Source of the DNA: an uncultured Candidatus Saccharibacteria bacterium
Lineage (GTDB): Bacteria > Patescibacteriota > Minisyncoccia > Portnoybacterales > UBA2143
Assembly (NCBI GenBank): GCA_964594155.1
Contig: CAZQLH010000004.1
Location: forward strand, 1-57,642
Reading direction: 5' to 3'
DNA length: 57,642 bases
Shown: piece by piece, positions 1 to 57,642 of the stretch
Layout: each line of letters starts with the position of its first letter
How positions within the stretch are numbered: position 1 is the stretch's first letter
Notes under the pieces: generated by a model
The model's database searches: none
The model's input: only the letters and a program-made list of their open reading frames with translations
What the model was told of the DNA's origin: nothing
Program-made: the position numbers and the translations under genes

Positions 1-947
1 TTCTTTTCATTTGATGGGATATTGTCTTTTAATTTATCCGCAGCAGTGCCGATTCTTGGAGAATAAGCAGAGATATAGGCCTGGGTAAAATTCATTTCTC
101 TGACTAAATTAACTGTGTTTTGAAATTGTTTGGCTGTTTCATCAGGAAAGCCAACAATAATATCAGTTGATATTTTTACTTGAGGTATTTTCTTTTTGAT
201 TTTTTTAATTAGTTTTTTATAATCTTGAACTGTGTAGCCGCGGTTCATTTTTTTTAATATTTCATTATCTCCTGATTGAATCGGCAGATGAATTTCTTTA
301 GAAACTTTTTTATTCTTCGCTATTATTTCAATTAATTCATCAGATATATCTTTAGGATGGGAAGTAAGAAATTTTATTGTAAAATTTCCTGGAATATCGC
401 AGATTAATTGAAGAAGCTGGGGGAAATCTATTTTTGAATCCTTATATGAATTTACATTCTGTCCTAATAATGTAATTTCTCTATATCCTTTTTTAATCAA
501 GCATTTAATTTCTTTAATAATTTCATTGGCTGAACGTGATTTTTCTCGTCCTCGGACATAAGGAACAGCGCAATAAGAACAGAAATTATTACAGCCAGTC
601 ATAATAGGAATTAAGGCGCTTTTAGACGACTTGTATTCAGGTTTATTTTTGAAATCAGCAATAGGCCAAATTTCATCAACTTGATTTTGGAATTGGCGTT
701 TATCTTTTTTCAAGATACAGCCAGTGAGGATAATTTTTGCTTTTGGATTTTGAGAGCGATTTTTTTTAATTCTGCTGTAAACTCTGTTAATGGCTGATTG
801 CCTGACAGAGCAAATATTGATAATAGCTAAATCAGCTAATCCTATTTTCTTGGTTTCTTGATATCCTTTTTTATTCAGTTGTCCAGCTATTCTTTCACTA
901 TCTGATTCATTCATTTGACAGCCATAGGTTTTAATATGGTATCTCAT
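1..947 (-). CDS. miaB: tRNA-2-methylthio-N6-dimethylallyladenosine synthase (partial, runs off left edge)
   Basis: Not in the ORF track. Reverse strand from CAT at 945-947 reads MRYHIKTYGCQMNESDSERIA...; later GCNNFCSYCAVPYVRGRE (radical SAM CxxxCxxC), typical of MiaB. Confidence 0.9.
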   Translation of the reverse strand, partial: MRYHIKTYGCQMNESDSERIAGQLNKKGYQETKKIGLADLAIINICSVRQSAINRVYSRIKKNRSQNPKAKIILTGCILKKDKRQFQNQVDEIWPIADFKNKPEYKSSKSALIPIMTGCNNFCSYCAVPYVRGREKSRSANEIIKEIKCLIKKGYREITLLGQNVNSYKDSKIDFPQLLQLICDIPGNFTIKFLTSHPKDISDELIEIIAKNKKVSKEIHLPIQSGDNEILKKMNRGYTVQDYKKLIKKIKKKIPQVKISTDIIVGFPDETAKQFQNTVNLVREMNFTQAYISAYSPRIGTAADKLKDNIPSNEK

Positions 948-986
948 GCTTTGTATATTATCTGAAAATATTGTATAATACAAGTA
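948..986. promoter_or_regulatory. Divergent promoter region with back-to-back -10 boxes
   Basis: TATAAT 974-979 lies 7 nt before ATG 987; TAATAT on the - strand (955-960) lies 7 nt before the miaB ATG. Confidence 0.55.
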
Positions 987-1721
987 ATGGAAAAAGTTTA
1001 TTTATCAGTTATCATACCGGCCTATAACGAGGAAAAACGCATAAGCAAAACTCTTTTGGATATTGATCAGTATCTAAGCAAGCAGGATTATTCTTATGAA
1101 ATTATTGTGAGTAATGACGGATCTAAAGACAAGACCGCTGAAAAAGTTAATAAGTTTACGAATATAATTAAGCATTTAAGGTTGATTGACAATAAGGAGA
1201 ATCACGGCAAGGGCTGGGTAGTGCGGCAAGGGATGTTAGAAGCTAAAGGCGAAGTCCGCTTATTTATGGATGCTGACAATGCCACCACTATTGATCATTT
1301 TGAAAAAATGATGCCTCTTTTTGAACAGGGCTATCAAATAGCTATTGGTTCGCGCGATAGCAAAGATGTAGCCGGAGCTAAGCAAGTGGTCTCGCAATCC
1401 TTTTTAAAGAGATTATTAGGCAATTTTGGAAATCTTTTAATTCAATTATTGGCTGTAGCTGGAATCTGGGACACTCAATGCGGCTTTAAGGCTTTTAATG
1501 ATAGAACTGCTAAAAGAATTTTTAAAAAATGCCAGATTGACCGATGGGGTTTTGATATTGAGGCATTGGCTTTGGCTAAAAAGTTTAATTACAAGATTGG
1601 GATTATTCCTGTTAAATGGATTAATGACCCAGATAGCCGTGTTAGCTGGAAGGGTTATCTAAACACTTTTAGGGAATTATTTAAGATTAAATGGAATTTA
1701 ATCAGCGGTAAATATGACTAA
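987..1721 (+). CDS. GT2 glycosyltransferase, dolichyl-phosphate beta-glucosyltransferase-like
   Basis: SVIIPAYNEE, NDGSKD, FMDAD, DTQCGFK and WGFDIE motifs. Confidence 0.88.
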   Translation: MEKVYLSVIIPAYNEEKRISKTLLDIDQYLSKQDYSYEIIVSNDGSKDKTAEKVNKFTNIIKHLRLIDNKENHGKGWVVRQGMLEAKGEVRLFMDADNATTIDHFEKMMPLFEQGYQIAIGSRDSKDVAGAKQVVSQSFLKRLLGNFGNLLIQLLAVAGIWDTQCGFKAFNDRTAKRIFKKCQIDRWGFDIEALALAKKFNYKIGIIPVKWINDPDSRVSWKGYLNTFRELFKIKWNLISGKYD

Positions 1722-2712
1722 ACAAAAATTTCCTTCAGAATTACGGATGGATTTGGTTTCTGGCGACTGGGTGGTTATTGCTACTGGACGGGCTCAAAGA
1801 CCAGAAACATTTGCTAAAAAGAAACGCAGCCAACAAGATATTTCATCCAAAGATTGTCCATTTTGCGATGAAAAGATTTTAAAGAAGGCAGTTTTAAAAT
1901 ATGATTATTCAGATGGATCTTGGTTTATTATTTCAATTCCCAATGATTTTCCCGCTTTTTCCAAAGGCAACCAGCTTAATAAGAGAAAACAAGGGCCTAA
2001 TAGGGTTATGGACGGCCTTGGTTATCAGGAAGTGATTATTACGGCTGATCATAAAAAACAAATAGCTCAGTTTTCCAAGGAGGAAATAAAGATGGTTATT
2101 GATACGTATCAGAACAGGTATTTAAATCTAATGCGCAATGATTTTGTTAAGTACATTTCTATTTTCCATAATCATGGCAAAGAAGCTGGCGCTTCTATTG
2201 CTCATCCTCATTCGCAAATGATTGCTATTCCTGTGCTTGATCCGGATTTAAGGAGAAGTTTAGACGGAGCAGAGAATTATTACCGAAATAATGGAAAATG
2301 CGTTTACTGTACTATGATTGATTGGGAAATCAAAGATAATAGAAGGGTAATTTACCAGAATGATAAATTTGTTGTTCTTTGTCCTTTTGCTCCTCAAGTT
2401 TCTTTTGAAGTAAGAGTTTATCCTAAGGATCACAAGCCATATTTTGAAGAAATAACTGAAAAAGAGAAAGAGTTTTTTGCTGATGCTTTACAGCAGGCAT
2501 TAAGCAGAGTTTATAAAGGGCTTAAAGATCCAGCATATAATTTCTATATCCATACAGCTCCTTGCGACAAGCAGGGCTATGAAAGATATCATTGGCATTT
2601 GAATATTCTGCCTAAAACAAGCATTTGGGCTGGTTTTGAATTGGGAGTTGGCATAGAAATTAGCACAATTGAACCGGAAAAAGCAGCTGAATTTTTAAGA
2701 AAGGTAAAATAA
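1714..2712 (+). CDS. galT: Galactose-1-phosphate uridylyltransferase
   Basis: N-terminal ELRxD..W...A..RAxRP, CPFC, and catalytic GASIAHPHSQ (HxHxQ). Confidence 0.92.
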   Translation: MTKQKFPSELRMDLVSGDWVVIATGRAQRPETFAKKKRSQQDISSKDCPFCDEKILKKAVLKYDYSDGSWFIISIPNDFPAFSKGNQLNKRKQGPNRVMDGLGYQEVIITADHKKQIAQFSKEEIKMVIDTYQNRYLNLMRNDFVKYISIFHNHGKEAGASIAHPHSQMIAIPVLDPDLRRSLDGAENYYRNNGKCVYCTMIDWEIKDNRRVIYQNDKFVVLCPFAPQVSFEVRVYPKDHKPYFEEITEKEKEFFADALQQALSRVYKGLKDPAYNFYIHTAPCDKQGYERYHWHLNILPKTSIWAGFELGVGIEISTIEPEKAAEFLRKVK

Positions 2713-3305
2713 TGGAAGCGATTTTGTCTTGGTTAGCGTCTTTAGTTTTAAATATTATTTTAAAAATAGGATATATTGGAGTAGCTTTATTAATGACAGT
2801 GGAAAGTTCTTTTATTCCTTTCCCATCAGAAATTGTTATTCCGCCAGCAGCTTATTTAGCCCAGCAAGGACAAATGAATGTTTTTTTAGTTATTATTGCG
2901 GGCATTGCTGGCAGCTTGCTTGGCGCTTTAATTAATTATTACATGGCCTATACATTAGGCCGTAAAGTGATTTATTCATTAATTAATAAACAGAAGATAG
3001 TTAAAGCAGAAAGTTATTTTTTAAAATACGGAAATGTTTCCACTTTGCTTGGCCGATTTGTTCCAGCAGTTAGGCAATTGATTTCTATTCCAGCTGGGTT
3101 TTCCCGGATGTCTTTGAAAAGTTTTATTTTATACACATCCATAGGTTCTGGCATCTGGGTTATTATTTTAACAGTTTTAGGTTATTCTTTTGGAGCTAAT
3201 CAGGAATTATTAGCTCAATACTATCAGCAAATTTCTTGGTTTTTTGTTGTTACAGCTTTAATTTTTATTACTGTATTAATTACAAAGAAAAAAAATGAAC
3301 AATAA
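2712..3305 (+). CDS. DedA family membrane protein
   Basis: ESSFIPFPSEIVIPPA and GRFVPAVRQLISIPAG DedA motifs. Confidence 0.9.
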   Translation: MEAILSWLASLVLNIILKIGYIGVALLMTVESSFIPFPSEIVIPPAAYLAQQGQMNVFLVIIAGIAGSLLGALINYYMAYTLGRKVIYSLINKQKIVKAESYFLKYGNVSTLLGRFVPAVRQLISIPAGFSRMSLKSFILYTSIGSGIWVIILTVLGYSFGANQELLAQYYQQISWFFVVTALIFITVLITKKKNEQ

Positions 3306-4083
3306 ACCTTTAATCATAGCTAACTGGAAATGCAATCCTATAACCCAAAAAGAAGTTGAACATCTTTTAAGTTCTCTTAAAAGAGATATTAAAGAATCAG
3401 CCAAAGCAGAAGTAATTATTTGCCCTCCTTTTATATATTTATCTCAAGTTAAGGATAAGGGTTTTACTGTTGGAGCGCAGAATTGCTTTTGGGAAGACAA
3501 AGGCCCTTATACTGGAGAAGTTTCTCCATCCATGCTTAAAGATTTAGGATGCGAATATGTCATTGTTGGCCATTCAGAAAGAAAGAAGTATTTTCAAGAA
3601 ACAGATGAGAAGATTAACAAGAAATTAAAAGCTGTTTTAAAAAATCGGCTTAAACCAATCTTATGCGTTGGCGAAGAAGCAAGAGACGCGTTTAATTCTG
3701 AAGGAAGGCCAGTTAATGAAATGAGCTTAATAATTGGCGAACAGACAGAAAAGGCATTAATAAATGTTCCTCAAGCTAAAATGAAAGAAATAGTTATTGC
3801 TTATGAGCCAATTTGGGCTATTTCCAGCAATACAGGAATTCCTTGCTTGCCAGATGATGCTATGAAAGCAGCTTTGTTTATTAGAAAAACATTAACTAAG
3901 CTTTATAGCAGAACTATAGCTGAAAAAGCTAAAATTATTTATGGCGGAAGCGTGAATAGCCAAAATGCAATGGATTATATTAAAGAAGCAAGAATGGATG
4001 GTGTTTTAGTTGGTTCAGCTTCGTTAAACGCGAGTGAATTTGCTAAAATCGTGGAAAAAGTTAAAGGATTTGATGAACATTAA
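3295..4083 (+). CDS. tpiA: Triosephosphate isomerase
   Basis: ANWK, GAQN, YTGEVS, VGHSER, AYEPIWAI and YGGSV motifs. Confidence 0.95.
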   Translation: MNNKPLIIANWKCNPITQKEVEHLLSSLKRDIKESAKAEVIICPPFIYLSQVKDKGFTVGAQNCFWEDKGPYTGEVSPSMLKDLGCEYVIVGHSERKKYFQETDEKINKKLKAVLKNRLKPILCVGEEARDAFNSEGRPVNEMSLIIGEQTEKALINVPQAKMKEIVIAYEPIWAISSNTGIPCLPDDAMKAALFIRKTLTKLYSRTIAEKAKIIYGGSVNSQNAMDYIKEARMDGVLVGSASLNASEFAKIVEKVKGFDEH

Positions 4084-4155
4084 CACTCTATAATTTCTTC
4101 GCGCTTTACCCTAAAGGGCTCCGACGCGTCTCAGAAATTTCAGAGTGTTAATCAA
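4079..4155. repeat. 77-bp palindromic element (MITE-like), copy 1; supplies the tpiA stop codon
   Basis: ATTAACACTCT...AGAGTGTTAAT terminal inverted repeat; 73/77 identical to 52517-52593. Confidence 0.85.
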
Positions 4156-4176
4156 TGCACGGTCTATGATAAAAAT

Positions 4177-5343
4177 ATGAAATTCCTTAGGGATTTTAAT
4201 TTTGAAGATAAGCGCGTTTTGGTTCGGGTTGATTTTAATGTGCCTTTAGGCAATGATAAACAGGTTGATGAAAAAGAGGATTGGCGTTTAAGAGCTGTTT
4301 TGCCAACTATTAATTATTTATCAAGACAAAAAGCAAAGATTATTCTTTTAGCTCATTTAGGAAGACCAAGAGGAAAAAAAGAAAAAGAGTTAATGCTTGA
4401 TCCAGTGTCTCAAAGATTAGAAGAATTGTTAAATCAAAAAATATTGAAATTAGATGATTGTATTGGCCCAGAAGTTGAAAAAAACATAGTTAAGATGAAT
4501 CCAGGCGAGATAGTTCTTTTAGAAAACCTCCGTTTTTATCCTGAAGAAAAAGAAAATTCTCCTGATTTTGCCAAACAACTGGCTAAATTAGGAGATTTTT
4601 ATGTTAATGACGCCTTTGGAACAAGCCATCGCGCCCATGCTTCAATAAATGGCTTGCCAAAACATTTGCCTAATTGCGCTGGCTTGCTTTTGGAAAAGGA
4701 AATTAAGAATCTTTCCAAGGTTTTAAATGAATTAGAAAATCCTTTATTAGTAATTATTGGCGGAGTTAAAATTTCAACTAAAATTAAATTCATTGAAGTA
4801 TTTTTAAAAAAAGCTGATAATTTAATTTTAGGAGGAGCTTTAGCCAATACAGTTATTAGAGCCAAGGGCTTTGCCATAGGCAAGTCTATTATTGAAGAAG
4901 AAATGGTTGATCAGGTTAAGAAATTAGAACTAACAAGCATTAAGCTTCATCTGCCAGTAGATGCTGTTGCTTCAGTTGATGTTTCTGGGAATAAGGATAG
5001 CCGTATTGCTCCTATTGGCAAAACAAAAGAAGATGAGATGATTTTAGATATTGGGCCAGAAAGCGAAGATCTTTTTAGAAAGATAATTTTTCAGGCTAAA
5101 GTGATTATCTGGAACGGGCCAATGGGGATTTTTGAAGTAGATAAGTTTGCTAAAGGAAGCAGGGAAATAGCTAAAGCAGTTGTTCAAAGTTCAGCTTTTT
5201 CAGTGGCAGGCGGCGGTGACACTATTGCTCTTTTAGAACAACTGAATTTATTTGATAAAATAGATCATGTTTCTACTGGCGGAGGATCAATGCTTAAATT
5301 TTTAGCAGGAGAAAAACTGCCAGGCATAGAAGCCTTAAATTGA
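4177..5343 (+). CDS. pgk: Phosphoglycerate kinase
   Basis: RVDFNVP, HLGRP, LENLRF, NDAFGTSHRAHAS, WNGPMGIFE and STGGGS motifs. Confidence 0.97.
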   Translation: MKFLRDFNFEDKRVLVRVDFNVPLGNDKQVDEKEDWRLRAVLPTINYLSRQKAKIILLAHLGRPRGKKEKELMLDPVSQRLEELLNQKILKLDDCIGPEVEKNIVKMNPGEIVLLENLRFYPEEKENSPDFAKQLAKLGDFYVNDAFGTSHRAHASINGLPKHLPNCAGLLLEKEIKNLSKVLNELENPLLVIIGGVKISTKIKFIEVFLKKADNLILGGALANTVIRAKGFAIGKSIIEEEMVDQVKKLELTSIKLHLPVDAVASVDVSGNKDSRIAPIGKTKEDEMILDIGPESEDLFRKIIFQAKVIIWNGPMGIFEVDKFAKGSREIAKAVVQSSAFSVAGGGDTIALLEQLNLFDKIDHVSTGGGSMLKFLAGEKLPGIEALN

Positions 5344-5344
5344 G

Positions 5345-7105
5345 ATGAAGTGGCAAGTAAAACCCAAAGCGCCAAGCGCTTTTTTTAAAAAATTTCCTGA
5401 ATATTCTCCTTTGATTGCGCAAATGCTTTATAACAGGGGATTAAAAACTCAACAACAAATTGATGAGTTTTTTAATTCTGACTATCAGGAAGATATTCAT
5501 GATCCTTTTTTGCTCAAAGGAATGAAAAAAGGAGTTAAGCGTATTCTCCAAGCAATTGAAAAGCAGGAAAAGATATTAATCTACGGCGATTTTGACGCTG
5601 ATGGCGTTTGTTCAGCAGCTGTTTTGTTTCTTACTCTTAAAGATTTAGGAGCTCAAAATATTAGCACATATATTCCTGACAGAGAAAAAGAAAATCACGG
5701 GCTTAATCAAAAATCAATTGAAGAAGCAGCTCAGAATAAAACAGATTTGATTATTACTGCTGATTGCGCCAGTGGCGATATTAAAGAAGTGGATTTAGCT
5801 AAATCTTTAGGAATGGATGTTATTATCACTGACCACCATCAAGTTGGAGATGAAATACCCAAAGTAATAGCTTTGATTAATCCTTGGCAAAAAGGAGATA
5901 AATATCCTTTTAAAGGATTGTCTGGGACTGGCGTTGCTTATAAGCTGGCCTGCGCTTTATTGTCTTCAAAAGGAAATAAAAACGACAATCTATTAGAGAA
6001 ATGGTTATTGGATTTAGTCGCTATAGCCACAGTAACTGATGTAGAATCAATAATTGGCGAGAACCGAACTTTGGTTAAATACGGCTTAGGCGTCTTAGCC
6101 CAAACCAAGTGGCTGGGATTAAAGAAATTAATGGAAATAGCTCAAGTCAATCCTCAAATAAATCATCATTCTTTGAATGGTGAAGCGCCTTTAACTAATC
6201 TTGATACCTATACTCTGGGCTTTGTATTGGGTCCGCGCTTGAATGCGGCTGGGCGAATTGGCCATGCTAATACTGCTTTTCGCCTTTTAACTACTCAAGA
6301 CAAAAAAGAAGCTAAAGAATTAGCCTTAAGACTTAATCAGAAAAATATTAAGCGACAGGGCTTGACTAATAGGGTTTTTAAAGAAGTTGTAAATCGTTTA
6401 GATGAAAAAATTGATCAAGGGAAAGATTTCAAGCTTGTTTTTGAAGGAAGTTCTGATTGGCCAATAGGTTTGGTTGGCTTAATAGCTGGCAAGATTAAGG
6501 ATAAATATTCCCGTCCAGCCATTATTTATCATCAAAGAGGCGATTTAATCCATGCTTCCTGCCGAAGCATTCCAGAATTTGATTTAATGGGCATGCTCAA
6601 ACAAGGCGCTAAGTTTTTTGATGATTTTGGCGGACGTTGCGGAACAGGCGGATTTAGAATGAATTCTAAAAAACTTAATCAAGTTAAAGAAAAATTTAGC
6701 CAGATAGCTGAAAAAAAATTGAGAAATATAGATGTAACTTCTGTTTTAGAAATTGATAAAGAATTATATTTAAAAGATGTTGATTGGAAGAATTATGATC
6801 AAATTCAGCGTTTTGCGCCTTTTGGAAAAGCTAATTCAGAGCCAAGATTTTTAATTAAAGGATTAGAAGTAAATAATTTAAGAGCAGTTGGCAATAATTC
6901 AGGGCACTTAAAAATGAAATTGACAATATTTGATAAGGATTCAAAAACAGCTAAAAGCTTTAATGCGATTGGATTTGGATTAGGCAAAAGAACAGAGGAG
7001 ATAAAAAAAGGAGACTTGATTGATGTTGTTTTTGAGCTTATAGTCAATGAATGGAATGGACAGCGTAATTTAGAAATAAAAGTAATTGATTTAAAATTAG
7101 CATAA
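5345..7105 (+). CDS. recJ: Single-stranded DNA exonuclease RecJ
   Basis: YGDFDADG, PDR...HGL, TDHH, IATVTDV, GPRLNAAGRI, PFGKAN and GHLK motifs. Confidence 0.93.
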   Translation: MKWQVKPKAPSAFFKKFPEYSPLIAQMLYNRGLKTQQQIDEFFNSDYQEDIHDPFLLKGMKKGVKRILQAIEKQEKILIYGDFDADGVCSAAVLFLTLKDLGAQNISTYIPDREKENHGLNQKSIEEAAQNKTDLIITADCASGDIKEVDLAKSLGMDVIITDHHQVGDEIPKVIALINPWQKGDKYPFKGLSGTGVAYKLACALLSSKGNKNDNLLEKWLLDLVAIATVTDVESIIGENRTLVKYGLGVLAQTKWLGLKKLMEIAQVNPQINHHSLNGEAPLTNLDTYTLGFVLGPRLNAAGRIGHANTAFRLLTTQDKKEAKELALRLNQKNIKRQGLTNRVFKEVVNRLDEKIDQGKDFKLVFEGSSDWPIGLVGLIAGKIKDKYSRPAIIYHQRGDLIHASCRSIPEFDLMGMLKQGAKFFDDFGGRCGTGGFRMNSKKLNQVKEKFSQIAEKKLRNIDVTSVLEIDKELYLKDVDWKNYDQIQRFAPFGKANSEPRFLIKGLEVNNLRAVGNNSGHLKMKLTIFDKDSKTAKSFNAIGFGLGKRTEEIKKGDLIDVVFELIVNEWNGQRNLEIKVIDLKLA

Positions 7106-7110
7106 ATATT

Positions 7111-7545
7111 ATGAAAACTGTAATTTACACTGATGGCGGGGCTAGGAATAATCCTGGACCAGCTGGTATCGGAGTTGTTATCCAAAAACAAAATCAAACT
7201 CTTAAAAAATACAGCGAGTTTATTGGAGAAGCTACTAATAACGAGGCTGAATACCAGGCAATTATTTTTGCTTTAAAAAAAGCAAAACTGCTTTTTGGCA
7301 AGAAAAAGACCAAAGAAATGGAAATAGAATTATATTCTGACAGTGAATTAATAGTTAAGCAAATGAATCACGAGTATAAGATCAAGGAAGCAAATCTTCA
7401 GCCCTTATTTATTAAGGCCTGGAACTTGACACTTGACTTCAAACAAGTTAGTTTTAAACATGTTCTTAGAGAGAAGAATGCAGAGGCAGATAGATTAGTA
7501 AATCAAGCGCTAGACGCAGAGGAAAAGACCCAGACGCTTTTGTAA
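7111..7545 (+). CDS. rnhA: Ribonuclease HI family protein
   Basis: YTDGGARNNPGPAG, TNNEAEY, YSDSELIVKQ and NAEADRL motifs. Confidence 0.9.
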   Translation: MKTVIYTDGGARNNPGPAGIGVVIQKQNQTLKKYSEFIGEATNNEAEYQAIIFALKKAKLLFGKKKTKEMEIELYSDSELIVKQMNHEYKIKEANLQPLFIKAWNLTLDFKQVSFKHVLREKNAEADRLVNQALDAEEKTQTLL

Positions 7546-7571
7546 GGTTAGTCAACCTAAGGTCCGACCTT
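7544..7571. repeat. AAGGTCNGACCTT-family short palindromes
   Basis: AAGGTTAGTCAACCT followed by AAGGTCCGACCTT, directly after the rnhA stop; same core as the elements at 53576-53719 and 55147-55215. Confidence 0.6.
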
Positions 7572-7587
7572 ATAGATATGCAAGATA

Positions 7588-7616
7588 TTGACAAACCATT
7601 ATTTATTTGCTAATAT
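7588..7616 (+). promoter_or_regulatory. Sigma70 promoter of rnpB
   Basis: TTGACA (7588-7593), 17 bp, TAATAT (7611-7616) with TGn extension; predicted start matches the P1 5' end. Confidence 0.75.
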
Positions 7617-7622
7617 AGGGAT

Positions 7623-8016
7623 ACCCAAGTAAGTTAGATAGTCGCCTTGATTATATCAGGGAGGAAAGTCCGGGCACCGTGACCCGCCTTTGCGCTACGC
7701 GCTACGGCGAGGTGAAAAAAGACAGTGGGTAACTCCCACCGTTCGTGAGAATAGGGAAAGTGCCACAGAAACAATGTTTCTTCTTTATTAGGGGTAATCT
7801 CCTAAAGAGAGGTAAAAGTGAAAAGTGAGGGCCTAAGAATCCTCTTCCCGCAAGGAAACTTGTCGGGATGGTAAACCCTGTCTGGTGCAAGAGCAAAGTG
7901 TGGCTCGCTTGATCCCGACGGTAACGTCGGGGCTAGATAAATGACTATCTTTACCCGCCTTCGCGCTTCGCGCTACGGCGTGGTGAAACAGAACCCGGCT
8001 TATTGCTTGCTTGGGT
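7623..8016 (+). ncRNA. rnpB: RNase P RNA
   Basis: GAGGAAAGTCCGGGC, AGTGCCACAGAAA, GGTAAACCC...GCAAG and ACAGAACCCGGCTTA conserved blocks; P1 ACCCAAGTAAG/CTTGCTTGGGT; P2 AGATAGTCG/TGACTATCT. Confidence 0.95.
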
Positions 8017-8038
8017 TTTTTATATTAAGATAAAGAAA

Positions 8039-9469
8039 ATGAAGAAATCCGAACTTATTTTCACAGCTATTTTAGTCCCTTTGGATTTTATAATGCTTTT
8101 AGGGGCTGGCTTAGCATCCTATTATCTACGAACTAATCCTTGGGTGGTTCAATATCGGCCAGTTCTTTTCTATTTAAACCTTCCTTTTAATGAATATTTT
8201 TTTATTGTTGCTATTATTTCTTGTTTTCTTTTAATTATTTTTGCCTTAATTGGTCTTTATAGGATTAAGACAGCGCGTCGGCTTTTTAATGATTTTTCTA
8301 AAATTGTTATTGGTGTTTCAGCTGGTATTATGGTTTTAGTTTTCTATGTTTTTCTTAGACAAGAGTTATTCAACTCTCGTTTTTTAGTTTTAGCTGGCTG
8401 GTTATTGGCAATTATCTTTGTTTTTTTTGGCCGGATTTTAATTAATCAATTGCAAAAACATTTAATGAGGAAATCTCATTTTGGAGCTCATCAAGTTTTA
8501 GTGGTTGGGCGAGACGGTTTAAGCAAGAAAGTGATTGATAATATTAAAACAGAGCCTAGCTTAGGTTATCAATTAGTTAGTAATTTAATTGAGCCGGATA
8601 TTAAAAAGATTAAAAGAAGAATTAAGAATAAAGAAATTGATGAGATTATTTTAACTGATCCAAACTGGCCAAAAGAAAGAGTTTTAGAATTAATTAATTT
8701 TGCTGAAGAAAATCATTTAGCTTTTAAATTTGTGCCTAATCTTTTTCAGACTTTAACATCTAATACTTCTGTTGAGATGCTTGGCGATATACCGATTGTT
8801 GAGGTAAAAAAAACAGTTTTAGATGGCTGGGGCAGGATTATTAAGAGATTGTTTGACATAGTTTTTTCTCTGTCTTTTATTATCATCTTTGCGCCAGTTT
8901 ATCTTTTAATTGCTTTATTGATTAAATTTGAATCTTCAGGGCCGGTTATTTATAAAGATTATCGTTATGGTTACAAAAAAAAGAAATTTGTTTTTTATAA
9001 ATTCCGTTCAATGAGAGCAGAGTTATGCGATGGAGAGTTTGGCACTAAACAAGGCAATAAGATGCTTAAAAAATTAGAGAAAGATAAAAAGAAAAATATT
9101 CGCCAGAGCAGTCCCTTGCATAAGATTAAAGATGATCCTAGGATTACTAAAATAGGCAAGTTTCTCCGCAATTATTCTTTGGATGAATTTCCGCAGTTTT
9201 TCAATGTTTTAAAAGGAGATATGAGCATAGTTGGATATCGGCCTCATATGTCTTATGAAGTAGAAAAATTCAATTTTAACCAACAAAGAATGTTCTATAT
9301 CAAACCAGGCATTACTGGATTGGCTCAAATCTCTGGCCGAAGCGATCTTGATTTTGACGAAGAAGTAAGATTAGACGTCTTTTATATGGAAAACTGGTCT
9401 TTAAGATTGGATTTAGTCATTATTTTAAAAACGCCTTTTGTGGTTTTGTTTAAGAGGCACAGAGTTTAA
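8039..9469 (+). CDS. Polyprenyl-phosphate glycosylphosphotransferase (sugar transferase, WcaJ-like)
   Basis: N-terminal TM helices plus KRLFDI...YKFRSM...DPRIT..G.FLR..SLDEFPQ..NVLKGDMSIVG.RP...KPGITGLAQ. Start moved to ATG 8039 because the longer ORF overlaps rnpB. Confidence 0.9.
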   Translation: MKKSELIFTAILVPLDFIMLLGAGLASYYLRTNPWVVQYRPVLFYLNLPFNEYFFIVAIISCFLLIIFALIGLYRIKTARRLFNDFSKIVIGVSAGIMVLVFYVFLRQELFNSRFLVLAGWLLAIIFVFFGRILINQLQKHLMRKSHFGAHQVLVVGRDGLSKKVIDNIKTEPSLGYQLVSNLIEPDIKKIKRRIKNKEIDEIILTDPNWPKERVLELINFAEENHLAFKFVPNLFQTLTSNTSVEMLGDIPIVEVKKTVLDGWGRIIKRLFDIVFSLSFIIIFAPVYLLIALLIKFESSGPVIYKDYRYGYKKKKFVFYKFRSMRAELCDGEFGTKQGNKMLKKLEKDKKKNIRQSSPLHKIKDDPRITKIGKFLRNYSLDEFPQFFNVLKGDMSIVGYRPHMSYEVEKFNFNQQRMFYIKPGITGLAQISGRSDLDFDEEVRLDVFYMENWSLRLDLVIILKTPFVVLFKRHRV

Positions 9470-9503
9470 AGATATAATATTAATGGAGGGTAGCTAAGAA
9501 TGT

Positions 9504-10616
9504 ATGCGAGTTGCTTTAGTTCATGATTATTTAAATCAGTATGGAGGGGCAGAAAGAGTATTAGAGGCATTTTGTCAGATTTTTCCCGAAGCGCCGATTT
9601 ATACTCTGCTTTATGATAAAAAAAGGACTGGCTTTGCCTTTGAAGGCCGTCAGATTTATACTTCTTTTTTACAAAAAGTTCCTTTTGTTAAATCTCATCA
9701 TCGTCCTTTTTTAATGTTAATGCCTTTGGCTGTTGAGCAGTTTGATTTTTCTCAATATGATTTGGTTCTTTCAGATTCAGCCAGTTATGCCAAAGGAATA
9801 ATCACTTCTCCAAAAACACTTCATATTTGTTATTGCCATACGCCTATTCGTTATGCCTGGGATGATTCTCATAAATACATTGAAGAGTTTGGTTATTCCA
9901 GGATAGTTAGAGGAATTATTCCTTTTTTTATGAACTATATTCGGCTTTGGGATGAACAAGCAGCAAGCAGGGTGGATAAATTTATTGCTAATTCCCAATT
10001 TGTGGCTGAACGAATAAGAAAGTACTATCATCAGGAATCAAAAGTTATTTATCCGCCAGTTAAGACAGATTTATTTCATTCAACTAAGAAGCCAGATGAC
10101 TATTTTTTAATGGTTGGCCGTTTTCTTCCTTATAAAAGGTTTGATTTAGCTATAGATGCTTTTAACCAGCTTGGCTGGCCTTTGAAAATTGTTGGAGATG
10201 GACCAGATAAAAACAAGTTAAAGAAAAGAGCTAAGGAGAATATAGAGTTTGTTGGCTTGGTTTCTGATGACAAGCTTAAAGATTATTATGCTCATTGCCA
10301 GGCATTTATCTTTCCTCAAGAAGAAGATTTTGGCATTACAGCTGTTGAAGCAATGGCTTCAGGCCGTCCAGTCATCGCTTTTGAAAGCGGCGGCGCCTTA
10401 GAAATTATTAAACCGAGCAGAACCGGCCTTTTTTTTAAGAAACAAACTTCAGATTATTTAATAGATGCTTTAAAAAAGTTTAAGACAATTGATTTTAACT
10501 CTGAAACTATCAAGCAAGAAGCAATCAAGTTTGATCAAGAAAGATTTAAAGAAAAAATTAAAAAATTTATTGATGAACATTGGAATCGACATCAGAGTTT
10601 TAGCCCGAGGAGCTAG
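9504..10616 (+). CDS. GT4 glycosyltransferase
   Basis: VALVHDYLNQYGGAERV, CYCHTP and EEDFGITAVEAMASG. Confidence 0.9.
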   Translation: MRVALVHDYLNQYGGAERVLEAFCQIFPEAPIYTLLYDKKRTGFAFEGRQIYTSFLQKVPFVKSHHRPFLMLMPLAVEQFDFSQYDLVLSDSASYAKGIITSPKTLHICYCHTPIRYAWDDSHKYIEEFGYSRIVRGIIPFFMNYIRLWDEQAASRVDKFIANSQFVAERIRKYYHQESKVIYPPVKTDLFHSTKKPDDYFLMVGRFLPYKRFDLAIDAFNQLGWPLKIVGDGPDKNKLKKRAKENIEFVGLVSDDKLKDYYAHCQAFIFPQEEDFGITAVEAMASGRPVIAFESGGALEIIKPSRTGLFFKKQTSDYLIDALKKFKTIDFNSETIKQEAIKFDQERFKEKIKKFIDEHWNRHQSFSPRS

Positions 10617-11718
10617 AACTGGCGTAGAAGAATATGCAATTAATCTTTTAGCCCATCTTTTAAGTTTAGAGAATAAGGTTAATTACAAGCTTTTCTATAA
10701 CGCCTATCAAAAAGTTAAGCTGAATTATGATTGGCTTTCTTTGGATAATGTTCAATTAAAAGACTTTAAAATTCCTAATCGTCTTTTTTTTGCCTTGGCC
10801 CGTTATTTTAACCAGCCAAAAATAGATAATTTGCTTAAAGGAGTTGATGTTTATTTCAACCCTCATTTTTTTATCGCTCCAGTATCTTCAAAATGCAAAA
10901 AGATTATTACTTTTCATGATTTGTCTTTTGAGCACTATCCAGAGTTTTTTTCTTGGCGCAAGAGAGCTTGGCATAAATTCTTAATGAACACGCGGCAAGA
11001 AGCTGAACAAGCTGATAAAATCATTGCTGTTTCAGAATCAACCAAGCAGGATTTAATTAATCTTTATGGAATTGAAAAAGAAAAGATAAAAGTAATTTAT
11101 TCAGGAGTAGGAAAGCAATTTAAAACCATATCTTCAAAATCTGATCTTAAAAACACATCTTTAAAGTATGGCCTGCCAAAAAGGTTTATCCTTTTTTTTG
11201 GCACTATTGAACCTCGCAAAAATATCATTGGATTGATTAAGGCCTTTGAAATATTAAAGGAGGGTCATTCATCAATTCCATCAGAATTGAAATTAGTTAT
11301 TGCTGGAACCAAAGGATGGCTTTATCAGGATATTTTTAGAACAGCTCAGGAATCAAGACATAGACGGGATATATTTTTTACTGGATTTATTAAAGAGCAA
11401 GACAAGCCTTGTTTATACAATTTAGCTGAGCTTTTTGTTTTCCCAAGTTTTTTTGAAGGATTCGGCTTTCCTCCTTTGGAAGCAATGGCTTGCGGTCTGC
11501 CAACAATTGTTTCTGGGAATTCTTCTTTGCCAGAAGTTGTTGGCTCAGGAGCTTTGATTATTGACCCTTTTAATATTGATGAAATGGCTTGGGCTATGGA
11601 AACAGCTTTGATTAACAAAAGCTTAAGAGAAAAGTTAATTCAAAAAGGCCTAAAACAGGCAAAAAAGTTTTCTTGGAAAAAATGCGCTCAAAAAACATTA
11701 AAAGTTCTAAAAGAATAA
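10573..11718 (+). CDS. GT4 glycosyltransferase
   Basis: Likely start MNIGIDIR at 10573; TFHDL, GTIEPRKN and EGFGFPPLEAMACG. Confidence 0.88.
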   Translation: MNIGIDIRVLARGARTGVEEYAINLLAHLLSLENKVNYKLFYNAYQKVKLNYDWLSLDNVQLKDFKIPNRLFFALARYFNQPKIDNLLKGVDVYFNPHFFIAPVSSKCKKIITFHDLSFEHYPEFFSWRKRAWHKFLMNTRQEAEQADKIIAVSESTKQDLINLYGIEKEKIKVIYSGVGKQFKTISSKSDLKNTSLKYGLPKRFILFFGTIEPRKNIIGLIKAFEILKEGHSSIPSELKLVIAGTKGWLYQDIFRTAQESRHRRDIFFTGFIKEQDKPCLYNLAELFVFPSFFEGFGFPPLEAMACGLPTIVSGNSSLPEVVGSGALIIDPFNIDEMAWAMETALINKSLREKLIQKGLKQAKKFSWKKCAQKTLKVLKE

Positions 11719-12836
11719 AGATTGGAATTGACGCACGGCTTTTTGGCCCTAAACAAACAGGGCCTGGTCGCTATGTTCAAAAGCTGATAGAGAATCTGGA
11801 AAAGATTGATTTGGATAATAAGTATATTATTTTTCTAAGAAAAGAAAATTGGGATGAATATCATCCTCAAAACCCAAACTTTAAAAAAGCTTTGGCTGAT
11901 TGTCATTGGTATACTTTAAAAGAGCAGATTATGATGCCTTTTAAGATTAGGCAGGCCAAGGTTGATTTAATGCATTTTCCTCATTTTAACGCCCCGATTT
12001 TTTGTTTTAAGCCGTTTGTGGTTACAATTCATGATTTAATCTTGAAAAGATTTCCTACTCGTCGGGATTCTGTTTCAGAGCCCTTTTTATACTGGTTTAA
12101 GAATTTAGCTTATCATTTAGTAATTTATTCAGCAGTTAAAAGGTCTAAAAAGATTATTGCTATTTCTAATTATACCAAGAAAGATATTTTGAAGTATTTC
12201 AAAGTTAATCCAAAAAAAATAAAAGTGGTTTACGAGGGCGTGCCAGATAATCCAAGGACCGTCATAGAAAATGATGTTCTTGGAACAAGGACGTCATTTT
12301 CAGGACGGTCCTTAAATAAGCCTTACTTGCTTTACGTAGGCAATGCTTATCCTCATAAAAACCTAGAGCGTTTAATCATGGCTTTTAATGGATTGAATAA
12401 AAAAAATGGGATGCAATTGGTTTTAGCTGGGCGATTAGACTATTTTTACAAAAAAATACAAAAGAGATTTTCAGGTTTTAAAAATATTGTTTTTACAGAT
12501 TTTGTTTTAGACAAAGATTTGCCAATCTTATACCAAAACGCTTCTCTTTATGTTTTTCCTTCTTTATGCGAGGGGTTTGGCTTGCCGCCTTTAGAAGCAA
12601 TGACTTTTCAAGTGCCAGTTGTTTGCTCAAAAGCAACTTGCTTGCCAGAGATTTTAGGCTCAGCTGCTGTTTATTTTAATCCAGAAGATATTGAAGACAT
12701 AGCTGAAAAAATATGGATGGTTTTAGAAGATAAAAATCTTCAGGAAAAACTAAAAATAGAAGGAAATAAGAGAATTAAAAAGTATAGCTGGCTAAAAATG
12801 GCTGAAGAAATATTGAGAGAGTATAGAAAGATATGA
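11673..12836 (+). CDS. GT4 glycosyltransferase (start uncertain, possibly ATA at 11715)
   Basis: KIGIDAR, TIHDL, GNAYPHKN and EGFGLPPLEAM; carries a 20-codon palindromic insert. Confidence 0.88.
   Translation: MEKMRSKNIKSSKRIKIGIDARLFGPKQTGPGRYVQKLIENLEKIDLDNKYIIFLRKENWDEYHPQNPNFKKALADCHWYTLKEQIMMPFKIRQAKVDLMHFPHFNAPIFCFKPFVVTIHDLILKRFPTRRDSVSEPFLYWFKNLAYHLVIYSAVKRSKKIIAISNYTKKDILKYFKVNPKKIKVVYEGVPDNPRTVIENDVLGTRTSFSGRSLNKPYLLYVGNAYPHKNLERLIMAFNGLNKKNGMQLVLAGRLDYFYKKIQKRFSGFKNIVFTDFVLDKDLPILYQNASLYVFPSLCEGFGLPPLEAMTFQVPVVCSKATCLPEILGSAAVYFNPEDIEDIAEKIWMVLEDKNLQEKLKIEGNKRIKKYSWLKMAEEILREYRKI
12254..12313. repeat. 60-bp in-frame palindromic insert in GT4
   Basis: AAGGACCGTC...GACGGTCCTT ends and inner GAAAATGATGTTCTTG/CAAGGACGTCATTTTC stem; read as PRTVIENDVLGTRTSFSGRSL. 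Confidence 0.8.
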
Positions 12837-12866
12837 TATAATATAATTAAATAATCACCTGATTTA

Positions 12867-15281
12867 ATGAGGCGTTTTTATCGTATGGAGGGAACTTCTA
12901 AAAACAAAAAAACAAAGCGTATTCTTTCTGCTTTGTTTGATGTCAGGCCTGTAACAGATGCAGGTAATTTAGATGTGGAAAAAATCAAACAGGTAAAATC
13001 AGTTATTGATTTAAGAGACATTAAAAAGGATTTTTACAAAAACAAAGAAAGAGTTTTGGATTTATCCAAAAAAAGCATTATTACCCAGCCATTAGAAGAA
13101 GAATTAACCAGAGAAGCAATATTAGCTGAATTGAATGAAATTGAATTTTCTGATAAGGTTTTGGAAGATACTCAGTTTGTTTCTGCTGAAAAGCAAAACG
13201 AAAAAAATAATCAAAAGAAAAAAAAGTTATTAAAAAAAGCATTTATTTTTGAGCAATTCTATTTTCCAGAAGTGGCTTCTAAAGCTTATTCTCCTTTAAT
13301 TCAATCTCAGCCTAAAACTTCAAAGACGTCAATAATCGGGTTTTTAATAGCTGGTTTTTTAATTGCTCTGACTATTCCTGGAGTAGCTTGGTTTGGCCAG
13401 GGAATAATTGTTAAGGATGATGTTTTAAGCAGCAGTTTATCTGCTTATCAGAATCTTTTGTCTGCCCAAGAATCATTAGAACAGGCTGACTGGCAAGCAG
13501 CTGAACAGAATTTTAATTCAGCTCATCTTAATTTTATTGAAGCTCATCAAGAAGTTAAAAAATTAGGCCAGATAACTTTGGGGATTTTAGAGCATTTGCC
13601 TGGCGGATCACTGGTTTCTTCAGGCAAGCATTTGGTTAAAGTGGGAGAAAGCTTGGCTTTTGCCGGGCAGTCCTTAGCATCAACAGTTAATCTATTTTCT
13701 TTAAACAGTTTATTAGGCAACTTTAATCTGTCTGAAAATTCTAATTCATTAACTGATTCAATTGCTTTAAGTCAGGATAATTTAGCAAAAGCATTAATGC
13801 AGATTCAGACAGCTAGTCAGGAACTTGGCCAGGTTAAATCTGAATCTCTGCCAGATGAAATTCAAACAGGAGTAATTTCTTTAAAAGAAAAATTGCCTTT
13901 GGTTGAAGAAATGCTTAACCAGTTTTTAAATTACTCAGGCGCTTTTTTAAAGATTTTAGGCCATGATAATCCCCGGCAATACCTATTAATCTTTCAGAAT
14001 AACAGCGAGATGAGAGCCACAGGAGGATTTATTGGCACTTATGGCCTTTTAACTTTAGACAAAGGGGAAATTAAAGAGCTTTTTATTGATGGCATTTTTA
14101 ATGCTGATGGCCAGCTTCATGAAAAAATCATTCCGCCAAGGCCAATTCAAAAAATTAGCACTGCTTGGTCAATGCATGATGCAAACTGGTTTGCTGATTT
14201 TCCAACTTCAGCTGAGAAAATAGAGTGGTTTTATGAAAAAACAGGCGGTGTAACAGTTGATGGGGTAATCAGTTTGACTCCAACTGTGATAGAGCGTCTT
14301 TTAAAATTAACTGGTCCAATATCCATGCCTGAATATGATGTTGTCTTAGACGCGAATAATTTTATTGAGCTGGTTCAGTATAAGGTGGAGATAGATTATG
14401 ATAAAACATTAAATAGGCCTAAGAAGATTTTAGCTGATTTTGCGCCTAAGTTTATTGAATCGCTAAACAGTCTTTCTTTTCAAGAAAGACAAAAAGCCAT
14501 AGATATTATTTTCAATTGTTTAACAGAAAAACACATCTTAGTTTATTTCAATAATCCATCTTTAGAAGAAATAGTAGTTAAGGAGGGTTGGGCAGGAGAG
14601 CTTTTAGAAACTGATAAGGATTATTTGAGCGTGGTTTCTTCTAATATTAACGGGTATAAGACGGATAAGATGATTAAAGAGACAATCAAGCATCAGGCAG
14701 AAATTCAACAGGATGGATCAATTATTGATACAATTACTATTACTCGCCATCATCAGGGCGGCAATTCAGAATATGATTGGTGGAATCGGGTTAATTCCAA
14801 TTATTTAAGAGTTTATCTGCCTTTGGGCAGTGAATTGATTTCAGCCCAAGGCCAGAGTTTGGAAATTTACCAGCCGCCAATTGATTATCAGAAACAGGGA
14901 TTTAAGACAGATTCATTGGTTAATTCCATTGAAAGCAGAATGATAATTGATAAAAAAACAGGCACTCGTATTTTTGAAGAGAATAATAAGACAGTTTTTG
15001 GCAATTGGGCTTATGTTAGTCCAGGCGAGACAGTTGTTTTGACTTATAAATACAAGCTTCCTTTTAAAATAAACTTGACTAAACCAATTAGTAATTATAG
15101 CCTATTAGCTCAGAAGCAATCAGGCAGCATTAACAGCCAATTCAGCCATCAATTGAAATTTCCAGCTGATTGGCAGGTTTCCTGGAAGTATCCAGATAAT
15201 CTAAATTTAGAATCAGGATTAATAAATCTTAATGCTGATTTAAAAACAGATAAGTTTTCTGGTGTAACTTTTGAACTATAG
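12867..15281 (+). CDS. DUF4012 domain membrane-anchored protein
   Basis: Single TM near aa 155-175 and YLLIFQNNSEMRATGGFIGTYG...DANWFADFPTSA...DGVISL, which I recognise as DUF4012-like; usual neighbour of CPR glycan clusters. Confidence 0.75.
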   Translation: MRRFYRMEGTSKNKKTKRILSALFDVRPVTDAGNLDVEKIKQVKSVIDLRDIKKDFYKNKERVLDLSKKSIITQPLEEELTREAILAELNEIEFSDKVLEDTQFVSAEKQNEKNNQKKKKLLKKAFIFEQFYFPEVASKAYSPLIQSQPKTSKTSIIGFLIAGFLIALTIPGVAWFGQGIIVKDDVLSSSLSAYQNLLSAQESLEQADWQAAEQNFNSAHLNFIEAHQEVKKLGQITLGILEHLPGGSLVSSGKHLVKVGESLAFAGQSLASTVNLFSLNSLLGNFNLSENSNSLTDSIALSQDNLAKALMQIQTASQELGQVKSESLPDEIQTGVISLKEKLPLVEEMLNQFLNYSGAFLKILGHDNPRQYLLIFQNNSEMRATGGFIGTYGLLTLDKGEIKELFIDGIFNADGQLHEKIIPPRPIQKISTAWSMHDANWFADFPTSAEKIEWFYEKTGGVTVDGVISLTPTVIERLLKLTGPISMPEYDVVLDANNFIELVQYKVEIDYDKTLNRPKKILADFAPKFIESLNSLSFQERQKAIDIIFNCLTEKHILVYFNNPSLEEIVVKEGWAGELLETDKDYLSVVSSNINGYKTDKMIKETIKHQAEIQQDGSIIDTITITRHHQGGNSEYDWWNRVNSNYLRVYLPLGSELISAQGQSLEIYQPPIDYQKQGFKTDSLVNSIESRMIIDKKTGTRIFEENNKTVFGNWAYVSPGETVVLTYKYKLPFKINLTKPISNYSLLAQKQSGSINSQFSHQLKFPADWQVSWKYPDNLNLESGLINLNADLKTDKFSGVTFEL

Positions 15282-15300
15282 TCGGCTATCCGATAGCCGA
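15282..15300. repeat. Palindrome TCGGCTATC-C-GATAGCCGA, copy 1
   Basis: Perfect inverted repeat directly after a TAG stop; same core at 16938-16956. Confidence 0.8.
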
Positions 15301-15310
15301 ATATATATTA

Positions 15311-16933
15311 ATGATTAAAAAACTTTTGAACAACCAATCAAGGAGCATTGCTTCAGCCGCTGTCATTTTAGGAGCGGCTTCTTTAATTAGCCGTGTTTTA
15401 GGCCTTATTCGCGATAGGGTTTTAGCTGGCCAATTCGGCGCTGGCAATGAATTGGATATTTATTATGCTGCTTTTCGCATTCCTGACTTAGTTTATTCTC
15501 TTTTGGTGGCTGGGGCTATTTCAGCCGGCTTTATCCCTATATTCATTGATTATTTAAATAAAGGAAAAACAAAAGAAAATTCAGATCATTGGTATTTGGC
15601 TAATAGCGTTCTTAATATTATGACTGTTTCTTTAATAGTTATTTGCTTCCTAGCTTCTATTTTTACTTCTTTGCTTGTTAAATTAGTAGCTCCTGGGTTT
15701 AGCCCTGATAAGCTTGCTGCAACTGTTGAGTTGACCAGAGTAATGTTTTTAGCGCCTATTTTCTTGGGCTTAAGCGCTGTCTTAGGCGGAATCTTACAGA
15801 GTTTCCGCCGTTTTTTTGTCTATTCTTTAGGCCCGATTATGTATAACCTAGGCATTATTTTCGGCGCTTTGGTTTTAGTTAGATATTATGGCCTTTTAGG
15901 ATTGTCTTATGGAGTGGTCATAGGCGCTTTTTGGCATATGGCAATCCAAGTTCCAGCTGCATATATGTGCGGGTTCAGATGGAAGCCAGTTTTTGATTTT
16001 AGATTTAAAGGAGTTAAGCGGATTTTAAAAGTAATGCCTCCAAGGGTTTTAAGCTTAACCTTAAGCCATATTAATTTTTGGATCATAACAATAATAGCTT
16101 CTTTTTTAGCCGTAGGCAGTATTGCTGTCTATAACTTAGCTCATAATATTTGGAGTTTTCCCTTAGGTGTTTTTGGAATTTCATTTGTTTTAGCCGCCTT
16201 TCCCAAGCTTTCAGAAACAGCTCAGAAAAATGATCTGGCTAATTTTGTAAAAACTTTTTCTTTGACTGCCCGCCAGATTCTGTTTTTTACTTTGCCAGCC
16301 ATGGTTTTTTTTATTGTTCTTAGGGCTCAAATAGTCAGGGTTATCTTAGGCACTGGCAGATTTGATTGGCAGGATACTGTTCTTACTTTGGAAACTTTAG
16401 CTTTTTTCTCCTTAGCTCTTTTTGCTGAAGCTTTAATCTTGCTTCTTTTACGAGGTTTTTTTGCCTGGGAAGACACTAAGACGCCTTTTTTGATTGGTTT
16501 GATTGCTACTGTTATTCGTTTGTCTTTAGCTTGGTTTTTTTCCCGTATTTTAGGCGTGTCTGGTTTAGCTTTAGGATTCTCAATAGGTTCTTTAATCTAT
16601 TTTTTCCTTCTTTTTATTGCTTTAAGGAAGAAAATTGGCGCTTTAGATGAGTATAGGATATTTGTTTCTGGAATAAAAATGCTATTTGCTTCTTTAGGAG
16701 CTGGAATAGCTGCATATATTACTCTTAATATATTAGCGCCTTTGGTTAATATGAATACTGGCTTAGGTATTTTTACTCAGGGATTTTTAGCTGGCCTGGT
16801 TGGCATTTTAATCTATTTCTTTTTATCCTGGCTTTTGCGCTTAAAAGAATTAAATCTTTTTTTATCTTCTTTGTTCAGTCGTTTGCCTTGGAAAAAATTT
16901 CCTGTGGAAATAAGGGAGGATAATGGGAGGTAG
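15311..16933 (+). CDS. murJ: Lipid II flippase MurJ (MviN)
   Basis: SRVLGLIRDRVLA..FGAG, AFRIPD..Y...GA.S..FIP; many TM helices; RGFFA..DTKTP. Confidence 0.92.
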   Translation: MIKKLLNNQSRSIASAAVILGAASLISRVLGLIRDRVLAGQFGAGNELDIYYAAFRIPDLVYSLLVAGAISAGFIPIFIDYLNKGKTKENSDHWYLANSVLNIMTVSLIVICFLASIFTSLLVKLVAPGFSPDKLAATVELTRVMFLAPIFLGLSAVLGGILQSFRRFFVYSLGPIMYNLGIIFGALVLVRYYGLLGLSYGVVIGAFWHMAIQVPAAYMCGFRWKPVFDFRFKGVKRILKVMPPRVLSLTLSHINFWIITIIASFLAVGSIAVYNLAHNIWSFPLGVFGISFVLAAFPKLSETAQKNDLANFVKTFSLTARQILFFTLPAMVFFIVLRAQIVRVILGTGRFDWQDTVLTLETLAFFSLALFAEALILLLLRGFFAWEDTKTPFLIGLIATVIRLSLAWFFSRILGVSGLALGFSIGSLIYFFLLFIALRKKIGALDEYRIFVSGIKMLFASLGAGIAAYITLNILAPLVNMNTGLGIFTQGFLAGLVGILIYFFLSWLLRLKELNLFLSSLFSRLPWKKFPVEIREDNGR

Positions 16934-16934
16934 C

Positions 16935-16959
16935 AATTCGGCTATCCGATAGCCGAATT
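16935..16959. repeat. Palindrome AATTCGGCTATC-C-GATAGCCGAATT, copy 2
   Basis: 12-bp perfect arms, between the murJ TAG and the lepA ATG. Confidence 0.8.
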
Positions 16960-16966
16960 ACGTTTT

Positions 16967-18763
16967 ATGTTAAATCAAAAAAACATTAGAAATTTCTGCA
17001 TTATTTCACATGTAGATCATGGCAAGTCAACTTTGGCTGACCGGTTTTTAGAATTGACTGGAGCTGTTGAGCAAAGGGAAATGCGCAAGCAGTATTTAGA
17101 TACCATGGATTTGGAAAGAGAAAAAGGAATTACGATTAAATTACAGCCAGTCAGGATGGAGTATAATAACTATATTTTAAATCTAATAGATACTCCTGGC
17201 CATGTTGATTTTACTTATGAAGTTTCAAGAAGCTTAGCTGCGGTTGAAGGCGCCATCTTGTTAGTTGATGCCAGTCAGGGCATTCAAGCCCAAACATTGG
17301 CTAATTTGCATTTAGCCCAGGACCCTTCGACAAACTCAGGGCAGGACAAAGTTATTATCCCAGTAATTAACAAGATTGATTTGAGCCATGCTCAAGTTAA
17401 AGAATCAGTTAAAGAATTAAGCCAGTTGTTGAAGATAGATGAGAAAAGTATTTTAAGAATTTCAGCTAAGCAGTCAATAAATATTGAACAGGTTTTAAAA
17501 GAAGTTATTGAAAAGATTCCAGCTCCAAAAGGAAACACTAAAGATCCTTTAAGGGCTTTAATCTTTGATTCTGTTTATGATTCATACAAAGGAGTGGTTG
17601 CTTTTGTTAGGGTTGTTGATGGACAGGTTAAAGCAGGAGATAAAATAGAGATGAAAGCTTCTAAGGCGCAAACTGATGTTATTGAGGTTGGAGTATTTAA
17701 GCCTCAATTAGATAAAACAGATATGCTTCAAGCAGGCGAGGTTGCATATATTGCCACCGGATTAAAAAATCTTGATCAATGCAGGGTTGGAGATACCATA
17801 ATTAGCATTAATGCTAAAACAGAATCTTTATCAGGGTATAAGGAGATCAGACCAGTTGTTTTTGCAAGTTTTTATCCTGCTGAAATAGATAATCATGATC
17901 TGTTAAAAGACAGCTTGGCTAGATTAAAATTAAGCGATGCTGCTTTGCAGTATGAGCCAGAGTCATGCGAAGGATTAGGCCGGGGTTTTCGCTGCGGATT
18001 CTTAGGAATGCTTCATTTGGAAATAGTTTTAGAACGGCTAAAGAGAGAATACAATTTAAATTTAGTAGTTACTTCGCCGTCAGTCAGCTACCAAGTAATT
18101 GACAAAAAACAAAAGAGCTTTATTGTTTCCTCTCCAGAAGACCTGCCTGAACCAAATCAAATTAAAGAAATTAAAGAACCTTGGGTTGATCTGGAAATTA
18201 TTGTTCCTAATCAATACTTAGGCCAAGTAATGAAATTATTGGAAGATATTAGGAATGAATACAAAGATACCCAATATTTAAGCCCAGAAAGGGTTTTAGT
18301 TAAATACCAGGCTCCGCTTAATGAAATCATTATTGATTTTTATGATAAATTAAAAAACACAACCTCTGGTTATGCTTCAATGAGCTATGAAGTAGCTGAT
18401 TATCGTTCAGCTGATTTAGTTAAATTAGATATTTTAATAGCTGGAGAAAGAACAGAAGCTTTTGCGCGCATTATTCATAAACAAAGACTTGATAAAGAAG
18501 CCAGAGCCTTAGTTAAAAGATTAAAAGAAATTATTCCTAAACAGCTTTTTGCTGTTGCTTTACAAGCTGCTGTCGGAGGAAAGGTTATTGCCAGGGAAAC
18601 AATTTCAGCTATGCGCAAGGATGTTACTGGCTATCTATATGGCGGAGATTATACCCGTAAAAAGAAATTATTGGAAAAGCAGAAAAAAGGCAAGAAGAAA
18701 ATGAAAGCTATTGGCAAAGTTAATATTCCTCAGGAAGTTTTCTTAAAAGTTTTGAGGAAATAA
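16967..18763 (+). CDS. lepA: Elongation factor 4
   Basis: IRNFCIISHVDHGKSTLADR, ERGITIK-like, DTPGHVDFTYEVSRSLAA, GFRCGFLGMLH and RKDVT...GGD.TRKKKLLEKQK. Confidence 0.97.
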   Translation: MLNQKNIRNFCIISHVDHGKSTLADRFLELTGAVEQREMRKQYLDTMDLEREKGITIKLQPVRMEYNNYILNLIDTPGHVDFTYEVSRSLAAVEGAILLVDASQGIQAQTLANLHLAQDPSTNSGQDKVIIPVINKIDLSHAQVKESVKELSQLLKIDEKSILRISAKQSINIEQVLKEVIEKIPAPKGNTKDPLRALIFDSVYDSYKGVVAFVRVVDGQVKAGDKIEMKASKAQTDVIEVGVFKPQLDKTDMLQAGEVAYIATGLKNLDQCRVGDTIISINAKTESLSGYKEIRPVVFASFYPAEIDNHDLLKDSLARLKLSDAALQYEPESCEGLGRGFRCGFLGMLHLEIVLERLKREYNLNLVVTSPSVSYQVIDKKQKSFIVSSPEDLPEPNQIKEIKEPWVDLEIIVPNQYLGQVMKLLEDIRNEYKDTQYLSPERVLVKYQAPLNEIIIDFYDKLKNTTSGYASMSYEVADYRSADLVKLDILIAGERTEAFARIIHKQRLDKEARALVKRLKEIIPKQLFAVALQAAVGGKVIARETISAMRKDVTGYLYGGDYTRKKKLLEKQKKGKKKMKAIGKVNIPQEVFLKVLRK

Positions 18764-18780
18764 GAAATTCTGATACACTT

Positions 18781-18888
18781 TTAATAGAACATCGGGGCTA
18801 TTAAAAAAACAATCATGCTTAAAACAATTAAGCTGGCTAAAATAATCCAGCTCCATCTAAATATCTTTTTTTGAGTAGATTGTTTCAT
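18781..18888 (-). CDS. Unannotated 35-aa single-pass membrane protein
   Basis: ATG 18888 to TAA 18781 reads MKQSTQKKIFRWSWIILASLIVLSMIVFLIAPMFY: basic N-terminus then one TM helix. Fills the gap exactly and has an extended -10 7 nt upstream. Confidence 0.65.
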   Translation of the reverse strand: MKQSTQKKIFRWSWIILASLIVLSMIVFLIAPMFY

Positions 18889-18907
18889 TTAATATATATT
18901 AACATAT
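18889..18907. promoter_or_regulatory. 19-bp bidirectional promoter candidate
   Basis: Perfect palindrome TTAATATATATTAA (18889-18902); a -10-like hexamer lies 7 nt before each divergent ATG. Confidence 0.5.
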
Positions 18908-19330
18908 ATGGCTCAGCAAGATCAATATAAGAAATTTATTAGAAAAATGCTTGGTTCAAAAACTTTTCTTTTTTTGATTTTTATAATCTTAATCATTTTA
19001 ACAATTAATCTTGTTCAAGAAAGCTATCACAAGTATCAATTAAAAAAAGAGATTAGCGGATTAAAATTAGAAATTGAGCGATTAGAGGGCAGTAAAGAAC
19101 AATTATCTAATTTAATGGAGTATTTTAAAAATGATTCTTATTTAGAAAAAGAAGCCAGAGTCAAGCTTAATTTAAAAAAACCGGGTGAAAAAGTAGTTAT
19201 TTTATCCCGTGATTCTGTAGTTGATGATAGTGTTCTAGAAAAGCAGGAAGAAACAGAAGCTGAATCAGAAGATATTAATATAAAAACAGCTAATTATTGG
19301 AAATGGTGGGAATACTTTTTTAAACCTTAA
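18908..19330 (+). CDS. Septum formation initiator (FtsB/DivIC family)
   Basis: N-terminal TM, coiled coil, then YLEKEARVKLNLKKPGE. Confidence 0.85.
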   Translation: MAQQDQYKKFIRKMLGSKTFLFLIFIILIILTINLVQESYHKYQLKKEISGLKLEIERLEGSKEQLSNLMEYFKNDSYLEKEARVKLNLKKPGEKVVILSRDSVVDDSVLEKQEETEAESEDINIKTANYWKWWEYFFKP

Positions 19331-19362
19331 GTAAAATTAGTATAACAAAAGAGGTTAAGGTA

Positions 19363-19397
19363 TTGACAACAATGTTATTGTCTAATATAATAGACAT
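19363..19397 (+). promoter_or_regulatory. Consensus sigma70 promoter with overlapping inverted repeats (putative TA operator)
   Basis: TTGACA, 17 bp, TATAAT; GACAA-N8-TTGTC (19365-19382) and TGTCTA-N6-TAGACA (19379-19396). Confidence 0.75.
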
Positions 19398-19973
19398 ATG
19401 TTTAATAAAATAGACAATAAAATAAAACAGGTCTTTATTTCATCAGGCGAGCAAAAAATTCTTGAAGTTTTGTCTTTTGTTGATGAGTGGAAAACAGCTA
19501 AAGAAATTAAAAAAAAGACTAAATTATCAAGAGCAGCTATTCATTTAATTTTGGATAAGTTGTTTAAATTAAATTTACTTGAACGGGATCAAAAGGGAAA
19601 AACCTATCTTTATAAGATTAATTCAAGTTTTCCTTTTTTTTGCGCTTTAAAACAGTTTAAAATTTTAGATAATTTAATTAGTTTTTTTCCTTTATTTAAG
19701 AAAATAATTTCTAAAAGCCAAAAAATTGTTTTATTTGGCAGTGTTGGTCGCGGGGAAGATTTTAAGGATAGCGATATTGATCTTTTTATTATTACGCACA
19801 ATGTTAAGGAAGTTAAAAAAATAATTGAAAAATATAGTACTAATAGAAAAATACAGGCAATTATTCGCAGGCCGATGGATTATATTAAACTAGAGCAAAC
19901 AGATCCTGTTTTTTACAATGAAATTAATTCAGGAATTATTGTTTGGGAAAAAGAAGATCATTATGCAGAATAA
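19398..19973 (+). CDS. wHTH plus minimal nucleotidyltransferase (MNT antitoxin)
   Basis: N-terminal HTH (TAKEIKKKTKLSRAAIHLIL) and LFGSVGRGED..DSDIDL (GSx10DxD). Confidence 0.85.
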   Translation: MFNKIDNKIKQVFISSGEQKILEVLSFVDEWKTAKEIKKKTKLSRAAIHLILDKLFKLNLLERDQKGKTYLYKINSSFPFFCALKQFKILDNLISFFPLFKKIISKSQKIVLFGSVGRGEDFKDSDIDLFIITHNVKEVKKIIEKYSTNRKIQAIIRRPMDYIKLEQTDPVFYNEINSGIIVWEKEDHYAE

Positions 19974-20397
19974 ATTTAAAAAATGCTTAGAATATAGAAA
20001 GATTGTGCGTTTTAATCGCGGACCAAATTTAGTTTCTAAAGAGCTTAAATTATCTTTAGATGATTTAAATTCTGCTAAAGATATTTATAAAAGGGGAAAT
20101 TACAAATGGACAACAGTTCATGCGTATTATTCAATGTTTCATGCTGGGAGAAGTTTGTTATATATAAAAAGATATCGCGAGAAAAGCCATTATTGTTTAA
20201 TTGAAGCTATTAGAGAATTATATGTTAAAGAAAAAGAATTAAGTTTTGTTTTTATAGAAAACATACAAAAAGCTAAAAGCTTAAGAGAAGAAGCAGATTA
20301 TTATGGCGAATATAAGAAATCAATGGCTAAGGATTTAATTAAAAAAGCTGAAGAATTTTTAAATGAAGCAAAGAAAATAATCAAAAATAAAAAATGA
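19963..20397 (+). CDS. HEPN domain protein (toxin partner)
   Basis: YYSMFHAGRSLL, REKSH and LREEADY; overlaps the MNT stop. Start moved to ATG 19963. Confidence 0.85.
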   Translation: MQNKFKKCLEYRKIVRFNRGPNLVSKELKLSLDDLNSAKDIYKRGNYKWTTVHAYYSMFHAGRSLLYIKRYREKSHYCLIEAIRELYVKEKELSFVFIENIQKAKSLREEADYYGEYKKSMAKDLIKKAEEFLNEAKKIIKNKK

Positions 20398-22130
20398 AAC
20401 CCAAAACAAAACAATGTCAAAACTGTAAAATCAAGTTCACTATTGAACCTGAAGATTTTGAATTTTATAAGAAGATAGATGTGCCTGAGCCGACTTGGTG
20501 TCCTGATTGCCGGATAATTAGAAGAATGAGCTTTAAAAATGAACGTTCTTTTTATCGAAGAAAATGTGATTTATGTAATAAATCAATAATAGCTATTTAT
20601 TCTCAAGACGCTCCATTTCCAGTTTATTGTCCTTCGTGTTGGTGGTCTGACAAATGGGATGCTATGGATTATGGAAAAGATTATGATTTTAATAAGCCAT
20701 TTTTTACACAATTTAAGGAATTGTTTAATACAGTACCTCGGATTAATTTATTGACAGATTATTTAAGGAGTGTAAATAGTGAATATTCTAATTATTCTGG
20801 TCCGTTAAAAAATTGTTATTTAATCATACAAGCTGAAGAGAATGAAGATTGTTCTTATTCTTCAATGATAACTCATTCACAAGATTCAATAGATTGTTTA
20901 AAGGTGACGCAGGTTCAAAGGGCTTACGAATTATTTAATTGTGAAAGTTGCTATAATACTTTTTTCTCTTCAAATTGTTTTAACTGTTCCGATGTCTATT
21001 TTTCAAAGAATTTAAATAATTGTACTAGTTGCTTTGGCTGTAATAATTTAAGGCATAAAAAATATCATATTTTTAACAAAGCTGTTTCTAAAGATGAATA
21101 TAAGGAGTTTATTAGTAGTTTTCAAAAAGGTTCTTATAAAGAAATTGAAAAGAATAAAAAAGAATCTTCAATTTTTCATTTAAAATTTCCAAATAAATAT
21201 TTTGAAGGGTTTCATAATAATAATGTCTTGGGTAATTATATCACGGCTAGCAAAAATGTTTTTAATTCTTTTGAAATTACTGGAGGAGAAGATTTGAAGT
21301 ATTGTTTTCAGTTACATATGCCAACCAGTAAGGATTGTTATGATTATGGTGATTGGGGGAATAATGCATCTTTGGTTTATGATTCTATAAATTGCGGTGA
21401 AGGTATAAATAATGTTAAATTTTCTTTTGGTGCCTGGATTGGTAGAAATTGGGAATATTGTGATACGGTTGTTTCATCTAATTATATTTTTGGAAGTATT
21501 GCAACGCGTAAGGAAAAATATTGTATTCTTAATAAGCAATATTCTAAAGAAGAATATGGAAAAATGGTAGCAAAGATCAAACAACATATGAATGAGATGC
21601 CATACACAGATAAACAAGGAAGAACATACAAATATGGAGAGTTCTTTCCAGTTGAACTATCTCCATTTGCATACAATGAAACAATAGATAATGAATACTT
21701 TCCTTTAACTAAAGAACAAGCAATAAAACAAGGTTATACATGGTATGACAAGCCTAAACCAGAATACCAAGCGACCATTAAAGCATTTAATCTACCAGAT
21801 CATATCAAAGATATAGATAATAAGATATTAAAAGAAGTCATAGAATGTAGTTCATCTAATTGCGCAGGATCTACAGTATATCGTATAATTCCTAACGAAC
21901 TTAAATTTTATCAGAAACAAAACATTCCTTTGCCTAGACTATGCCCTGATTGCAGACATAGAGAAAGAATTAAACAAAGAAATCCAATGAAGTTATGGAA
22001 AAGGCAGTGTATGAACCCGTCAGTCGACGGGTCAAGATCCAGGTGTAAGACAATATTTCAAACAACATACGCTCCAGATAGAAAAGAGATTGTTTATTGT
22101 GAGAAGTGCTATAACAAGGAGGTAGGGTAA
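20394..22130 (+). CDS. CPR-type cysteine-rich multi-CxxC protein of unknown function
   Basis: CQNC, CPDC, CDLC, CPSC, a Cys/Ser/Tyr repeat-rich middle, and C-terminal CPDCRH and YCEKCY. Confidence 0.7.
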   Translation: MKPKTKQCQNCKIKFTIEPEDFEFYKKIDVPEPTWCPDCRIIRRMSFKNERSFYRRKCDLCNKSIIAIYSQDAPFPVYCPSCWWSDKWDAMDYGKDYDFNKPFFTQFKELFNTVPRINLLTDYLRSVNSEYSNYSGPLKNCYLIIQAEENEDCSYSSMITHSQDSIDCLKVTQVQRAYELFNCESCYNTFFSSNCFNCSDVYFSKNLNNCTSCFGCNNLRHKKYHIFNKAVSKDEYKEFISSFQKGSYKEIEKNKKESSIFHLKFPNKYFEGFHNNNVLGNYITASKNVFNSFEITGGEDLKYCFQLHMPTSKDCYDYGDWGNNASLVYDSINCGEGINNVKFSFGAWIGRNWEYCDTVVSSNYIFGSIATRKEKYCILNKQYSKEEYGKMVAKIKQHMNEMPYTDKQGRTYKYGEFFPVELSPFAYNETIDNEYFPLTKEQAIKQGYTWYDKPKPEYQATIKAFNLPDHIKDIDNKILKEVIECSSSNCAGSTVYRIIPNELKFYQKQNIPLPRLCPDCRHRERIKQRNPMKLWKRQCMNPSVDGSRSRCKTIFQTTYAPDRKEIVYCEKCYNKEVG

Positions 22131-22136
22131 AATTAA

Positions 22137-22209
22137 GCCCATGTAGCTCAGTTGGCAGAGCAACACACTCGTAACGTGTAGGCCGTCAGTTCGATTCTGA
22201 CCTTGGGCT
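22137..22209 (+). tRNA. tRNA-Thr(CGT)
   Basis: Acceptor GCCCATG/CTTGGGC, D-arm TAGCTCAGTTGG, anticodon loop CTCGTAA, T-loop GTTCGAT; CCA not encoded. Confidence 0.92.
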
Positions 22210-22238
22210 CATTTACACAAATTAAAAAGAATGTTAAA

Positions 22239-23006
22239 ATGACTAAAAATAGAGATCTAACAAAAGAATTAAAAGGCAAGTATGATAAAAGAAATGCCAT
22301 TATTTCTATTTATGCTGGCGCTGGAGGAACAGATGCTCAAGATTGGGTAGAAATGCTTTTGCAAATGTATCTTAAATACATTCAAAAGAAAGAATGGAAG
22401 CATAAGATTCTTCAAATTAAACCAGGCAAAGAAGCTGGTTTAAAAAACGTTACTTTGATTGTTGAAAAACCTTATTCCTACGGCTATTTAAAGAATGAAT
22501 CAGGCGTTCATCGCTTAGTCCGGCTATCTCCTTTTAACGCTAACAATCTTAGGCATACTTCCTTTGCTTTAGTTGAAATTCTGCCTGAATTTGATGATTT
22601 AAAGGAAATAGATATTAAGCAGGATGATTTAAGGATTGAAGCTTATCGGGCAAGCGGTCCAGGAGGCCAGTATGTTAATAAGACGGATTCAGCTGTCAGA
22701 ATAACTCATTTGCCAACTGGCTTAGTTGCTGCCTGCCAAAGCGAACGCTTGCAGGGAGAAAACAAGAAAAGAGCAATGAAACTATTATACAGCAAGCTTT
22801 ATCAATACAAATTAAAAGATAGAGAAAAAGAAATAGGGGAATTAAGAGGACAGCCAACAGCTGTTGAATGGGGAAGTCAAATCCGTTCTTATGTTCTTCA
22901 TCCTTATCAAATGGTTAAAGACCATAGAACAGGAATTAAATCAGGCGATCCTGAATCAGTGCTTAATGGCAAATTAGATAAATTTATAACAGCAGAAATT
23001 AAATGA
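22239..23006 (+). CDS. prfB: Peptide chain release factor 2, lacking the N-terminal domain (255 aa)
   Basis: AGAGGTDAQDW, ESGVHRLVRLSPF (RF2 SPF), GPGGQYVN and WGSQIRSY; prfB-ftsE-ftsX synteny. Confidence 0.9.
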   Translation: MTKNRDLTKELKGKYDKRNAIISIYAGAGGTDAQDWVEMLLQMYLKYIQKKEWKHKILQIKPGKEAGLKNVTLIVEKPYSYGYLKNESGVHRLVRLSPFNANNLRHTSFALVEILPEFDDLKEIDIKQDDLRIEAYRASGPGGQYVNKTDSAVRITHLPTGLVAACQSERLQGENKKRAMKLLYSKLYQYKLKDREKEIGELRGQPTAVEWGSQIRSYVLHPYQMVKDHRTGIKSGDPESVLNGKLDKFITAEIK

Positions 23007-23686
23007 TAACCTTTAAAAAAGTATCAAAAATATATCCTCCTGATTGCCAGGCATTAGGCAATGTTGATTTATTAATAAAAGACGGAGAATTTGTCTCCAT
23101 TGCCGGGCGTTCAGGAGCTGGAAAATCAACTTTAATAAAGCTTTTAATCAGAGAAGAACTGCCAACTAAAGGCCGGATTTTCTGGAAAGAGCAGGATATT
23201 GGAATTCTTGAAAGCAAGGATATTCCTTTATGGCGTCGTCAAATCGGAATGATTTTTCAAGATTTTAGATTGCTTCCCAATAAGACAGCTTATGAAAATA
23301 TTGCTTTTGCCATGGAAGCAGGAGATCGTACAGATGAGGATATCAATAAGGATGTTCCTCAGCTTTTGAAATTGGTTAGTTTAACAGAAAGAGTAGGTCA
23401 TTTTCCTGACCAGCTTTCTGGCGGAGAACAGCAAAGAGTGGCTATTGCCAGAGCCTTAGCTCATAGGCCAAAAGTTTTAGTGGCTGATGAGCCAACTGGT
23501 AATTTAGATTTGCTTAATACCTGGGAAATTATTCGTCTTTTAATGAAAATCAATGAATTAGGAACTGTTGTTATTCTATCAACCCATGATAAGGATATTA
23601 TTAATGGAATAGATAAAAGAGTTGTTACTTTGGAAAAAGGCAAAATCATTAAAGACGATCCTAATGGAAAATATATTCTATTTTAA
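23003..23686 (+). CDS. ftsE: Cell division ATP-binding protein
   Basis: GRSGAGKS, FQDFRLLP.KT.YEN, LSGGEQQR and ADEPTGNLD; upstream of ftsX. Confidence 0.9.
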   Translation: MITFKKVSKIYPPDCQALGNVDLLIKDGEFVSIAGRSGAGKSTLIKLLIREELPTKGRIFWKEQDIGILESKDIPLWRRQIGMIFQDFRLLPNKTAYENIAFAMEAGDRTDEDINKDVPQLLKLVSLTERVGHFPDQLSGGEQQRVAIARALAHRPKVLVADEPTGNLDLLNTWEIIRLLMKINELGTVVILSTHDKDIINGIDKRVVTLEKGKIIKDDPNGKYILF

Positions 23687-23689
23687 TTT

Positions 23690-24598
23690 ATGCTTACAAC
23701 TGTAATTCGCGTTATTAAATCTGGTTGGTTGAACTTTTGGAGGAACAAGTGGCTTTCTACAGCTGCTATTTCAATAATGAGTTTAACTATTTTTAGCATT
23801 ACTAGTTTGATATTAGTAAATGTTTTAGTTAATTCTTTAACAGCTAATCTTGAAGATAAGATTGATATTAGCGTGTATTTCAAACTAGGAACTTCTGAAA
23901 AACAGATTTTGGATATTAGGAGTGAATTAGTTAAATTAAATGAAGTTCGCAGCGTTGAATATGTTTCCACTAAAGAAGCTTTAAAAAGATTTAAGGAAAA
24001 GCATAAGGATAATGAAGTTTTAATGCAGAGTTTAGGCGAATTAGATTCTAATCCTTTAGAATCCAGTTTAAGCATTAAAGCTCAAGAAACATCGCAATAC
24101 GAATCTATTGTTGAATTCTTTAATCAAGGAGATTATTTAGAAATTATTGATAAGATTAATTACTTGGAGAATAAGATTGTTATTACTAAATTAGCGTCTA
24201 TTGTCAGGGTTACTCGCCAAGTTGGTTCAATTGTTTTATTGGTTTTAATCATTATGGCTATTTTAGTGGCTTTTAATACTATTCGGTTGACGATTTACAG
24301 CTCCCGCAAGGAAATTAAGGTTATGAAATTAGTTGGAGCTAGTAATTGGTTTGCCCGAGGCCCTTTTGTAATTGAAGGAATAATCTATGGATTAATTGCC
24401 GCTCTTCTTGCTTTAATTATTTTATATCCTTTTATTTGGTATCTTTCTCCAAAAATTACTTCTTATTTGCCTGGAACTGATCTCTTTTATTTCTTCCAGA
24501 CAAATCTAATCTCGCTTTTCCTGCTTCAAATAGCAATTGGCATTGCTTTAGGATCAATTAGCAGTATTATTGCGATTAGAAGATATTTGGATGTTTAA
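23690..24598 (+). CDS. ftsX: Cell division permease
   Basis: 4 TM with extracellular domain; NTIRLTIYSSRKEIKVMKLVGAS.WF...PF.IEG. Confidence 0.9.
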   Translation: MLTTVIRVIKSGWLNFWRNKWLSTAAISIMSLTIFSITSLILVNVLVNSLTANLEDKIDISVYFKLGTSEKQILDIRSELVKLNEVRSVEYVSTKEALKRFKEKHKDNEVLMQSLGELDSNPLESSLSIKAQETSQYESIVEFFNQGDYLEIIDKINYLENKIVITKLASIVRVTRQVGSIVLLVLIIMAILVAFNTIRLTIYSSRKEIKVMKLVGASNWFARGPFVIEGIIYGLIAALLALIILYPFIWYLSPKITSYLPGTDLFYFFQTNLISLFLLQIAIGIALGSISSIIAIRRYLDV

Positions 24599-24599
24599 T

Positions 24600-24670
24600 T
24601 GCCGGGTCATCTAATGGTAGGATGCATCTCTCTGGAAGATGTCATCTAGGTTCGAGTCCTAGCCCGGCAG
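24600..24670 (+). tRNA. tRNA-Gln(CTG)
   Basis: Acceptor TGCCGGG/CCCGGCA, anticodon stem CATCT/AGATG with loop CTCTGGA, T-loop GTTCGAG. Confidence 0.92.
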
Positions 24671-24713
24671 CTAGTGTTAGCACTGGTTCGAGTGACCGTG
24701 GTGTCTCAAATAC

Positions 24714-25571
24714 ATGGTCAGTTTAAATAAAACAAAAATATTTCGATTTCATCCTTTAATTCGAAATAGGTTAATCTCTCGCGAAAGTAGTACAGTCGAA
24801 TTTAAAGAATCCTTTAATTGGTCTTCTAAGGATAAGTACGCAAAAACAATGTCTGCTTTTGCAAATAATAAAGGAGGAGTTCTTGTCTTTGGTGTAAGAA
24901 ATAATCCTCGTGAATTAGTTGGAATACAAGGCGCAAATTTTGAAAATATAGATGAGGCAAAGATTACAGAATATTTAAATAGCGTTTTTGTTCCTGAAAT
25001 ACAATTCGAAAAATATACAGATACGATACGAAGAAAACAAGTTGGTATTTTGAAAATTCATCCGTCGATCAAAAAACCAGTAATTTCTATCAAAAACGAT
25101 AGGGTTTTGAAGGAATCGGAAATTTACTATAGATATATAGCACGGAGCGAGAAGATTAAATATCCGGAACTTCAATCAATATTGGAGGAAGAGAAGGAAA
25201 AAATTGAAGAAAAATGGCGAAATCTTTTGAATAATCTTGGGAGAATTTCTGATATCGGGCAGGTAACAATGTTAAATGAGGATTCTGGTCAGCCAATGAG
25301 AATTACCGATGACCCGAATGCTCCAGTGGTCAGGATAGAAGAGGATCCAACAATTGGCGGATTTATTTTGCGATATCGAGATATCACCATTGAAATGCAT
25401 AAGAGATCAAAGTCTTTTAAACAAAATGATAAATTTCATAAATTGATGCGTAAGTTAAAAAAGAAAGAAGAGTTATGTCGTATTCGGTTTTTATATCCAA
25501 ACAATCCAGATAGCACAAAAGCTCAATTTTTTCATCCTAAGATACTCGATGAACTAGAGAAACATTATTAA
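24714..25571 (+). CDS. Schlafen/AlbA_2 domain protein with uncharacterised C-terminal domain
   Basis: ESSTVEFKES...SAFANNKGGVLVFGV AlbA_2 signature. Confidence 0.8.
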   Translation: MVSLNKTKIFRFHPLIRNRLISRESSTVEFKESFNWSSKDKYAKTMSAFANNKGGVLVFGVRNNPRELVGIQGANFENIDEAKITEYLNSVFVPEIQFEKYTDTIRRKQVGILKIHPSIKKPVISIKNDRVLKESEIYYRYIARSEKIKYPELQSILEEEKEKIEEKWRNLLNNLGRISDIGQVTMLNEDSGQPMRITDDPNAPVVRIEEDPTIGGFILRYRDITIEMHKRSKSFKQNDKFHKLMRKLKKKEELCRIRFLYPNNPDSTKAQFFHPKILDELEKHY

Positions 25572-25640
25572 ATAAATCAATATTAAATAAATCAATTTAG
25601 CTGGCTGGTTTTATTTTTATAAAACTATTTGAAATAGACT

Positions 25641-26495
25641 TTGATAATAATGAGAAGAATAAAATCACATACATTGGAAAAACTAAAATATTTCGAGAAA
25701 TATATAGAAGCTTATTTATTTGCAACTAAAAGGCTTTCTAAAAAGTATTATATTGATGCATTTGCTGGTACAGGAAAGTGTATATTTTGCGAAGAAGATT
25801 ATTGTAATTCAAAAGGAGGTTCTAGGTGTGAAAAATGTGGAAGCGGTAATTATATCGATGGGTCAGGATTAATAGCCTTAAAAGCTAAAAATAGATTTAG
25901 TGGTTACCTTTTAATAGAAGAAAACAAGAGCAATTTCATTTCTTTAAAGAAATCTATTGAGAGGGAAATGCCATATGACTTTTTTAAAGGTATTATTTTA
26001 AAGAACGATGACTGTAACAAAGTTTTATTAAATTTAAATAAACATATTGATTTCGATAAATATACAGGTTTTTTTGTTTTTTTAGATCCAGAATCATCAG
26101 AATTATCTTGGGATACTATAAAGTGTTTGTCAAAAATAGAAAAAATAGATTTGATGATATTGTATCCTTATAATATGTCATTGGTGAGATTAATAAGGGA
26201 TTATTCTAGAAGATTAGATAATTTTTATGGAACAAACGAATGGGAAAAGATTTATAAAAATAGGATCAGTCCAAATGATGCAAAAATAAAATTATTAAAC
26301 TTTTATAGAGATAATCTTAAAAAATTAGATTTTAAATACGTTGAGTATAGACAGATAAAAAGAAGCCTTAGGAGTGGTAAACCACTTTACCATCTGATGT
26401 TAGCTACTCGGAATGACACTGCTAAAAAAATAATGATTGATATCTTTGATAAAGAATTAGATGGTCAACAAAAAATAAAACTGCCCGAAAATTAA
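25641..26495 (+). CDS. TcmP-like (three-Cys-motif partner) SAM-binding methylase-fold protein
   Basis: HTLEKL..FEKY, YIDAFAGTG, NDDCN, FVFLDP, L.WDTI..L, IDLMI, FYGTNEW and PLYHLMLAT; adjacent to a radical SAM gene. Confidence 0.75.
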   Translation: MIIMRRIKSHTLEKLKYFEKYIEAYLFATKRLSKKYYIDAFAGTGKCIFCEEDYCNSKGGSRCEKCGSGNYIDGSGLIALKAKNRFSGYLLIEENKSNFISLKKSIEREMPYDFFKGIILKNDDCNKVLLNLNKHIDFDKYTGFFVFLDPESSELSWDTIKCLSKIEKIDLMILYPYNMSLVRLIRDYSRRLDNFYGTNEWEKIYKNRISPNDAKIKLLNFYRDNLKKLDFKYVEYRQIKRSLRSGKPLYHLMLATRNDTAKKIMIDIFDKELDGQQKIKLPEN

Positions 26496-26540
26496 AATTT
26501 ATTTAGATTGATATAAATAGTATAATTATTAAGGGTTAAA

Positions 26541-27380
26541 ATGAGAACTATAAAACGAAAGTCTTTACTATACAAAAGTGATGTCGAATACGCTAGTTAT
26601 GCTTTAAATCATGTTGAAGGTTGTTCCCATGGATGTCTTTATCCGTGTTATGCAATGATGATGAAAAAAAGATATGGTAGAGTGAAAAATTATCAAGATT
26701 GGATAAAACCAAGAATAGTTTTTAATACTTTAGAGTTATTAGACAAGGAATTGCCGAGATTGAAAAATAAAATTAATTATGTATTTTTGTGTTTTACAAC
26801 TGATCCTTTTATGTATCAAATGAAAGAAGTTCAAGAATTAAGTTTAAAGGTGATAAAAAGATTAAATAAGAACAATATTAAAGTTGTTTCTATAAGTAAA
26901 GGAGTATATCCGAAGGAACTTGCTAAAAAAAGTATTTATGGAGAAAATAACGAATATGGAAATACAGTTATTTCTTTATCTGAAAATTTTAAGAAAAAAT
27001 ACGAGCCATTTGCCGCTCCTATCAAGAAAAGAATTAAATCATTGAGAAAATTGCATGATAGTGGGTTAAAAACATGGGTTAGTATTGAGCCATATCCTAC
27101 GCCGAATATTATTAAACAAAATATTGAAGAAATTTTAAAAGAAGTTTCTTTTGTTGATAAAATAGTTTTTGGAAAATGGAATTACAATACGATTATCGGT
27201 TCTTTTGCAGGATATAAAAAATTTTATGATGAAACTGCTAAATATGTGATTGATTTTTGCGAAAAAAGAGGAATCAAAGCGCATATAAAAGAAGGTACAA
27301 TGATATCAAGAAAAAACAATGAGGCTTTTTGCCCTCGGTTTACAGAAAACTTGCGACAAGAATATTTTTTTATTAAATAA
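26541..27380 (+). CDS. Radical SAM protein (SPL-like family) with Cx3Cx3C motif
   Basis: NHVEGCSHGCLYPCYA, FTTDPF, ISKG, YEP.AAP...R...L..LH and TWVSIEP. Confidence 0.8.
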   Translation: MRTIKRKSLLYKSDVEYASYALNHVEGCSHGCLYPCYAMMMKKRYGRVKNYQDWIKPRIVFNTLELLDKELPRLKNKINYVFLCFTTDPFMYQMKEVQELSLKVIKRLNKNNIKVVSISKGVYPKELAKKSIYGENNEYGNTVISLSENFKKKYEPFAAPIKKRIKSLRKLHDSGLKTWVSIEPYPTPNIIKQNIEEILKEVSFVDKIVFGKWNYNTIIGSFAGYKKFYDETAKYVIDFCEKRGIKAHIKEGTMISRKNNEAFCPRFTENLRQEYFFIK

Positions 27381-27388
27381 AAAAATAC

Positions 27389-28114
27389 ATGAAACAACAC
27401 GAAGTAGTTATAAAAACAATGGAAGAAAACGGAGGTTTTGCAACGCTTGGTTTTTTAAATCAAAATGTTAATGTTTCTAATTGGAAAACAAAAACGCCGT
27501 TTGCAAGTATTAGGCGTATTGTTCAAGATGATAGATTTTTCTTTAAAATAAGACCTGGTCTTTGGGCTTTAAAAACTTATAAGGATAAATTGTCTGAAAA
27601 CATTTTTCCAACAGAGAAAATTTCTAAAGCAAAACAAGAAGAATTTAATCATTCATATTATCAAGGACTGCTTGTAGAAATAGGTAATCTTAAAAAACAA
27701 GAAACATTTGTTCCATATCAAGATAAAAATAAAAAATATTTAGGAAAAAATTTATCCGAAGTAACAACTATTGAAAAGTTTTATAATTTCACTTATGAAG
27801 ATTTACTAAGAAGCGCAATAACAATTGATGTTACTTGGTTTAATAAAAGAAAAATACCGTCTAATTTTTTTGAAGTAGAACATTCTACGGATATTAAAAA
27901 TTCTCTTGGCAAATTTGTTCAATTACAAGATTTTCATACAAAATTTTATATTGTAGCTGATATTGCCAGAAAAAGAGAATATGAAGATAAATTAAATTTA
28001 AGCATGTTTAATTCTGTTCAAGATAGAGTCAATTTTATTGATTATGAAAGTTTATCTATTTGGCATACAAAAAGTTTTGAAATATACAAGTTAGAAAATA
28101 ATTTTAAATTATAA
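27389..28114 (+). CDS. HTH plus PD-(D/E)xK restriction-endonuclease-like protein
   Basis: N-terminal W.TKTPFASIRRIVQ...F.KIRPGLWAL (HARE-HTH-like); C-terminal IDVTWF...FEVEHSTD...L.KF resembles a nuclease active site. Confidence 0.6.
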   Translation: MKQHEVVIKTMEENGGFATLGFLNQNVNVSNWKTKTPFASIRRIVQDDRFFFKIRPGLWALKTYKDKLSENIFPTEKISKAKQEEFNHSYYQGLLVEIGNLKKQETFVPYQDKNKKYLGKNLSEVTTIEKFYNFTYEDLLRSAITIDVTWFNKRKIPSNFFEVEHSTDIKNSLGKFVQLQDFHTKFYIVADIARKREYEDKLNLSMFNSVQDRVNFIDYESLSIWHTKSFEIYKLENNFKL

Positions 28115-28118
28115 AAAA

Positions 28119-28286
28119 ATGAAATTAAAAGAATTTATTCAAAAATTAAAAAGAATAGCAAAAAAACATGGAGATGATGCAAAAGTTATTATGGCTGATA
28201 ATATTCCAGCGGTTAATCCTGTTTTTTCAGAAGAATATCCAAACAAAAAGAATGTGATTATAACAGATGAAGAAGAAAAAAATTAG
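28119..28286 (+). CDS. 55-aa hypothetical protein (not in ORF track)
   Basis: MKLKEFIQKLKRIAKKHGDDAKVIMADNIPAVNPVFSEEYPNKKNVIITDEEEKN; fills the gap, 4 nt after the upstream stop. Confidence 0.55.
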   Translation: MKLKEFIQKLKRIAKKHGDDAKVIMADNIPAVNPVFSEEYPNKKNVIITDEEEKN

Positions 28287-28324
28287 AATATAAAAAGAAA
28301 AAACGTCGCCAAAGAACAAAACTA

Positions 28325-29299
28325 ATGAACATTATTGAAGTAAAAAACTTAACTAAAGAATTTAATGGCCTGATTGCAGTTAATCAGGTTTCTTTTAACG
28401 TTAAAAAAGGAGAGATATTTGGTTTTTTAGGTCCTAATGGAGCAGGTAAATCCACCGTTATTAACATGCTTTCAACTCTTTTAACTCCAACTAAAGGAGG
28501 AGCATTAGTAAATAATTTTAATATTCTTTCTCAAAGAAATGAAGTTAGAAAATCTATTGGTTTAGTATTTCAAGATTCTTCTTTAGATGATCGTTTAACA
28601 GCTGAAGAAAATCTTCGTTTTCATGCCAAGCTTTACCAGGTTCCTAAGGCAGATTATGAGGATAGAATAGAAGAAGTATTGAAATTAGTTGATTTATGGG
28701 ATCGTAAGAAAGATATCATTAAAACATTTTCTGGAGGAATGAAGCGAAGATTAGAAATTGCTCGTGGATTTATTCATTATCCTAAAATGCTTTTTTTAGA
28801 TGAACCAACTTTAGGACTTGATCCTCAAACACGCAATCATTTATGGGAATACATTTTAAAACTTAAAAAAGAGCATCAAATGACTATATTCATGACTACC
28901 CATTATATGAATGAAGCAGAGTATTGCGATCGTATAGGAATTATTGATTATGGAAAGCTTGTTGTTTTAGATACTCCAGCTAATCTTAAAAAACAAGTAG
29001 GCGGGGATATTATTAGAATGAAGGGTCAAGATAATGAATCCCTTAAAAAAGAATTAGTTAGGAGGTATAAGAGGGAAGTTAAACAAGAAAATGAATTTCT
29101 TCAATTAGAAGTTGAAAATGGAGAAGAGTTTATGCCTTGTCTTTTTAATGAATTAGATTCTAAAATTAATTCTATTGAATTAAGAAAGCCAACCCTTGAT
29201 GATGTGTTTCTTAAATTAACCGGTCATGCTATTAGAGAGGAAAAAGGAACATTTAAAGATCGTATGCGCGGGCATATGCGCGTAAGGGGGCCTAAATAA
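28325..29299 (+). CDS. ABC exporter ATP-binding subunit (DrrA-like)
   Basis: GPNGAGKS, FSGGMKRRLEIA, LDEPTLGLDP and MTTHYMNEAE. Confidence 0.9.
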   Translation: MNIIEVKNLTKEFNGLIAVNQVSFNVKKGEIFGFLGPNGAGKSTVINMLSTLLTPTKGGALVNNFNILSQRNEVRKSIGLVFQDSSLDDRLTAEENLRFHAKLYQVPKADYEDRIEEVLKLVDLWDRKKDIIKTFSGGMKRRLEIARGFIHYPKMLFLDEPTLGLDPQTRNHLWEYILKLKKEHQMTIFMTTHYMNEAEYCDRIGIIDYGKLVVLDTPANLKKQVGGDIIRMKGQDNESLKKELVRRYKREVKQENEFLQLEVENGEEFMPCLFNELDSKINSIELRKPTLDDVFLKLTGHAIREEKGTFKDRMRGHMRVRGPK

Positions 29300-29300
29300 G

Positions 29301-30083
29301 ATGGATTTTATACAAGCAGTTATTACAATTTGGCATAGAGAAGTAATTCGCTATCTTAGAGATAAGATAAGGATTGTTTCAACCTTTTTTCAGCCTTTAA
29401 TGTTTTTATTAATTTTTGGCATAGGCCTTCAGGAAACATTAGCTGATGGTAATTTTAGCATGGATTTTATTCAATTCATGTATCCAGGCATTATTGCAAT
29501 TAATGTCATGGGAGTTGCTTTTTTTGCTACAATTTCTACTGTTTGGGATAGGGAATTTGGCTTTCTTAAGGAAATATTAGTTGCCCCTATTTCAAGACTT
29601 TCTATTGTTATTGGAAAGATATTAGGGGCTACTACTGTTGCTGTATTTCAAGCATTAATTCTTTTAATTATTGCTCCTTTTGTTGGTATTAATCTTAGTT
29701 TAATGATTGTTTTAAAGCTTTTCTTTTTTATGGCTCTTTTAGCCTTTTCTATTTCATGTTTAAGTTTGTTAATTGCTTCTTTAATGACTACTATGGAAAG
29801 CTTTGGCCTTATAATGCAGCTTCTTATCTTTCCAATGTTTTTCCTTTCAGGAGCTTTTTTCCCACTTACAGCTGTGCCTTTATGGATGACAGCGCTTTCA
29901 AAGATAAATCCATTAACTTATGGAGTTGATGCTTTTAGGCAGATTATTCTTGGTCCTCAGGTTTCTGCAGAAGTGATTAACAGTGTTGCTTTGCATTCTA
30001 TTTCTGCAAATACATTGTTTCTGATCATTTTCTCCTTTATAATGGTTACAATAGCAGTATTAACTTTTGAAAGGAATAGTTAA
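29301..30083 (+). CDS. ABC-2 type permease
   Basis: 6 TM; DREFGFLKEILVAPISR, FPMFFLSGAFFP and NPLTYGVD. Confidence 0.9.
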   Translation: MDFIQAVITIWHREVIRYLRDKIRIVSTFFQPLMFLLIFGIGLQETLADGNFSMDFIQFMYPGIIAINVMGVAFFATISTVWDREFGFLKEILVAPISRLSIVIGKILGATTVAVFQALILLIIAPFVGINLSLMIVLKLFFFMALLAFSISCLSLLIASLMTTMESFGLIMQLLIFPMFFLSGAFFPLTAVPLWMTALSKINPLTYGVDAFRQIILGPQVSAEVINSVALHSISANTLFLIIFSFIMVTIAVLTFERNS

Positions 30084-30087
30084 AAAT
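30029..30087 (+). repeat. 59-bp perfect direct repeat, left copy (3' end of permease)
   Basis: Identical to 31406-31464, checked base by base. Confidence 0.95.
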
Positions 30088-30119
30088 AGAATAGATTTAT
30101 GGTTTGTGGATAAAAAGTA

Positions 30120-30148
30120 TTGACAACCGTTATTTTTTGTAATATTAT
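30120..30148 (+). promoter_or_regulatory. Sigma70 promoter of the cassette small RNA
   Basis: TTGACA, 17 bp, TATTAT; predicted +1 about 30155, the first base of the RNA closing stem. Confidence 0.7.
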
Positions 30149-30154
30149 AGCAGT

Positions 30155-30245
30155 GTGCTTGTGGGCGAAAGCCCCGTTCAGCCAAGGATTCTCCTAAGCT
30201 GAAGGCAAGCACAACAAAGATACCGCTTTTGAGCGGTGTTTTTGT
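30155..30245 (+). ncRNA. Putative ~90-nt three-way-junction RNA ending in an intrinsic terminator
   Basis: Stems GTGCTTG/CAAGCAC, GGGC-GAAA-GCCC, TTCAGC/GCTGAA with inner AGGA/TCCT; terminator ATACCGCT-TTTG-AGCGGTGT-TTTT. Confidence 0.6.
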
Positions 30246-30284
30246 TTATTTACATTTTGTTTAAAAAATGAGAAGATATTATAT

Positions 30285-30746
30285 ATGGAGGATGTAAAGT
30301 ATTTTAATGAAAAAAAGAAGAAGGCAAGAGAATTATATAATAAGCAAAAAGATGTTTATAATCCTTATTTAGAAAGCCAGGTTGTTTTTAATTCTGATGG
30401 TTTTCATCATTTACAATTTTCAGCAAGAAGAGAAAGAAACAAGAAAGAACAAATTCTTAAATTTAATCTTTTGTTATTAGCTATTAAGGTTATTAAAAAA
30501 TCAGGCACTCTTCAGGAATATAGGAAAGATTTATTAGCCATAGGTAAAAAATCAAAAGATGGATTAAGGAAAACAAAAGAAGTTCAATATTGGGGATTTG
30601 TTGCTATTATTGGTAGTCCAAGCATTAAGATTAGAGTAATATTAAGAAGAGTTGGTGATGGTAATATTATTTTCTGGAGTGTTTTACCCGATTCTAATCT
30701 TAAAAAAGGACAAAAGCTATATACTCAAGGAATTAAAGACGAATAA
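30285..30746 (+). CDS. Putative BECR-fold (PBECR/RelE-like) ribonuclease
   Basis: V.FNSDGFHHL..S...R...EQ..K..LL..A..VI...G..QE...YW.F.A...I.V.VI.R.VG.G...FWSV.P; fold assigned from memory of similar CPR proteins. Confidence 0.55.
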   Translation: MEDVKYFNEKKKKARELYNKQKDVYNPYLESQVVFNSDGFHHLQFSARRERNKKEQILKFNLLLLAIKVIKKSGTLQEYRKDLLAIGKKSKDGLRKTKEVQYWGFVAIIGSPSIKIRVILRRVGDGNIIFWSVLPDSNLKKGQKLYTQGIKDE

Positions 30747-30750
30747 ATAT

Positions 30751-31401
30751 ATGAAAATTACTAAATATCCTCAATCATGTTTTCTAATTAAATATAATGG
30801 GATGAATATTTTAATTGATCCTGGAACTTATGTTTTTAACTTAATGAATATTAATCCAAGTGATTTTAGAAACATTGATATTGTGTTATTGACTCATGAA
30901 CATTCAGATCATACATATCCAGAAGCATTAAAAGAAATTTATCAAAATAATAAATGTCCTATTATTTGTAATAAACCGGTTTATGACATTTTGCAAAAAG
31001 AATTAGTTCCATCTGAAGTTTTAAAGTATGGCGATATTAATGAAATTAAGGGAGTGAAAATAAAAGGCACTAAGTCAACGCATGGCGATTTGCCGTCGGG
31101 TAAGCTAAAGCCAGAAGTGATTGGATTTTTGATTGATAATAAAATTTATCATCCAGGAGACACAGTTTATCTTAAAGAAAAGCCGTATGCAGATGTTGTA
31201 TTTGTGCCTATTTGTGGAACAGTAGTTATGGATGCGGCCCATGCTGTTAAATTTGTGAAAGACATAAATCCTAAGTTAGTCATACCAATGCATTACGATA
31301 ATCCAAGCTATTCTCAAGATACTAAGAGTTTTGTTAATCTTATAAAAGAAAATTCTTTGAATGTTAAGGTTTTGGAATTTGGTGAAAGTATTGAGTTTTA
31401 A
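30751..31401 (+). CDS. Metallo-beta-lactamase fold hydrolase (UlaG/YtkL-like)
   Basis: QSCFLIK, IDPG, THEHSDH (HxHxDH), YHPGDT and IPMHY; start moved to ATG 30751. Confidence 0.88.
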   Translation: MKITKYPQSCFLIKYNGMNILIDPGTYVFNLMNINPSDFRNIDIVLLTHEHSDHTYPEALKEIYQNNKCPIICNKPVYDILQKELVPSEVLKYGDINEIKGVKIKGTKSTHGDLPSGKLKPEVIGFLIDNKIYHPGDTVYLKEKPYADVVFVPICGTVVMDAAHAVKFVKDINPKLVIPMHYDNPSYSQDTKSFVNLIKENSLNVKVLEFGESIEF

Positions 31402-31405
31402 AAAC

Positions 31406-31464
31406 TTTCTCCTTTATAATGGTTACAATAGCAGTATTAACTTTTGAAAGGAATAGTTAAAAAT
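31406..31464 (+). repeat. 59-bp perfect direct repeat, right copy
   Basis: Identical to 30029-30087; ends 1 nt before the FKBP ATG. Confidence 0.95.
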
Positions 31465-31465
31465 T

Positions 31466-31963
31466 ATGAAAAACATTATCTCAACAATTATTATTTTAGC
31501 GGTTATTGCAGCTGGCTTTTATCTTCTTTCTCAGCTAACTGGAAAAGATGAAATTAAAGGAGTGAATTTTGAAGCAAATGAAGTTCAAAATCAGGAAACT
31601 CCAGCAGATAGCTCCCAGCAAGGAATTAAAAAAGTTACAGAATTAGCAGCTGAAATTGTAAAAGAGGGTACTGGCCAGGAAGCTAAGAATGGCGATAAAG
31701 TAACTGTTCACTATGTAGGAGTTTTAGAAGATGGAACTAAATTTGATTCTAGCTTAGATAGAAATCAGCCTTTTACTTTTGATTTAGGAGCTGGCCAAGT
31801 GATTCAGGGCTGGGATTTAGGCGTAGTTGGAATGAAAATAGGGGAAGCAAGAATGCTGTACATTCCATCAGAATTTGGCTATGGAGAAACAGGCACTCCA
31901 GGAGGCCCTATTCCTCCTAATGCAAACCTTATTTTTCAAGTAGAGTTATTAGGAATAGAATAA
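31466..31963 (+). CDS. FKBP-type peptidyl-prolyl isomerase with N-terminal anchor
   Basis: [34 protein letters not shown] and YG......IPPNA.LIF.VEL. Confidence 0.93.
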
Positions 31964-31970
31964 AAATACA

Positions 31971-33563
31971 ATGAAAAAGAAAAAAGCTTTTCAAGTTATT
32001 GTTTTGATTTTTTTGCTGGCTTGGTATGGCTTTTTTTTATTACACAAAATTGATTTAACCACAGCTGATTTAGGACGTCATATTAAAAACGGAGAAATGG
32101 CCTTAAAAGGAGATTTTGGGATTTTAGGATCTAATTTTTATTCATATACAGAGCCGGATTTTCCAGTCGTTAATCATCATTGGGCCAGCGGAGTAATCTT
32201 TTATTTTATTTGGAAAATAGCTGGTTTTACTGGCCTTTCTTTTTTTTATTTTATCTTGAGCTTGTTTATTTTTTACTTATTTTTTCGCTTAGCTGAAAAA
32301 GAGTCCAGTTTTAATATTGCTGCTTTTGTTTCTTTGTTAGTTATTCCTTTAATTGCCCAAAGAACTGAAATCAGGCCAGAGATATTCAGTTATCTTTTTA
32401 TGGCTTTGTTTTTTTGGATTCTTTGGCATTGGCAAAATGGAAAATTAGACAGCAAATGGCTTTTTATATTGCCAGCTTTAGAGTTTTTTTGGGTTAATAC
32501 TCATATCTATTTTGTTTTTGGCTTTGGTTTAATAGGATTGTTTTGGCTAAAAAGCGTTTTTAAGACTTTTCTTGTAAAGAAAAGAATATCTTTAACGCTT
32601 TCAAAGGTATTAGCTTTAACTGTTTTAGCAGCTTTAATTAATCCTTTTACCTGGAAAGGATTAATTTATCCTTTTAATATTTTCAGGAATTATGGTTATC
32701 GGATTGTGGAAAATCAATCAATTTGGTTTTTGGAGAATTTAGGCATTATTAACAATCCTAATCTGCTTCTTTTTAAGATTGTTTTCATAATTCTTGTTTT
32801 AAGCTTTGTTTTGGTTTTAATAAAGAATCGCGAGTCGTTTTCCCCGACGTCCTTTGAGTCGGGATCCCGACCTTGCGTCGGGACATTCATTTATTTCTGC
32901 TTAGCGATTCTTTTTAGTATTATGGGCTGGTTTGCTATTCGCAATTTCACAATTTTTGGTCTTTTTGCTTTGTTAATAATCTGTTTTAATATTAAAAATG
33001 GATTAGGAGAAAAGATTAAAATCAGGTCTTTTAATATTAAATTAACTTTTGTTTTTTTATGCTTAGCTATTTTTTTAATTGGTTTTACAGTTTATTCTCA
33101 AAAGCTTCCTTTGAATAAACATATGCTTGGTTTTGGATTAGTGCCAGAAAATAATAAGTCAGCTGAATTTTTTAAGGAAAAAAATATTCAAGGGCCTGTG
33201 TTTAATAATTATGATATTGGCGGCTATCTAATCTTTCATCTTTATCCTCAAGAAAAGGTTTTTACTGATAATCGGCCAGAAGCCTATTCAGTTTCTTTTT
33301 TTGAAGATATATATATTCCTGCCCAGCAAAATGATTCTGTTTGGCAGGAACAAATGGAAAAGCATAATTTTAACAGCATTTTCTTTATGCACAGGGATTA
33401 CACTCCCTGGGGACAAAGGTTTTTAATTGAACGAGTTAAAGATCCTGATTGGGCAGTAGTCTATTACGACTCCTTTGCCATTATTTTTCTCAAAAGAAAT
33501 GATTTAAACCAGTCAGTTATTAAAGATTATGAGATTCCTCAATCATATTTTAGAACTTATTAA
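31971..33563 (+). CDS. Multi-pass membrane protein (GT-C-like, uncharacterised)
   Basis: DLGRHI..G, WVNHHW-like, RPEIFS, WVNTH, INPF, FNNYDIGGYLI and DNRPEAY; about 11 hydrophobic segments. Confidence 0.6.
   Translation: MKKKKAFQVIVLIFLLAWYGFFLLHKIDLTTADLGRHIKNGEMALKGDFGILGSNFYSYTEPDFPVVNHHWASGVIFYFIWKIAGFTGLSFFYFILSLFIFYLFFRLAEKESSFNIAAFVSLLVIPLIAQRTEIRPEIFSYLFMALFFWILWHWQNGKLDSKWLFILPALEFFWVNTHIYFVFGFGLIGLFWLKSVFKTFLVKKRISLTLSKVLALTVLAALINPFTWKGLIYPFNIFRNYGYRIVENQSIWFLENLGIINNPNLLLFKIVFIILVLSFVLVLIKNRESFSPTSFESGSRPCVGTFIYFCLAILFSIMGWFAIRNFTIFGLFALLIICFNIKNGLGEKIKIRSFNIKLTFVFLCLAIFLIGFTVYSQKLPLNKHMLGFGLVPENNKSAEFFKEKNIQGPVFNNYDIGGYLIFHLYPQEKVFTDNRPEAYSVSFFEDIYIPAQQNDSVWQEQMEKHNFNSIFFMHRDYTPWGQRFLIERVKDPDWAVVYYDSFAIIFLKRNDLNQSVIKDYEIPQSYFRTY
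32841..32884. repeat. 44-bp double-hairpin CCCGAC element, in-frame
   Basis: 37/44 identical to the reverse complement of 37996-38039. Confidence 0.85.
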
Positions 33564-33566
33564 TCT

Positions 33567-33595
33567 TTGACAATTAAGATATTTCTTGGTAATAT
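33567..33595 (+). promoter_or_regulatory. Sigma70 promoter of iscS (leaderless geometry)
   Basis: TTGACA, 17 bp, TGnTAATAT; ATG 6 nt downstream. Confidence 0.65.
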
Positions 33596-33601
33596 ATTGT
33601 A

Positions 33602-34783
33602 ATGAAGAAAAAAGAAATTTATCTTGATAATTCAGCTACAACATCGGTTGACCCGGCTGTTTTTAAAAAAATGCAGCCGTATTTTTATCAAGAATACGGC
33701 AATCCTTCATCTGTTCATAAGTTAGGCGAAAGATCCCGTAAAGCAATGGAAAAAGCTCGCGAACAATCAGCTGATTTTTTAAATTGCCTTGATGAAGAAA
33801 TATATTTTACTGCTGGAGCAACTGAAAGCAATAATTGGCTGATTTACGGAGTAATTGATAAAATCGCGGAAGAGGGTTCAGTTAAGCCGCATATTATCAT
33901 TTCTGCTTTTGAGCATAAGTCAGTTATTGAGCCAGCAAAGAATTTAGAAAAGAATGACTTGGCTGAGCTAACTCTTTTGACAGTTAGCAAAGATGGATTG
34001 GTTGAATTAGAAGTTCTAAAAAAAGCAATTAAGAAAAATACCAGATTGATTTCAATAATGTATGCTAATAATGAAGTGGGTACTGTTCAGCCGATTAGAG
34101 AAATAGGCAAGCTAATTAAAGAAATTAATCAGAAAAGAAAACATAAAATCATTTTCCACACTGACGCAGTTCAGGCAATTAATTACCTTGATTGCAATGT
34201 TGATTCCCTGGGAATAGACGCCTTATCTCTTTCCAGCCATAAGATTTACGGGCCTAAAGGAGTAGGCATCTTATACCTTAAAAAAGGAATACAAATTAAT
34301 CCTTTAATTCAAGGAGGCGGGCAGGAAAGAAATATGAGATCAGGCACAGAGAATATAGCAGGCATAGTTGGCTTGGGCCAAGCATTAAAAAGAATTAAGT
34401 CTTTAGATTCTAATCAAAGCATTAAAAAATTAAGGAACAAATTAATCACTGGTATTTTAAAAGATATTCCTGATTCGCAGGTAAATGGTTCCATGGAATA
34501 TCGTTTGCCTAATAATGCTCATATTAGCTTTAAGGGAGCAGAAGGCGAAAGCATTGTTATGGCTTTATCGCAGAAAGGCATTTTTGCTTCTACTGCTTCA
34601 GCTTGCGCCAGTCGTTCTCTAAAACCTTCCTATGTCCTATTAGCCATTGGCTTATCTCCAGAACAAGCTCATTGCAGCGTTCGTTTTTCTTTGGGCAGAT
34701 GGACAACTAATCAAGATATAGAATATGTTTTAAAGATTCTGTCAGATATTATTAAAAGATTAAGGAAAATATCAGGGAAATAA
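33602..34783 (+). CDS. iscS: Cysteine desulfurase
   Basis: YLDNSATT, GNPSS.H, AGATESNN, EH.SV, ANNEVG, HTDAVQA, SSHKIYGPKG, RSGTEN and STASAC. Confidence 0.93.
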   Translation: MKKKEIYLDNSATTSVDPAVFKKMQPYFYQEYGNPSSVHKLGERSRKAMEKAREQSADFLNCLDEEIYFTAGATESNNWLIYGVIDKIAEEGSVKPHIIISAFEHKSVIEPAKNLEKNDLAELTLLTVSKDGLVELEVLKKAIKKNTRLISIMYANNEVGTVQPIREIGKLIKEINQKRKHKIIFHTDAVQAINYLDCNVDSLGIDALSLSSHKIYGPKGVGILYLKKGIQINPLIQGGGQERNMRSGTENIAGIVGLGQALKRIKSLDSNQSIKKLRNKLITGILKDIPDSQVNGSMEYRLPNNAHISFKGAEGESIVMALSQKGIFASTASACASRSLKPSYVLLAIGLSPEQAHCSVRFSLGRWTTNQDIEYVLKILSDIIKRLRKISGK

Positions 34784-34787
34784 AAAT

Positions 34788-36308
34788 ATGTATACTAAAA
34801 AAGTTATTGATCACTTTCAAAAACCTAAGAATATGGGTAAGATGAAAAACCCAGATATTGTATCTGAGGTTGGTAATCCAACCTGCTTACTTCCTAGTGA
34901 AAAAGTTTTCCTTAACCCTGAATTTACAGCAATAAAAAACACAGATAAGAAAGATTTGATTTTTTCTCATGATGCTTCAAGAAATAAAATTATTGGTAAA
35001 AGTTCAAGAAATTACAAAGGAAAAATAATTGAGTTTAAGAATGCCTTGGGTAAAATATCTTTAACACCAGAACATCTTATTTATGCTTTAAAACTTCCTA
35101 AGCATTCTAAGTATTTTAGGATAAAACATAAACAAGAATTAATTCCTGCTTGGTATCATGCAGAATATTTAAAAAAAAGAGATGTAGTCCTTTATCCTAT
35201 TTCTAAAGAAGTAAGAGATATAAAATATATTGAAATTGATATTTCTAAGAAAAAGTTCGATTTTAAAAGCATTGATATTCCTAAAAAAGTTAAATTGAAT
35301 TCTGAGTTATTAAGATTATTTGGCTATTTTTTAAGTGAAGGCAATATTCAAGATAAACCTAGTAAAACATATATTTCGTTTAGTTTGAATATAAAAGAAG
35401 AAGATATAGTAGAAGATATTAAAAAAACATCTAAAAGATTATTTGGATTAGATGTAAAAATAAAGGAAATTCCAGAAAGAAAAGTAGTTAGAGTATTTAT
35501 TTATAATGCTCAATTAGCAAGATTTTTTAAACAATTATTTGGAAATGGCGCAGAGCATAAAAAAATTCCTGATTTTATTATGACTCTTCCTTTAGGTAAG
35601 CAAAAATCATTAATAAAGGGATTTTGGAAAGGCGATGGTTATATTAATTTGGATAGGATTGGATCAAGAGCTGGATATGCAACAATTTCATATCATTTAG
35701 CTCAACAAATAAAACTACTTTTAATAAGGCAAAAAATTATCCCTTCAATATATGAAGAAAAAGAAAAAGAAGTCAATGGAGTAAAACATAAAAAAGCTTA
35801 TAGAATACATGTAGGACATAGAGATTCATTGAAAAAGTTGTGTAAGATTTTAGGAATAAAATATTATTCCAATAGTTCTTATAAAGCAACTATTTCTTGG
35901 TTTGATAATAAATTTTTATACACCCCTATAACTAAAATAAGCAAAAGAAATTATAAAGGAAAAGTCTATAATTTAGAAGTTGAAAATACACATTCTTTTT
36001 TATCAGAAGCTTTTGCGCTTCATAATTGCGGCGATACAATGCGCCTTTATCTTAAAATTAAGGATAATATAATAAAAGACATTTCTTTTGAAACAATGGG
36101 TTGCGTAGCAGTCATATCAACTTCATCAATGATTACTGAAATGGCTAAAGGTAAAACACTTGATCAAGCAATGAAAATTTCATATAATGATGTAGCTGAA
36201 GAATTGGGCAAGTTGCCGCCTATTAAAATGCATTGCGCTGGCTTAGCAGTAGAAGCTTTGCAAAAAGCAATTAAAAATTATGGCTGTTCCAAAACAAAGA
36301 CACACTAA
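34788..36308 (+). CDS. iscU: Fe-S scaffold IscU/NifU interrupted by an intein (125-aa extein)
   Basis: YTKKVIDHFQKPKNMG...GNPT | CGD.M.LYLKI...F.T.GC..AI.TSS...K.HC..LA; downstream of iscS. Confidence 0.92.
   Translation: MYTKKVIDHFQKPKNMGKMKNPDIVSEVGNPTCLLPSEKVFLNPEFTAIKNTDKKDLIFSHDASRNKIIGKSSRNYKGKIIEFKNALGKISLTPEHLIYALKLPKHSKYFRIKHKQELIPAWYHAEYLKKRDVVLYPISKEVRDIKYIEIDISKKKFDFKSIDIPKKVKLNSELLRLFGYFLSEGNIQDKPSKTYISFSLNIKEEDIVEDIKKTSKRLFGLDVKIKEIPERKVVRVFIYNAQLARFFKQLFGNGAEHKKIPDFIMTLPLGKQKSLIKGFWKGDGYINLDRIGSRAGYATISYHLAQQIKLLLIRQKIIPSIYEEKEKEVNGVKHKKAYRIHVGHRDSLKKLCKILGIKYYSNSSYKATISWFDNKFLYTPITKISKRNYKGKVYNLEVENTHSFLSEAFALHNCGDTMRLYLKIKDNIIKDISFETMGCVAVISTSSMITEMAKGKTLDQAMKISYNDVAEELGKLPPIKMHCAGLAVEALQKAIKNYGCSKTKTH
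34884..36026 (+). mobile_element. 381-aa intein with LAGLIDADG homing endonuclease
   Basis: Starts CLLP (C1), block B LTPEH, LFGYFLSEG and IKGFWKGDG motifs, block F VYNLEV, ends LHN followed by Cys+1. Confidence 0.93.
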
Positions 36309-36561
36309 ATCAAGAAGAAATAAAAGACGTTCACACCATGCTTTGAAAAAGAAAGCGCTTTTTACTTGTCCAAAATGCAAAGAACTTGTTTTGCCTCATC
36401 GGCTTTGTCAAAGCTGCGGAACTTATGCTGGTCGAGAAATAATTGATGTTTTATCTAAATTAAATAAAAAAGAGCGGAAGAAAAGAGAAAAAGAAATGGC
36501 TGAGCAGGAAAAAGAACAGGTTAAAGAAAAAGAATTAAGCATGCAAGAACTTTCAAAATAA
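36280..36561 (+). CDS. rpmF: 50S ribosomal protein L32
   Basis: [23 protein letters not shown]...PHR.C..CG.Y; charged C-terminal extension. Confidence 0.95.
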
Positions 36562-36574
36562 TAAACTTATAATT

Positions 36575-37012
36575 ATGGCTAATCGTCACTTATCCCGTTC
36601 CATTGCCATGCAATCTCTTTATGAGTGGGATTTTAAAGGAAAAGATCCTGCTAAACTAAAAGAGTTTGTTGATAAGAATATTAAGGAATTTGGCCCAGGC
36701 ATAGAAGAAAGCGATTTTATCTGGCAAATAGTTAATGGTGTTATTGAAAATCTTGCCAAGTTAGACAAAATTATTGAAAAATCTGCTCCTGAATGGCCTT
36801 TGGACCAAATTACTATTGTTGATCGCAATGTTTTAAGAATCGGCCTTTACGAACTTCTTTTTGCAGACCGCAAAGAAGTTCCTCCTAAAGTAGCTATTAA
36901 CGAAGCTATTGAATTAGCCAAATCTTTTGGCGGCGAATCATCAAGCAAATTTATTAATGGAGTTTTAGGAACAGTTTATCGGGAAATTGGCGAACCAGGC
37001 AAAGACGAATAA
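36575..37012 (+). CDS. nusB: Transcription antitermination factor NusB
   Basis: [33 protein letters not shown] and FINGVLG. Confidence 0.93.
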
Positions 37013-37016
37013 ATCA

Positions 37017-37706
37017 ATGAATAACTTATCTTCTCTTGAAAAAATAATTAAAATAGATTTTAATAATAAAGATTTGCTTCAGCAGGCGTTTGTTCATCGT
37101 TCATATTTGAATGAGAATCCAGAATTTCATTTAAAAGACAATGAAAGACTTGAATTTTTAGGCGATGCTGTGTTAGAAATGGTAGTAACAGAATACCTTT
37201 ATCAGTTATATCCTAATTCAGAAGGAGAATTGACCAATTGGCGAGCAGCTTTAGTTAATGCTAAGATGCTGGCTAAAATTGCTGATAAGATTAAATTAAA
37301 TAATTATTTGCTTTTAAGCCGCGGAGAAGCAAAGGATACTGGCCGAGCCAGACAATATATTTTAGCTAATGCTTTTGAAGCATTAATCGGAGCAATCTAT
37401 TTAGACCAAGGATATGAAAAATCTTATCAGTTTATTAAAAGAGAAATCTTAAAAGAATTGCCAGAAATTATTAAACAAAAGCTTTATCAGGACCCTAAGA
37501 GCGAATTTCAGGAAAAAGCCCAGGACAAGGTTGGAATAACCCCGTCTTATGAGGTTATTAAAGAATGGGGGCCAGATCATGCCAAGAATTTTATTATTGG
37601 AGTTTATCTTGACAAAGAATTAGTTGCTAAAGGACAGGGCGTTTCTAAACAAGAAGCGCAGGAAAAAGCAGCCCAAGCAGGTTTAAAAGAGAAAGGCTGG
37701 AATTAA
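37017..37706 (+). CDS. rnc: Ribonuclease III
   Basis: AFVHRSY, NERLEFLGDAVL, ANAFEALIGAIYLD and dsRBD DPKS.FQE...GPDH.K.F; start moved to ATG 37017. Confidence 0.95.
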   Translation: MNNLSSLEKIIKIDFNNKDLLQQAFVHRSYLNENPEFHLKDNERLEFLGDAVLEMVVTEYLYQLYPNSEGELTNWRAALVNAKMLAKIADKIKLNNYLLLSRGEAKDTGRARQYILANAFEALIGAIYLDQGYEKSYQFIKREILKELPEIIKQKLYQDPKSEFQEKAQDKVGITPSYEVIKEWGPDHAKNFIIGVYLDKELVAKGQGVSKQEAQEKAAQAGLKEKGWN

Positions 37707-37707
37707 T

Positions 37708-38115
37708 ATGCTAACTATCCGCTTAATTAGAATAGGTAAAAAAAACGCTTCTAGTTTTAGAATTGTTTTAATTGAGAAAAAAGCCGCCCCTCAAAGCGGA
37801 AAGTTTTTAGAAGTTTTAGGCCACTATAATCCAAGATTATCTGCTAAAAATGGAAAAGAAATTAATCTAAAAGAAGATCGGATAAAATATTGGCTGTCTC
37901 AAGGAGCTCAAACTTCTAAAACAGTTCATAATTTATTGGTTAAAAAAGGAGTTATTAAAGGGCCTAAGATTAAAAAGAATATTAAAACAAAAAAAGTCCC
38001 GATGCAAGATCGGGATCCCGACCCAGAAGGCGTCGGGAAAAAACCTGAAAAAAAAGAAAAACCTGATAAGAAAGAAACAAAAGAAAAAAAAGTTGACAAA
38101 CCGCCAAAAGTATAA
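37708..38115 (+). CDS. rpsP: 30S ribosomal protein S16 with Lys-rich extension
   Basis: LTIRLIRIGKK...FRIV, G..LE.LG.YNP and YWLSQGAQ.S.TV. Confidence 0.93.
   Translation: MLTIRLIRIGKKNASSFRIVLIEKKAAPQSGKFLEVLGHYNPRLSAKNGKEINLKEDRIKYWLSQGAQTSKTVHNLLVKKGVIKGPKIKKNIKTKKVPMQDRDPDPEGVGKKPEKKEKPDKKETKEKKVDKPPKV
37996..38039. repeat. 44-bp double-hairpin CCCGAC element, in-frame in rpsP tail
   Basis: GTCCCGATGCAAGATCGGGATCCCGACCCAGAAGGCGTCGGGAA; inverted relative to 32841-32884. Confidence 0.85.
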
Positions 38116-38207
38116 TAAAATATAAGGAGAGTGGCAGTCAAATTCAGAAAGAAAGGTCGGACTGCTATGAATTTTATCAGAAAAAAACTAAGACTAAGTT
38201 AAGAATT

Positions 38208-38549
38208 ATGGCTAAGAACACAGATCAGGATTTCTTAGAGTTTGTTGTCAAGTCCATAGTTAACAATGCTAATGATGTTAAAATCACTAGAACTGTTGAT
38301 GAAATGGGGGTTTTGCTAAACCTCAAGGTTAACCCAGAAGATATGGGTCAAATTATTGGACGACAGGGCTCTACTGCTCGGGCAATTCGAACTATTTTAA
38401 GGGTTATTGGCGTTAAGAATAATGCTAGAATTAACCTTAAGATTGAAGAGCCAGAAGGCGGCAGAGTTACAGCTCCAAGAGAAACAGCTGCTTCTAAAGA
38501 AGAACCTAAAAAAGGCGTTGATGAAGTAGTTGATGAATTAAAACTGTAA
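38208..38549 (+). CDS. khpA: KH domain RNA-binding protein
   Basis: L.V.PEDMGQIIGRQG.TARAIRTIL; follows rpsP as in many genomes. Confidence 0.85.
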   Translation: MAKNTDQDFLEFVVKSIVNNANDVKITRTVDEMGVLLNLKVNPEDMGQIIGRQGSTARAIRTILRVIGVKNNARINLKIEEPEGGRVTAPRETAASKEEPKKGVDEVVDELKL

Positions 38550-38616
38550 GATTATTGTTTTTACAGAATCGCAAAGACTGTGCCACTCTATATAGGCGCG
38601 GTTTTTGTATTTGAAT

Positions 38617-39282
38617 ATGCAATTCGACATTATTACAATTTTTCCAAAGATCTTTGATTCATATTTTAATGAATCCATTATTAAGCGAGCCCAGCAAAAA
38701 AAGCTGGTTAAAATTAATATTCATAATTTGCGTGATTACACCCTTGATCGGCATAAAACAGTGGATGATCGGCCTTATGGCGGAGGTTCAGGCATGGTTT
38801 TAATGGTTGAGCCAATTAAAAAAGCTGTAAAAGATATTAAAAAGATTTACCCCGCCAGCCGGGGCAAGAAAAATAAAATTATTCTTTTATCTGCTAAAGG
38901 AAAAAAGCTTGATCAAAAAATGGCTCGTGAATTTTCCAAATTAGACCAACTAATCTTAGTTTCCGGACGCTACGAAGGAGTTGATGAAAGAGTAGCTAAA
39001 TATATTGCTGATCAAGAAATTTCAATCGGAGATTATGTTTTAACTGGCGGCGAGCTGCCAGCTATGGTTTTGGTTGATGCAGTAACCCGGCTGATTCCAG
39101 GGGTAATTGCCAAAGAATCTTTAAAAGAAGAAAGTTTTTCTAAGGGTAAAAATATTGAATATCCCCATTATACTAGGCCGGAAAGCATAAGGATTAATGG
39201 AAAAGAAAGAAAGGTTCCTAAGGTATTATTATCTGGTGATCACAAGAAAATTGAAAAGTGGCGGAGGAAACATAGCAATTAG
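38617..39282 (+). CDS. trmD: tRNA (guanine-N1)-methyltransferase
   Basis: [42 protein letters not shown] and EYPHYTRP. Confidence 0.96.
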
Positions 39283-39523
39283 TAATTGGCAAATGTGGAT
39301 AATTGTCTTGGTATCTATTTGTGTACATATTATCATTCGATTATAAAGCCTCCTGTGCCCGCTTGCGGTGTGCATGATTTTTTATTTTATGATATAATAC
39401 TGGCAAGAATTAGTTGCATTGTTTATATATCCGATAGAGACTTTGTTTTTAGTAGATTGGGTGAGAAATCACGAGCGTAAGAATATTAAATTTATTTGGG
39501 ATATTCTAGTTAAATTTAAAATT

Positions 39524-41473
39524 ATGCAAGAAAAAATTTTATTACCAGAACAATTCATTAAACAAAAAAAACTCATAGAAGAAAAGAAGCAGAACAAAGA
39601 AATTGTTGATCATTTACAATTTTTAATTGAAAACGATCAAAACGTAAATGACAATTTTTATATTGACAGGCAAAAACAAGTTAAAGAAAAAATCAACAAC
39701 CAGATTAAAGAGATAAAAAATATAAGCTATGAAAAAGTTGTTAATATTCATTTAAGATATAGACTCGCGCAAAATATTTTATCTCAAATTCCCTGTGCTT
39801 CAGAATTGACAGACAGATTGGAAATTCGTAACAATGAATCACAAAATAAAATAATAAAGCATACTGATAAATATGATATAAATTTACCTGAAAAGAATAA
39901 TGAGTTTAAACAAAATAGTGAAGAAATTTTTCAAGAATTAAATGAAGCCGTTGACAAGCAAGGCAAAATTGCTGAAACTTTACAAGATTTATTAGTATCT
40001 GACGATGAATTCAGGGAAGAATATATAGAACTTCTTAATCAGGCTAGTAAAAATTTAAGTGCCAAAGAAAGGGGGAAAGATATATTAGCGTTAAATAAAG
40101 CAGAAGAAGTTTTAACAGGGTTGCCTTTTTCTTCTAAGTTTTTAGGCCAAATAACAGAATTAAAAGAAAAAATTGAGCAAATAAATCAAGAAGAGAAAGA
40201 GGTATTGGAAGAACGAGTTGATTGGGAAATATTGCCGGCAGGAGAAAAACCTATTGGTTTATTTGCACCCAAAAATAAGCATGAAAATGAATGGAATGAC
40301 TTAAAGAACGAGGAGAGATTAGAATATATTAAGAATTTAGGTCCAGATGCAATATATAGTATGGCAAGTCCTGTTATGGGCAGAGATTATGAGATGTATC
40401 AATTTTCTAATTGTATTGTTTTGGCTTCTGTTTGGGCAAGACATGCGGTTTATATCATGCCAAAGGAAAATTTAAAAGAATTGGCGCAAAAGGATAAAAT
40501 GGAATTAAAATTTCGCGGGGCGATACAGCTTAAAAATATTCCAGGATGGCAAGAAAAATTAGAAAATATTCTTACAGGCGATATTAATATTGAAGTTGAT
40601 TTGGATAAATCTTATCAGCCAAGAATCCAAGAATCTTGGGGAGACGACCCAGAAAAATGGAAACAAAAAGTGCGTAATGCTATTTTTTTGGAATACCCTG
40701 AAATTGCATTAACAATTAAGCAAGGCGACAATGATCGGGCCAAACAATTGCTAAAAAATATTTTAAGTCAAGACATGTCCAGAATGCGAATTTCAACTGC
40801 TATTTGGAAATTTGGTAGCCGCGGTAACGCTTTAATTAATTCTTTTCTAGAGGCAAAACTAACTAAAGAGGATTTTCCTGTTAAAAAATATAAATGGAAG
40901 AATGCGACCAAAGAAAAAAAGAGGCAAAATATAAGAAATGCAATATCCGAAAATTTACCCGAAGTAGATCAAGCAATAAAAAATGGCGAATTAGAAGAAG
41001 CGGCTGAATGGTTGTCAATACTTAAGGATGAAGATTTTAAATCAAAAGCATTTGGTTTAGGATATATCGCGAGTGGTAAAGATAATTATCTTCGCACTAG
41101 AAAAGTAGCTCTGATAAAAAGTTATCCCGAATTAAAAAATCTTAAGGATTTATTTAGAAAAGGCAGAAGATATAAAGATAAAAATGAAAAATTAGAAAAG
41201 TGGGGCGAAAGATTTAGAAATGTATTATTAGAACAAGTTTTTGATTTAGAAAATACGGTAAAAAGTGGCAATCTTAAACAAGCCAAGTTATTAATTTTAA
41301 AAACATTAAATGAAGCTGGGGCGTCAAATTTTGTCGACAAGCACATTAAAAGCATTAGAGGGGTGAAAGAAATCTCGGAGATGGAAATATCAGGATGTAG
41401 GAGGTATTTAATGTTAGCATTTCCGGAAATTAGTTGGTCGGATATAAGTTTTCAAAAAGGGCCTAGAAAATAA
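39524..41473 (+). CDS. Hypothetical protein with three C-terminal helical repeats
   Basis: Long open frame; start moved to ATG 39524; repeated W..K..IRNAI.E..PE...IK.G...A units. Confidence 0.7.
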   Translation: MQEKILLPEQFIKQKKLIEEKKQNKEIVDHLQFLIENDQNVNDNFYIDRQKQVKEKINNQIKEIKNISYEKVVNIHLRYRLAQNILSQIPCASELTDRLEIRNNESQNKIIKHTDKYDINLPEKNNEFKQNSEEIFQELNEAVDKQGKIAETLQDLLVSDDEFREEYIELLNQASKNLSAKERGKDILALNKAEEVLTGLPFSSKFLGQITELKEKIEQINQEEKEVLEERVDWEILPAGEKPIGLFAPKNKHENEWNDLKNEERLEYIKNLGPDAIYSMASPVMGRDYEMYQFSNCIVLASVWARHAVYIMPKENLKELAQKDKMELKFRGAIQLKNIPGWQEKLENILTGDINIEVDLDKSYQPRIQESWGDDPEKWKQKVRNAIFLEYPEIALTIKQGDNDRAKQLLKNILSQDMSRMRISTAIWKFGSRGNALINSFLEAKLTKEDFPVKKYKWKNATKEKKRQNIRNAISENLPEVDQAIKNGELEEAAEWLSILKDEDFKSKAFGLGYIASGKDNYLRTRKVALIKSYPELKNLKDLFRKGRRYKDKNEKLEKWGERFRNVLLEQVFDLENTVKSGNLKQAKLLILKTLNEAGASNFVDKHIKSIRGVKEISEMEISGCRRYLMLAFPEISWSDISFQKGPRK

Positions 41474-41540
41474 AGATTAAATTACGCAGACTAATGTTTT
41501 ATCGTGAGAAAAACGCCAAAATGTATGTCTGTTAAAAATT

Positions 41541-42008
41541 ATGGGAGAATTAATACAATTTGGCGACTTTAAGAAAAAAGAATCCTTAAAGTTAAAAAAT
41601 AATGTAAATGAGCAAAAAGCTGGCGACTCAACAAGTAAGAACGAATCAGTTGCTTTGAAAGTCGCTCCGAAGGAAGAAAAAACTGAAAATATTGACAGTC
41701 CTTATGTCGAAATTGATAAACCTAAAGAAGAATTAATTTTGCAAATTAAAAAATCCTCAATTCAATTGAATAAAGAAACTATTTCAAACGCGCAAAAACA
41801 TTTTGATGGATGGACAAATACTGAAATAGCAGAATTTATTAACAATACCGATGAGTCAATGATCAAGAAAAAACCAAGCTTCTTTATTTATGCGTATAAC
41901 AAAATGCGATCAAAAGATTCTATGATTAAATTATCACCAGAAGATATGAATCCAATAAAAGATGGCAAAGATTCTCGTGAAAAGTTTTTTGATGATTTTT
42001 TTAAATAA
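41541..42008 (+). CDS. Hypothetical protein
   Basis: 155-aa charged ORF with no recognisable motif. Confidence 0.6.
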   Translation: MGELIQFGDFKKKESLKLKNNVNEQKAGDSTSKNESVALKVAPKEEKTENIDSPYVEIDKPKEELILQIKKSSIQLNKETISNAQKHFDGWTNTEIAEFINNTDESMIKKKPSFFIYAYNKMRSKDSMIKLSPEDMNPIKDGKDSREKFFDDFFK

Positions 42009-42195
42009 ATTGCTAAAATTATTAAAGCGAAGAATGTTTTTTATTGCTTTTCTGCTTTTGTTTTAATCATACTGCGTTTGAGCTCTATTTTATTTTTCTC
42101 AGGACACATAAAATATCCTTAACATCTTTGCGGCTAATGATATTACAAATTATCCTATCAAAATGTTTAACTATGCACCCGTCAGGTACACAAGG

Positions 42196-42242
42196 TTGAC
42201 AGCGGATTTGGGATAATATAGAATAATAATGTTCTTTGAAAA
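42196..42242 (+). promoter_or_regulatory. rRNA promoter and boxA-like element
   Basis: TTGACA, 17 bp, TAGAAT (42219-42224); TGTTCTTTGAAAA at about 42230-42242. Confidence 0.7.
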
Positions 42243-42524
42243 TAGAATAAGAAATTAAACAATTGCAATTTTGTGCAGTTGTCCCAAATTATTTTTATTG
42301 AGAGTTTGATCCTAGCTCAGGATGAACGCTGGCGACGTGGATAAGGCATGCAAGTCGAACGACCCCGAGTTTATCGAGGGGTAGTGGCGAACGGGTTAGT
42401 AATACGTAGGGATCTACCCTGAAGTCTGGAATAACTTGGAGAAATCTAAGTTAATACCAGATAGTCCCGCAAGGGTAAAGTTCCCCGCAATACTGCGGGG
42501 TTGCGCTTCAGGAGGAACCTGCGC

Positions 42525-42564
<40 letters not shown>

Positions 42565-42790
42565 TGACGGGTAGGGGGAGTGAGAGCTTGACCCCCAACA
42601 ATGGGACTTAGACAAGGCCCATACACCTACGGGTGGCAGCAGTCAAGAACCTTCCACAATGGGCGAAAGCCTGATGGAGCGACGTCGCGTGAATGAAGAC
42701 GCTCTTCGGAGTGTAAAATTCTTTTCTAGAGGAACAATTTTGGCTTGCCAAAATGAGCGTACTTTAGGAATAAGGGGCGGCTAACTTCGT

Positions 42791-43710
42791 GCATTGGCGC
42801 GACCTCTGACGGTAACGTCAGAGAGAGAATCTAGTGCTAAGCTCGCACTAGAGAGAAACTCGGCTTATATGCTGGAACCCATTTATTTGATATTTAAAAT
42901 AAATGGCAATCAGCAGGGAAGTCGTTTATAATGGAAGTATGAGATCGTTAAATACAAATCTAATTTCTAAAACCCAACAAAAGATTATTATTGGTAATAT
43001 CTTAGGAGATGGGTCTTTAGAATTTAATGGATTTCGTGGAACACGATTACAGATAAAACAATCATTGAGATATAAAGAATATGTATTTTGGTTGTATGAT
43101 CAATTAAAAGACCTTTGTATTTCTAGTCCAAAACAGAGAAAAGACAATGATCAATGGTACTTTAGTACAAAATATTTAGCAGAATTAACTATTCTTCATA
43201 GAATTTTCTATCCTAATGGTAAAAAAGTAATTCCTAAAGATATTTCGAAATTACTTATTTCACCACTAACTTTGGCAATTTGGTATATGGACGATGGTTC
43301 ATTATACTGGCGGCCAAAAGAACATAATGGTTTTAGATTATGTACTAATTGTTTTTCTGTAAAAGACACACATCGATTAAAAAATGTTTTATATGATAAT
43401 TTTGGCATAGAATCTACAGTTCAAAGAACTTCATGTAGAGGCAAAAATTATCCTAGAATATATATTGGAGTAGCAGGTAGAAATAAATTTTTGAAAGTTA
43501 TCAAATCATATATATTAAACTGTTTTTCTCATAAATTACCTCCATTATAAATTGACCCTTCAGAGACTGATCCCTTTTATGGGAGAGATAATGGGTTCTG
43601 GATAATCCAGGTTTAAACCATTATCACACGCCGAGCCCCCGTTAAATATTTTTATATTTAATTGGGTGGTGATATAGTCCAGTAGAATTTTATATTATTG
43701 AATTCTATTA
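42791..43710 (+). mobile_element. Group I intron after 16S U516 (920 nt)
   Basis: P1 CGUGC/GCGCG with U-G pair, P10 with GCCA, AATCAGCAGGG, CAGAGACT and GATATAGTCC; exons rejoin as TTCGT|GCCAG. Confidence 0.9.
42939..43550 (+). CDS. Intron-encoded LAGLIDADG endonuclease (two motifs)
   Basis: IIGNILGDGSL and LAIWYMDDGS; ATG 42939 is 6 nt after a TATAAT. Confidence 0.9.
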   Translation: MRSLNTNLISKTQQKIIIGNILGDGSLEFNGFRGTRLQIKQSLRYKEYVFWLYDQLKDLCISSPKQRKDNDQWYFSTKYLAELTILHRIFYPNGKKVIPKDISKLLISPLTLAIWYMDDGSLYWRPKEHNGFRLCTNCFSVKDTHRLKNVLYDNFGIESTVQRTSCRGKNYPRIYIGVAGRNKFLKVIKSYILNCFSHKLPPL

Positions 43711-44083
43711 GCCAGAAGCCTCGGTAATACGAAGGCCCCAAGCGTTATCCGGATTTATTGGGCGTAAAGCGTGTGTAGGCGGTTTTAATAGTGATTGGTT
43801 AAATTCCGAAGCTCAACTTCGGAGCTGCTAGTCAAACGTTAAAACTAGAGCAAGTAAGAGGCTAATGGAACTTACCAAGTAGGGGTGAAATCCGTTGATA
43901 TGGTAGGGAACACCAAAGGCGAAGGCAATTAGCTGGTACTTAGCTGACGCTGAGACACGAAAGCGTAGGTAGCGAACGGGATTAGATACCCCGGTAGTCT
44001 ACGCCGTAAACGATGTCAACTAGCCGTTTGGAGTATCGACCCTCTGAGTGGCGAAGCTAACGCGTTAAGTTGACCGCCTGGGA

Positions 44084-44115
<32 letters not shown>

Positions 44116-44582
44116 AGACGGGGACTTGCACAAGCGGTGGATCATGTGGTTTAATTCGACATTACGCGAGGAACCTTACCAGGACTAGACATCCTGATGA
44201 CCGTTTACCGAAAGGTAGACTTTCTTTAGACATCAGGGTCAGGTGGTGCACGGTTGCCGTCAGCATGTGCCTTGAGGTGCTCCCTTAAATGGGTTAACAT
44301 GCGCAACCCTCGCCCTGTGTTACAAGTGTCACAGGGAACTGCCTCCGGACAGGAGGAGGAAGGCGAGGACGACGTCAAATCAGCGTGTCCCTAGATGTCC
44401 TGGGCGACACACATGATACAATGGTTAGGACAATGGGTTGCCAAACCGCAAGGTGGAGCCAATCCCATCAAACCTAGCCCCAGTTCGGATTGAGGGCTGC
44501 AACTCGCCCTCATGAAGCCGGAATCGCTAGTAATCGCAGATCAGCCACGCTGCGGTGAATACGTTCTCAAGTCTTGTACTCA

Positions 44583-45404
44583 AAAATAAATGTGCCTGGC
44601 AGCTATTATAATGCTAAATTGTTAAAATCAATTCCTCCAATATTTATTGGAGCGTAGCGAACAGACAGGTCTCGCACCGCGAGGTAGAGACTGAAGGGTC
44701 TTAGTAGCAAAAGACAGCCCTGTCATTAAAAGGATTCTTACGACCTATACGGTGAGTTATAGGGAAGTAAGCATAGTTAATAATCCGATAGGGATGCCCG
44801 GAATAGTATAAATAGTGACCCAGGGAGATCTTTGTGATATAATAGAGTTATGTTATGAAGTCACAAAGAAGTCAGCTGCGTCGTAGTAGCTCTAATTCGT
44901 TAGAGCGAAGGACAAAACCGACGGTCTCTCTAGATTATATTGTTGGTCTTACAGATGGCGAAGGATGTTTTTATGTTTGTATTAGACCGCCATACAATAA
45001 GAATGGCGGAGCAATGATTTTACTTTCGTTTTATATCAAGATGCAAGCAAAAGATAAATTTCTTTTAGAGAAGGTTAAAAATACGCTTGATTGTGGAAAT
45101 GTGTATTTCCAGAATGAAAAGCGTCCAAATCATACTCAATGTTATCGCTATACAGTTGCTTCGCATCGTGATATCTTAGGAAAGGTTATTCCATTTTTTA
45201 AGAAATATCCTTTACAAAGTACGAAAGTAAAAAACTTTAATATTTTTTGTAGTATTGCTGAAATGGTTCGCAATGGCGAACATCATAATCAAAAGGGAAT
45301 TGAAAAGATTAGATTATTAAAATCTAAAATGAATCGTCGGGCTCGCTGAGTGCGGGAAATCCGCTCGCTCAGTGGGGATTCGAAAGAACTCTACTTATCG
45401 AAAT
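44583..45404 (+). mobile_element. Group II intron after 16S A1398 (822 nt)
   Basis: Domain V CGCTGAGTGCGG-GAAA-TCCGCTCGCTCAGTG, DVI-like end in AT, GTGCC near the 5' end, EBS loop CGGTGAGT complementary to the spliced junction ACTCA|CCG. Confidence 0.8.
44855..45349 (+). CDS. Single-motif LAGLIDADG endonuclease in group II intron domain IV
   Basis: YIVGLTDGEGCF, F.I.M...D..LL..VK..L.CG.V, VIPFF.KYPL...K...F..F; stop codon lies inside domain V. Confidence 0.9.
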   Translation: MKSQRSQLRRSSSNSLERRTKPTVSLDYIVGLTDGEGCFYVCIRPPYNKNGGAMILLSFYIKMQAKDKFLLEKVKNTLDCGNVYFQNEKRPNHTQCYRYTVASHRDILGKVIPFFKKYPLQSTKVKNFNIFCSIAEMVRNGEHHNQKGIEKIRLLKSKMNRRAR

Positions 45405-45685
45405 CCGCCCGTCATATTAGGGAAGTCGGTAGTACCCGAAGTCTCTTCATTAGAAGGGCCTAAGGTAAGATCGGTGACCAGAATAAAGTCGTAACAAGGC
45501 ATGCGTAGCGGAAGCTGTGCATGGATCACCTCCTTTCTATATATTTAATATATATGGGGTGTCGATACAGGTTGAGATATAGAATTCTTATCTCAACTCG
45601 TGGGTATTGGTCTTGGAGCCCTAAATTAAGACCTGATAGTTCTAATGAACTTCATTTGGGACAACTACACGAGATTGCAACAGGA

Positions 45686-45711
45686 AATACTTGCTTTGGC
45701 AGGTGTTTTTT
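45686..45711 (+). terminator. Terminator-like hairpin between 16S and tRNA-Ile
   Basis: AATACTTGC-TTTG-GCAGGTGTT followed by T run. Confidence 0.5.
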
Positions 45712-45730
45712 GATAGGATTGTTAATAGTC

Positions 45731-45804
45731 GGGCGTATAGCTCAGTTGGTTAGAGCGCATCTCTGATAAGGATGAGGTCCTTGGTTCGAATCCAAGTACG
45801 CCCA
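45731..45804 (+). tRNA. tRNA-Ile(GAT)
   Basis: Acceptor GGGCGTA/TACGCCC, anticodon loop CTGATAA, T-loop GTTCGAA. Confidence 0.95.
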
Positions 45805-45906
45805 CAAGGTTATCCACAGGCATATTGTGGATTTTTTTGTTACAATATAGGTAGTAAAATTATCTTGAAAAAACTTAGCTTATAATGAAAGGGGGTGAAA
45901 AATGGA

Positions 45907-46587
45907 ATGGTTATTCAAACATGGACAGAAGTGGTAACAGCTTCTCTTCAAACACTCTGGTCTGGTTTTATTGGTTTTTTGCCAAATCTGTTAGGGGCAA
46001 TTATAGTTTTTATTATTGGTTGGATAATTGCTGTTCTTTTAGGCAAGTTGGCTTCTCAGATTATCAGAACTTTAAGAGTTGATCAGGTTTTAGAGAAGAT
46101 GGGTTTTAAGAAGAGTTTTGAAAGAGCTAATTTAAAGTTGGACTCAAGCATGTTTTTTGGCGAATTAGTGCGATGGTTCTTTATTATCGTCTTTTTAATG
46201 GCTGCTACTGATATTCTTGGTCTTTACCAAGTAACAGAATTTCTAAGAAGGGTTCTTCTTTATATTCCTCAGTTAATTGTTGCTGTTTTGATTTTATTAG
46301 CTGCTGTATTGATTGCTAGTTTTATGCAAAAACTTGTTAAGGCTAGCGTGGAAGCAGCTGGTTTTGGAGCATCTAATTTTTTAGCAACATTAACTAAATG
46401 GAGTATCCTGGTTTTTGCTGGTTTGGCTGCTTTGTTGCAATTAGGTATTGTTCCGTCTTTAATTCAAACCATCTTTACGGGAGTAATAGCTGCCTTTGTT
46501 GTTGCATCTGGCTTAGCTTTTGGACTAGGAGGAAAGGATTTTGCAACTGAGGTTCTTGGCAAGATAAAAAGAGACATTTTAGGATAA
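45907..46587 (+). CDS. TM-helix-repeat membrane protein (mechanosensitive-channel/CmpX-like) inside the rRNA spacer
   Basis: Repeated FLP.L.GA.I.FIIGW and YIPQLIVAVLIL units, A.GLAFGLGGKD; SD-like GGGGGTG upstream of ATG 45907. Confidence 0.82.
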   Translation: MVIQTWTEVVTASLQTLWSGFIGFLPNLLGAIIVFIIGWIIAVLLGKLASQIIRTLRVDQVLEKMGFKKSFERANLKLDSSMFFGELVRWFFIIVFLMAATDILGLYQVTEFLRRVLLYIPQLIVAVLILLAAVLIASFMQKLVKASVEAAGFGASNFLATLTKWSILVFAGLAALLQLGIVPSLIQTIFTGVIAAFVVASGLAFGLGGKDFATEVLGKIKRDILG

Positions 46588-46646
46588 ACTTTAAGAGGAT
46601 TATATAAATTAATTGAAAAATCCGAGATCTTTCGGTTGTTATGGTA

Positions 46647-46675
46647 TTGACATAGATTAGGAATAAATATAATAT
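46647..46675 (+). promoter_or_regulatory. Separate promoter upstream of 23S
   Basis: TTGACA, 17 bp, TAATAT. Confidence 0.65.
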
Positions 46676-46688
46676 TATATATATAGAT

Positions 46689-46730
46689 ATGAATAAACTA
46701 AAAAGATCATTATACATAGAAAGCGGTTAA
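46689..46730 (+). CDS. Possible 13-aa leader peptide MNKLKRSLYIESG
   Basis: Short ORF just after the promoter; last codons GAAAGCGGT are complementary to the terminator 5' arm. Confidence 0.3.
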   Translation: MNKLKRSLYIESG

Positions 46731-46763
46731 TAACTGTCTATTTGTTATTTGTCTCTGAAATGA

Positions 46764-46787
46764 AGACCGCTTTCAAGCGGTCTTTTT
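46764..46787 (+). terminator. Intrinsic terminator in the 23S leader
   Basis: AGACCGCT-TTCA-AGCGGTCT then TTTT. Confidence 0.7.
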
Positions 46788-48983
46788 AGTTTAATAGGGC
46801 AATTAGGATAGTTTTTTGACAATTAGGAAAAGTAGTTTTTCCGTCAATAGTAAAATTGGAAAAGTAATTTGTCTAAATTTTTAGTGGTAAAATTTAGACG
46901 GATAAATATTAAGGGCCTGTGACGGATGCCTTGACATAAAGAGCCGATGAAGGACGTGGTGTGACTGCGATAAGCCTCGGGAAGGTGTCTAACAACCTTT
47001 GATCCGGGGATGTCCGAATGGGGAAACCTAATTTTGCGATAAACAAAATTAGCCTGGTCGAATGACTGGGCAGGGAACTCGGGGAAGTGAAACATCTCAG
47101 TACCCGGAGGAAAAGAAAATAAGTCCCGACGTAAAGTCGGGAAATATTCCCTAAGTAGCGGCGAGCGAAAAGGGAAAAGCCCAAACTTATTTTATTTAAT
47201 TTATTAAGTAAGATGAGGGTTGCAAGGTAGTAACGCTCTGAAGCGTCCCTTGGTTGCTTTAAAGTAACTAAAGGATGTCTCAGAAGAAGTTTATTAAATA
47301 AAGGCTGGTTAATTGAATCTTGCTGGAAAGCAGAACCAAAGAGGGTAATAGTCCCGTAAGTGAAAATTCCTTTATGCTTCTAGTTATTATTCTTAAGTAC
47401 CTCGGGACCAGACTATCCCGTGGGAAGCTGGCAGTCCTATGCTGCCAAGGCTAAATACTCTTTATGATCGATAGCGCACCAGTACCGTGAGGGAAAGGTG
47501 AAAAGTAGCCCGTTGAGGGCGGTGAAATAGAACCTGAAATCATGGGCCTACAAAGAGTCGGAGCCCCGATTACGCTTGCGTAATCGTGGGTGACGGCGTG
47601 CTTTTTGCAGAACGAGCCAACGAGTGTATGTAAACGGCTTGTTTAAGTCCGTTAAGGACGGAGACATAGTGAAAGCGAGGATTAATAGTCCGTCCCGACT
47701 TTACGTCGGGGTAGTCGTTTGTATACGACCCGAAGCCAGAGCGAGCTAACCATGGCCAGGATGAAATCTCGACGAAAGTCGGATGGAGGTCCGCACCCAC
47801 TAACTGTGCAACGTTAGGGGATGAGCTGTGGTTAGAAGTGAAAAGCTAATCGAGCCTGGTAATAGCTGGTTCTTCCCGAAATAGCTTTAGGGTTAGCTCT
47901 CTGTTAATGTCTTAGGGGGTAGAGCACTGGATGGGATATGGATGGGTTCGTCCCGCCTATCTCAATCAAACTCCGAATACCTATAATTTCTGCGAAGGAG
48001 TCAGACTGTGGGGGCTAAGCTCCATGGTCAAAAGGGAAACAGCCCAGACTGTCGTCTAAGGTCCCTAAATCAAACTAAGTGGGAAAGGAAGTGAAGTTTC
48101 TCTGACAGCTAGGAGGTTGGCTTAGAAGCAGCCATCCTTTAAAGAGTGCGTAACAGCTCACTAGTTCAGAGATTTTGCGCCGAAGATTTAACGGGGCTAA
48201 AGTTTGATACCGAAGACACAGCTGTCCATCTTTTAGATGGGCGGGGTAGGGAAGCGTTCTCTAATGCGTTGAAGTCCACGACGTGAGTCGGGATGGAGTT
48301 TAGAGAAGTGAGAATGTTGGCATAAGTAACCACAAATCCGGTGAGATACCGGATCGCCGAAAACCCAAGGTTTCCTTGGCAATGAACATCAGCCAAGGGT
48401 TAGGCGGGCCTAAGTTGCGGCCGCGATAAGCGGTCAGTAGCGATGGACAGACGGTTAATATTCCGTCCCCTCAGTATTTTTTCGATGAAAGGACGAGGTT
48501 TAGTAGCTTGAGCGTCTTATTGGATTGTCGTTCTTGGCTTAAGAGCGCTGGTTAGGCAAATCCGGCCAGCATCAACTCAAGAGTTGAGAAAAGGTTTTTC
48601 TACGGAATAACCAATTCAAGTGAGCAGGCCTCCAAGAAAAGTTTCTAGAGTTAAGGATATTGAGTCCGTACCGTAAACCGACACAGGTGGGTAGGTCGAG
48701 TAGACCAAGGCGAACGAGTGATTCCTTGTGAAGGAACTCGGCAAAACAGCGGGTGTAACTTCGGGATAAACCCTGCCATTATCACTTGTGATATTGGCCG
48801 CAGCGAAAGATTCCTGACGACTGTTTATCAAAAACACAGCTCCCTGCTAACTCGCAAGAGGATGTATAGGGGGTGACGCCTGACCAATGCTAGAAGGTTA
48901 ACGTTTGACGTCTTTCTCTTCGGAGTTAGGCGAAAGGCCGAAGCCCTAGTGAATGTCAGCGATAACTATAATCGTTCTAAGGT

Positions 48984-49207
48984 GAATTAGTTGCCTTAGT
49001 AAAATTCGGCTATATGCTGGAATAGCTGTGTATCTTGAGCTACTCATAATATGAGTAACAATGCTACAAGTGCAGCCAATCAGCAGGGAAGTCTTAGTGA
49101 CCCCTCAGAGACTACACGCCGAACTCTGTAATATTACAGGGAAGATATAGTCCGATCTTTATAGCGATATAAAGAAGTCTTGAGCGAATCAAGACGATAA
49201 CAGCTTG
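48984..49207 (+). mobile_element. Group I intron after 23S U1931 (224 nt, no ORF)
   Basis: P1 AAGGU/GCCUU, AATCAGCAGGG, CAGAGACT, AAGATATAGTCC, terminal G; exons rejoin as CTAAGGT|AGCGAAA. Confidence 0.9.
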
Positions 49208-49227
49208 AGCGAAATTCCTTGGCTGGT

Positions 49228-49477
49228 GAGAAATTTGCCAGGCTAGAAAGTGATTTCTAGTAAAAATTCAACTTATAACGGTGAATTCTATATGGTATAA
49301 TATAGATAATACCGTGGGAAGTTTGATAAAATATCAAACCCCGTAACGACTTAGTTAACTTAGTTGACTAGACGATAGGGAATACAGAAATGTTTAAACT
49401 ATCGTAATACGTTGACTCTTACTTGATAAGTAAGATGAAGATATAGTCTATGCCATTAGTAATAATGGAGTGATATG
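49228..49477 (+). mobile_element. Group I intron after 23S U1951 (250 nt, no ORF)
   Basis: P1 CUGGU/GCCAG, ACCGTGGGAAG, CCGTAACGACT, AAGATATAGTCT, terminal G; GCTGGT|AAGTTC. Confidence 0.9.
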
Positions 49478-49969
49478 AAGTTCAGTCCTGCACGAATGGC
49501 GTCACGATCGGGAAACTGTCTCCACAAGGAGCTCGGTGAAAATGCAGTGGGGGTGAAGATGCCCTCTACTTGCGGCAAGACGGAAAGACCCCGGAAGCTT
49601 TACTACAGGTTCTCATTGGGGTTTTGTTTTAGATGCGTAGCATAGCGGGGAGGCTTTGAAGCTTGTTTTTCGGAATGAGTGGAGCCGCCAGTGAAATACC
49701 CGTCTTTTAAAATAATGCTTCTAATCCTGATTTTACTTTGGGAAACAGTGGGTGCTGGGTAGTTTGAGTGGGGCGCTCGCCTCGTAAAAGGTAACCGAGG
49801 CGCTTAAAGGTCAGCTAGGTCCGGATGGAAATCGGACTGGTCGTGTAAAGGCACAAGCTGGCTTTACTGCAAGACGGACATGTCGCGCAGTTGCGAAAGC
49901 AGAACTTAATGAACTGATGGTGGGTTATAGAACCGCCAGAGATTAACGGATAAAAGTTACTCCGGGGAT

Positions 49970-50214
49970 AACAAACGTTGTCCCGAGATGAAAGTAATTT
50001 CATTTCTAGTACACAGCTAATAACGGTGGAGGTTGTTTAATACAATTAATACCGTGGGAAGTCTTCGTGACCCCGTAACGACTGAGTCGCTTTAAGCGAC
50101 GAAATAAAAGGTTCCTGATAATCAGGGATATAAAAACTTTTATTATACGCTGTGCTCCGCATTTAAGCGGATGAAGATATAGTCTGCTCTAATAGCAATA
50201 TTAAGATTAAAGTG
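49970..50214 (+). mobile_element. Group I intron after 23S U2449 (245 nt, no ORF)
   Basis: P1 GGGAU/GUCCC, same core blocks, terminal G; GGGGAT|AACAGG. Confidence 0.9.
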
Positions 50215-50276
50215 AACAGGCTAATAGCGTCTAAGAGTCCCTATCGACGACGCTGTTTGGCACCTCGATGTCGGCT

Positions 50277-51131
50277 TACCAATTTAAGATAGGCCGCTGT
50301 TGGGAGTAATCCCAACTGACAAAATTCAACTTATAACGGTGAATGCTATATAATATAGTTAATACCGTGGGAAGTTAGAGAAATTTATGAAGTTATCATA
50401 TAGACAAAAAGAAATTCTAATAGGTTCTTTATTAGGTGATGGTCATTTAGAGAAAAATGGAGATAATGTTCGTTTAAGAATAGAACATAAAGAAAATCAG
50501 GAAAATTATTTAAAATGGAAACAATTAGAATTTAAAAATTTGTCTTGTGGTAAATCAAGATTAGTTTGTAAAATTGATAAAAGAAATAATAAAATGTATA
50601 AATCTTGGCATTTTTCGACATATTCTTTAGAAATATTCAATTCTTATCAACAAAAGTTTTATAAGAATAGAATTAAAATTATTCCAAAGAATATTATAGA
50701 ATTAATGTTTTCTCCTTTGTCCTTAGCTATTTGGTTTATGGATGATGGTCATAAAAGAACTGATTGTAATGCACTAAGATTAAGTACAGATTCATTTCGG
50801 CTTTACGAACAAAAATTATTATTGAAATGTCTAAAAATAAATTTTGGAATAAATAGTAGGCTACATAAAAAGAAAGATACTTGGAATATTTATATTCCAA
50901 GTGCAGAAGCAAGAAAATTTTGTAAGATAGTAAAGCCATATATTATTCCAGAAATGAATTATAAGATTTCTTTAACCCCGTAACGACTGAGTCTATATAA
51001 GATAGACGAGATAGTGGGTACCTAATATTTAGGATTTAAACCATTATCACACGTTGAGCCCCTATTGAATAATGAACATTTAATAGGGTGATGATATAGT
51101 CTATACATGTAGTAATACGTGAAATAATATG
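50277..51131 (+). mobile_element. Group I intron after 23S U2511 (855 nt)
   Basis: P1 CGGCU/GGCCG, core blocks, terminal G; GTCGGCT|CATC. Confidence 0.9.
50387..50983 (+). CDS. Intron-encoded LAGLIDADG endonuclease (two motifs)
   Basis: ILIGSLLGDGHL and LAIWFMDDG. Confidence 0.9.
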   Translation: MKLSYRQKEILIGSLLGDGHLEKNGDNVRLRIEHKENQENYLKWKQLEFKNLSCGKSRLVCKIDKRNNKMYKSWHFSTYSLEIFNSYQQKFYKNRIKIIPKNIIELMFSPLSLAIWFMDDGHKRTDCNALRLSTDSFRLYEQKLLLKCLKINFGINSRLHKKKDTWNIYIPSAEARKFCKIVKPYIIPEMNYKISLTP

Positions 51132-51156
51132 CATCTCATCCTGGGGGTGGAGAAGC

Positions 51157-51187
<31 letters not shown>

Positions 51188-51204
51188 AGGTACGTGAGCT
51201 GGGT

Positions 51205-52028
51205 AAGTGAAAATGAGCCCAGAATAAACTGACTAATAACGATGAAGTCCGTAATTTTATGCTATAATAAAGTTATATGGGTAATATCGTGGGAAGACAA
51301 AATTTTATATCTAATTTTCAAAAACAGGCCATTATCAGCTGTCTTTTAGGAGATGGGAGATTAGAGTGTAGATCAAAAAATGGAACTGCAAGATTAAGAA
51401 TTCATCATGGAGAAAAACAGAAAAATTATGTGTTTTGGAAATATGATATTTTCAAGAATATAGTTAACAGTAAGCCTAAAAGAATAGTATGGAAAGATAA
51501 AAAAAGAGATATAAATAATATATCTTGGTATTTTCATACTTCAACAATTAAAGAGTTAGGAAATTTACATTCATTGTTTTACAATAATGATAAAAAGATT
51601 TTACCTAAGAATCTTTATAATTTGTTAACACCACTGTCTTTAGCAATTTGGACAATGGATGATGGTGATAATGATAAAAATTCTATAAGGTACAATATAC
51701 AATCCTTTTCTTATAGAGAACAAAGAATGTTAATAGAATTATTAAAAAAGAAATATCAATTAAAATCGAATCTTAATAAAGATAGAAATAGTTATCGATT
51801 AAGAGTAAATAAAGAGAGTAAAACTAAATTGATTAAATTGATTAGCCCATTTATAATTCATTCAATGAAATACAAAATTTTGTCCCCGTAACGACTTAAT
51901 CATTTTAGATGATTGGGCGATAGGTGCTTAATATTTAAGATTTAAACTATCGCAATACGTCAGTCTAGTTTTTTATAAAAGAACTAGAAAGTTATAGTCT
52001 GTACTTTTAGCAATAAAAGAATAATATG
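51205..52028 (+). mobile_element. Group I intron after 23S U2584 (824 nt)
   Basis: P1 CUGGGU/GCCCAG, core blocks, terminal G; GCTGGGT|TCAGACC. Confidence 0.9.
51277..51891 (+). CDS. Intron-encoded LAGLIDADG endonuclease (two motifs)
   Basis: IISCLLGDGRL and LAIWTMDDG; N-terminus NIVGR is translated from intron core sequence. Confidence 0.9.
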   Translation: MGNIVGRQNFISNFQKQAIISCLLGDGRLECRSKNGTARLRIHHGEKQKNYVFWKYDIFKNIVNSKPKRIVWKDKKRDINNISWYFHTSTIKELGNLHSLFYNNDKKILPKNLYNLLTPLSLAIWTMDDGDNDKNSIRYNIQSFSYREQRMLIELLKKKYQLKSNLNKDRNSYRLRVNKESKTKLIKLISPFIIHSMKYKILSP

Positions 52029-52178
52029 TCAGACCGGCGTGAGCCAGGTTGGTCCCTATCTGCCGCAAGCGTTGATACTTGAAGGAAGTTGTCCATTGTA
52101 CGAGAGGATCCGGATGAACAAACCTCTGGTCTGCCAGTTGTCCTGCCAAGGGCATTGCTGGGTAGCTAAGTTTGGACG

Positions 52179-52211
<33 letters not shown>

Positions 52212-52384
52212 CCTCCTAAGATTAGGTATCATAGATTTGTAGAAGATGACTACATTGATAGGCTCTAGGTGTAAGCGCGGTAACGCGTTAAGCCGAGGAG
52301 TACTAATAAATCATCATTTATCCGTCTAAATTTTTTTACTAAGAATTTAGGCAAATTACCTTTCCAATTTTTTTTGCTTAGTCA

Positions 52385-52492
52385 TTGGGTGACTATACTA
52401 AAGGTGTTCCACCCGTTCTCATTCCGAACACGGAAGTGAAATCCTTTGAGGCCGATGATAGTGCTTTTGCGCGAAAGTAGGTAGTCGCCTAA
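52385..52492 (+). rRNA. rrf: 5S rRNA
   Basis: CCACCCGTTCTCATTCCGAACACGGAAGTGAA, GCCGATGATAG and GAAAGTAGGTAGTCGCC; flanked by an extended stem. Confidence 0.93.
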
Positions 52493-52516
52493 TGACTGAG
52501 CAAAAAAGTAAAGTTG

Positions 52517-52593
52517 ATTAACACTCTATAATTTCTTCGCGTTTTACCCTAAAGGGCTCCGACGCGTCTCAAAAATTACAGAATGTTAATCAA
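52517..52593. repeat. 77-bp palindromic element (MITE-like), copy 2
   Basis: TTGATTAACA/TGTTAATCAA ends; 73/77 identical to 4079-4155. Confidence 0.85.
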
Positions 52594-52622
52594 GATACGG
52601 CCTTAACCGCTTTACTATATTT

Positions 52623-52660
52623 AATAAAAGCCCTATACTAATTAGTAAGGGTTTTTATTT
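52623..52660 (+). terminator. Terminator after 5S
   Basis: AAAAGCCCT...AGGGTTTTT with inner TACTA/TAGTA. Confidence 0.5.
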
Positions 52661-52733
52661 TCGAGCAAGTGAGAGATAACGAAAATTTATTTTCGTTTCC
52701 GAACGAGCGATGAAAATATAGACTTGTTATATT

Positions 52734-53555
52734 ATGACTAAGCGAACAGTTAAACAAATAATTATTGCTTTAATTTTTTTCCTGATATTATTTAGTTTTT
52801 GTTTTTTAATTTATTATTTTACCAAATCAGGACCAACTTGTACTGATGGAATTAAGAATCAAGAAGAAGAAGGAATTGACTGCGGCGGCCCTTGTTCTTC
52901 TTGCGAATTAATTAATATAGAAGACATAGAGGTCTTATGGGTTAAGGCTATTTCAAGCCAGAAAGATTTTTATGATTTGGCCGCTCAAATCAGAAATCCG
53001 AATCAGAATTATGGCAGTGGCCAGGTTCCTTATCAGTTTGAACTTTACAATACTCAAAACGAACTTGTAACTAAATATTCTGGTTCAACATTTATTCTGC
53101 CTAATCAAACTAAATATCTTATTCAAATTAAAGCAGAAAGCAATAATATAATTAGCAGAGCTGAGCTTTCTTTTGGCCAGATAGAATGGCAAAAACCAGA
53201 GAATTATCAATCATTGCAATTAATAGTTCAACAAAAAGAATACCGTCTTTTAAGCGGCCAAGAAACAGGATTTAGCCAAGCTAAAGCTATTGTGATTAAT
53301 AAAACAAACTTTGATTTTGATAAAATAGAAATTGATATATTATTATTTGATTCATTTCGCAATTTAATTGCTGTTAATAGCACTGAAGTTAGAACCTTAT
53401 TAGCTAATCAAGAACGTGATTTTATCGCGATTTGGTTTAATAAGATAGACGGACAAGCGGTTTTTGTAGAAATAGAGCCAGAAACAAATATTTTTAATCC
53501 AGATAATTATTTGCCAGTCAGCAGAGGAAAACAAGAGAGATTTCAGGAATACTAA
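52734..53555 (+). CDS. CPR-type membrane-anchored protein with Cys-rich motif
   Basis: N-terminal TM then PTCTDGIKNQEEEGIDCGGPCSSC and two beta-rich domains. Confidence 0.7.
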   Translation: MTKRTVKQIIIALIFFLILFSFCFLIYYFTKSGPTCTDGIKNQEEEGIDCGGPCSSCELINIEDIEVLWVKAISSQKDFYDLAAQIRNPNQNYGSGQVPYQFELYNTQNELVTKYSGSTFILPNQTKYLIQIKAESNNIISRAELSFGQIEWQKPENYQSLQLIVQQKEYRLLSGQETGFSQAKAIVINKTNFDFDKIEIDILLFDSFRNLIAVNSTEVRTLLANQERDFIAIWFNKIDGQAVFVEIEPETNIFNPDNYLPVSRGKQERFQEY

Positions 53556-53575
53556 TATTTAACATTTTAAAGCTC

Positions 53576-53719
53576 AAGGTCTGACCTATTAAGCGGGACC
53601 TTCTGCTTCGCGTAATGTCCCTACTTAATTATGTCAGACCTTATATTCAGTTGGCTTAAGGTCCGACATAGGAAAGTAGAAACCTTATTCAAAAGGTTTC
53701 GCTTGACAGGTCGGACCTT
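53576..53719. repeat. Two tandem AAGGTCYGAC...GTCRGACCTT palindromic elements (53576-53642, 53658-53719)
   Basis: 10-bp terminal inverted repeats; the first is an inverted copy of 55147-55215. Confidence 0.85.
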
Positions 53720-53747
53720 GAACAAAGAAATTTATAATTATATTTCT

Positions 53748-54827
53748 ATGTATAATCATCTTAGAAAACTTGATTGGCCTCTTGCTGTTATTGCCTTGCT
53801 TCTTTCTGGAGTAGGGCTTTTAACTATTAATGGCATTGGTCCCTTAGAGTCAATAGTTTTTTTTCAAAAACAAGCTGTTTTTATTTGTATTGGGTTTTTA
53901 ATTATGATTGCTATAAGTTTTTTTGATTATCGGATTTTTAAAAACAATTCATCTGTTTTAATTATTCTTTATTTGATTTCTTTAGCTGCTTTATTTTTTG
54001 TTCTTTTTTCTAAAGAGGTTAGGGGAGCTTCTAGCTGGTTTCATATAGGCTCTTTTCGTTTTGAGCCGATAGAATTTATTAAAATAATTACCATTTTGTT
54101 TTTAGCTAAATATTTTTCTTTTCGGCATATTGAAATGTATAGAGTTCGCCATCTTATTGTTTCTGGTTTTTATATAGGTCTTTTTATTATTGCGGTTATT
54201 CTTCAGCCTGATTTTGGATCAGCTTTGGTTCTAATTTGTATTTGGCTGGGAATAATTATTGTAGCTGGAATTAAAACACGCCATTTGGTTGTTCTTTCAT
54301 TAATTATGGCGCTTTTGTTTATTGGAAGCTGGTTTGGCGTTCTTAAGGATTATCAAAAACAAAGAATTCTTACTTTTCTTAATCCTCAAGAAGATCCTTA
54401 TGGCAGAGGATATCATATTAGCCAATCATTGATTGCTGTTGGATCAGGAGGGTTATTTGGACAAGGACTGGGTTTAAATTCTCAAGCTGGTCTTAAGTTT
54501 TTACCTGAACAGCATACTGACTTTATTTTTGCCGCTTTGTCTGAACAAAGGGGATTGGTTGGCGTTTCTTTTTTGCTTATTCTTTTTGCTTTTTTGTTTT
54601 GGAGAATTATTAAAATAGCTTTGGATTCTTCAAATAATTTTTCTCGTCTTTTTGCTGTTGGTTTAGCAATAATGATTTTTGCTCAAGTGATTATTAATGT
54701 TGGCATGAATATGGCTATTCTGCCGATTACTGGATTAACTTTGCCTTTGGTTAGTTATGGCGGCAGCAGTTTATTAAGTATTTTTATAGGATTAGGCATT
54801 CTTCAGAGTATTAAAGCGCGGATTTAG
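53748..54827 (+). CDS. rodA: SEDS family peptidoglycan polymerase RodA/FtsW
   Basis: GASSWF.IG...EP.EF.K, LQPDFGSA, YQKQRI..FL.P..DP.G.GY...QS..A.GSGG, PEQHTDFIF and LPLVSYGGSS; true start likely 53748. Confidence 0.9.
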   Translation: MYNHLRKLDWPLAVIALLLSGVGLLTINGIGPLESIVFFQKQAVFICIGFLIMIAISFFDYRIFKNNSSVLIILYLISLAALFFVLFSKEVRGASSWFHIGSFRFEPIEFIKIITILFLAKYFSFRHIEMYRVRHLIVSGFYIGLFIIAVILQPDFGSALVLICIWLGIIIVAGIKTRHLVVLSLIMALLFIGSWFGVLKDYQKQRILTFLNPQEDPYGRGYHISQSLIAVGSGGLFGQGLGLNSQAGLKFLPEQHTDFIFAALSEQRGLVGVSFLLILFAFLFWRIIKIALDSSNNFSRLFAVGLAIMIFAQVIINVGMNMAILPITGLTLPLVSYGGSSLLSIFIGLGILQSIKARI

Positions 54828-54916
54828 TTATCCACTTGACCTATGTTCAGCAAAAAAGCTATAATAGATAAAGATTAATATACATTACAAAACATTAATA
54901 AAATCTGTTAAAAACT

Positions 54917-55126
54917 ATGAAATACCTTACTATTAAAAAAGCTGCTAAACTGCTTCATGTTACTCCTTTGACTTTAAGAAACTGGGATAAAAAAGGAATT
55001 CTAAAACCATATCGCAATCCAGTTAATAATTATAGGGTTTACCGCCTTGATCAAATAGAAGGGTTTTTAAGAAAACTGGAATTAAGCCGGGCTAAACAGG
55101 CAAAAAGGAAAATGGACTTGTTTTAG
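54917..55126 (+). CDS. Small MerR/excisionase-type HTH protein
   Basis: LTIKKAAKLLHVTPLTLRNWD..G.L...R.P.NNYRVY. Confidence 0.85.
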   Translation: MKYLTIKKAAKLLHVTPLTLRNWDKKGILKPYRNPVNNYRVYRLDQIEGFLRKLELSRAKQAKRKMDLF

Positions 55127-55146
55127 GAATTGAAGTTAGTATTTTT

Positions 55147-55215
55147 AAGGTCTGACATAATCAAGTAGGGACATTACGCCATAGGCGGAAGGTCCCGCTT
55201 GATAGGTCAGACCTT
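55147..55215. repeat. 69-bp palindromic element, inverted copy of 53576-53642
   Basis: Reverse complement AAGGTCTGACCTATCAAGCGGGACCTTCCGCC...GCGTAATGTCCCTACTTGATTATGTCAGACCTT matches the first element. Confidence 0.85.
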
Positions 55216-55419
55216 TCTATTAAACTTAATTCACCAAAACCACCATATCAAAATCTCATCTGTGGATAACTAAACAGGTAAAAATTAAAAAAGCTGGATT
55301 AAAAATATTTAAATTGATAGCCGATAGGGCTTTTTTTGTTTATTTAAGCCATAAATCAGCGTCAAAAATAAAGATTATCAGTTGATGTTTTAATTCATCC
55401 GATACTATCGGATAACACC

Positions 55420-55531
55420 TTGACGCGGTTTTTGTCTAAATGTATAATAGAATTACAATTCGATAAATAAGTTTTCTTGCAGGAAACCTTAGAATTCTTT
55501 TCAGAATTCGTTTTTAGGTTTCCTGCTTTTT
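55420..55531 (+). promoter_or_regulatory. Promoter and structured leader of the giant-protein gene
   Basis: TTGACG, 17 bp, TATAAT (55420-55448); hairpin GCAGGAAACCT...AGGTTTCCTGC (55479-55526) plus T run, 11 nt before ATG. Confidence 0.6.
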
Positions 55532-55537
55532 ATTTTA

Positions 55538-57642
55538 ATGGCCCAAGACAAGAATAAAATTAAATATATTTCTCTTAAACAAGCGTCTGAGAATTGTCAA
55601 TATTCGCAGGATTATTTAAGTTTGAGGGCCCGGCAAGGGAAATTAAAAGCAATTAAGATGGGCCGTAATTGGGTAACTACTTCAGAATGGTTAGAAAATT
55701 ACATTAAACAAGTTCAAGAATACACAGAACAGATTCAAGATTCTAAAAAAGAGAAAAAAAGAATTTTAGATATACTTGACAGGTACGATGTATCTGATCT
55801 TATTAAAGTAAAAAACAATATTAAAGATATTTTGCTTGAATTTAAGAATATTGTTTCTGAAAATGAAATAAAAGATATTTCAGAAGAATTTATTAGTCAG
55901 CCCATAGATAAGGGATTGGCTTTTATTGATGACGCAGTTTCTCAATTTAATCAGATTAAACAGAAGCTGTCCCATCCGAAATTTGCTTTTAGCGCTCTTT
56001 TAATAATTTCTTTGATAATCAGCTCATTTTTAGCTTTTAATCCTAATGCGCGGGCCTCTCTGGCTCAATGGGCAGATAATTCTATTAAAGCGTTAGCCAG
56101 TACTGGAGAAAAAGCAACTGATTATATTTTTAGACAAACGCAAAGTATAGTTGATTTAAGCAAAAACACAGGAGAGAGAATAATTGAAATGCCTGTTGAA
56201 GCATCTGAACAAGCGCCTCTTGTTAAAGATTTATTACTGCGAGAAATAAGCAGATTGCCTGAAATACCTAATAAACTTGCTGTTATATCTAAAAATATAG
56301 GCAGAAAAGCGTTTTTAGGCATAAGAGATAACGGCTTTTTCTTAAAACAAAGTTTTTATAAAGGATTAATAGAAATGCAAAATGGATTTAATAAAACATT
56401 GGTTTTTGTCCAGGATTTGCCTCAAGCAACTATTCAATTTGTTCAGAAATCAGATCAAAGAAATAAAAAACTAAAATCAGATTTTAAGATTATTCTTATA
56501 GAAAATTACGTGAAAATAAAGAAATTGCCAGGTCAAATCCAAAAAACAGGACAAGAATTACCCCAAATTACTCAAATTACTAGAAATAAAATAGAAATGC
56601 TTGATAATAAGATAGAAGCATTTCCTGATTTAATTTCTCATTTGCCTGCTTTGCCTCAATTAGCTTCTTTAACTTATTCAAAGGCAAGCGCATGGATATA
56701 TGGTTTATCCGATACTTTATCCAATACGCTGTATAATATTGTATCCGATATACCTAAAAAGTTATCCGATATAGGCAAAAACCTTTCAAATAAAGGATTA
56801 TCAATTAAAGAAACAATAGAAGATAATATTTATGAAATAAGTGATTTTAGAATAGAAAAAAGCGAAGCAACAGCTAATTTTCTAAAAACTATTGGTCAGT
56901 TAGGCAATGAATTTTCTCAAGAAACAACCCAAGTTATTTCTACTACCCAAAAAACATATAATAGAACGCGCAATATCGTTAAAAATAAGTTTGCCAATAC
57001 ATATTTTAAATTAGCTGATTTTTTAATTCCTGATTATCTTTTTGAAACAACAGATAGCAGAGTAAGAGGATTAAAAGAAACAGTTGTTCAAACTAAAAAA
57101 ATAACTAAAACAATTGTTCAAACCCAAGCCACGCAAACAATCACCAAAACCATAGATTCAGACGATTTAACCAAACTAAACCAAGACATAGACAATCTAT
57201 CTCAATCAATAACAACTTTAGGCAATCAGATAGACAGCAGAATTGGCTATTCCACGCCGTCATACGCGCCAATCTATATTCCATCTTCTGGATTGCAAGT
57301 ATCAGGCCATTCCTTATTATCTACTCTTAATGTTTCTGGCTCTGGATCAATTGGCGGTTCTTTATCAGTTGGCGAGAATGCCGCTTTTGGCGATCCTAAC
57401 GCTTCCATAGATAACACCTTTAATGTCTATGCTGACGCTAGCTTTGCTAATCCAACTACCTTTAGCAAAGGCATCACTGTTACAGAAGGATTAACCTCTG
57501 ACACGCTTACAGTCAGCGGTAATGGAAGCATAGGAGGATCATTATCATCTGCTACTACTACCATTACAGGAAGCTTTACAGTTCAGGATGCTAATAGCGC
57601 GGTTCATCTCTATGTAGATAACAATTCAGGCAATGTTGGCAT
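55538..57642 (+). CDS. Giant surface protein (partial): N-terminal HTH, TM anchor, helical stalk, Gly/Ser/Thr beta-repeat region
   Basis: Not in the ORF track (no stop in window). MAQDKNKIKYISLKQAS...YSQDYLSLRARQGKLKAIKMGRNWVTT; TM FAFSALLIISLIISSFLAF; ends ...LYVDNNSGNVG in the same frame. Continuity checked at both ends and several points, not every codon. Confidence 0.8.
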   Translation, partial: MAQDKNKIKYISLKQASENCQYSQDYLSLRARQGKLKAIKMGRNWVTTSEWLENYIKQVQEYTEQIQDSKKEKKRILDILDRYDVSDLIKVKNNIKDILLEFKNIVSENEIKDISEEFISQPIDKGLAFIDDAVSQFNQIKQKLSHPKFAFSALLIISLIISSFLAFNPNARASLAQWADNSIKALASTGEKATDYIFRQTQSIVDLSKNTGERIIEMPVEASEQAPLVKDLLLREISRLPEIPNKLAVISKNIGRKAFLGIRDNGFFLKQSFYKGLIEMQNGFNKTLVFVQDLPQATIQFVQKSDQRNKKLKSDFKIILIENYVKIKKLPGQIQKTGQELPQITQITRNKIEMLDNKIEAFPDLISHLPALPQLASLTYSKASAWIYGLSDTLSNTLYNIVSDIPKKLSDIGKNLSNKGLSIKETIEDNIYEISDFRIEKSEATANFLKTIGQLGNEFSQETTQVISTTQKTYNRTRNIVKNKFANTYFKLADFLIPDYLFETTDSRVRGLKETVVQTKKITKTIVQTQATQTITKTIDSDDLTKLNQDIDNLSQSITTLGNQIDSRIGYSTPSYAPIYIPSSGLQVSGHSLLSTLNVSGSGSIGGSLSVGENAAFGDPNASIDNTFNVYADASFANPTTFSKGITVTEGLTSDTLTVSGNGSIGGSLSSATTTITGSFTVQDANSAVHLYVDNNSGNVG

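Follow-up and report, generated by a model that had tools for sequence, protein, structure and literature searches.

A predicted class 1 homing intein before the first cluster-ligand cysteine of a NifU/IscU-type scaffold in a CPR bacterium

The interrupted scaffold gene

Our study examined a window of 57,642 nucleotides, by which we mean the whole stretch of DNA that was analysed, and revealed a NifU/IscU-type Fe–S scaffold gene that contains an intein precisely before the first cluster-ligand cysteine. The gene is one intact frame of 506 aa plus stop, and lies between a cysteine desulfurase gene and rpmF. The features, in window coordinates, are as follows.

33602..34783, + strand: cysteine desulfurase of the NifS type, sulfur-donating partner of the scaffold, whose gene starts 4 nt further downstream (Aminotran_5, 5e-81)
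34788..36308, + strand: precursor, a NifU/IscU-type scaffold with the intein inside (ORF, Pfam and NCBIfam matches, AlphaFold2 model)
34788..34883, + strand: N-extein, 32 aa, last residues GNPT (colinear with codons 1–32 of the intein-free loci L063 and L066)
34884..36026, + strand: intein, 381 aa, with a double-motif LAGLIDADG homing endonuclease nested in its HINT splicing domain (Pfam, NCBIfam, PDB, Foldseek)
34884..34895, + strand: block A, CLLP, in which Cys1 is the predicted first nucleophile (N–S acyl shift)
35064..35075, + strand: block B, TPEH (TxxH motif), residues 93–96
35307..35345, + strand: LAGLIDADG motif 1, LLRLFGYFLSEGN, putative catalytic Glu184
35610..35645, + strand: LAGLIDADG motif 2, LIKGFWKGDGYI, putative catalytic Asp283
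35961..36026, + strand: blocks F and G, KVYNLEVENTHSFLSEAFALHN, with the penultimate His and terminal Asn predicted to form the succinimide (TIGR01443)
36027..36308, + strand: C-extein, 93 aa plus stop, beginning CGD (superposes on Archaeoglobus fulgidus IscU, 4eb5_C)
36280..36561, + strand: rpmF (ribosomal protein L32), overlapping the scaffold 3' end by 29 nt and marking conserved bacterial synteny

The frame divides into an N-extein of 32 aa (…EVGNPT), an intein of 381 aa (CLLPSEKV…SEAFALHN) and a C-extein of 93 aa (CGDTMRLY…), with junctions at GNPT/C and HN/CGD, and the spliced scaffold is predicted to be 125 aa in length (32 + 93). The first-pass annotation had proposed this anatomy, and its junctions and its lengths of 381 aa for the intein and 125 aa for the extein were identical to ours. 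Pfam matches in the precursor comprised NifU_N (3.8e-36), LAGLIDADG_3 (1.9e-15) and Intein_splicing (1.3e-07), and the NCBIfam model intein_Cterm (TIGR01443) scored 29.6 bits, above its cutoff of 15.6. The coding sequence of the spliced product (378 nt) is colinear, codon for codon, with the intein-free alleles of the syntenic relatives L063 and L066, which places the 1143-nt insert exactly between codons 32 and 33. Intein-free proteins with 82–85 % identity were also found.

The scaffold ligands are Cys414, Asp416, Cys439 and Cys483 of the precursor (33, 35, 58 and 102 of the spliced product). Cys+1 (36027–36029) combines two roles, as second nucleophile of splicing and as first ligand of the cluster, and the remaining ligand cysteines are encoded at 36102–36104 and 36234–36236. 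The three ligand cysteines and Asp+3 were invariant in the homologues wherever the position was present. The claim of the first-pass annotation that the first ligand cysteine of the GxxxCGD motif doubles as the +1 nucleophile is upheld by the split of the ORF, by the structural model and by this conservation.

By profile comparison, the extein is a single-domain scaffold of the NifU_N family, closest to the clostridial NifU type. PF01592 (NifU_N) scored 124.5 bits (cutoff 22), all three ligand cysteines and the Asp of CGD are in place, and a cysteine desulfurase gene is adjacent. The spliced product scored 170.3 with TIGR03419 (clostridial-type NifU; cutoff 187.9) and 121.8 with TIGR01999 (IscU proper; cutoff 192.4), both below these NCBI equivalog cutoffs, so that the name IscU in the first-pass annotation stands for a NifU_N-family scaffold and is used here in the broad sense only. 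The neighbouring NifS found its best NCBIfam match in TIGR03402 (FeS_nifS), with 477 bits, under the cutoff of 530.75. Almost every homologous locus has NifS upstream of the scaffold gene and in the same orientation, and the 29-nt overlap of scaffold and L32 genes is also present in the intein-free relatives. The modelled C-extein matched A. fulgidus IscU (4eb5_C) with 57 % identity and an rmsd of 1.2 Å over 91 columns, and the identity of this region to solved archaeal IscU was 55–57 %. Intein-free scaffolds (A. fulgidus IscU 4eb5, IscU 7c8m and the TIGR03419 family) share with the spliced product the three ligand cysteines, the Asp and an adjacent NifS; unlike them, the gene in the window would require protein splicing to yield a scaffold. 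No NCBIfam model was found for the intein-containing scaffold form. One protein cluster with the same architecture (P0078) carries the name '2-oxoglutarate ferredoxin oxidoreductase subunit beta'.

Intein anatomy, relatives and distribution

The intein is of an ordinary type, class 1 with an intact LAGLIDADG homing endonuclease, and both splicing and DNA cleavage are predicted from its sequence. The class 1 features comprise a nucleophilic Cys1 (Cys33 of the precursor), the TxxH of block B, a terminal His–Asn followed by Cys at +1 (…ALHN/CGD), a HINT fold and an in-frame insertion with colinear intein-free homologues. The two LAGLIDADG motif cores, LRLFGYFLSEG (Glu184) and LIKGFWKGDGY (Asp283), each carry a catalytic acidic residue, and the empty sites of relatives together with horizontal spread form a homing signature. 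Cys1, the Thr and His of block B and the C-terminal pair His412–Asn413 were each kept in 161/161 distinct homologues, a retention of every splicing residue that argues against a chance origin of these features. Glu184 was likewise present in 161/161, and position 283 held Asp in 160/161 and Glu in 1/161, although the 100 % conservation of nuclease residues is overstated, since the homologue sample is biased to intact endonucleases; the locus scan used both LAGLIDADG motifs as patterns and the protein list comprised top scorers only.

The AlphaFold2 model of the precursor (pLDDT 88.4, pTM 0.80) was matched by Foldseek to the TliVMA intein (2.6e-22) and also to PI-SceI, PI-PfuI and I-DmoI, with a probability of 1.00 for the TliVMA and PI-SceI inteins, and sequence matches in the PDB included PI-PkoII (5.8e-11) and PI-SceI. 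The earlier view that the IscU/NifU-type scaffold houses a full LAGLIDADG intein was thus confirmed by Pfam, the junctions, the model, Foldseek and the 161 homologues. When an HMM of the intein family was run across the window, only the precursor ORF matched and no second intein was seen, and the four rRNA-intron LAGLIDADG ORFs of the window were not close kin of the intein's nuclease.

The solved endonuclease inteins TliVMA/PhoVMA (7qsu, 7qss, 7qst), PI-SceI (1vde, 1lws), PI-PfuI (1dq3) and PI-PkoII (2cw7) share the HINT domain with a nested double-motif LAGLIDADG nuclease (Foldseek 2.6e-22 to 4.5e-14), but differ in having only 12–19 % identity in structural alignment and in being hosted by V-ATPase, DNA polymerase or RNR, never by an Fe–S scaffold. 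Related LAGLIDADG inteins were found in archaeal RadA, IMP dehydrogenase, AAA ATPase and UvrB, with 27–35 % identity over the endonuclease and C-terminal splicing region, and the NCBIfam model for an intein-containing Tes (NF045703) matched the intein with 1.8e-21. These inteins differ in host gene and target site and represent separate homing lineages, although the copies in IMP dehydrogenase likewise directly precede the catalytic cysteine of their enzyme (GSI/C-TTR). The SufB (Pps1) intein of Mycobacterium tuberculosis resembles ours in having a core Fe–S assembly host and Cys1 and Cys+1 nucleophiles, whereas its host is SufB of the SUF system rather than a NifU_N/IscU-type scaffold and its insertion site is another; this analysis gave no indication of special sequence relatedness between the two. 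In SufB, the +1 Cys is not known to have been described as a cluster-binding residue belonging to a CGD motif.

An intein at the same site was found in no fewer than 120 protein clusters and 52 species-level genomes, whose hosts are CPR bacteria and archaea of the DPANN, Asgard and Methanomassiliicoccus groups. The best 120 of 407 protein clusters all contained NifU_N plus LAGLIDADG_3, and the 52 species-representative loci showed junctions of the form G[NS]xx/C…HN/CGD and an intein of 376–384 aa. The sharing of a single intein family between CPR bacteria and several archaeal groups shows that the element moves horizontally, also across domains. Mean pairwise identity over all loci was 50.5 % for the intein and 52.7 % for NifS; conservation this near to that of NifS would be unusually slow for a parasite, and constraint at the level of the host could also be involved. 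Some DPANN loci have gaps of 0.7–1.3 kb between nifS and iscU, in which a second insertion was ruled out, as they contain ordinary additional genes (for example NUDIX, DUF1858, a phosphatase and a methyltransferase).

In full-text searches of the literature, which took in the text of the main survey (PMC4760082), no paper describing an intein in IscU or NifU was found. The novelty is smaller than the first-pass annotation assumed, as the allele is abundant in public metagenomes. It is that of a host gene for which we found no published intein description, the type of element being itself known.

Mobility and age of the intein

The intein is polymorphic among near relatives of the window and younger than the genome that surrounds it. 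Loci L063–L068 have the gene order of the window (NifS-IscU-L32-NusB-RNase III-S16-KH-TrmD), and L066–L068 also share its upstream membrane protein, yet in all of them the site is empty and IscU is 125 aa long. The NifS tree unites the window with L066 (empty), L026 (intein) and L063 (empty) in a single clade (support 99) with L026 as sister to L063, and this mixture implies that presence of the intein changed at least twice. The intein tree places the window and L026 inside a clade of 13 rows (support 95), 8 of which are labelled archaeal, although many domain labels of metagenome-assembled genomes are unreliable and the gene-context check covered the window and L070, L071 and L072. The closest intein relatives are on contigs confirmed as archaeal, where they adjoin archaeal S27e, S24e, Spt4, RpoE, RpoK and RpoN genes. 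The grouping of the intein tree was rejected by the NifS alignment (AU p = 1e-7); the host-like grouping was rejected by the intein alignment with only moderate significance (AU p = 0.022), a long branch, L041, being involved. Compared with DPANN copies, the intein was 64–68 % identical, whereas NifS was 44–48 % identical.

Between the window and L026, its closest intein-bearing relative, dS was 0.44 for the intein and 0.97–1.33 for seven host genes, so that the value for the intein is under half that of the flanking genes, the extein itself included. The plain comparison is open to doubt because the low GC3 of the intein (0.13, compared to 0.25±0.04 for host ORFs) lowers the level of saturation. 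However, after correction for composition by codon usage, the excess of identical codons was 0.49 for the intein and 0.20 for the host genes (bootstrap difference, intein minus host genes, 0.29; CI 0.18–0.40), which upheld the dS result. The dN/dS of the intein was 0.19 overall, 0.22 for the endonuclease and 0.17 for the HINT domain; the splicing and nuclease domains are both under purifying selection. Taken together, the trees and divergences indicate that this copy reached the bacterial lineage of the window recently and that its closest relatives are in tiny archaea.

Homing element or regulator

The element is very probably a canonical class 1 homing intein in the scaffold gene of a CPR bacterium, and most likely a genetic parasite whose splicing must be sufficiently efficient for its host rather than a dedicated regulator. 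In the proposed sequence of events, the 506-aa precursor would be translated first and Cys1 would form a thioester, which Cys+1, the future ligand, would then attack. Cyclization of the terminal Asn of the intein and an S-to-N shift would release the 125-aa scaffold and the free 381-aa intein. The latter would act as a site-specific DNA endonuclease that cuts intein-free iscU at the sequence coding for GNPx/CGD, and repair of the cut allele would copy the intein in. The splicing steps are drawn from conserved chemistry and homing from the motifs and the evolutionary pattern, and the fold supports both. An invariant catalytic motif meets the needs of such an element, as its DNA is a conserved target, it supplies the cysteine that splicing requires and it does not tolerate imprecise deletion.

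We consider the probability negligible that the insert arose as a chimera during assembly or is a decaying remnant without activity. The sequence is of metagenomic origin and the GC3 of the intein is anomalous, but the ORF is intact with every catalytic residue, dN/dS is ~0.2 and at least 52 other genomes show this architecture. Furthermore, the stretch is covered by contigs from four metagenome runs, which may include the source data set, and in two of the four a single contig crosses both junctions with zero differences. A joint that skips the intein was not found in the assembled metagenome contigs, a kind of data that rare alleles could escape. It is also very improbable that the intein is old and was inherited vertically with the nifS-iscU cassette, with patchiness produced by repeated precise loss and the cross-domain pattern by transfer of whole cassettes. 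In favour of this reading, almost every locus has NifS upstream of the gene that bears the intein, the pairwise identities of the three parts (intein, extein and NifS) are correlated (Spearman 0.46–0.60), and the trees agree in several clades, such as Methanomassiliicoccus, an Asgard pair, L027/L033 and L008/L013. For the lineage of the window, however, the histories of NifS and intein clash strongly, and both the low dS of the intein and its closeness to the DPANN copies, which NifS does not share, argue against common descent with the cassette.

In a domesticated redox or metal switch, Cys1 and the ligand Cys+1 would be joined in a disulfide or would hold a metal (Zn or Fe) or a nascent cluster. 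The mature scaffold would then be freed only under reducing, metal-appropriate conditions, which would gate Fe–S assembly post-translationally in organisms with reduced genomes. There is precedent, as the M. tuberculosis SufB intein has been reported as a sensor of oxidative and nitrosative stress (Topilina et al. 2015, cited in PMC4760082; PMC8891592) and the mycobacterial DnaB intein as a sensor of oxidative stress (PMC6195587). Both nucleophiles of our intein are cysteines that are invariant among the 161 homologues, in the model the C-extein is folded like IscU with Cys+1 next to the other ligands, and the family is overall as conserved as NifS and very constant in length. Cys1 and Cys+1 are thus available for a disulfide or for metal, which is necessary but not specific, since in principle any Cys1/Cys+1 intein could be trapped by oxidation; extra cysteines are not universal, position -3 being Cys in 109/161 homologues and Ala in the window. 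Moreover, very close syntenic relatives live without the intein, the copy in the window is a recent horizontal arrival, and the endonuclease is intact and under selection, as expected of a homing element. Retention as a fixed host trait, our own working test of domestication in place of a formal definition, does not hold, as the intein is polymorphic within the closest clade of the window and recently acquired. We therefore consider such a switch unlikely. A wider version, for which we see an outside chance, is that splicing is arrested by oxidation (a Cys1–Cys+1 disulfide) or when the precursor binds a metal (Zn or Fe) or a nascent cluster. The supply of mature scaffold would then act as a post-translational sensor of redox and metal conditions in CPR and DPANN organisms, which seem to rely on this minimal NifS/NifU pair; if true, the element would also trace the direct exchange of DNA between CPR bacteria and DPANN archaea. 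Redox- or metal-gated control, as raised by the first-pass annotation, is speculation that our data do not support; what they indicate is a selfish element that has moved recently.

In surveys, inteins occur mostly in proteins of replication, repair and nucleotide metabolism (PMC4760082). A widespread, well-preserved intein in an Fe–S scaffold, where the ligand is the splicing nucleophile, adds a metabolic host, and annotation pipelines overlook or misname the scaffold genes that bear it. It provides a natural test case for conditional protein splicing, in which one thiol would perform chemistry first and then bind a cluster. Of greater use, perhaps, is the evolutionary finding of a single intein family of constant size and site that extends from CPR bacteria to DPANN, Asgard and Methanomassiliicoccus archaea. 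As in this lineage the intein demonstrably postdates the surrounding genome, it is a marker of recent gene flow, also across domains, among ultra-small uncultured organisms.

The scaffold gene and its intein

The scaffold ORF follows the gene for its cysteine desulfurase partner, and rpmF starts inside its 3′ end (at 36280), giving an overlap of 29 nt. Splitting the translation at GNPT/C and HN/CGD (a slash marks the junction) leaves exteins that join into a protein of 125 aa, and exactly reproduced the junctions and lengths (381 aa intein, 125 aa extein) proposed in the first-pass annotation.

Features of the scaffold locus (residue numbers of the precursor)
33602–34783, + strand, NifS-type cysteine desulfurase, ending 4 nt ahead of the scaffold ORF
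34788–36308, + strand, precursor scaffold ORF, 506 aa, intact and single (ORF listing)
+ strand, N-extein, 32 aa, ending at GNPT/C (translation split)
34884–36026, + strand, intein insert, 381 aa (translation split at both junctions)
start of intein, block A, Cys1 in CLLP
within intein, block B, TPEH
within intein, LAGLIDADG motif 1, LRLFGYFLSEG, acidic residue Glu184
within intein, LAGLIDADG motif 2, LIKGFWKGDGY, acidic residue Asp283
C-terminal end of intein, blocks F and G, KVYNLEVENTHSFLSEAFALHN
+ strand, C-extein, 93 aa, beginning at HN/CGD (translation split)

All class 1 intein hallmarks were found in the insert. Both LAGLIDADG motifs with their acidic residues are present together with every class 1 splicing block, which bears out the earlier description of a full LAGLIDADG intein. 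As had also been proposed, Cys+1 coincides with the CGD-motif cysteine, which leads the set of three scaffold ligand cysteines; the remaining two are Cys439 and Cys483. Pfam detected NifU_N in two pieces (3.8e-36), LAGLIDADG_3 (1.9e-15) and Intein_splicing (1.3e-07) in the precursor. With NCBIfam, the intein C-terminal splicing region scored above cutoff, alongside partial matches to intein-containing Tes, RNA polymerase A'', GyrA, DnaB and RecA. The AlphaFold2 model, built with 41 homologues, was confident (pLDDT 88.4, pTM 0.80), and Foldseek matched its intein part to TliVMA (2.6e-22), PI-SceI, PhoVMA, PI-PkoII and PI-PfuI in the PDB, its nuclease core to I-DmoI, and its C-extein to IscU structures (A. 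fulgidus IscU, 57 % identity, rmsd 1.2 Å). Among proteins of solved structure, PI-PkoII and PI-SceI come closest to the intein in sequence.

The spliced product is a single-domain scaffold of the NifU_N family. The first-pass assignment to IscU was upheld at that family level and applies in the broad sense only, as the best model, clostridial NifU (170 bits), fell under NCBI equivalog cutoffs.

Distribution of the intein and its relatives

A homologue search of 5.8 billion proteins gave 407 clusters, the best 120 of which are 484–554 aa long with 56–83 % full-length identity, and all of these carry NifU_N and LAGLIDADG_3. GTDB species-representative genomes yielded 62 loci, 51 of which split cleanly; the junctions G[NS]xx/C…HN/CGD and an intein of 376–384 aa (mostly exactly 380) were seen in 51/51. 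A separate look-up added L070 as the 52nd species-level locus. By record title, the hosts comprise CPR bacteria (Paceibacterota, Nealsonbacteria, Gribaldobacteria and others given only as 'Parcubacteria' or 'Patescibacteria group'), DPANN archaea (Nanoarchaeota, Woesearchaeota, Pacearchaeota and Diapherotrites), two Asgard archaea and Methanomassiliicoccus, with many MAG taxon labels being unreliable and host domain verified by gene content in only four contexts.

Among 161 distinct sequences, Cys1, the block B Thr and His, Glu184, His412, Asn413, Cys+1, Gly, Asp and the other ligand cysteines were invariant wherever present, and residue 283 was Asp in 160, in a sample skewed to intact nucleases because the locus scan used both LAGLIDADG motifs as patterns and the protein list held best scorers only. 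The insertion point, at an invariant active-site motif, is of the kind that homing inteins typically take. Residue 410 (36015–36017), at −3 from the C-terminal junction, is Cys in 109/161 sequences (FCLHN/C), whereas the window, like its nearest relative, has Ala there; Cys352 occurs in 128/161. Additional cysteines close to the splice junction could affect the redox behaviour of other family members.

C-extein length ranges from 90 to 163 aa among loci L008, L010, L013, L016, L019, L027, L033 and L043–L050, several clades of which bear a scaffold C-terminal extension of 30–70 aa. In the DPANN loci L071 (8738–10000) and L072 (9073–10004), variable small genes (DUF1858, NUDIX, histidine phosphatase, a methyltransferase) lie between nifS and iscU, and an HTH_5/TrmB-like regulator lies ahead of nifS. 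One IscU-intein cluster (P0078) bears the NCBI name '2-oxoglutarate ferredoxin oxidoreductase subunit beta', which was probably transferred via the intein part.

Searched alone, the intein has 6,489 relatives (E<0.001) among representatives clustered at 50 % identity, and most of them lie in other host proteins; the hosts recovered were RadA, IMP dehydrogenase, an AAA ATPase and UvrB. The IMP dehydrogenase intein (L056:4402–7275, L057, L058, L059:4915–7908), whose hosts include Iainarchaeum, Heimdallarchaeota and the cultured bacterium Herpetosiphon geysericola, is 27–32 % identical to that of the window. Its junctions, GPGSI/C…HN/CTTR, place it immediately before the catalytic cysteine, and thus an active-site cysteine is the +1 nucleophile, as in the scaffold. 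In the other relatives (L055:4672–7029, L060:3–1646, L061:1363–5244, L062:4999–9153), the junctions are HN/CGRG for archaeal RadA, HN/SRVRD for the AAA ATPase and HN/TFTAA for UvrB (Paceibacterota-type bacteria). Three giant proteins, P0128 (3308 aa), P0142 (4920 aa) and P0155 (3003 aa), each show 7–8 separate intein-matching stretches and may be many-intein hosts or polyproteins. The window also holds seven rRNA introns, four ORFs of which encode LAGLIDADG proteins. Two or three of these four share the low GC3 of the intein (0.15–0.21), yet the intein-family HMM matched none of them, and they are therefore not close kin.

Empty sites, tree conflict and age

With the spliced extein as query, intein-free 125 aa proteins were recovered at 82–85 % identity. 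The intein-free relatives L063–L068 share the window's gene order (NifS-IscU-L32-NusB-RNase III-S16-KH-TrmD) and keep the 29 nt iscU/rpmF overlap, and L066–L068 also have the upstream membrane protein in common with it. Across the insertion site, the window and intein-free coding sequences correspond codon by codon. Distance from the window is about equal for the closest intein-bearing relative, L026, and for intein-free L063 and L066 (NifS 66–69 %, NusB 84–88 %). In the NifS tree, a single clade (support 99) contains the window, then L066 and then L026 and L063, an order that implies at least two changes in intein presence.

The NifS clade has a Gribaldobacteria sequence as its sister (support 100) and falls outside the main group. 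The intein tree nests the window and L026 in a 13-member clade (support 95), eight rows of which are archaeal by label. The NifS alignment rejects the intein-tree grouping (AU p=1e-7), and the intein alignment rejects a host-like grouping (p=0.022). Between the window and DPANN copies, the intein is 64–68 % identical and NifS only 44–48 %. The window is bacterial, with NusB, RNase III, L32p and TrmD present, whereas its closest intein relatives (L071, L072) adjoin archaeal S27e, S24e, Spt4 and RpoE; the L070 copy adjoins RpoK, RpoN and L18e on a 757 kb contig.

When the window is compared with L026, pS is 0.33 and dS 0.44 in the intein, against 0.55–0.62 and 0.97–1.33 in seven host genes, including the extein. 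As intein third positions are very AT-rich (GC3 of 0.13 for 34884–36026 vs 0.25±0.04 across 34 host ORFs), a codon-usage-corrected retest was run. At identical amino acids, the intein showed a same-codon excess of 0.49 and host genes one of 0.20 (bootstrap difference 0.29, 95 % CI 0.18–0.40). The extein gave an intermediate 0.31, which, from a small sample, would fit a short co-conversion tract. Synonymous-site dating thus shows that the intein was acquired recently in the window lineage. Its dN/dS was 0.19 overall (nuclease part 0.22, splicing part 0.17), with five other pairs similar.

Predicted activity, proposed regulation and novelty

The precursor would most likely pass through the four standard steps of protein splicing, in which Cys1 and Cys+1 act as the nucleophiles, and yield mature scaffold and free intein. 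The free intein, a putative homing endonuclease, would then cut empty iscU alleles at the conserved GNPx/CGD coding sequence, and repair of the cut allele would copy the intein in.

The first-pass annotation had raised redox or metal gating of scaffold splicing. Such gating is chemically reasonable, given two cysteine nucleophiles of which the second is a ligand, and the mycobacterial SufB and DnaB inteins offer reported precedents for conditional splicing (PMC8891592, PMC6195587, PMC4760082). Taken over all loci, the degree of conservation is about the same for the intein and NifS (50.5 vs 52.7 % mean pairwise identity, respectively) and intein length hardly varies, the sole sequence observation leaving room for a switch. 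However, the sequence data hold nothing that favours one, close relatives do without it, the window's copy of the intein is recent and the nuclease has been maintained, and we regard gating as improbable beside the homing cycle.

No IscU or NifU intein was found in the literature searched, including the main prokaryotic intein survey (main text), and NCBIfam has no model for an intein-containing scaffold. The earlier remark that no characterized IscU intein was known agrees with that literature, but the allele itself is abundant in public data. What our study adds is a syntenic empty site, a tree conflict that crosses domains and the synonymous-site dating of a recent acquisition.

Follow-up and report, generated by a model that had tools for sequence, protein, structure and literature searches.

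A terminal G is near-universal among group I introns. Splicing follows a two-step scheme in which an exogenous G and then the terminal G act at P7 (reviewed in PMC3679873), and the U-G pair at the 5' splice site is completely conserved and catalytic (PMC11835236). These two features, the terminal G and the U.G wobble, serve as the rules by which group I boundaries are defined and both splicing steps explained. The Cbu.L1917 intron of Coxiella burnetii reportedly has A as its last base and self-splices in vitro. The title of Raghavan et al. (2007), as cited in PMC11270868, describes a Coxiella 23S intron that 'lacks the canonical omegaG'. Literature searches for A-ending group I introns returned no report beyond Coxiella, and this 23S intron is the one published precedent known for a terminal A. 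The intron studied here is likened to Cbu.L1917 by description, both being bacterial rRNA group I introns with an apparent non-G last base; Cbu.L1917 lies at L1917 of the 23S rRNA, whereas the present intron lies at S516 of the 16S rRNA.

Nuclear introns at S516 are of the IC1 or IE types. These eukaryotic introns (e.g. in myxomycetes, PMC9223047) occupy the same site, after U516 of the small-subunit rRNA. The present intron is likened to them by site; it is IA-like, with P7.1/P7.2 and a LAGLIDADG open reading frame (ORF) in P6, unlike the nuclear IC1/IE introns. The host of the present intron is a tiny bacterium of the candidate phyla radiation (CPR), and the group I introns of CPR rRNA genes (Brown et al. 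2015; Tsurumaki et al. 2024, PMC11270868) share both lineage and kind of element with it. Many of the CPR rRNA introns carry single-domain LAGLIDADG genes, and they are removed from transcripts (PMC11270868). The survey of these introns placed insertions by alignment to E. coli and did not map the junctions to the base (PMC11270868).

The window, the whole stretch of 57,642 nucleotides that was analysed, contains an rRNA operon in which Rfam recognised a 5S rRNA, a 23S rRNA with one called group I intron, and a bacterial 16S rRNA in two pieces (42302-42817 and 43577-44638). All features are on the forward strand. Exon 1 of the 16S rRNA (42302-42790, within the first Rfam match) ends in ...GGCTAACTTCGT at 42790, which we take to be U516 by numbering from the 515F motif. 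Exon 2 (43711-44638, from the Rfam alignment and the RNA joint described below) begins GCCAGAAGCCTCGG, at G517. The intervening 920 nt (42791-43710, limits that assume cleavage at S516) start with GCATTGGCGCGA (42791-42802) and end in ...GAATTCTATTA at 43710. In relatives without the intron the 16S junction reads CTTCGTGCCAGAAGCC, with G517 present. A LAGLIDADG homing endonuclease ORF of 215 aa (42903-43550, from the ORF list) lies in the P6 loop; it has hundreds of relatives, and the closest are those in S516 introns. The assembly is 100% complete and this 16S stretch is present as a single copy, so accurate removal of the intron is necessary. The element is a genuine group I intron, and the 16S gene that it interrupts behind U516 is the only one assembled for this genome.

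The core motifs and the covariation of P1, P3, P4 and P6 identify the element as IA-like with P7.1/P7.2. The 5' strand of P3 (CUCGGC, 42859-42864) pairs with GCCGAG at 43630-43635, and compensatory changes among homologs preserve this helix (CUUAGC/GCUAAG, CUCAGC/GCUGAG, UUCGGC/GCCGAA, UUUGGC/GCCAAA). Compensatory changes were also found in P4 (UGCUGG/CAGCA, UGCGGG/CCGCA) and in P6, which pairs across the ORF. The 5' strand of P7 (GAGACU, 43563-43568), which includes the putative guanosine-binding G-C pair, lies in an invariant ACCCYUCAGAGACU, and the 3' strand (AGUCC, 43676-43680) lies in an invariant AUAGUCC, preceded by a nearly invariant J8/7 (mostly GAUAU). These pairings, which include the P3/P7 pseudoknot, make up an IA-like group I core. 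At the gathering threshold Rfam did not call the S516 intron; in E-value mode, Intron_gpI (RF00028) gave a partial match of 17.2 bits over P4-P6, below the threshold of 50. Two ORF-less relatives also fell under the gathering threshold, one of them (L016) scoring 23.5 bits (E 0.00067) against the same threshold of 50. The low score arises because the ORF in the P6 loop and the P7.1/P7.2 insertion after P7 disrupt the model.

At the 5' splice site, P1 (42787-42802) is formed by UCGU and GC (42787-42792), a loop AUUG and the guide GCGCGA (42797-42802), which places U516 opposite G42799. The P10 guide UUGGC (42794-42798) pairs with GCCAG of exon 2 (43711-43715) in five contiguous pairs. Both the U-G pair at U516 and the pairing of the guide with the 3' exon are thus present in the window, as the earlier note had claimed. 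They are followed by a P2 hairpin (CUCUGACG-GUAA-CGUCAGAG, 42804-42823); the tabulated homologs likewise have a hairpin after the guide, mostly with a GNRA loop. A G stands opposite U516 in all 31 introns of the family (the window and 30 homologs), while the flanking exon and guide pairs covary (CGU/GCG, UGU/GCA, ACGU/GCGU), with C514-G changed to U-A and U513-A changed to A-U. A wobble kept amid covarying Watson-Crick pairs is the hallmark of a cleavage site.

Introns with a base other than G after U516 bear directly on this placement. In the homolog L043 the 5' junction reads CTGT|AATCTC, with A after U516 and the opposite guide base changed from C to U, and the 3' end reads ...GTATA|GCCAG. 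With no G after U516 in L043, only cleavage at S516 combined with a terminal A retains G517. Four further introns (L121, L194, L198 and L203) have A after U516 and end in ...G|GCCAG, a fully canonical S516 arrangement, and their ends fix S516 as the site that these introns use. Three of them (L194, L198 and L203) belong to other subfamilies and came from a pattern search for non-G bases after U516, in which all three proved to end in G. Under the S516 reading, L127 (...TAATATC|GCCAG) and L044:1218-2108 (...AAGCTC|GCCAG) have C as their last base; in both, U stands opposite the first intron base, so that a G.U pair adjoins the U516.G wobble.

Removal of the intron was examined in public RNA data. 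One metatranscriptome, from the study that also supplied the best DNA-matching run, yielded a 222-nt contig (depth 200) in which 42790 is joined to 43711 with exactly 920 nt left out, and the exon contigs of that metatranscriptome (depth 140-310) show zero differences. G517 is therefore kept, which on this RNA rules out G43711 as the terminal G of an intron cut after U516. In two further RNA runs, contigs track exon 1 to 42792 and then diverge, and in one of these the loose ends at 43711 read GGCTAACTTCGT. Intron cover was zero in three RNA runs from two studies, which is taken to prove nothing beyond the joined contig. The joined contig thus records precise removal and exon ligation, though the sample also holds an intron-less DNA form: DNA run X1 contained the intron form (depth 31.9) together with a short joined intron-less contig (depth 10.7; shorter side 25 nt). 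The sample thus also contains a strain or relative that lacks the intron, and part of the joined RNA could therefore derive from it.

The identity of base 43710 is secure. The terminal position is A in the window and in a 951-nt DNA contig from a public run, possibly the source sample, which spans 42780-43730 with zero differences and shows no other letter at 43710. The ending ...CTATTA|G is also shared with the separate genomes L031 and L002. The earlier note's statement that this base is A is therefore upheld, and the different base at 43710 that it had named as the finding to overturn it is contradicted by the DNA contig. With the 5' site at U516 and A43710 as the last base, the intron lacks the omega G of group I introns, which is regained only if both splice sites shift jointly by one base.

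To place this ending in its family, homologs were gathered through the endonuclease gene and DNA similarity, and 30 introns with both junctions were tabulated with the window. Under the S516 reading, 19 of the 31 introns end in G, 11 in A and 1 in C, so that a terminal A recurs in a comparison of the kind that the earlier note had proposed. Further A-ending members include L002, L016 (ORF-less, 411 nt), L117, L124 and L214. The last of these was, apart from the window itself, the one new true member from a loose pattern search for non-G ends in 400 genomes of the phylum, in which the hits were mostly chance matches. A maximum-likelihood tree of the endonucleases required four changes of terminal state, and for at least two of them well-supported branches leave no alternative; on this tree the window pairs with L031, both ending in A, within a mainly G-ending group, and a second clade holds 9 A-ending, 2 G-ending and 1 C-ending introns. 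This recurrence across homologs and tree indicates that, judged from sequence, the terminal A is of old date, has arisen repeatedly and has been kept in genes whose function depends on splicing. The P7 strands UCAGAGACU and AUAGUCC are invariant across G-, A- and C-ending introns, and the predicted guanosine-binding G-C pair of GAGACU/AGUCC is identical in all three classes. No change in P7 or J8/7 that tracks the terminal base was found across the G-, A- and C-ending introns.

The structure next to the 3' splice site did differ between the classes. In the window, a P9.0/P9 hairpin of 10 bp (43681-43709; 43681-43690 paired with 43700-43709) begins immediately behind P7 and reaches up to the base that precedes the terminal A. 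A helix from the first base after AGUCC to omega-1 was present in 11 of 12 non-G introns (6-10 bp, one broken by a single mismatch), compared to 2 of 19 G-ending introns, most of which carry their terminal G on a four-base single-stranded tail. Similarly, the mean contiguous P10 was 4.25 pairs in non-G introns compared to 2.84 in G-ending introns. These associations are descriptive, with 1-3 independent contrasts, too few for a statistical test. In the Tetrahymena structure, P9.0 directly adjoins the terminal G; the hairpin geometry of the A class matches it if A is the terminal base. In contrast to Coxiella, A is found here in about a third of a family, with C once, and is accompanied by a tight P9.0/P9 hairpin. 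Taking the family as a whole, we see an even chance that this branch of CPR S516 introns has relaxed the requirement for a terminal G, with A frequent and C occasional, with more than one origin, and with a P9.0/P9 clamp and P10 fixing the 3' site while the pocket stays unchanged.

The exact boundaries have to be chosen among equivalent cuts. The junction can slide by up to 2 bases without altering the ligated rRNA (computed 'both = 2'), because the intron begins GC and exon 2 begins GCC, and three cut pairs are therefore equivalent. Two are of interest: U516|G...A|G517 (S516 with a terminal A) and G517|C...AG|C518 (S517 with a terminal G). Both give identical ligated rRNA, so the sequence of the ligated exons cannot separate them. 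Under the second, introns of the A class would be cleaved after G517 (42791, paired with C42798), the intron would run from 42792 to 43711 with a terminal G, and A43710 would be a one-base spacer behind the hairpin. Such a shift would leave the rRNA unchanged and retain the terminal G that an unchanged P7 pocket would prefer, and a G precedes CCAG in all 31 tabulated members. It would, however, assign no function to the invariant U516.G wobble (31/31) and turn the cleavage site into a Watson-Crick G-C pair, would give L043 and L121 an A at position 517, which is universally conserved, and would require two sites to move jointly upon one G-to-A change. It would also separate P9.0 from the terminal G by a spacer; with cleavage at S516, by contrast, the hairpin adjoins the terminal base directly. 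A related S516 subfamily offers the shift some support: L054 and L144 have no G before CCAG and an A opposite U516, and must have G517 as their last exon base if the rRNA keeps G517. Weighing these points, we consider the shift unlikely, though a serious contender, and the 5' splice site of the window's 16S intron most probably lies at U516, which would make its last base A. The earlier note's placement at U516 with a terminal A is thus favoured by the invariant wobble and by L043, but a joint one-base shift would yield the same rRNA; its argument that ending the intron at the next G deletes G517 holds if the 5' site stays at U516 and fails if both sites shift.

Cleavage at U516 could also be combined with G43711 as the terminal G, giving a mature rRNA without G517. 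This arrangement would satisfy both canonical rules together, but the RNA contig lacks 920 nt rather than the required 921 and has the sequence CGUGCCAG, and G517 is present in intron-less relatives, making it highly improbable. The probability of an assembly or sequencing error at A43710 is negligible, given the identical public-run DNA contig with no alternative letter listed, the same ending in L031 and L002, and a terminal A in more than 10 homologs. The terminal base might instead be little constrained because removal, or the second step, is aided by a protein or by host cleavage and ligation. The occurrence of A, C and G at the terminal position agrees with such a route, as do the LAGLIDADG proteins encoded by many members, some proteins of this kind being known maturases in general (PMC11270868). 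Against it, the core, wobble and P10 are conserved and covary as in an active ribozyme, the ORF-less L016 retains a terminal A, and the terminal base is a purine in 30 of the 31 introns, a bias that points to constraint. We therefore regard help of this kind as improbable.

With the 5' site at U516 and A43710 as the terminal base, the second splicing step calls for an account of its own. In the Tetrahymena ribozyme, a change of the terminal G to A is said to block exon ligation, so a functional terminal A with an unchanged pocket needs explaining. We think it reasonably probable that a canonical first step at U516 is followed by a second step at the A43710-G517 bond, with the A placed by the hairpin clamp and P10. 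Exogenous guanosine in the unchanged P7 pocket would attack after U516, at the site marked by U516.G42799, and the freed 3'-OH of U516 would then attack the A43710-G517 bond, leaving an intron that ends in A. The guanosine pocket accommodates A poorly, and the position of the 3' splice site would thus depend mainly on structure, namely the 10-bp P9.0/P9 hairpin and the 5-bp P10 that holds G517-G521. L016, which combines a terminal A with the lack of an ORF, shows that an intron-encoded maturase would not be required. Against a terminal A stands G517 itself, which directly follows A43710 and which the pocket would bind in preference. For the altered second-step chemistry or slower splicing that the earlier note suggested as a possibility, the comparison offers an unaltered guanosine-binding sequence in P7 together with a tighter 3' hairpin and longer P10 in A-ending introns.

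The two placements predict different RNAs. The 16S rRNA of L043 would read CUGUGCCAG if the intron is cut at S516 and ends in A, and CUGUACCAG if the register is shifted. Likewise, ligated exons from an intron carrying 42791A and 42798U would read CGUGCCAG in the former case and CGUACCAG in the latter. In about a third of the S516 family the two boundary rules cannot hold together, in rRNA genes that need accurate splicing. If the terminal A is true, nature has in these introns ribozymes whose exon ligation proceeds with no guanosine in the G site, and they provide a G/A/C series on one scaffold for studying the choice of 3' splice site. If the register is shifted, cleavage falls one base from the wobble, which would be equally unorthodox. 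Boundary-calling pipelines that demand a terminal G would mis-annotate these rRNAs by one base.

The 23S rRNA of the window provided a comparison within the same operon. Read by eye against E. coli motifs, it contains five introns, at L1931 (48984-49207), L1951 (49228-49477), L2449 (49970-50214), about L2500 (50277-51131) and about L2585 (51205-52028), each of which follows a U and ends in G; for two of them the position at which the exon resumes (50215 and 51132) is borne out by the Rfam matches to rRNA. On this reading the earlier note was right that all five 23S introns end in G. They resemble the S516 intron in group I type and P1 wobble pairs, but for each of them a reading exists that has U at -1 as well as a terminal G, and the S516 intron cannot satisfy both. 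The boundary at L2449 is also repeated (AACA), yet one choice there fits both rules, whereas at S516 none does.

Several further observations concern these genes and their relatives. Within the 23S intron at 50277-51131, the segment 51008-51101 is 77% identical to the P7.1/P7.2 region of the S516 intron (43585-43679), a similarity that may reflect either a module held in common or the descent of introns at different sites of one genome from one ancestor. The L1931 and L1951 introns lie close together, with a 23S exon of only 20 nt (49208-49227) between them. This arrangement resembles that of Coxiella, where a 34-bp exon is said to separate the two 23S introns. The S516-region intron L054:1231-2087, identical to L144 and of another subfamily, has its ORF in P9 and ends in ...AACTCA|CCAG; either G517 is its last exon base and A its own last base, or position 517 of its rRNA is A, and shifted or otherwise odd registers may thus exist in this lineage. 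The window's closest relative (L031) and L043 are both labelled Candidatus Saccharibacteria, a group in which group I introns in rRNA are mostly absent (PMC11270868). This S516 intron also occurs in the bacterial-type 16S rRNA of a 1232-nt contig labelled Nanoarchaeota (L040, JAUSIK010000021.1), which is almost the same as L123 and has probably been binned wrongly. Finally, an Rfam match to group II intron D1-D4 at 44834-44913 (38.8 bits), downstream of the 16S match end at 44638, points to a further insertion, of group II-like type, close to where the 16S rRNA ends on its 3' side, and a group II-like insertion at 16S position 1400 has been reported in this lineage (PMC11270868).

Follow-up and report, generated by a model that had tools for sequence, protein, structure and literature searches.

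A group II intron that lacks an RT and carries a LAGLIDADG gene in the 16S rRNA decoding centre of an uncultured Candidatus Saccharibacteria bacterium

The 16S rRNA gene of this organism is interrupted, which raises the question of what the inserted sequence is, whether it is removed from the rRNA, how its ends are recognised and by which route it spreads. Rfam searches of the window (the whole stretch of DNA analysed, 57,642 nucleotides) identified a bacterial rRNA operon with the 16S rRNA in two pieces (42302-42817 and 43577-44638), a 23S rRNA, a 5S rRNA and a group I intron within the 23S rRNA. The insertion considered here has the following position:

44583-45404, forward strand: intron of 822 nt, bounded by the joint in an RNA contig; DNA contigs are uninterrupted

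Around the insert, the 16S letters read GTACTCA up to 44582, AAAATAAATGTGCC...TATCGAAAT up to 45404 and CCGCCCGTCA from there on. The insert was placed in the 16S rRNA with the E. coli 1391-1407 motif; read against it, the context is GGTGAATACGTTCTCAAGTCTTGTACTCA, followed by the 822 nt and then CCGCCCGTCATA. The insertion site thus lies after E. coli A1398, with boundaries that cannot slide, and the interrupted region is the decoding centre of the 16S rRNA gene.

Removal of the insert was analysed in four metatranscriptome runs from the same study as the DNA. The junction is represented by one 106-nt assembled contig from one run (X21), in which 44582 is joined straight to 45405 and 822 nt are skipped. 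The contig has 48 nt on its shorter side, the position of the joint is unambiguous, and 45405-45462, a variable, organism-specific stretch, is matched with 0 mismatches. Organism-specific exon contigs were present at similar depth (for example 44131-44508, with 0 mismatches and a depth of 87), and intron contig depth was zero in all four metatranscriptomes. DNA contigs from the same study (runs X1, X2 and X5) covered 44553-45600 without break or mismatch, and the joint of 44582 to 45405 was not found in these DNA runs. Because the X21 contig joins these two positions, the exons are ligated and the extra 5' nucleotides leave with the intron: removal from 16S rRNA is exact, with ligation between A1398 and C1399. 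The boundaries 44583-45404 given in an earlier note, which had been made from the DNA letters and had named splice sites elsewhere as its refutation, are therefore borne out, the X21 contig joining at precisely these sites. The mature 16S rRNA of this organism lacks 44583-45404. The first 16S insertion (~42791-43710) is likewise removed in RNA, and gene-based 16S pipelines must allow for both.

The features assigned to the ribozyme and its open reading frame were as follows:

44595-44824, forward strand: domain I, with closing stem I(i) formed by 44595-44599 and 44820-44824; strong covariation
44830-44868, forward strand: domain II hairpin, with the ORF start codon ATG (44855) in its loop and the family-conserved flanks GAGAUCU...AGAAGUC
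44869-44913, forward strand: J2/3 and domain III, with the D3 hairpin at 44880-44913; the Rfam D1D4-1 match spans 44834-44913
44855-45349, forward strand: LAGLIDADG ORF, single-motif, 164 aa, starting in D2, running through D3 and D4 and ending in D5
45343-45375, forward strand: domain V, with the CGC triad at 45344-45346 and a 2-nt bulge UC
45380-45404, forward strand: domain VI, with bulged A45397 (position -8) and the 3' tail AAU

The Rfam model group-II-D1D4-1 matched 44834-44913 with 38.8 bits (gathering score 35), group-II-D1D4-3 reached 13.1 bits on the window, below threshold, and RF00029 (domains V/VI) gave no match in the window even at E <= 10. Relatives were collected through the ORF. 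A locus search with the single endonuclease protein returned none; an alignment-based scan with one genome per species found them and confirmed 159 encoding loci. The best 80 of these 159 loci were analysed, and all of the 72 with both 16S anchors carry the intron at the same 16S site. An alignment (A2) of 51 sequences, comprising the window intron and 50 family members, covered the end of the 5' exon and domain I, and its consensus structure contained compensatory changes at 31 of 39 pairs. When domain I was taken together with the five EBS1-IBS1 pairs described below (44 pairs), 96.1% of cells were paired; column shuffles gave 72.7%, and sliding the partners by 1-3 columns gave 31-45%. Both-side changes occurred at 32 of the 44 pairs, and the observed covariation score was reached by none of 500 shuffles.

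Domains V and VI were examined in 58 distinct relatives. In domain V, 13 of 14 pairs were 100% paired, with compensatory changes, and the CGC triad was present in every relative (58/58). The window pairs CGC-UGAG with CUCA-GUG, most relatives pair CGC-GUAG with CUAC-GUG, and relative L073 pairs CGC-CGAG with CUCG-GUG. Domain VI comprises a covarying 4-bp basal helix (98% paired), bulged A45397, a 3-bp upper helix and the 3-nt tail AAU, and the intron's 3' end AU fits the AY rule. Position -8 is A in all 58 relatives, and in 44 of them this A is bulged in the canonical way, with a covarying helix on either side; in most of the other 14 (L028, L033 and similar) the upper helix is replaced by an A-rich loop. 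One subclade carries a two-hairpin insertion of ~55-60 nt between domains V and VI. A reading of 44583-45404 as a group I intron was rejected on the basis of the Rfam matches and the evidence for domains V and VI.

The ORF is intact and matches Pfam LAGLIDADG_1 (PF00961) with E = 1.9e-21. Its stop codon TGA (45347-45349) directly follows the CGC triad and so lies inside domain V, as had been noted before. The protein has a single motif, LDYIVGLTDGEGCF, and within GLTDGEG the residues D34, G35, E36 and G37 are invariant in 28 homologues. I-OnuI-family enzymes match it with either of their halves (best match 4lq0, 1.2e-42), and it is therefore expected to act as a homodimer. The conserved terminal 'peptides', RSQLRHS... 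at the N terminus and RTRVVRE... at the C terminus, coincide with D2/D3 and D5 RNA, respectively. The ORF table contains no RT ORF within the intron. Taken together, the D1D4-1 and Pfam matches and the covarying domains I, V and VI uphold the identification as a group II intron that has a LAGLIDADG ORF and no RT. DNA homing by means of the predicted endonuclease, the route of mobility suggested previously, appears reasonable in view of the intact ORF, the conserved catalytic motif and 839 protein homologues.

The subclass of the ribozyme was assessed by comparison with introns that contain the motif AGAAGUCAGCAGAAGUCAUAGUAC, which has at least 120 matching loci, in Bacillota, Bacteroidota and further phyla. 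The motif presumably comes from the Oceanobacillus (O. iheyensis) IIC intron, and the comparison introns are taken to be class C on that assumption. Intron L128 (Lutispora thermophila) encodes an RVT_1+GIIM protein; L128 and L117 match Rfam D1D4-3, D1D4-1 and RF00029, and L146 matches D1D4-3 and D1D4-1. On RT-encoding introns, D1D4-1 scored 53-76 bits, compared with 38.8 in the window. The RT-encoding introns read GUGCG-CCCGG-CA...ACCCGGGGAGAUCU-[D2]-AGAAGUCAGCAGAAGUCAUAGUAC-[D3]-GGAAGGAC, and the window reads AUGUG-CCUGG-CA...ACCCAGGGAGAUCU-[D2]-AGAAGUCAGCUGCGUCGUAGUAGC-[D3]-CGAAGGAC, so that the motifs ACCYNGGGAGAUCU, AGAAGUCAGCNGNNUCRUAGUA and GGAAGGAC are common to the window and the RVT_1+GIIM introns. 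A sequence-only domain I profile (nhmmer) gave no match in 120 RT-encoding IIC-like loci at E <= 1e-3, so that the triad, the junction motifs and D1D4-1 carry the link to IIC. Without the ORF-only stretch (~44914-45342), the RNA amounts to ~390 nt. These features support the reading as a compact, IIC-like group II intron, in agreement with Liu et al., who class the sister rns-1396 family as IIC (PMC13190283).

At its 5' end the intron departs from the group II consensus:

44583-44589, forward strand: 5' terminal linker AAAAUAA, 7 nt, removed with the intron
44590-44594, forward strand: AUGUG, degenerate homologue of GUGYG, directly before stem I(i)

The intron starts with AAAAU, and the canonical GUGYG is absent at the splice site. 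All 51 aligned members have a linker, which is 7 nt long in 48 of them; its last two positions are A in 50/51 and 51/51, respectively. Any of the four bases can open the intron (C 14, U 14, A 13, G 9), and with a 7-nt linker before AUGUG the window intron does not begin with the canonical G. The GUGYG homologue has the family consensus A/G-N-G-Y-G, with A in 46, G in 4 and C in 1 of the sequences at the first position and a free second position, and AUGUG occupies the same position as GUGCG in the RT-encoding IIC-like introns. A covarying pairing partner of the linker was not found within domain I. The earlier note had described a 9-nt extension followed by GTGCC: GTGCC does begin at 44592, and the extra 5' nucleotides are indeed removed, but comparison with the 50 family members and the RT-encoding IIC-like introns puts this description two nucleotides out of register, the linker being 7 nt long and the GUGYG homologue being AUGUG (44590-44594). 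Deviation from GUGYG has been published for fungal rRNA introns, which splice 1-33 nt upstream of it (PMC4424553, PMC4024640), and every rns-1396 member described by Liu et al. has a 5' terminal linker (PMC13190283).

Recognition of the exons was assigned to a hairpin within domain I:

44744-44763, forward strand: exon-binding hairpin CCTATA-CGGTGAGT-TATAGG, whose stem covaries
44750-44757, forward strand: loop CGGUGAGU, consisting of CGG (delta-like, opposite CCG of the 3' exon) and UGAGU (EBS1)
44578-44582, forward strand: IBS1, the last 5 nt of the 5' exon (ACUCA, 16S 1394-1398), which pairs with loop UGAGU
45405-45407, forward strand: opening CCG of the 3' exon (16S 1399-1401), which is proposed to pair with loop CGG

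The reverse complement of the loop, ACTCACCG, is the ligated junction; the loop is thus the exact complement of ACUCA/CCG (the stroke marks the junction), and both this match to ACTCA/CCG and the hairpin coordinates hold as first noted. The 8-mer occurs once in the 57.6-kb window against an expectation of 0.34, and at least one copy was found in 27 of 100 shuffles. The match alone is accordingly not significant and takes its weight from its position and from covariation in relatives. In alignment A2, the loop changes together with exon position 1396 (U-A 46, A-U 4, U-G 1): exon ACACA goes with loop UGUGU in 4/4 sequences, and exon ACUCA with UGAGU or UGGGU in 47/47. Additional ACACA/UGUGU cases were seen in other phyla. 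By the comparative criterion, pairing of the EBS1 half of the loop (UGAGU) with 5' exon ACUCA can be regarded as proven.

The 3' exon is invariant within one site, as is the GG of the loop across the 51 sequences of A2, and pairing with this exon was therefore tested with relatives at other sites. In L217, L218 and L223 (the last of these from Gemmataceae), both intron ends place the insertion after 16S 1396; L218 and L223 have the linker CAAUUAA and the tail AAU, and L217 fits less cleanly (6-nt linker, 4-nt tail). The loop of these relatives is GUGUGUAC or a close variant, complementary to GUACA/CAC, so that GUG stands opposite 3' exon CAC. A CPR clade of 14 loci has the flanks ACUCAC...CAU/UCGCCC and the loop GCGGUGAG, which is complementary to CUCAC/CGC, with GCG opposite CGC, if the site is 1399. 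RNA contigs mapping to L032, a member of this UCGCCC subclade, read ...ACTCAC and then CGCCCGTCAAC, which fits 1399 and could also derive from intron-less relatives; the clade is probably inserted at 1399. A contiguous complement spanning the junction was present in 78 of 78 introns in three insertion registers; typically it takes in 5 nt of the 5' exon and 2-4 nt of the 3' exon. The exon/loop covariation and the shift of the register with the insertion site back the proposal of a guide loop that reads both exons, and support for its 3'-exon half comes from two site shifts, one of which (1399) is deduced from the flanks and loop as above. Such a loop is not a new device: the layout, with EBS1 adjoining delta, is of group IIA type, and in C.te.I1 an extended delta next to EBS1 has been demonstrated by compensatory mutagenesis (PMC4024640).

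Several other explanations were weighed against this evidence. Intervening sequences that are excised to leave fragmented rRNA are known in bacteria. Excision of 44583-45404 by host RNases without ligation, with a fragmented 16S rRNA as the outcome, could draw on the fact that most rRNA reads cannot tell fragmented from ligated 16S; the X21 contig, however, runs through the ligated junction into organism-specific sequence 3' of it, and no catalytic element of a group II intron is missing from the insert, which makes this outcome exceedingly improbable. The reading as an RNase III intervening sequence was rejected on the same ligated-junction contig and the group II domains. It is also quite unlikely that the loop functions through its EBS1 half alone and that the 3' exon is bound by a separate EBS3 in the coordination loop, in the IIB/IIC manner, in which case the match of CGG to CCG would be incidental or would serve an intron-internal delta-delta' pair. 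This arrangement would agree with the annotation of IBS1 and IBS3 by Liu et al. for the sister rns-1396 family, classed as IIC (PMC13190283), with the variable first loop nucleotide (C, U or G), which leaves at most 2 of 3 pairs conserved, and with the invariant 3' exon, which precludes covariation within a site. It is opposed by the nucleotides 5' of EBS1, which are GUG opposite CAC at site 1396 (L217, L218 and L223) and GCG where the 3' exon probably starts with CGC (14 loci), and by the compensatory mutations in C.te.I1, which favoured an extended delta pairing over EBS3 (PMC4024640).

The suggestion that splicing is 'probably hydrolytic or circle-forming' was an analogy and not a finding, and the conserved branch-site A would weigh against hydrolysis. 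Excised-intron RNA (lariat, circle or linear ends) was sought in eight RNA runs, in which contig depth across the intron was zero, with the single exception of a low-depth (2.4) contig of a relative over the 3' intron-exon boundary. Judged by analogy, hydrolysis is somewhat more likely as the first step, branching at A45397 would be the main competitor at a lower probability, and a small remainder falls to other routes. On the branching route, the 2'-OH of bulged A45397 would attack the phosphate 5' of A44583 to give a lariat with a non-G first nucleotide, with the 7-nt linker looped out and the degenerate GUGYG still making its core contacts. This course, which we consider plausible if less probable than hydrolysis, would account for the A at position -8 in 58/58 relatives and its canonical bulged setting with covarying helices on both sides in 44/58, and the fixed length and near-invariant 3' AA of the linker suggest a defined structure rather than slack; furthermore, the LAGLIDADG-encoding group II intron rns-952 forms lariats, according to work cited in PMC13190283. 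Against it stand the unconstrained first intron nucleotide, the exclusively hydrolytic splicing of both tested introns with 5' insertions (a fungal rRNA intron and C.te.I1; PMC4024640), and the rarity of branching in vitro among IIC introns despite a normal branch site (PMC4748821). In the published cases, 5' insertions go with a lost branch-site A and exclusive hydrolysis (PMC4024640), and Li et al. are reported to propose a causal link between 5' insertions and the loss of both EBS2 and branching. The window family represents a natural test of this linkage: with a fixed insertion and an invariant branch-site A, the splicing result for one member would break or extend the correlation. A further possibility, which we regard as rather doubtful, is that the RNA is no longer an autonomous ribozyme and needs a host factor or its own endonuclease as maturase. 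The small domain I, the lack of a maturase, the non-canonical 5' end and the weak Rfam scores would be in keeping with such a dependence, but strong purifying and compensatory selection acts on the catalytic elements in several phyla, and the LAGLIDADG protein of a Leptographium group II intron failed to stimulate splicing of the intron that hosts it (PMC4424553).

The element is thus very probably a member of the '1396-1400' family of mobile group II introns in bacterial rRNA, with an IIC-like ribozyme of ~400 nt and a LAGLIDADG gene in domain IV. On this explanation, the 5' splice site would be chosen by 5 bp between ACUCA and UGAGU (EBS1) in the 3' half of the domain I loop, and CGG in the 5' part of the same loop would bind the start of the 3' exon in the manner of delta-delta' in group IIA introns. 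Both pairings in one loop would line the exons up for ligation, and the A-rich 7-nt linker sets the splice site apart from the degenerate GUGYG. The first step would by analogy proceed by hydrolysis, the slightly favoured course, or by branching at A45397, which we rate lower. Intron-less 16S alleles would be the target of the endonuclease, which presumably acts as a homodimer, and repair of the cut would copy the intron into them.

The host range of the family proved wider than published. A pattern search aimed at Thiotrichaceae copies returned none from that group and yielded copies from other phyla instead: the same intron and endonuclease gene were found in MAGs labelled Elusimicrobia, Anaerolineae, Armatimonadota, Planctomycetota (two copies, one on a 2.35-Mb contig) and Shapirobacteria, and an Omnitrophica MAG contained a 5' intron fragment that ends at the contig end. 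The presence of the family in at least five further phyla, including Planctomycetota, Armatimonadota and Chloroflexota, is new here. Liu et al. (2026) describe the family as confined to Thiotrichaceae (PMC13190283), which these copies contradict, and the view of bacterial LAGLIDADG group II introns as restricted to Thiotrichaceae (and CPR) is corrected. Also new relative to the papers cited here are the co-occurrence of an invariant branch-site A and a fixed 7-nt linker, a loop register that shifts with the insertion site and the subclade with two hairpins between domains V and VI. Since the architecture of CPR 16IS9 and of the Thiotrichaceae introns had already been published, the window intron is a well-documented member of a known family, not a new kind of element, and these extensions are modest. 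A bolder interpretation, which we consider unlikely, is that of a distinct pan-bacterial, IIC-derived and endonuclease-driven lineage with a functional branch site and a fixed 7-nt linker, branching to a non-G nucleotide, and a loop that co-slides with the insertion point. Its hosts would be CPR, Planctomycetota, Armatimonadota, Chloroflexota, Omnitrophica and Elusimicrobia. If it were true, branching would occur 7 nt upstream of a vestigial GUGYG, unlike in every characterised intron with a 5' insertion, and co-sliding of the loop (1396, 1398, 1399) would let the element creep along the decoding-centre sequence.

Among known systems, the RT-encoding class C introns (L128, O.i.I1) have in common with the window intron the CGC triad, a compact ribozyme, near-identical J1/2, J2/3 and D3 core motifs and a match to D1D4-1; they differ in possessing an RT/maturase, GUGCG at the splice site and strong matches to D1D4-3 and RF00029, all of which the window intron lacks. 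Class C introns insert after transcription terminators, which the window intron does not. The Thiotrichaceae rns-1396 family is reportedly that of Salman et al. (2012). As judged from its published description, it is alike in the 16S decoding site, the IIC backbone, the linker in all members, a single-motif LAGLIDADG ORF in domain IV and, probably, the absence of EBS2, and is distinguished by its host (Gammaproteobacteria) and by site 1396 in place of 1398 (PMC13190283). Introns of fungal mitochondria and giant sulfur bacteria were named as precedents in the earlier note, but the CPR family itself, already published (PMC11270868), was missing from it. Tsurumaki et al. (2024) found 53 group-II-like insertions in CPR 16S rRNA genes, all near position 1400; 39 of the 53 have a LAGLIDADG ORF and none an RT, and DNA homing was proposed (PMC11270868). 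Their '16IS9' class and the window intron have the host group, the 16S site, the endonuclease Pfam family, the lack of an RT and the basis of detection (Rfam group II models) in common, with no essential difference, and the accessible description contains no model of the ribozyme, the linker, the exon-binding loop or domain VI (PMC11270868). The IIB1 introns of fungal mitochondrial rRNA with 5'-terminal insertions, described by Li et al. (2011) and summarised in later articles, resemble the window intron in a splice site upstream of GUGYG, an rRNA host, the loss of RT, in several cases LAGLIDADG ORFs and, probably, the absence of EBS2 (PMC4024640, PMC4424553). They have a IIB1 backbone and insertions of 1-33 nt, whereas the window family is fixed at 7, and their branch-site A is lost and splicing is hydrolytic, whereas this A is invariant in the window family (PMC4024640, PMC4424553). 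Intron C.te.I1 of Clostridium tetani (McNeil and Zimmerly 2014) likewise has its 5' splice site upstream of GUGYG, by 8 nt, and reads the 3' exon next to EBS1 in the same loop, through an IIA-like delta of up to 4 bp; it differs in that it has a IIB backbone and no ORF, resides in mRNA, undergoes alternative splicing, lacks a branch A and splices exclusively by hydrolysis (PMC4024640).

The insertion point of the main intron family was compared across loci from genome contigs (L numbers; positions in 16S rRNA according to E. coli) and found not to be constant. The copies from Planctomycetota and Armatimonadota (L217, L218 and L223) are inserted after position 1396, and the intron probably follows position 1399 in a clade of 14 CPR loci (L019, L028-L032, L039, L040, L046, L047, L063, L068, L075 and L080). 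In both groups, the register of the exon-binding loop, the hairpin loop in domain I that is complementary to both exons at the junction of the main intron, moves with the insertion point. Alternatively, the insertion in the 14-locus clade could still be located at 1398, with U1399 present in the rRNA; insertion after 1399 is the more probable reading.

[quoted passage not shown] Domains V and VI of group II introns are usually separated by a linker of 2-4 nt. In the last ~150 nt of the introns at L014, L017, L023, L036, L048, L054 and L055, one or two added hairpins (~55-60 nt) separate these domains. An A-rich loop (e.g. AAUGUUCCAAAAA) replaces the upper domain VI helix in 11 relatives (L028, L029, L031, L033, L034, L061, L063, L065, L068, L075 and L078), several of which carry a loop segment, GUUCC, that is complementary to GGAAC, the linker joining domain V to domain VI, and could pair with it; these relatives may represent a lineage in which branching has been lost. 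The insert at L056 (a Kaiserbacteria MAG) is longer (extracted stretch of 1190 nt) and may be a decayed copy; its 3' exon is changed (CCGCCCGAC), and neither domain V nor domain VI was recognisable at its 3' end.

A sequence resembling a promoter element lies upstream of the endonuclease gene:

Window 44835-44843: extended -10-like sequence TGATATAAT, within the loop of domain II and 11 nt upstream of the endonuclease ATG

The similar TGNTATAAT is found in some relatives (L001, L004, L007, L009 and L021), and most lineages are devoid of such a sequence.

The 16S gene of the window contains a further insertion:

Window 42791-43710: first 16S insertion, with a LAGLIDADG_2 ORF at 42903-43550

It is also removed by splicing in RNA, as a contig of the metatranscriptome run X24 joins 42790 to 43711 and lacks the 920 nt between them; the exact position of this joint could be as much as 2 nt downstream. 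In the DNA runs X1 and X2, loose contig ends from a different organism were found at window 44581. They share the 16S sequence up to ...GTACTC, followed by GGGTGCCACGCAGTTTTAAAAGC, which looks like a separate insertion whose position in the 16S is almost identical and whose A-rich linker is very short or absent.

Members of the main intron family were also detected in the 16S genes of L205, L206, L214, L217, L218 and L223, whose MAGs are labelled Elusimicrobia, Anaerolineae, Omnitrophica, Armatimonadota and Planctomycetota; among these six non-CPR copies, a Planctomycetota copy is located on a 2.35-Mb Gemmataceae contig. Five of the six carry the endonuclease ORF, the exception being L214, whose intron reaches the contig end after 303 nt. 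The published surveys consulted name CPR and Thiotrichaceae as the only hosts.

Follow-up and report, generated by a model that had tools for sequence, protein, structure and literature searches.

A conserved leader ORF and terminator/antiterminator arrangement before a separately transcribed 23S-5S rRNA unit, a probable ribosome-mediated attenuator in an ultra-small marine bacterium

RESULTS AND DISCUSSION

The window analyzed here, a 57,642-nucleotide stretch of DNA from an uncultured, ultra-small marine bacterium, carries in front of its 23S-5S rRNA genes what is probably a ribosome-mediated transcription attenuator of the leader-peptide type, gating a separately transcribed unit. A 13-codon frame and a terminator/antiterminator switch precede 23S-5S both here and in dozens of relatives, an arrangement suggesting that the synthesis of large-subunit rRNA is held in check by translating ribosomes themselves. 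The synthesis of rRNA is known to be controlled at promoters (ppGpp, initiating NTPs, Fis, etc.) and by boxA antitermination. A literature search gave no report of an rRNA operon gated by a translated leader ORF. In the window, 16S is transcribed apart from 23S-5S, and a protein gene stands between the two units.

Architecture of the 23S leader

The leader follows a gene for an MscS-like membrane protein, whose stop lies at 46587, and its features are collected in Table 1. An earlier note on this DNA had described a promoter, a 13-codon ORF, a 9-nt exact complement between the last three codons and a terminator arm, and a strong terminator ahead of the 23S stem, and all four were recovered at the positions given in the table and below. 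Transcription is predicted to start at about 46681-46685. The ATG of the leader ORF (uORF) lies 13 nt past the -10 hexamer, and the predicted 5' untranslated region is only about 4 to 8 nt. No Shine-Dalgarno (SD) site was found at the uORF in the window or in 57 relatives. The genome's anti-SD is normal (16S end ...CACCTCCTT) and SD sites are used elsewhere in the genome. Lacking an SD site, the uORF must therefore be initiated in a leaderless or structure-free manner.

Table 1. Positions of the leader elements and neighboring rRNA features in the window
Feature	Position	Strand	Description
16S-leader boxA	42230-42242 (about; to 42245)		TGTTCTTTGAAAA
Promoter of the 23S-5S unit	46647..46675	+	-35 TTGACA 46647-46652, 17-nt spacer, -10 TAATAT 46670-46675; 10/12 in promoter scan
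Leader ORF (uORF)	46689..46733	+	ATG 46689; 13 codons, MNKLKRSLYIESG; TAA 46728-46730, then in-frame TAA 46731-46733
Segment A	46694..46708	+	TAAACTAAAAAGATC; codons 2-7; pairs with A', i.e., terminator 3' arm, U-tract, and bases just beyond (MFE fold)
Segment B	46719..46728	+	GAAAGCGGTT; last three codons and first base of stop; pairs with B', i.e., terminator 5' arm and loop
T-rich/A-rich 5' flank of terminator	46750..46761	+	TGTCTCTGAAAT; CTGA pairs with TTAG past the U-tract, lengthening the terminator stem (fold 46755-46795)
Intrinsic terminator (predicted)	46762..46792	+	Hairpin GAAGACCGCT-TTCA-AGCGGTCTTT 46762-46785 and U-rich tract; holds B' 46765-46774 and A' 46779-46793
boxA of 23S leader	46814..46829	+	TTTTGACAATTAGGAA; relatives' consensus CTTTGACAATTGAATA; downstream of terminator; resembles 16S-leader boxA
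23S processing stem, 5' strand	46852..46905	+	Runs into mature 23S 5' end at about 46901; duplex with 52317-52375, -71.6 kcal/mol
23S processing stem, 3' strand	52317..52375	+	Duplex with 46852..46905
5S rRNA	52385-52493		After 3' strand of processing stem

The terminator hairpin consists of 10 base pairs, including 5 G-C pairs, with a T-run after it, and is the strongest terminator-like site within 41500-53000; alone, it folds at -15.5 kcal/mol (z = -5.3). The motif TGTCTCTGAAA (46750-46760), taken for a boxA in the earlier note, proved to be something else. It is separated from the 16S-leader boxA by an indel and substitutions, departs from the boxA consensus, and is an A-rich 5' flank that folds into the terminator stem. 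The actual boxA of the 23S leader lies beyond the terminator; a version at most 4 mismatches from CTTTGAAAATTGAATA occurs in 36 of the 57 relatives, where boxA is kept 10 to 30 nt past the terminator. Rfam places the 23S rRNA from 46899. The conserved TTGACA of 46816-21 was considered as a possible second promoter and rejected; this hexamer has no -10 partner and is part of boxA. As none of the 57 related leaders has a conserved promoter between terminator and 23S, transcription of 23S must pass through the terminator.

Conservation of the element and of the reading frame

Relatives were reached via homologues of the upstream MscS-like gene, which yielded 74 distinct 23S leaders. In 57 of the 74, from related Parcubacteria, promoter, uORF, CCGC-type terminator, boxA, and 23S stand in the same order: a promoter is followed by an ATG, an ORF of 10 to 23 codons, a stop, a CCGC...GCGG terminator with its U-tract, boxA, the processing stem, and 23S. 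Two leaders (L033 and L057) preserve the logic of the element in sequences that differ, and in two distant relatives (L142 and L138) promoter, boxA, and 23S are present with no attenuator between. With a profile HMM, the element was found once per locus in 1.16 Mb of collected sequence, in the leader ahead of 23S, and never before 16S. A 23S start motif lay no more than 700 nt away for 76 of the 86 plus-strand matches; the remainder were variant motifs or contig ends. Judged by this comparison of sequences, the element is not a chance arrangement. Conservation of the uORF and of the 9-nt complement in related 23S leaders had been set beforehand as a check, and the 57 distinct leaders passed it, with compensatory changes and coding signatures.

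The promoter, which can be summarized as TTGACA-17-TAnnAT, is present in all 57 leaders at 9 to 11 of 12 (TTGACA or TTGACT, a 16- to 18-nt spacer, and a TAnnnT hexamer). The uORF is likewise present in 57/57 and usually has 13 codons. Its ATG lies 6 to 18 nt past the -10 hexamer in most relatives and 21 to 41 nt past it in one subclade. Segment B lies 34 nt from the ATG in 42 leaders, 31 nt in 3, 37 nt in 5, 64 nt in 1, and 35 nt in 2. The 64-nt case (L104) is due to a 30-nt in-frame insertion. The only off-frame class is that at 35 nt (+1; L099 and L144, one subclade), and it retains an open 17-codon frame across B. The spacers on either side of the uORF vary without period, from 6 to 41 nt between the -10 hexamer and the ATG and from 35 to 71 nt between B and the terminator, where the mod-3 counts are 21/20/16.

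No leader of the 57 has a stop in the ATG frame; the other two frames contain stops in 55/57 and 34/57. Only 35% of shuffled uORF versions are stop-free, and this figure, like the other shuffle controls in the 57-leader comparisons, is not a probability because the sequences share kinship. The stop codon itself is TGA in 34 relatives, TAA in 19, and TAG in 4, and is often doubled in tandem; where a relative has lost the first stop, the next follows within 1 to 3 codons. Thus, we infer that the uORF frame behaves like a translated one. The encoded peptides differ by clade (MNKLKRPLYIESG, MNKLYTYFYLESG, and MLKNHNNKRKR). Across the 57 leaders they contain no run of codons for one amino acid and no consistently repeated residue. 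A peptide function had been considered on account of conserved K-R-P and S-G residues and was discounted; RNA pairing constrains the bases that encode these residues, and their conservation therefore adds nothing.

Two mutually exclusive pairings of the leader RNA

At the end of the uORF, the last three codons (GAAAGCGGT, 46719-46727) form an exact reverse complement to ACCGCTTTC (46766-46774), part of the hairpin's 5' arm and loop. Within the 57.6-kb window, the 9-mer matches at these two places only. Shuffles lead one to expect 0.14 matches window-wide, and at least two matches were obtained in 3 of 100 shuffles; two copies no more than 50 nt apart are far less likely by chance than this shuffle figure. 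The 9-nt complement, in which the earlier note had seen the antiterminator, pairs in the fold as proposed, and the structure extends further than that: a second segment, A, is matched to the U-tract and the 3' arm. The two segments together thus claim both arms of the hairpin, and the terminator and antiterminator pairings are mutually exclusive. Segment B also has an exact 11-nt complement in the window after 5S (TTAACCGCTTT, 52603-52613). This long-range pairing was rejected as a general feature, as the 5S trailers of seven relatives contain nothing alike.

Compensatory changes support both structures. In 50 relatives, pairing of the terminator amounts to 93%, and one pair has changed in a compensatory manner (GC to UA). 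The antiterminator, tested as a named structure, is 79.7% paired in relatives versus 42 to 54% when the partners are slid; RNAalifold, run unsupervised on the 50-sequence alignment, recovers the terminator alone. For the antiterminator, 43 doubly changed cells were counted, and the observed covariation was reached by 0 of 500 shuffles. In segment A, the changes involve alignment pairs 18-146 (AU 23, CG 6, UA 5) and 19-145 (UA 37, CG 7). In segment B, 41 sequences have UA and 4 have CG at pair 50-118; in these 4, the change from A to G in column 118 is met by U to C in B, and the base that column 118 pairs with in the terminator remains U. Across relatives, the B:B' duplex has an energy between -10 and -20 kcal/mol.

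For the leader as a whole, the folding energy is -28.7 kcal/mol (z = -4.4). The uORF region (46682-46735) is unstructured, at -0.4 kcal/mol, weaker than its own shuffles, and no early pause or anti-antiterminator (1:2) hairpin was found in its fold. Folding of both states, which the earlier note had proposed as a check, gave the expected alternation: when the uORF is free, the B:B' pairing arises as soon as the 5' arm is present (-16.5 kcal/mol), and when the uORF is absent or masked, the terminator folds. The minimum free energy (MFE) state is the antiterminator in 37/57 leaders, and in 19/57 the terminator is already the MFE state. When only a ribosome footprint at the stop is masked, A:A' competes in place of the full terminator in 20/57 leaders, the window included. 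The thermodynamic modeling is thus not clean, and kinetics would have to decide between the states.

Proposed mechanism and alternative explanations

The conserved uORF, the stop adjoining an antiterminator segment, the alternative pairings, and the coding signature all support the geometry of a translation-coupled attenuator, as the earlier note had supposed. In such a mechanism, transcription from the near-consensus promoter would start at about 46682, and the first 50 nt of the RNA would be unstructured and bear the 13-codon ORF, preceded by a very short 5' leader or none. If the ORF carried no ribosome, segment B would pair with the terminator 5' arm as soon as the arm was made, segment A would next pair with the 3' arm and the U-tract, and the terminator would be blocked. 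RNA polymerase would then go on past boxA and the processing stem to transcribe 23S and 5S. A ribosome at the (tandem) stop would bury B, the local terminator hairpin would form, and transcription would end at about 46786-46792. An abundance of initiation-competent ribosomes would therefore lower the output of 23S-5S, and their scarcity or blockage would raise it. Four metatranscriptomes from window-related (marine) studies gave no coverage of the leader and heavy coverage of conserved 23S stretches of many organisms. Groundwater metatranscriptomes gave no coverage of the leader of one relative (L019) and an exact 151-nt 23S contig. For another relative (L005), a search for RNA runs yielded none.

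The same switch might serve instead as a sensor of translation stress. Ribosomes stalled in the uORF, by inhibitors or at K-R-P or KRKR, would cover A and free B, B:B' would form, and 23S-5S would be induced to replace disabled ribosomes, much as in the antibiotic-sensing attenuators of resistance genes. The parts would be identical to those of a ribosome-mediated attenuator, uORF attenuators that sense ribosome inhibitors are known from the literature (bmrCD, yxjB/tlrB, msrD, and topAI), and the uORF peptides of two clades are Lys/Arg rich, with the motifs K-[IL]-K-R-P and KRKR. However, pairing with the U-tract (AAAAAGACC versus GGTCTTTTT) fixes the bases on which these K/R codons fall, and there is no conserved stalling motif, since the "TACC" subclade has no K/R residues (e.g., MNKLYTYFYLESG). 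We therefore regard stress sensing as unlikely.

Two other explanations were weighed. In one, the switch would respond, independently of translation, to polymerase speed, to NTP or ppGpp levels, or to a bound protein such as a ribosomal protein or Nus factor, or the A:A'/B:B' helix would be a nuclease site, and the ORF would be incidental. Both pairings are conserved regardless of the ORF and the uORF has no SD site, which would fit such a switch, and attenuation in the E. coli rrnB leader was reportedly observed in vitro, without translation, by Kingston and Chamberlin in 1981. An incidental ORF, however, would not change length by steps of 3 only between freely varying flanks, nor keep an ATG at a fixed position (±3n) in 57/57 leaders with in-frame stops in none, against 55 and 34 of 57 for the other frames, nor interchange TAA, TGA, and TAG with back-up stops. 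In addition, the 30-nt spacer shows no conserved ligand- or protein-binding structure, and we consider this explanation improbable. The order of promoter, ORF, and terminator would also fit a small stand-alone gene with its own terminator, or the hairpin could belong to the upstream membrane-protein gene, with 23S reached by unregulated leak-through or an unrecognized promoter. Yet the hairpin is not the terminator of the membrane-protein gene, because the promoter lies between that gene's stop (46587) and the hairpin. Against a micro-gene, the peptide sequence is not conserved where RNA pairing leaves freedom and a +1 frame variant is tolerated; a plain terminator needs no two upstream segments covarying with its arms, no conserved promoter follows the hairpin, and 23S is the only gene that the element precedes. 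This last explanation is very unlikely, and a ribosome-mediated attenuator remains our preferred reading.

Comparison with known systems and physiological meaning

The leader-peptide attenuators of amino acid operons (trp, his, leu, thr, pheA, and ilv) share with the 23S leader a short ORF close to the promoter, an intrinsic terminator ahead of the structural genes, an antiterminator strand that overlaps the end of the ORF, and a terminator favored by a ribosome at the stop codon. Unlike them, the 23S leader would control rRNAs rather than biosynthetic enzymes, has no run of regulatory codons and no 1:2 hairpin (its ORF region being unstructured), lacks an SD site and has an almost leaderless start, and uses an antiterminator of two segments that sequester both terminator arms and the U-tract. 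At a permissive threshold, all Rfam leader-family matches were subthreshold (Trp_leader, RF00513, 19.8 versus a gathering threshold of 41 bits; rimP leader, RF01770, 22.5 versus 47), and these matches are a resemblance of layout only. The uORF attenuators that respond to ribosome inhibition (Bacillus subtilis bmrCD, yxjB/tlrB, and vmlR; streptococcal mef/msrD; Escherichia coli topAI-yjhQ) also let occupancy of a short uORF choose between terminator and antiterminator, with output tied to ribosome function. They control resistance or toxin genes and need drug-induced stalling at defined codons, whereas in the present case the product is the large-subunit RNA of the ribosome itself and there is no conserved arrest motif.

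Leader antitermination of rrn operons (boxA with NusB-NusE-NusG-SuhB), together with the terminator-like structure of E. coli rrnB, has in common with the present case an rRNA leader, a boxA, and a terminator-like hairpin between promoter and mature rRNA. In the 23S leader, by contrast, boxA is downstream of the terminator and therefore cannot be what reads through it. To our knowledge, the E. coli rrn leader has no conserved translated ORF and no ORF-embedded antiterminator. Separate transcription of 16S and 23S-5S is shared with the unlinked rRNA genes of Patescibacteria/CPR, for which Brewer et al. (bioRxiv 10.1101/705046) ask how stoichiometry is kept and describe no leader switch.

If the element works as we suppose, it would give ribosomes a direct molecular route to measure themselves. 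It would also offer an answer to the question that Brewer et al. raise and leave unanswered, of subunit balance with unlinked 16S and 23S genes. Minimal-genome CPR bacteria, with few regulators, would handle a central problem of growth control with about 110 nt of RNA in a compact and self-contained element. It is possible, if somewhat short of probable, that the leader forms a hard-wired ribosome feedback loop, in which, for this branch of Parcubacteria, the sole route to 23S and 5S leads via an almost leaderless mini-ORF. Only assembled, initiation-competent ribosomes could translate this mini-ORF, and by translating it they would end the transcript, so that the pool of working ribosomes would directly set the amount of large-subunit rRNA, in balance with the separate 16S. 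Such a loop would give physical form to the "ribosome feedback" that was at one time suggested for E. coli.

A promoter, a leader ORF and a terminator precede boxA and 23S rRNA

The window holds one rRNA locus of a CPR/Parcubacteria-type genome (Rfam and ARAGORN), and its sequence is present in marine or seawater metagenomes. The leader element lies within the 310 nt that separate an MscS-like gene from 23S, in the order promoter, leader ORF (uORF), terminator, boxA, processing stem, 23S and 5S (see the table). An earlier note had proposed a ribosome-sensing attenuator here, and on direct reading of the sequence all of its coordinates were correct: the promoter with its 17-nt spacer, the 13-codon uORF, the exact complementarity between GAAAGCGGT and ACCGCTTTC, and the terminator, whose hairpin and T-run are the top terminator-like site within 41500-53000. 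The 9-mer pair is absent from the rest of the window (0.14 matches expected). A second TAA follows the uORF stop immediately.

The boxA-like motif assigned to 46750-46760 had to be abandoned. It differs by an indel and substitutions from the textbook boxA TGTTCTTTGAAAA, found directly after the promoter in the 16S leader of the window, and in the predicted fold it lengthens the terminator stem on the 5' side. The actual match in the 23S leader is TTTTGACAATTAGGAA, with CTTTGACAATTGAATA at this position in relatives. Because this boxA is 3' of the terminator, the Nus complex cannot account for terminator read-through.

Features of the rRNA locus and the 23S leader in the window
Feature	Coordinates	Remark
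16S rRNA, intron-containing	from about 42300	Rfam/ARAGORN
tRNA-Ile	45731-45805	Rfam/ARAGORN
MscS-like membrane protein gene	45895-46587	230 aa, PF05552; between tRNA-Ile and 23S
Promoter, TTGACA	46647-46652	
Promoter, TAATAT	46670-46675	
uORF	46689-46730	ATG 46689, TAA 46728-46730
Segment A	46694-46708	codons 2-7
Segment B	46719-46728	GAAAGCGGT at 46719-46727
ACCGCTTTC	46766-46774	terminator 5' arm
Terminator hairpin	46762-46785	followed by T-run
boxA TTTTGACAATTAGGAA	46814-46829	3' of terminator
23S processing stem	46852-46905 with 52317-52375	about 53 bp, -71.6 kcal/mol
23S rRNA, several introns	from about 46900	Rfam/ARAGORN
5S rRNA	52385-52493	Rfam/ARAGORN

The module is conserved in related 23S leaders

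Relatives were gathered via the neighboring membrane gene, whose homologues number in the thousands; contigs fetched by identity, together with scans of GTDB genomes and JGI metagenomes, gave 166 loci. In 98 of these, 23S lay just downstream of the membrane gene, yielding 74 distinct leaders, and the full module was conserved in 57. In these 57 leaders, a TTGACA that is perfect or nearly so and a TAnnnT hexamer stand 16-18 nt apart. The first ATG comes 6-18 nt after the -10 (21-41 nt in one subclade) and opens an ORF of 10-23 codons (13 in most); 20-58 nt past its stop lies a terminator built on a CCGC...GCGG core, with a U-tract. The relatives are assigned to Parcubacteria, Patescibacteria, Portnoybacteria and Taylorbacteria. 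Two related loci follow the same logic with different sequences, namely GCGGG (B) against the arm CCCGC in L033 and CGGCATATA (B) against TATATGCCG in L057.

Searched with a profile HMM of the element, 1.16 Mb of sequence gave one match for each locus, located at the leader site 5' of 23S, and the window gave a single match. The 23S start motif was no more than 700 nt away in 76 of 86 plus-strand matches, the others having variant motifs or contig ends. In two more distant loci, L142 and L138, the order is simply promoter, boxA and 23S, and the module therefore appears, from this comparison, to have been inserted between the first two of these elements in one large clade.

Nine leaders (L149, L137, L146, L141, L139, L152, L160, L148 and L050) form a subclade with the terminator stem TACCGC...GCGGTA. 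Here, the -10-to-ATG distance is longer (21-41 nt), an additional hairpin (ATCCGAG...CGG) separates the uORF stop from the terminator, Tyr, Phe and Leu abound in the uORF peptides, and the A:A' pairing (A' being the terminator 3' arm and U-tract) is apparently weaker.

The leader ORF has the signature of a reading frame

In all 57 leaders the ATG stands at a fixed distance (±3n) from the B core, although ATG invariance in the alignment arises by construction, the first ATG 3' of the -10 having served as the anchor. This spacing is 34 nt in 42 of them, 31 in three, 37 in five and 64 in one (L104:2177-2320, extended to 23 codons by an in-frame insertion of 30 nt); in a distant clade, with a frame of its own, the values are 20, 23, 23 and 23 nt. 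L036 has one codon less 5' of A and one extra 3' of it. The sole off-frame class (35 nt) comprises L099 and L144, in which a 17-codon frame stays open across B. The flanking spacers have no such period (-10 to ATG, 6-41 nt; B to terminator, 35-71 nt, mod-3 classes 21/20/16). Between ATG and the end of B, the uORF frame is free of stops in every leader, whereas stops interrupt the two alternative frames in 55/57 and 34/57; among shuffled versions, just 35% lack a stop. The stop itself varies (TGA 34, TAA 19, TAG 4), is often doubled (TGATGA, TAATAA, TAATGA) and, where the first is missing, is replaced 1-3 codons on. Judged by these patterns, the uORF appears to evolve as a reading frame.

The amino-acid sequence is uninformative: the conserved peptide parts fall on RNA-paired bases (K-R-P from AAAAGACCA, S-G from AGCGGT), and the remainder varies freely. 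No SD site precedes the uORF, though the 16S rRNA ends in CACCTCCTT; the membrane gene, unlike the uORF, has a good one. In most leaders the ATG lies 6-13 nt after the -10 (7 nt in L012, L013, L017 and L022), and the mRNA would therefore be leaderless or nearly so. Its start is without structure.

An A-run in L099:2224-2338 and L144:520-637 carries a +1 shift, so that these uORFs encode another peptide, 17 residues long. Together with L104, these uORF variants are ready-made natural mutants, useful for testing. A conserved RACTG (TAACTG or TGACTG; 46733-46737 in the window) follows the uORF stop in most leaders and in part supplies a back-up stop codon.

Two competing structures are predicted

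The minimum free energy (MFE) structure of 46682-46795 is a long interrupted helix (-28.7 kcal/mol, z = -4.4) pairing B with the terminator 5' arm. Segment A, which the earlier note had missed, engages the 3' arm together with the U-tract and the next four bases. Partial folds yielded both states: the ORF region alone is unstructured (-0.4), B:B' appears once the 5' arm is made (-16.5), and the terminator appears when the ORF region is omitted (-15.8).

In a 50-sequence alignment, the terminator was 93% paired, with one compensatory G-C to U-A pair, and was recovered by RNAalifold unsupervised; RNAalifold alone did not propose the antiterminator. As a named structure, the antiterminator was 79.7% paired versus 42-54% with partners slid by 1-3 columns, and it had 43 doubly changed cells versus 25 in shuffles (0/500 reached the observed covariation), counts that are not probabilities given the relatedness of the sequences. 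ORF codon 4 covaries with two bases right after the U-tract (pairs 18-146 and 19-145; CTA-TAG, ACA-TGT, ATA-TAT, TTA-TAA), and a second covariation links the 5' arm to the final base of B (pair 50-118; GCGGT-ACCGC, GCGGC-GCCGC), the terminator partner of column 118 being a constant U. These patterns have no reason unless A:A' and B:B' form.

Among the 57 leaders, the MFE state was the antiterminator in 37 and the terminator in 19, often 1-2 kcal/mol apart. Masking a ribosome footprint at the stop codon gave the full terminator in 37/57; in the other 20, including the window, A:A' still competed. Therefore, kinetics (local hairpin versus distant pairing, and following ribosomes) would decide. 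The attenuator model is plausible, but these predicted folds are no proof of it.

The leader probably attenuates 23S-5S transcription

In the absence of a ribosome, B would catch the 5' arm as it emerges, A would then lock the 3' arm and U-tract, and polymerase would continue past the terminator. A ribosome completing the uORF would bury B, so that the terminator forms and the transcript stops ahead of boxA. No conserved promoter was found between terminator and 23S (best scores ≤9/12, at nonconserved positions); therefore, all 23S-5S transcription from the leader promoter must cross the switch. The more ribosomes were available for initiation on the leader RNA, the lower the output would be. 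We regard ribosome-mediated attenuation, as first proposed, as the probable function of this leader and, if so, sensing of ribosome supply as more likely than a stress or stalling sensor.

Ribosome-mediated attenuation is a known class of mechanism. In the full-text literature, the only attenuators retrieved were those that sense amino acids or antibiotics, alongside studies of unlinked rRNA genes; control of an rRNA operon by a leader peptide or attenuator was not found, whether for CPR or for other organisms. No precedent is known for the application of this mechanism to rRNA, for its antiterminator in two segments or for such a nearly leaderless uORF.

Additional features of the locus

A 9-codon ATG frame (ATGTTCTTTGAAAATAGAATAAGAAATTAA) overlaps boxA in the 16S leader (42227-42256) and is probably fortuitous, because no terminator follows it. 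The membrane gene probably has a poor terminator of its own in the weak hairpin CCGAGATCTTTCGG with TTGTTAT behind it (46622-46635), located 3' of the gene's stop and 5' of the 23S promoter; in L001, the closest relative, a longer palindrome occupies this place. TTTCCGTCAA (46838-46847), between boxA and the processing stem, resembles ACTTTCCGTCAA, ATTTCCGTCGAC and CATCCGTCAAAA in many relatives and may be a boxC-like or processing signal; no complementary partner was found for it. The processing stem is very long, and the two local hairpins on either side of 23S form a better pairing together than each does alone. About 110 nt past 5S, TTAACCGCTTT (52603-52613) is complementary, over all 11 nt and without mismatch, to AAAGCGGTTAA (46720-46730, segment B with the stop), a pairing that could bracket the entire 23S-5S transcript; the 5S trailers of seven relatives showed nothing similar. 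Three copies of ATTAGGA are present, one each in the promoter spacer (46656-46662), shortly before boxA (46802-46808) and inside it (46822-46828), a triple common only to the window's closest relatives, L001 and L087.
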